64,000 bases of DNA from Oscillospiraceae bacterium (GTDB lineage Bacteria; Bacillota; Clostridia; Oscillospirales; Acutalibacteraceae), in assembly GCA_015066205.1 (NCBI GenBank), contig SVOV01000004.1, positions 30,852 to 94,851 of the forward strand, written 5' to 3'. Below, piece by piece: positions 1 through 64,000 of this stretch; the stretch's first letter is position 1, and each line of letters begins with the position of its first letter. The translations under genes were made by a program, and so were the position numbers. Under the pieces are notes generated by a model that was not told the DNA's origin, did no database searches, and saw only the letters and a list, made by a program, of their open reading frames with translations.

Positions 1-38649: not shown

Positions 38650-39302
38650 ATAATTTTCTTCTGAAGAGAAAGAGGGAAAAGCTGTCCCTCAAAATCATTC
38701 AGACTGTCACATACAGATTTTTCTGCTGTAGTAAATATAACAGGAATTCCTGAAAGAAAGCTGAGTTTATTACATTCCTCCGAGGAAGAAAGAACAGCAC
38801 CGGCATCCGTCAGCTCCCCTATATTGGAATTGTTTATAATTGCAGTAAATTTTACCTTTGAGGCATCTTCAATTTCCTTCATTACCTCAAATGCACTTTC
38901 GGCATCACGGGTAAGAGGACGGTATTTATTGAAAACGAAAAACATATCGTAATCGTTTTCTTCCTTGATCTTATCCGCATATCTTCCGAGCGCATACGCT
39001 CCCCTGTCATCTCCTCCGAGATCCACAATATAGTGGCTTGACTTATCGTCAACAATGGAATACATATCCTGCGGGATCGCGGGAATATCCACATTGGAAT
39101 TTGCATATTCGGAAGAAATAAGCTTAATTCCCGCATCGTTCAGTTCATCAAGAGAATCCTTTGTTCTGAAATAGGGGTTTACTATATCAAGGTCCGCAAT
39201 AACGGTCTCAATTCCCTGTTTTTTCAGCATCAGGGCTAAATTTACCGCAATATTTGTTTTTCCCGAGCCGTAGTGGCCGGCTATTATTGTTATTCTTTTC
39301 AT
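38646..39302 (-). CDS. P-loop NTPase (MinD/ParA/CobQ-like fold) of unknown role
   Basis: Walker A GHYGSGKT at the N-terminus. Walker B-like IVDLGGDD. Embedded between the acyl-CoA synthetase and the oxidoreductase genes. Confidence 0.7.
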
Positions 39303-39306
39303 AATA

Positions 39307-41580
39307 TTAAAGCTTGTTTCTCTGAATCTTTCCGCTTATGGTCTTGGGAAGAGATTCTCTGAAAACAACTATTCTCGGATACTTATAAGGAGCTGTATGC
39401 TTCTTGACATAGTTCTGGATCTCCTTTTTGAGCTCTTCGGTGGGCTCGGTGCCTTTTGTAAGAACAATACTTGCCTTTACTATCTGACCTCTGAGTTCAT
39501 CAGGCTCAGCGGAAACACCGCATTCAAGGACATAGGGAAGCTCCATAATAACATTTTCGATTTCAAAGGGCCCGATACGGTAGCCTGAGGACTTGATAAC
39601 ATCATCAACTCTGCCGACATACCAGAAATGGCCGTCCTCGTCCTTCCATGCAAGGTCGCCTGTGTGATAATAACCGTCATGCCATACCTCTGCTGTCTTT
39701 TCAGGCTGATTGTAGTAGCCGAGGAAAAGTCCGCAAGGAACCTTTTCACTTGTCTTTACAACGATCTCGCCGTTTTCACCGAGCTGTGCGGGTGTGCCGT
39801 CGGGCTTTATGATATCAATATCATACATGGGATTTGCCTTACCCATTGAGCCGGGCTTCGGAGTCGTACCGAAGAGGTTTGCAATGGTAAGCGTGGTTTC
39901 TGTCTGGCCGAAGCCCTCCATAAGCTGAAGACCTGTTGCGGCTTCAAACTGCTTGAACACCTCGGGATTAAGGGCTTCGCCCGCAATGGTTGCGTGCTTT
40001 ATTGAAGACAGGTCATATTTTGAAAGATCCTGCTTTATTAACATTCTGTACATTGTGGGAGGTGCGCAGAAGGTCGTTATTCCGTATTTCGCGAACATAG
40101 GAAGTATAACGGCGGCATCAAAGCGGTCAAAGTCATATACAAATACAGAGCCTTCGCAAAGCCACTGACCGTAAAGCTTTCCCCATAATGCCTTACCCCA
40201 GCCTGTGTCGGAAATTGTAAAATGAAGTCCGTCCTTACTTACCGTATGCCAGTATTTTGCGGTAACAAAATGGGCGAGAGGATAAGAGAAGCTGTGAGTT
40301 GCGATTTTGGGATAGCCTGTAGTTCCCGATGTAAAGAACATAAGCATAGGGTCATTGCCCGAGGCTGTATCCTCTTCTCTTCTGAATCTTCTTGAGAAAA
40401 GCTTGTATTCGTCATCAAAGCTGTGCCAGCCCTCTCTTTTTTCACCTACAACAACCTTTGTTGTAAGAGTGGGACACTTATCTGCACATTCATCAACATG
40501 AGCGGGAGTATTATCATCCGATGTACAGATTATAGCACTGACACCGGCTGAATTAAACCGATACTCGAAATCGTGAGCCTGAAGCTGATGGGTAGCAGGA
40601 ATAACGATAGCACCAAGACGGTGAAGAGCAAGAATTGAGAACCAGAACTGATAATGACGCTTGAGAACAAGCATTACCCTGTCACCCTTTTTGATTCCGA
40701 GAGAACGGAAATAGTTTGCGGTCTGACAGGAATATTCCTTTATATCCTGATAAGTGAAAACGCGCTCTGTCATATCTCTTGCAATATGTACCATAGCTGT
40801 CTTATCGGGAGATTTCTTTGCTATTTTATCAACAACATCGAAAGCAAAGTTGAATTCATCGGTATTTTCAAAGGAAATATCAAGGAGCTTCCCTTCCTCA
40901 TCCTCAACGGGCTTTACGAATTTGTGACATACAAGAGATTCCGAAAGCTTTTCACCCGGAAGAACTCTGTGCTTTACAATATCCTCGGGAGCCTCATCTG
41001 AAGCGAGAATAAATGCAAGGAAAACACAGTCTCTTCCGTCAACGGCTATCATACCGTGGGGAGTTGAGCTCTTATAATAAATACTGTCACCCTCGTGAAG
41101 GATCTCGGTATGTTCACCGACTCTTACCATAAGAGTACCGCTTATGACCATATCAAATTCCTGACCTGCGTGGGTCGTTGTATGAATCGGTTTATTTTCA
41201 AGTTCAGCAGAATACTCGTAGCGTACCCAGTAGGGATCACCGAGCTTATCCTTAAAAAGAGGAGCAAGGTTCTGAATTTCTATTCCGTTTTCCTTTGCCG
41301 TTGTCTGGCCTTCGCCCTTTCTTGTAACGGTGTAGGATGTAAGCTTTGCACTGTGTCCCTCAAGAAGATCTGTAATTCCGATATCAAAGGCGAGAGCACA
41401 CTTATGAATAAACGAGAAAGGAAGATCCTCTTTTCCCGCCTCATATGAAGCATATTTTTCGGCTGAAACCTCAGTTTTTTCTGCCATTTCTTCTACAGAA
41501 AAATCGCAGATGGAACGCATTTCCTTAATTCGGCGAGCCACCTCATAAAGTTTATTGTCCGTATTCGTTGTCGTTGGCAT
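39307..41580 (-). CDS. Fusion protein: XRE-type HTH + cupin + AMP-forming short/medium-chain acyl-CoA synthetase
   Basis: HTH (VARRIKEMRSICDFSVEEMAEKTEVSAEKYASYEAG). Cupin (GQEFDMVISGTLMVRVGEHTEILHEGDSIYYKSSTPH). AMP-binding motifs FFTSGTTGYPK, TGWGK, GQTE, YHTGD and SGKIQR. Confidence 0.85.
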   Translation of the reverse strand: MPTTTNTDNKLYEVARRIKEMRSICDFSVEEMAEKTEVSAEKYASYEAGKEDLPFSFIHKCALAFDIGITDLLEGHSAKLTSYTVTRKGEGQTTAKENGIEIQNLAPLFKDKLGDPYWVRYEYSAELENKPIHTTTHAGQEFDMVISGTLMVRVGEHTEILHEGDSIYYKSSTPHGMIAVDGRDCVFLAFILASDEAPEDIVKHRVLPGEKLSESLVCHKFVKPVEDEEGKLLDISFENTDEFNFAFDVVDKIAKKSPDKTAMVHIARDMTERVFTYQDIKEYSCQTANYFRSLGIKKGDRVMLVLKRHYQFWFSILALHRLGAIVIPATHQLQAHDFEYRFNSAGVSAIICTSDDNTPAHVDECADKCPTLTTKVVVGEKREGWHSFDDEYKLFSRRFRREEDTASGNDPMLMFFTSGTTGYPKIATHSFSYPLAHFVTAKYWHTVSKDGLHFTISDTGWGKALWGKLYGQWLCEGSVFVYDFDRFDAAVILPMFAKYGITTFCAPPTMYRMLIKQDLSKYDLSSIKHATIAGEALNPEVFKQFEAATGLQLMEGFGQTETTLTIANLFGTTPKPGSMGKANPMYDIDIIKPDGTPAQLGENGEIVVKTSEKVPCGLFLGYYNQPEKTAEVWHDGYYHTGDLAWKDEDGHFWYVGRVDDVIKSSGYRIGPFEIENVIMELPYVLECGVSAEPDELRGQIVKASIVLTKGTEPTEELKKEIQNYVKKHTAPYKYPRIVVFRESLPKTISGKIQRNKL

Positions 41581-41868
41581 ACTGAAAAACCTCCTTTGAT
41601 AAAAAAATAATCCGTCCCAAAGAAAAGACTTTGAGACGGAAACTTAAACATTTTCCGCGGTACCACTCAAATTGCAAAGACTATAGTCTTTACCGCTTCA
41701 GAGTCCGACAACTCCTTTGCACTAACGGGGCAACTCCCGGGAAACACTACTGCAGTTTCGCATTTCCGGCTCAGAAGTGATAACCGTTTGAAAGCATCCT
41801 CTTACGGCTTGCACCAACCGCCGCTTCTCTGATTCAGACAGCTTTCAGGCCTCTTCGTCACAGCCATT
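41581..41868 (-). promoter_or_regulatory. T-box riboswitch leader, specifier read as AUC (Ile)
   Basis: Minus strand elements: K-turn base (GGCU GUGAC GAAG ... CUUC UGA GCC), AG bulge AGAGAA, distal loop UGGUGCAA, F-box CCGUUA, T-box AAUUUGAGUGGUACCGCGG (complement of 41655-41673). Terminator at 41601-41640 (12-bp stem plus T-run), then AAAGGAGG RBS. Codon AUC followed by A lies at complement of 41778-41781, immediately 5' of the 4-bp helix above the K-turn. Confidence 0.85.
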
Positions 41869-41874
41869 GAATGA

Positions 41875-41903
41875 ATAATAACATAAGTATATATATTTGT
41901 CAA
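41875..41903 (-). promoter_or_regulatory. Sigma-70 type promoter TTGACA-17-TATTAT for the Ile T-box operon
   Basis: -35 at complement of 41898-41903, -10 at complement of 41875-41880, exact 17-nt spacer. Confidence 0.7.
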
Positions 41904-41939
41904 TATCACAAATTTAATAAAATCAATTAATATTTTTAA

Positions 41940-44438
41940 TCAAGCGGTCACTATGGAATCCGCCTTCTGAAGACCGAGCTTTTCTATGGCATCCTCACGC
42001 ATTTTATACTTGAGTATCTTACCTGCGGCATTCATCGGGAAGGAGTCAGTAAAATCAATATATTTCGGAACCTTATGCTTTGCCATATGGTCTCTTACAT
42101 ACTGCTTCATTTCGTCCGCCGTCATACTTTCGCCGTCCTTAAGAATAATGCATGCCATAATTTCCTCGCCCATAGCTTCATCAGGAACACCGATGACCTG
42201 TACATCGCTGACCTTGGGATGGGTATAAATGAATTCTTCAATTTCCTTGGGATAAATATTTTCACCGCCGCGGATGATCATATCCTTGAGTCTTCCCGTA
42301 ATTCTGTAATTTCCCTCGGGAGTACGGCAGGCAAGGTCACCCGTATGAAGCCATCCGTCCTTGTCTATTGCTGAAGCGGTGGCTTTCGGCATTTTATAAT
42401 AGCCTTTCATTATATTGTATCCGCGGGCAACGAATTCACCTGTTACATTATCGGGACAGTCCTCGCCTGTTTCGGGATCTACAATTTTACATTCAATTTC
42501 GGGGAGTGCTCTTCCGACAGTTGCAACTCTCACCTCGAGGGGATCATCGGTGCTGCTCATAGTACATCCGGGAGAAGATTCGGTCTGACCGTAAACTATG
42601 GTGATCTCCTTCATATGCATTTTGTCAACAACATCCTGCATAACACTTATGGGACAGGGTGAGCCTGCCATAATACCCGTTCTCATATATGAGAAATCCG
42701 TTTTCGGGAAATCGTCGTGACCCAGAAGTGCAATAAACATCGTGGGAACGCCGTGGAAGGCGGTTATTTTTTCATTGTTGATACAAGAGAGTGCGGGCTT
42801 AGGCGAGAAATAAGGAAGAGGCATCAGGGAAGCACCGTGAGTCATGGAAGCTGTCATTGCGAGCACCATTCCGAAGCAATGGAACATAGGAACCTGAATC
42901 ATCATACGATCAGCAGTTGAAAGATCCATTCTGTCGCCGATGCATTTTCCGTTATTGACTACATTGTGGTGAGTAAGCATAACGCCCTTGGGGAAGCCCG
43001 TTGTACCCGAGGTATACTGCATATTGCAGACATCGTCCTTATCGACCTGTGCGGCATAACGGTACACCTCTTCAACAGGAACATTCTTGCCTTTTTCAAT
43101 AGCTTCATCCCATGTCATACAGCCGTTCATTGAAAATCCGCAGGTTATAACATTTCTTAAGAAAGGAAGCCTTTTTGCGTGAAGCGGCTCACCGACAGGG
43201 TTTTCTTCAAGCTCGGGACAAAGCTCCTTTACAATAGAAGCATAATCGGAATCGCGGTACTTATCTATCATAATAAGAGTATGTGTATCCGACTGTCTTA
43301 AAAGATATTCCGCCTCGTGAATTTTATAAGCGGTATTGACGGTTACAAGAACGGCGCCGATTTTTGTAACAGCCCAGAAAGCAATATACCACTGCGGGAT
43401 ATTGGTAGCCCACACGGCAACATGTGTTCCCGGACGAACACCCATAGCAATAAGGCTTTTTGCAAAGGTATCAACATCATCACGGAACTGTGAATATGTT
43501 CTTGTATAATCAAGAGTTGTATATTTGAAAGCTATCTGGTCGGGGAAGGCGGCACACTGTGCATCAAGAACCTGAGAAAATGTGCAGTCTATAAGCTGTT
43601 CCTTTTTCCAGATAAATCTGCCGTCGCCTGTTTTATTACGGTAATAATGATTTTTGTTCTTTTTTGGGTTGCCGTAAGCATTCATATGCGATTCAAAGAA
43701 GGTGAGAATGACCTCATCGTCTTCAATTTCGGGAAGCCACGCGGAATTCCATTCTATACATACATAGCCGTTATAATTTACGGAGCGAAGTGCATTTATC
43801 ATATCGGTAACGGGAAGACTTCCCTCTCCTATAAGAACGGGAGTGCCGTCATCTGCGGCATCGTTTATCTTTACGGATTTTACATATGCACCGAGATTCT
43901 TTATTGTGATTTCAGCTTCCTCCCTTGCCTTGAAATATGTTGCGTACATATTCCAGCAGGCAGCTATGCTGTCACTGGCAAATTTATCGAGAGTTGTGCA
44001 TAATACTCCTGAATCGCAATAAACCCCGTCGGTTTCTATTAGAATTATTACATTCCTTTCACAGGCTCTTTCAATAAGCTCTCCGATAAATTTTTCCGCA
44101 ATATCAATGCTTCCGGAAGCAAAGACCTTAACAAAGTCCACATTAAGATCTGATGCCGTATCAATAATATCATAAGCCTTTACGAGATTTTCATTATATT
44201 TTTCTTCATCTGAAATATCACAGGGAATGTCAAGCTGTGAAATTGCAATACCTGAATTAAGAAGCTTTCTTTTTGTTGAGGGAATACCCGCCTTGAGGAA
44301 GGAGGGCTTTTCACCGAGAAAGCATTCCTTATTCATATCATATATTTCAACAGCAGAGAATTTCTGTGCCTTGGCTAAAGACAGATAGCCCGCAAGGGGC
44401 ATATCCTCCATGTATCTTGTTGAAAATGCGAGTTTCAT
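41940..44438 (-). CDS. Fusion protein: xylose-isomerase-like TIM barrel (AP endonuclease 2 superfamily) + AMP-dependent acyl-CoA ligase (YngI/ACSF2-like)
   Basis: The N-terminal ~255 aa has the TIM-barrel pattern (AVEIYD, VKVFASG, ILIETDG, VCIEWNS). The C-terminal part has YTSGTTGFPKGV, GQTE, LHTGD, RGGENIYP and GKILK. Confidence 0.8.
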   Translation of the reverse strand: MKLAFSTRYMEDMPLAGYLSLAKAQKFSAVEIYDMNKECFLGEKPSFLKAGIPSTKRKLLNSGIAISQLDIPCDISDEEKYNENLVKAYDIIDTASDLNVDFVKVFASGSIDIAEKFIGELIERACERNVIILIETDGVYCDSGVLCTTLDKFASDSIAACWNMYATYFKAREEAEITIKNLGAYVKSVKINDAADDGTPVLIGEGSLPVTDMINALRSVNYNGYVCIEWNSAWLPEIEDDEVILTFFESHMNAYGNPKKNKNHYYRNKTGDGRFIWKKEQLIDCTFSQVLDAQCAAFPDQIAFKYTTLDYTRTYSQFRDDVDTFAKSLIAMGVRPGTHVAVWATNIPQWYIAFWAVTKIGAVLVTVNTAYKIHEAEYLLRQSDTHTLIMIDKYRDSDYASIVKELCPELEENPVGEPLHAKRLPFLRNVITCGFSMNGCMTWDEAIEKGKNVPVEEVYRYAAQVDKDDVCNMQYTSGTTGFPKGVMLTHHNVVNNGKCIGDRMDLSTADRMMIQVPMFHCFGMVLAMTASMTHGASLMPLPYFSPKPALSCINNEKITAFHGVPTMFIALLGHDDFPKTDFSYMRTGIMAGSPCPISVMQDVVDKMHMKEITIVYGQTESSPGCTMSSTDDPLEVRVATVGRALPEIECKIVDPETGEDCPDNVTGEFVARGYNIMKGYYKMPKATASAIDKDGWLHTGDLACRTPEGNYRITGRLKDMIIRGGENIYPKEIEEFIYTHPKVSDVQVIGVPDEAMGEEIMACIILKDGESMTADEMKQYVRDHMAKHKVPKYIDFTDSFPMNAAGKILKYKMREDAIEKLGLQKADSIVTA

Positions 44439-45841
44439 TATCTGTTCTCCTCAAAAGCGATTTTGTTAAGAGCATTAAGATAAGCCTTTATACTTGCACC
44501 TATAACATCGGTGGAAAGACCGCTGCCCGAATAAAGCTTTCCCGAATCGGAGCGAAGCTTTACAAGAGCCTGACCCATAGCCTCTCTGCCCTCGGTAACG
44601 GACTGGATCTGGAAATCATCAAGCTCAAAATGATGTCCGACAACCTGTTCTATAGCAAGAAATGCCGCATCAATGGGACCGTCGCCGACATAAACACCGG
44701 TAAGAGTCTTTTTGTCCTTTTCAATACAGAGATTAGCGGTTGCGGTAATGATATTACCTGCATTTATTACATAGCTTTTAAGTTTGTAGGTTGACGGAAC
44801 CTGCATTGCGGCAGAAGCGATAATTGCCTCAAGCTCCTTTGTTCCGATATATTCCTTGTTTTCGCAGAGCTTTACGAATTCCTCATATACCTTTGCGCTG
44901 TCCTCGTGGCTCAGCTCATAGCCTATTTTTTGAACTGCGGCGGCAACGGTTGAATAATCGTCATTCTTATGAAGCTCTATCTCCTCGTCACTTCTGACAA
45001 CACCGTCATAGGGAGATTCCTTTTCTGTGTCCTTTGAAACGATGGCAGAGAGCTTTTCACATACATTTTTGAGAGTAGCTGTTTTGATTCCCGTTGTAAC
45101 GCCCAGCTTTTCACCCTTTACAAACAGGAAAGCAGAAATATTTTCGATTTTAAGATAGCCTGAATCAAAAACAGTAGTCTTGATGCCTGTTGCTCCGTTT
45201 TTAACAGCTGCAGCGGCACAGGCTGTTGACATATTTATTTCATCTGAAATATCTACGATAACATCCTTTTTATCTATACCGTCACAGTTTTCATAAATAT
45301 CTTTAATAAAGGCTGAAAATTCCTCTGCATCGGCACATCCTGCGTCATCGGAAAGAGATATGATGTCAGCACCGGCTTTTATTGCGGTATTAATTGCTTT
45401 ATATAAGAATTCCTTTTCGGCTCTTGAAGCATCAAGAGCTGAAAACTCAACCTTTTCACAAAGAGTCTTGCACATTGTCACAAGCTCTTCTATTCTCTCA
45501 AGCATTTTTGCGGGCTTAAGAGAGCTTATATATTCCATTCCTGCAGGAGAAACGGGAACAGCTACACTGAGAATACCCTTTTTTGCATCCTTCATACAAG
45601 AAGCGGCGCACTGTACGGATTCTTTTGTAAGACCTACAGGAACGCTGACTGCACTCTTTTCAATCACACTTACTATGTTTTTTATAAGCAGAGTGTCTGT
45701 TTTTTCGTTTTTTATTGCGGGAAGCTCAATTATATCAACACCAAGCTTATCAAGCTGCTTAGCTGTTTCTGTTTTTTCTCTGAAGCTCAAAGGTGTTTTC
45801 AATACTGTAAGTGTCTTGTCTGTAATAAGAATCTTTTTCAT
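44438..45841 (-). CDS. 2-isopropylmalate/citramalate synthase-like protein with degenerate catalytic motifs and an intact LeuA-dimer (regulatory) domain
   Basis: HMGL-like fold, but DTTLRDGEQ is replaced by TDKTLTVLKT and HxH(N)D by VDISDEINMS. The C-terminal GDGPIDAAFLAIE...VTEGREAMGQALV...SGSGLSTDVIGASIKAYLNALNK is typical of the LeuA_dimer domain. TAATG overlap with the downstream gene. Confidence 0.75.
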   Translation of the reverse strand: MKKILITDKTLTVLKTPLSFREKTETAKQLDKLGVDIIELPAIKNEKTDTLLIKNIVSVIEKSAVSVPVGLTKESVQCAASCMKDAKKGILSVAVPVSPAGMEYISSLKPAKMLERIEELVTMCKTLCEKVEFSALDASRAEKEFLYKAINTAIKAGADIISLSDDAGCADAEEFSAFIKDIYENCDGIDKKDVIVDISDEINMSTACAAAAVKNGATGIKTTVFDSGYLKIENISAFLFVKGEKLGVTTGIKTATLKNVCEKLSAIVSKDTEKESPYDGVVRSDEEIELHKNDDYSTVAAAVQKIGYELSHEDSAKVYEEFVKLCENKEYIGTKELEAIIASAAMQVPSTYKLKSYVINAGNIITATANLCIEKDKKTLTGVYVGDGPIDAAFLAIEQVVGHHFELDDFQIQSVTEGREAMGQALVKLRSDSGKLYSGSGLSTDVIGASIKAYLNALNKIAFEENR

Positions 45842-46129
45842 TTCTACCTGCTCCTTAAAAAAATAAGTCCCTGAAACTAAATGTTTCAGGGACGATAAAT
45901 ATACCGCGGTACCACCCTAATTGCTGATTTTTCAGCCGCTTGTAAAGCTCTTTCAAGCCCTTGACCGTGATAACGGGGTCTGCCGCAATTCCCTATAAAC
46001 CCAACGGCGTTGAGGAACCGTGCTCCGATACGAGACAGACCGTAAACTCCGCTGCCGTCTTACACCATCCGACGGCTCTCTGTAAGCTACCATAAACGGT
46101 CTTAATATCATCACTGCATTTATAATGTT
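45842..46129 (-). promoter_or_regulatory. T-box riboswitch leader, specifier read as CUC (Leu)
   Basis: Minus strand elements: K-turn (UGC AGUGAU GAUA ... UAUC GGA GCA), AG bulge AGAGAG, distal loop AUGGUGUAA, F-box CCGUUA, canonical T-box AAUUAGGGUGGUACCGCGG (complement of 45901-45923). Terminator at 45857-45893 (11-bp stem plus T7), then AAGGAG RBS. CUC followed by G lies at complement of 46031-46034, in the same position relative to the K-turn as AUC-A in the other leader. Confidence 0.8.
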
Positions 46130-46135
46130 AAATGC

Positions 46136-46164
46136 AGTATACTAAAAATAAGCCTTTAAGTCAA
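46136..46164 (-). promoter_or_regulatory. Sigma-70 type promoter TTGACT-17-TATACT for the Leu T-box operon
   Basis: -35 at complement of 46159-46164, -10 at complement of 46136-46141, 17-nt spacer. The -10/+1 region overlaps a perfect 10-bp inverted repeat (46113-46122 / 46129-46138). Confidence 0.65.

Positions 46165-64000: not shown

Follow-up and report, generated by a model that had tools for sequence, protein, structure and literature searches.

The LeuA-like protein encoded at positions 44438..45841 (-) of the window (the whole 64,000-nt stretch of DNA analysed here) is, on well-supported sequence grounds, a pseudo-enzyme, that is, a non-catalytic paralogue of 2-isopropylmalate synthase. 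We favour a scenario, to which we assign a probability of about 0.55, in which this dead LeuA would act as the leucine-sensing or docking subunit of an isovalerate-activating ligase within a T-box-controlled route of leucine salvage. The first-pass annotation had described the protein as LeuA- or citramalate-synthase-like, and profile matches agree: HMGL-like (PF00682) covers residues 14-258 (2e-31, 109.8 bits) and LeuA_dimer (PF08502) covers residues 334-461 (3.8e-30, 104.9 bits, 127 of 131 profile positions). Its scores lie below equivalog level, with 266.9 bits against a cut-off of 532 for the best NCBIfam LeuA match (NF002086) and 244.5 against 598.7 for TIGR00973. An AlphaFold check had also been proposed, and its single-protein part indicates that the LeuA fold is retained; in the AF2 model the barrel has a pLDDT above 90, residues 271-286 are disordered, and Foldseek places the barrel on the LeuA catalytic domains 3ewb and 3eeg with a TM of 0.92-0.93 and an rmsd of 1.7-2.1 Å.

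Table 1. Features of the LeuA-like locus and its neighbours, by position in the window.
Feature	Position	Strand	Details
Sigma-70-like promoter, leucine unit	46136..46164	(-)	TTGACT-17-TATACT; consensus scan 10/12, pattern match only; just upstream of the T-box
Leu T-box leader, CUC specifier	45885..46123	(-)	Rfam RF00230, 106.8 bits (gathering 93), E 1.3e-22
Intrinsic terminator of Leu T-box	45867..45893	(-)	Terminator scan; 11-bp stem, then TTATTTTTTT
LeuA-like protein, 467 aa	44438..45841	(-)	ATG start, AAGGAG ribosome-binding site; degenerate DRE-TIM barrel ~1-270, disordered stump (former subdomain I) 271-286, subdomain II ~296-333, LeuA_dimer regulatory domain 334-461
TIM/ligase fusion, 832 aa	41940..44438	(-)	Xylose-isomerase-like TIM ~1-270, AMP-forming acyl-CoA ligase ~280-832
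Sigma-70-like promoter, isoleucine unit	41875..41903	(-)	TTGACA-17-TATTAT with TG; consensus scan 11/12
Second T-box leader, AUC (Ile) specifier	41629..41870	(-)	RF00230, 88.7 bits (just under gathering 93), E 4.9e-20
Terminator of Ile T-box	41611-41640	(-)	Terminator scan
HTH + cupin + acyl-CoA synthetase fusion, 757 aa	39307..41580	(-)	Pfam HTH_19, Cupin_2, AMP-binding
P-loop (CbiA/ParA-like) protein	38646..39302	(-)	Pfam CbiA, 2e-08
Four-subunit 2-oxoacid:ferredoxin oxidoreductase	36067..38649	(-)	Pfam POR_N/PFOR_II, TPP_enzyme_C, POR; delta ferredoxin 38425-38649, alpha 37358-38428, beta 36600-37361, gamma 36067-36603
Branched-chain amino acid aminotransferase	34990..36051	(-)	NF009897, 469 bits (cut-off 307); Pfam Aminotran_4

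To read motif losses, we aligned the protein with E. coli LeuA and with LeuA catalytic domains of solved structure; family columns were taken over 117 members. It had been claimed from the sequence by eye that the N-terminal DTTLRDGEQ signature and the HxH(N)D metal motif were replaced, and inspection of the catalytic columns, which the same annotation had suggested, bears this out, every catalytic element being missing across a conserved family. In the window protein DTTLRDGEQ has become DKTLTVLK plus a deletion (Arg to Thr, metal Asp to Val), SCEDA has become SALDA (general-base Glu to Leu) and HTHDD has become DISDE, with D-I-S at the place of the HxH metal motif. Across the family the Arg column is variable (R in 55/117), the commonest residues of the Asp column (E/C/G/A/V/N/Q/T, together 115/117) do not include Asp, the general-base Glu column varies, and no His occurs at either HxH position in any of the 117 members. 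We predict that the protein would show no activity in condensing acetyl-CoA with 2-oxoisovalerate. Two deletions that had been overlooked earlier are present in 117/117 members: one takes four residues (IGER) out of the GIGERAGN loop, the other the entire AHSSGIH segment of subdomain I. The window protein has thereby no subdomain I, with its catalytic His, at all.

Loss of all catalytic motifs could also mark a leuA pseudogene decaying after the de novo pathway was lost, a reading to which we give almost no credence. At least 595 species-representative genomes, mostly Clostridia, carry this architecture of ~467 aa, and the ORFs of full-length relatives, at 46-82% identity, span 466-472 aa with start and domain boundaries conserved; intact ORFs on this scale refute the pseudogene reading, and strong C-terminal constraint also argues against it, as do the gene's own T-box and its constant partner gene. 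The LeuA-like gene is not decaying; it is not a pseudogene because it persists in so many species as full-length ORFs with a strongly constrained regulatory domain and with residues common to E. coli LeuA. What the family presents is an enzyme paralogue with its catalytic residues lost and under purifying selection.

The best-conserved part of the protein is its regulatory domain, with a mean pairwise identity in the family alignment of 0.79 vs 0.48 for the barrel and with 55 of its 134 columns invariant, compared with 28 of 270 in the barrel. The C-terminal LeuA_dimer-type domain had been judged well preserved from the sequence, in agreement with its PF08502 match: GDGPIDAAF, EGREAMGQ and STDVIGAS are present in the window protein and near-invariant across the family, and 26 family-invariant residues of the domain, including GxGPxDA, are common to E. 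coli LeuA. A PF08502 domain is able to act as a stand-alone amino-acid sensor (PMC13381585), and we infer that the one in the LeuA-like protein binds leucine. Since it is only 27% identical to that of E. coli LeuA and the corresponding domain of citramalate synthase (CimA) binds isoleucine, not leucine (PMC13381585), the identity of the ligand rests on the T-box.

The leucine link of the LeuA-like gene is independently supported by the T-box leader directly upstream, which has the marks of the leucine class: a score above gathering, a specifier in register and a terminator. The 3' strand of its specifier loop reads CUGU-CUC-G and is followed by the stem UAUC, with a purine after CUC. By covariance-model alignment a leucine specifier is found in 59 of 59 related loci (CUC in 42 and CUG in 17, a synonymous switch), and pairing is complete (100%) in the stem that fixes the register, three of whose four pairs show compensatory changes. 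It is rather improbable, in our estimate, that the protein senses something other than leucine, such as 2-oxoisocaproate, isovalerate, isovaleryl-CoA or isoleucine; the difference in PF08502 specificity between LeuA and CimA (PMC13381585) and the ~27% identity to a known Leu-binding domain would allow this, but the operon responds to tRNA-Leu in all 59 loci, and the accessory module of the isoleucine and valine arms is another one, HTH-cupin. At its 3' end the T-box match runs into the terminator. In a few loci the LeuA-like gene lies behind the aminotransferase and has no T-box of its own, which counts against the favoured reading.

The downstream partner of the LeuA-like gene matches AP_endonuc_2, AMP-binding and AMP-binding_C in Pfam and PRK12583 at 695 bits in NCBIfam, and its TIM and ligase parts form a single ORF, with ligase motifs conserved, in 74 of 74 relatives. 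The overlap of the LeuA-like stop with the ligase start (TAATG), pointed out in the first-pass annotation as a tie between the two genes, is confirmed at this locus. The tie extends beyond it, as the fusion lies immediately 3' of the LeuA-like gene at each related locus whose contig extends beyond it, and stop and start overlap or are no more than 3 nt apart in 51/74 loci. Distances of the barrel and the fused TIM domain co-vary (r 0.87; partial 0.74 given the ligase) to a greater degree than do those of the barrel and its own regulatory domain (0.61). This is a weak hint of contact and could just reflect two fast-evolving domains.

Strict linkage, translational coupling and the co-variation of barrel and fused TIM are also what would be expected of a purely structural or assembly subunit, in which a dead LeuA dimer joins two TIM/ligases, or anchors them to the oxidoreductase, and senses nothing, the C-terminal domain being a dimerisation module only. 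The Pfam domain is indeed also named a 'dimerisation' domain, and regulatory domains form the dimer contact in LeuA (PMC9860122). We nevertheless consider this unlikely, as GxGPxDA and G-x-x-A-x-G, invariant in the family, are common to feedback-regulated LeuA, 55/134 invariant columns represent constraint far above what is usual for a simple interface, and leucine-specific control of transcription suits a leucine-related function. One point that counts against a sensor is that sensing alone does not need a 270-residue barrel.

The LeuA-like protein may instead take part with the ligase's TIM domain, whose metal ligands mostly remain in many relatives, in a catalytic step. Were it an enzyme even now, its active site rebuilt, it could, alone or with the fused TIM, catalyse a so far unrecognised step in the formation of leucine from a precursor other than plain isovalerate. 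In keeping with this, (i) the barrel is retained at high model confidence; (ii) D8, T10, E39, D137, R140 and K221 of the barrel are invariant; (iii) in many relatives the fused TIM retains most of the canonical Glu/Asp/His/Glu metal ligands and is weakly similar to keto-sugar epimerases and hydroxypyruvate isomerase and (iv) 17 loci have an Amidohydro_2 gene after the ligase. However, subdomain I, which caps the active site, has been deleted, and ordinary LeuA likewise conserves the invariant barrel residues, for structural reasons. Apart from one Asp, each TIM metal ligand is replaced in a sizeable fraction of members, and in the window protein three positions are substituted (N163, S188 and K190). 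Moreover, the barrel shows no new conserved constellation, since each column that was once catalytic varies freely across the family. Overall we regard a surviving enzyme as distinctly improbable, slightly more so than a sensor of another ligand.

With regard to the wider cluster, the genes 3' of the TIM/ligase are, in order, the HTH-cupin-synthetase with an Ile T-box upstream, the oxidoreductase and the branched-chain aminotransferase. The specifier of the second T-box is ATC by covariance-model alignment, where that of the first is CTC; ligase paralogues with Ile (AUC) T-boxes occur in 30 loci, and Val (GUC/GUA) paralogues, an addition seen in relatives, in 14. The best NCBIfam match of the HTH-cupin-synthetase is MbcS (432 bits, below the cut-off of 850), and this protein is probably the 2-methylbutyrate-activating enzyme of the isoleucine arm. 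The oxidoreductase gene set is predicted to be a 2-oxoisovalerate:ferredoxin oxidoreductase (VOR), with an alpha subunit matching VorB (NF005507, 541.9 bits vs a cut-off of 399), a 74-aa 2x[4Fe-4S] delta subunit, and the beta and gamma domains present. The P-loop protein adjoins the oxidoreductase in 29 related loci and matched no NCBIfam family. From gene content, we read the cluster as a putative pathway from branched-chain acids to amino acids by reductive carboxylation. Precedent comes from labelling work on rumen bacteria, which form leucine from isovalerate by carboxylation (Allison 1962, PMC279306; 1966, PMC1058419; both as cited in PMC7356843); isobutyrate is the corresponding source of valine (Allison and Peel 1971, PMC1176590).

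In the scenario that we favour, the leucine sensor, the LeuA-like gene would be transcribed from its own promoter through the leucine-specific T-box, and its product would therefore be made only with uncharged tRNA-Leu. The gene would be translationally coupled to the TIM-barrel/AMP-forming acyl-CoA ligase, whose predicted reaction is the conversion of isovalerate to isovaleryl-CoA and which probably starts the isovalerate-to-leucine route of gut and rumen bacteria. The VOR-type enzyme would then convert isovaleryl-CoA to 2-oxoisocaproate by reductive carboxylation, and the neighbouring aminotransferase would yield leucine. The dead LeuA, in which the retained LeuA barrel would serve as scaffold and the regulatory domain would sense the ligand, would bind the ligase, probably by a barrel-to-TIM contact, and would exert rapid leucine feedback, presumably inhibitory, on the ATP-costly activation of isovalerate. 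Since it would confer leucine feedback on the ligase, a sensor taken from the enzyme that opens de novo synthesis would have been reused on the one that opens salvage. Each arm would have its own T-box and accessory sensor, LeuA-like/TIM for leucine or HTH-cupin, and pathway logic does not require a LeuA-like partner, because the isoleucine and valine arms have none. The broader proposal, that LeuA's leucine module moved between pathways and that the surrounding genes are the missing genetic basis of the isovalerate route, with three T-box arms (Leu, Ile and Val) that share a single VOR and a single aminotransferase, we hold tentatively, at a little under even odds.

A conceptual parallel is HisZ, a catalytically dead histidyl-tRNA-synthetase paralogue that serves as the histidine-sensing regulatory subunit of the short-form ATP phosphoribosyltransferase HisG. 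Both would be enzyme paralogues without catalysis that act as end-product-sensing subunits of a pathway's first enzyme. The complex and allostery are experimentally established for HisZ, whereas those of the dead LeuA are predicted; fold and partner also differ, and the LeuA donor and the regulated ligase belong to two alternative routes to leucine. The Brassicaceae enzyme methylthioalkylmalate synthase (PDB 6e1j), which ranks with the best structural matches, is likewise a LeuA descendant with a changed role; it lost the regulatory domain and kept catalysis, and the LeuA-like family is its mirror image. Short-form LeuA (NF002086/TIGR00973; PDB 3ewb, 3eeg, 3rmj, 1sr9) shares the DRE-TIM fold, subdomain II, LeuA_dimer and GxGPxDA with the LeuA-like protein, in which Arg-Asp, Glu, HxH, GIGERAGN and subdomain I are substituted or deleted and whose gene sits with an acyl-CoA ligase, not in an ilv-leu operon. 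IlvH/IlvN, the valine-binding small subunit of acetohydroxyacid synthase, is also a separate polypeptide with a branched-chain regulatory domain, and IlvH has been used as a Val sensor (PMC13381585); its domain is ACT-type, not PF08502, and it does not derive from a catalytic paralogue. The isovalerate carboxylation pathway matches the cluster in its predicted order of acid, acyl-CoA, 2-oxo acid and amino acid and in its rumen and gut Clostridia habitat, although the classical work (PMC279306, PMC1058419) defined it through labelling and not genetically.

In the literature searched, no paper turned up that links these genes, the LeuA-like protein or the three T-box arms to that pathway, nor any gene-level account of the branched-chain acid pathway or its control. 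The locus gives candidates for every step, and the T-box arms (59/59 Leu, 30 Ile and 14 Val) suggest a clear regulatory logic in which the leucine arm would have an unusual protein solution. That fibre-degrading Clostridia of the rumen and gut need or use branched-chain volatile fatty acids for leucine, isoleucine and valine has been known since the 1960s, and isoacid feed supplements rest on this use. A LeuA-derived pseudo-enzyme in hundreds of species would also be a new case of allosteric-module reuse, and its gene could serve as a metagenome marker of leucine salvage from isovalerate.

The expectation that annotation pipelines would call the gene leuA or cimA proved mostly wrong: all six NCBI-named members are called 'hypothetical protein' and one JGI record reads 2-isopropylmalate synthase, and the window protein reaches 267 bits against the LeuA cut-off of 532. 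Automated metabolic reconstruction calls for caution either way, as the label leuA would be taken, wrongly, to indicate de novo leucine synthesis and the label 'hypothetical' conceals a putative leucine-salvage marker.

The 467-aa LeuA-like protein is a relative of LeuA by fold and descent that falls outside the enzyme family on every catalytic criterion. Pfam assigns residues 14-258 to an HMGL-like barrel (E 2e-31) and residues 334-461 to the LeuA allosteric/dimerisation domain (E 3.8e-30), and the NCBIfam LeuA equivalog models score it at about half their cut-offs (266.9 bits, cut-off 532; 244.5 bits, cut-off 598.7). Alignment to E. coli LeuA and to the catalytic domains of solved LeuA structures revealed that: (i) DTTLRDGEQ has become DKTLTVLK followed by a deletion, with Arg replaced by Thr and the metal-binding Asp by Val; (ii) the Glu of SCEDA is Leu; (iii) HTHDD reads DISDE; (iv) the GIGERAGN loop is short by four residues and (v) the subdomain-I segment including the AHSSGIH motif is wholly deleted. 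The motif replacements listed in the first-pass annotation were thus every one borne out, and the SCEDA replacement and the deletions come in addition. The AlphaFold model (mean pLDDT 85, barrel above 90) superposes its barrel on LeuA catalytic domains at 1.7-2.1 Å (TM 0.92-0.93), leaves a disordered stump at residues 271-286 where subdomain I would be expected, and has full-length M. tuberculosis LeuA as its best structural match. A phmmer search of the C-terminal 174 aa against the PDB gave chance matches only, and the gene had no blastn match in E. coli genomes. The protein cannot act as a LeuA-type catalyst, and it is very probably non-catalytic altogether.

Features of the window around the LeuA-like gene
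Feature	Position	Strand	Remarks
Large surface-type protein	5100-7694	-
Large surface-type protein	18141-21593	-
Large surface-type protein	32356-33399	-
M20 family peptidase or deacylase	33444-34904	-	directly 3' of the aminotransferase gene
P-loop (CbiA/ParA-like) protein	38646-39302	-	218 aa; no NCBIfam family
HTH + cupin + acyl-CoA synthetase fusion	39307-41580	-	N-terminal XRE-type HTH; best NCBIfam match MbcS, under cut-off
Terminator of Ile T-box	41611-41640	-	own terminator
Second T-box	41629-41870	-	88.7 bits, gathering score 93; E 4.9e-20; specifier AUC-A (Ile)
Promoter-like site of Ile unit	41875-41903	-	own site of the second T-box
Xylose-isomerase-like TIM domain	43629-44438	-	within the 832-aa TIM/ligase fusion (41940-44438), at its N terminus
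LeuA-like ORF	44438..45841	-	467 aa; ATG start, AAGGAG just 5'
Canonical terminator of leucine T-box	45867-45893	-	terminator scan
T-box leader	45885-46123	-	Rfam 106.8 bits, gathering score 93; directly 5' of the LeuA-like gene
Promoter-like site of leucine unit	46136-46164	-	pattern scan
310-aa ORF	46254-47186	-	no Pfam family
Thioredoxin-like ORF	47199-47510	-	5' of the leucine unit, beside the 310-aa ORF
Large surface-type protein	47859-54755	-

The same losses run through the whole family. At least 117 full-length relatives (463-472 aa, most 466-472; 46-82% identity) came out of a protein search, all with both Pfam domains, and in a scan of one genome per species at least 595 of at least 600 matched stretches encode one. 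Annotation pipelines had been expected to call such genes leuA or cimA, which proved mostly wrong: the NCBI-named relatives are "hypothetical protein" and one JGI record reads 2-isopropylmalate synthase. Across the 117 aligned members, His occurs at neither HxH position (0/117), the IGER and AHSSGIH deletions are universal and the columns that once held the Arg, Asp and Glu vary. The most constrained region is the regulatory domain (mean pairwise identity 0.79; 55 of 134 columns invariant), against 0.48 and 28 of 270 for the barrel, and 26 of its family-invariant residues are identical to E. coli LeuA, including GxGPxDA, G-x-x-A-x-G and GxGxxTD. With catalytic columns variable and the regulatory domain constrained, what selection maintains is the C-terminal domain and the fold of the barrel rather than an active site of the LeuA type. 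The protein is therefore kept by selection, foremost in its regulatory domain; pseudogene decay of leuA is ruled out by this conservation. The first-pass interpretation, a LeuA pseudo-enzyme serving as a leucine-sensing or scaffolding subunit, is supported in part and considerably sharpened. A second, canonical LeuA gene was found neither in the window nor in the 80 related loci (pieces of about 20 kb).

The hosts of the 80 loci listed are mostly gut and rumen Clostridia, with Acutalibacteraceae, Oscillospiraceae, Lachnospiraceae, Faecousia, Ruminococcus and Christensenellaceae among them. Three loci labelled Coriobacteriaceae, Eggerthellaceae and Synergistaceae (L010, L011 and L034) carry the same module of LeuA-like and TIM/ligase genes at about 47-50% identity, the cause being either horizontal transfer or faulty binning or labelling of metagenomes.

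Production of the LeuA-like protein is confined to leucine limitation by the T-box directly upstream, whose specifier loop, CUC-G, holds a leucine codon. The reading register comes from an alignment of 39 Stem I sequences, the window's and those of related loci, in which every sequence (100%) pairs the 4-bp stem immediately 3' of the specifier codon and three of the four pairs show compensatory changes; when the partner strand is slid, pairing falls to about 35%. A strict regular expression for the specifier worked and left 17 elements uncalled, and a relaxed one yielded spurious codons; we used instead a covariance model built from the Stem I alignment, which picked up 110 Stem I elements across the window and the 80 loci. 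An RNAalifold-only model (R1, 6 pairs) was set aside. All 59 T-boxes 5' of a LeuA-like gene carry a leucine specifier (42 CUC, 17 CUG), and this synonymous switch argues by itself for a leucine reading of the triplet.

The next gene, in all 80 loci with a continuing contig, encodes a xylose-isomerase-like TIM barrel and an AMP-forming acyl-CoA ligase, the two being a single ORF in 74 of 74. The LeuA-like stop and the fusion start overlap or lie at most 3 nt apart in 51 of these 74; in the window they share one base in TAATG, as the first-pass annotation had it. The LeuA-like protein is always co-produced with the TIM/ligase protein. Among related loci the ligase part is 67-93% identical with its adenylation motifs intact, and the TIM part is less conserved (30-75%).

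A plausible scenario is that the ligase activates isovalerate and that dead LeuA is a bound partner which places the ligase under leucine feedback. Docking of a dead-LeuA dimer on the TIM domain of the ligase would be a simple re-use of LeuA machinery. HisZ, a dead paralogue of an aminoacyl-tRNA synthetase and the histidine sensor of HisG, follows a like logic, with a dead enzyme paralogue as end-product sensor. Plant methylthioalkylmalate synthase, which has lost its regulatory domain and kept catalysis, is the mirror image of the LeuA-like family, where the regulatory domain is what was kept. There is precedent in LeuA itself, whose regulatory domains dimerise, the dimer containing the leucine site and signalling to the partner chain's barrel (PMC9860122), and the homologous domain of citramalate synthase is a portable isoleucine sensor (PMC13381585). 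We favor the possibility that the LeuA-like protein is a leucine-sensing regulatory subunit of the ligase, at odds slightly better than even (about 0.55). In this role it would be a further case of a pseudo-enzyme regulatory subunit, a known kind; the literature searched held no description of an IPMS pseudo-enzyme, which is not proof of absence. In 64 paired loci the between-locus distances of the LeuA-like barrel correlate with those of the fused TIM domain at r 0.87 (partial r 0.74 with the ligase controlled for), above the 0.61 for the barrel and its own regulatory domain. Two fast-evolving domains could yield the same correlation, so we give it little weight, as a weak hint of docking on the ligase.

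The main rival is that the leucine arm includes a catalytic step not yet recognised. In many relatives the TIM domain has retained the majority of its Glu/Asp/His/Glu metal ligands, and 17 related loci have an Amidohydro_2 gene (PF04909, 270 aa; e.g. L081:13892-14779, + strand) at most about 20 nt after the ligase; the gene is absent from the window, and its family includes reversible decarboxylases. The closest named NCBIfam families of the TIM domain are keto-sugar epimerases and hydroxypyruvate isomerase, far under cut-off, and solved structures gave marginal sequence matches only. These misfits keep the catalytic step in play as a rival, but every metal ligand is replaced in a sizeable share of members except one Asp, the invariant D193, and the window's domain has N163, S188 and K190 at three canonical positions. 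Since the ligands are lost in the window's clade, the leucine arm may carry two decayed barrels there.

Downstream lies an isoleucine unit whose T-box, being under the Rfam gathering score, is overlooked by a default scan. No terminator was found between the TIM/ligase end and the Ile-unit promoter (41904-41939, - strand), and read-through from the leucine unit would meet the Ile T-box. MbcS, the best match of its HTH-cupin-ligase, is a methylbutyryl-CoA synthetase; the pairing of a DNA-binding domain with an adenylating enzyme is reminiscent of enzyme/repressors of the BirA type. The P-loop protein, kept between ligase and oxidoreductase genes in 29 related loci, could have a maturation role or drive an ATP-coupled step. 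A four-subunit 2-oxoacid:ferredoxin oxidoreductase (alpha subunit 542 bits, VorB cut-off 399) and a branched-chain aminotransferase (469 bits, cut-off 307) complete the set, which about half of the related loci share in varied arrangements, in many cases with a pair of HTH-cupin-ligase paralogues (e.g. L017, L022, L029). The paralogue nearer the window's copy (55-100% identity) has an AUC T-box in front in all 30 cases; the more distant one (41-50%) has GUC or GUA (14 cases). By these specifiers, the cluster comprises three arms responding to Leu, Ile and Val starvation, each starting with an ATP-consuming acid-activating enzyme and all sharing one 2-oxoisovalerate:ferredoxin oxidoreductase (VOR) and one aminotransferase. 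The Ile and Val arms have no LeuA-like partner, having HTH-cupin domains in its stead, and a 270-residue barrel, superfluous for a bare sensor, does not fit leucine sensing neatly; the other main rivals are a purely structural role and the sensing of a different ligand.

A T-box turns its genes on when the matching tRNA is uncharged; the cluster is therefore biosynthetic. A role in amino-acid catabolism was ruled out, as the T-boxes are on in amino-acid starvation and the ligases belong to the AMP-forming type. The window encodes no biosynthetic ilv or leu genes. The cluster matches the branched-chain acid carboxylation route that labelling experiments demonstrated in ruminococci and in further rumen bacteria (Allison et al. 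1962, PMC279306; Allison et al. 1966, PMC1058419; Allison and Peel 1971, PMC1176590; cited in PMC7356843). We consider it likely that the LeuA-like unit is the leucine arm of this acid-to-amino-acid pathway. The literature searched held no description of a T-box-controlled ligase/VOR cluster, again not proof of absence; the locus supplies candidates for both the genes and the regulation of a pathway that has for sixty years been known biochemically only.

With regard to the other neighbours, the M20 gene is kept in the closest relatives (L002-L004) and is possibly in the same transcription unit as the aminotransferase, and the 310-aa and thioredoxin-like ORFs are kept as a pair in the three closest relatives only. 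The surface-type set comprises a 2298-aa repeat protein, a dockerin-bearing protein, a BspA-type LRR protein and a Listeria-Bacteroides-repeat protein. These point to a cellulosome-bearing, host-associated Clostridium, and the dockerin protein fits a fibre-degrading one.
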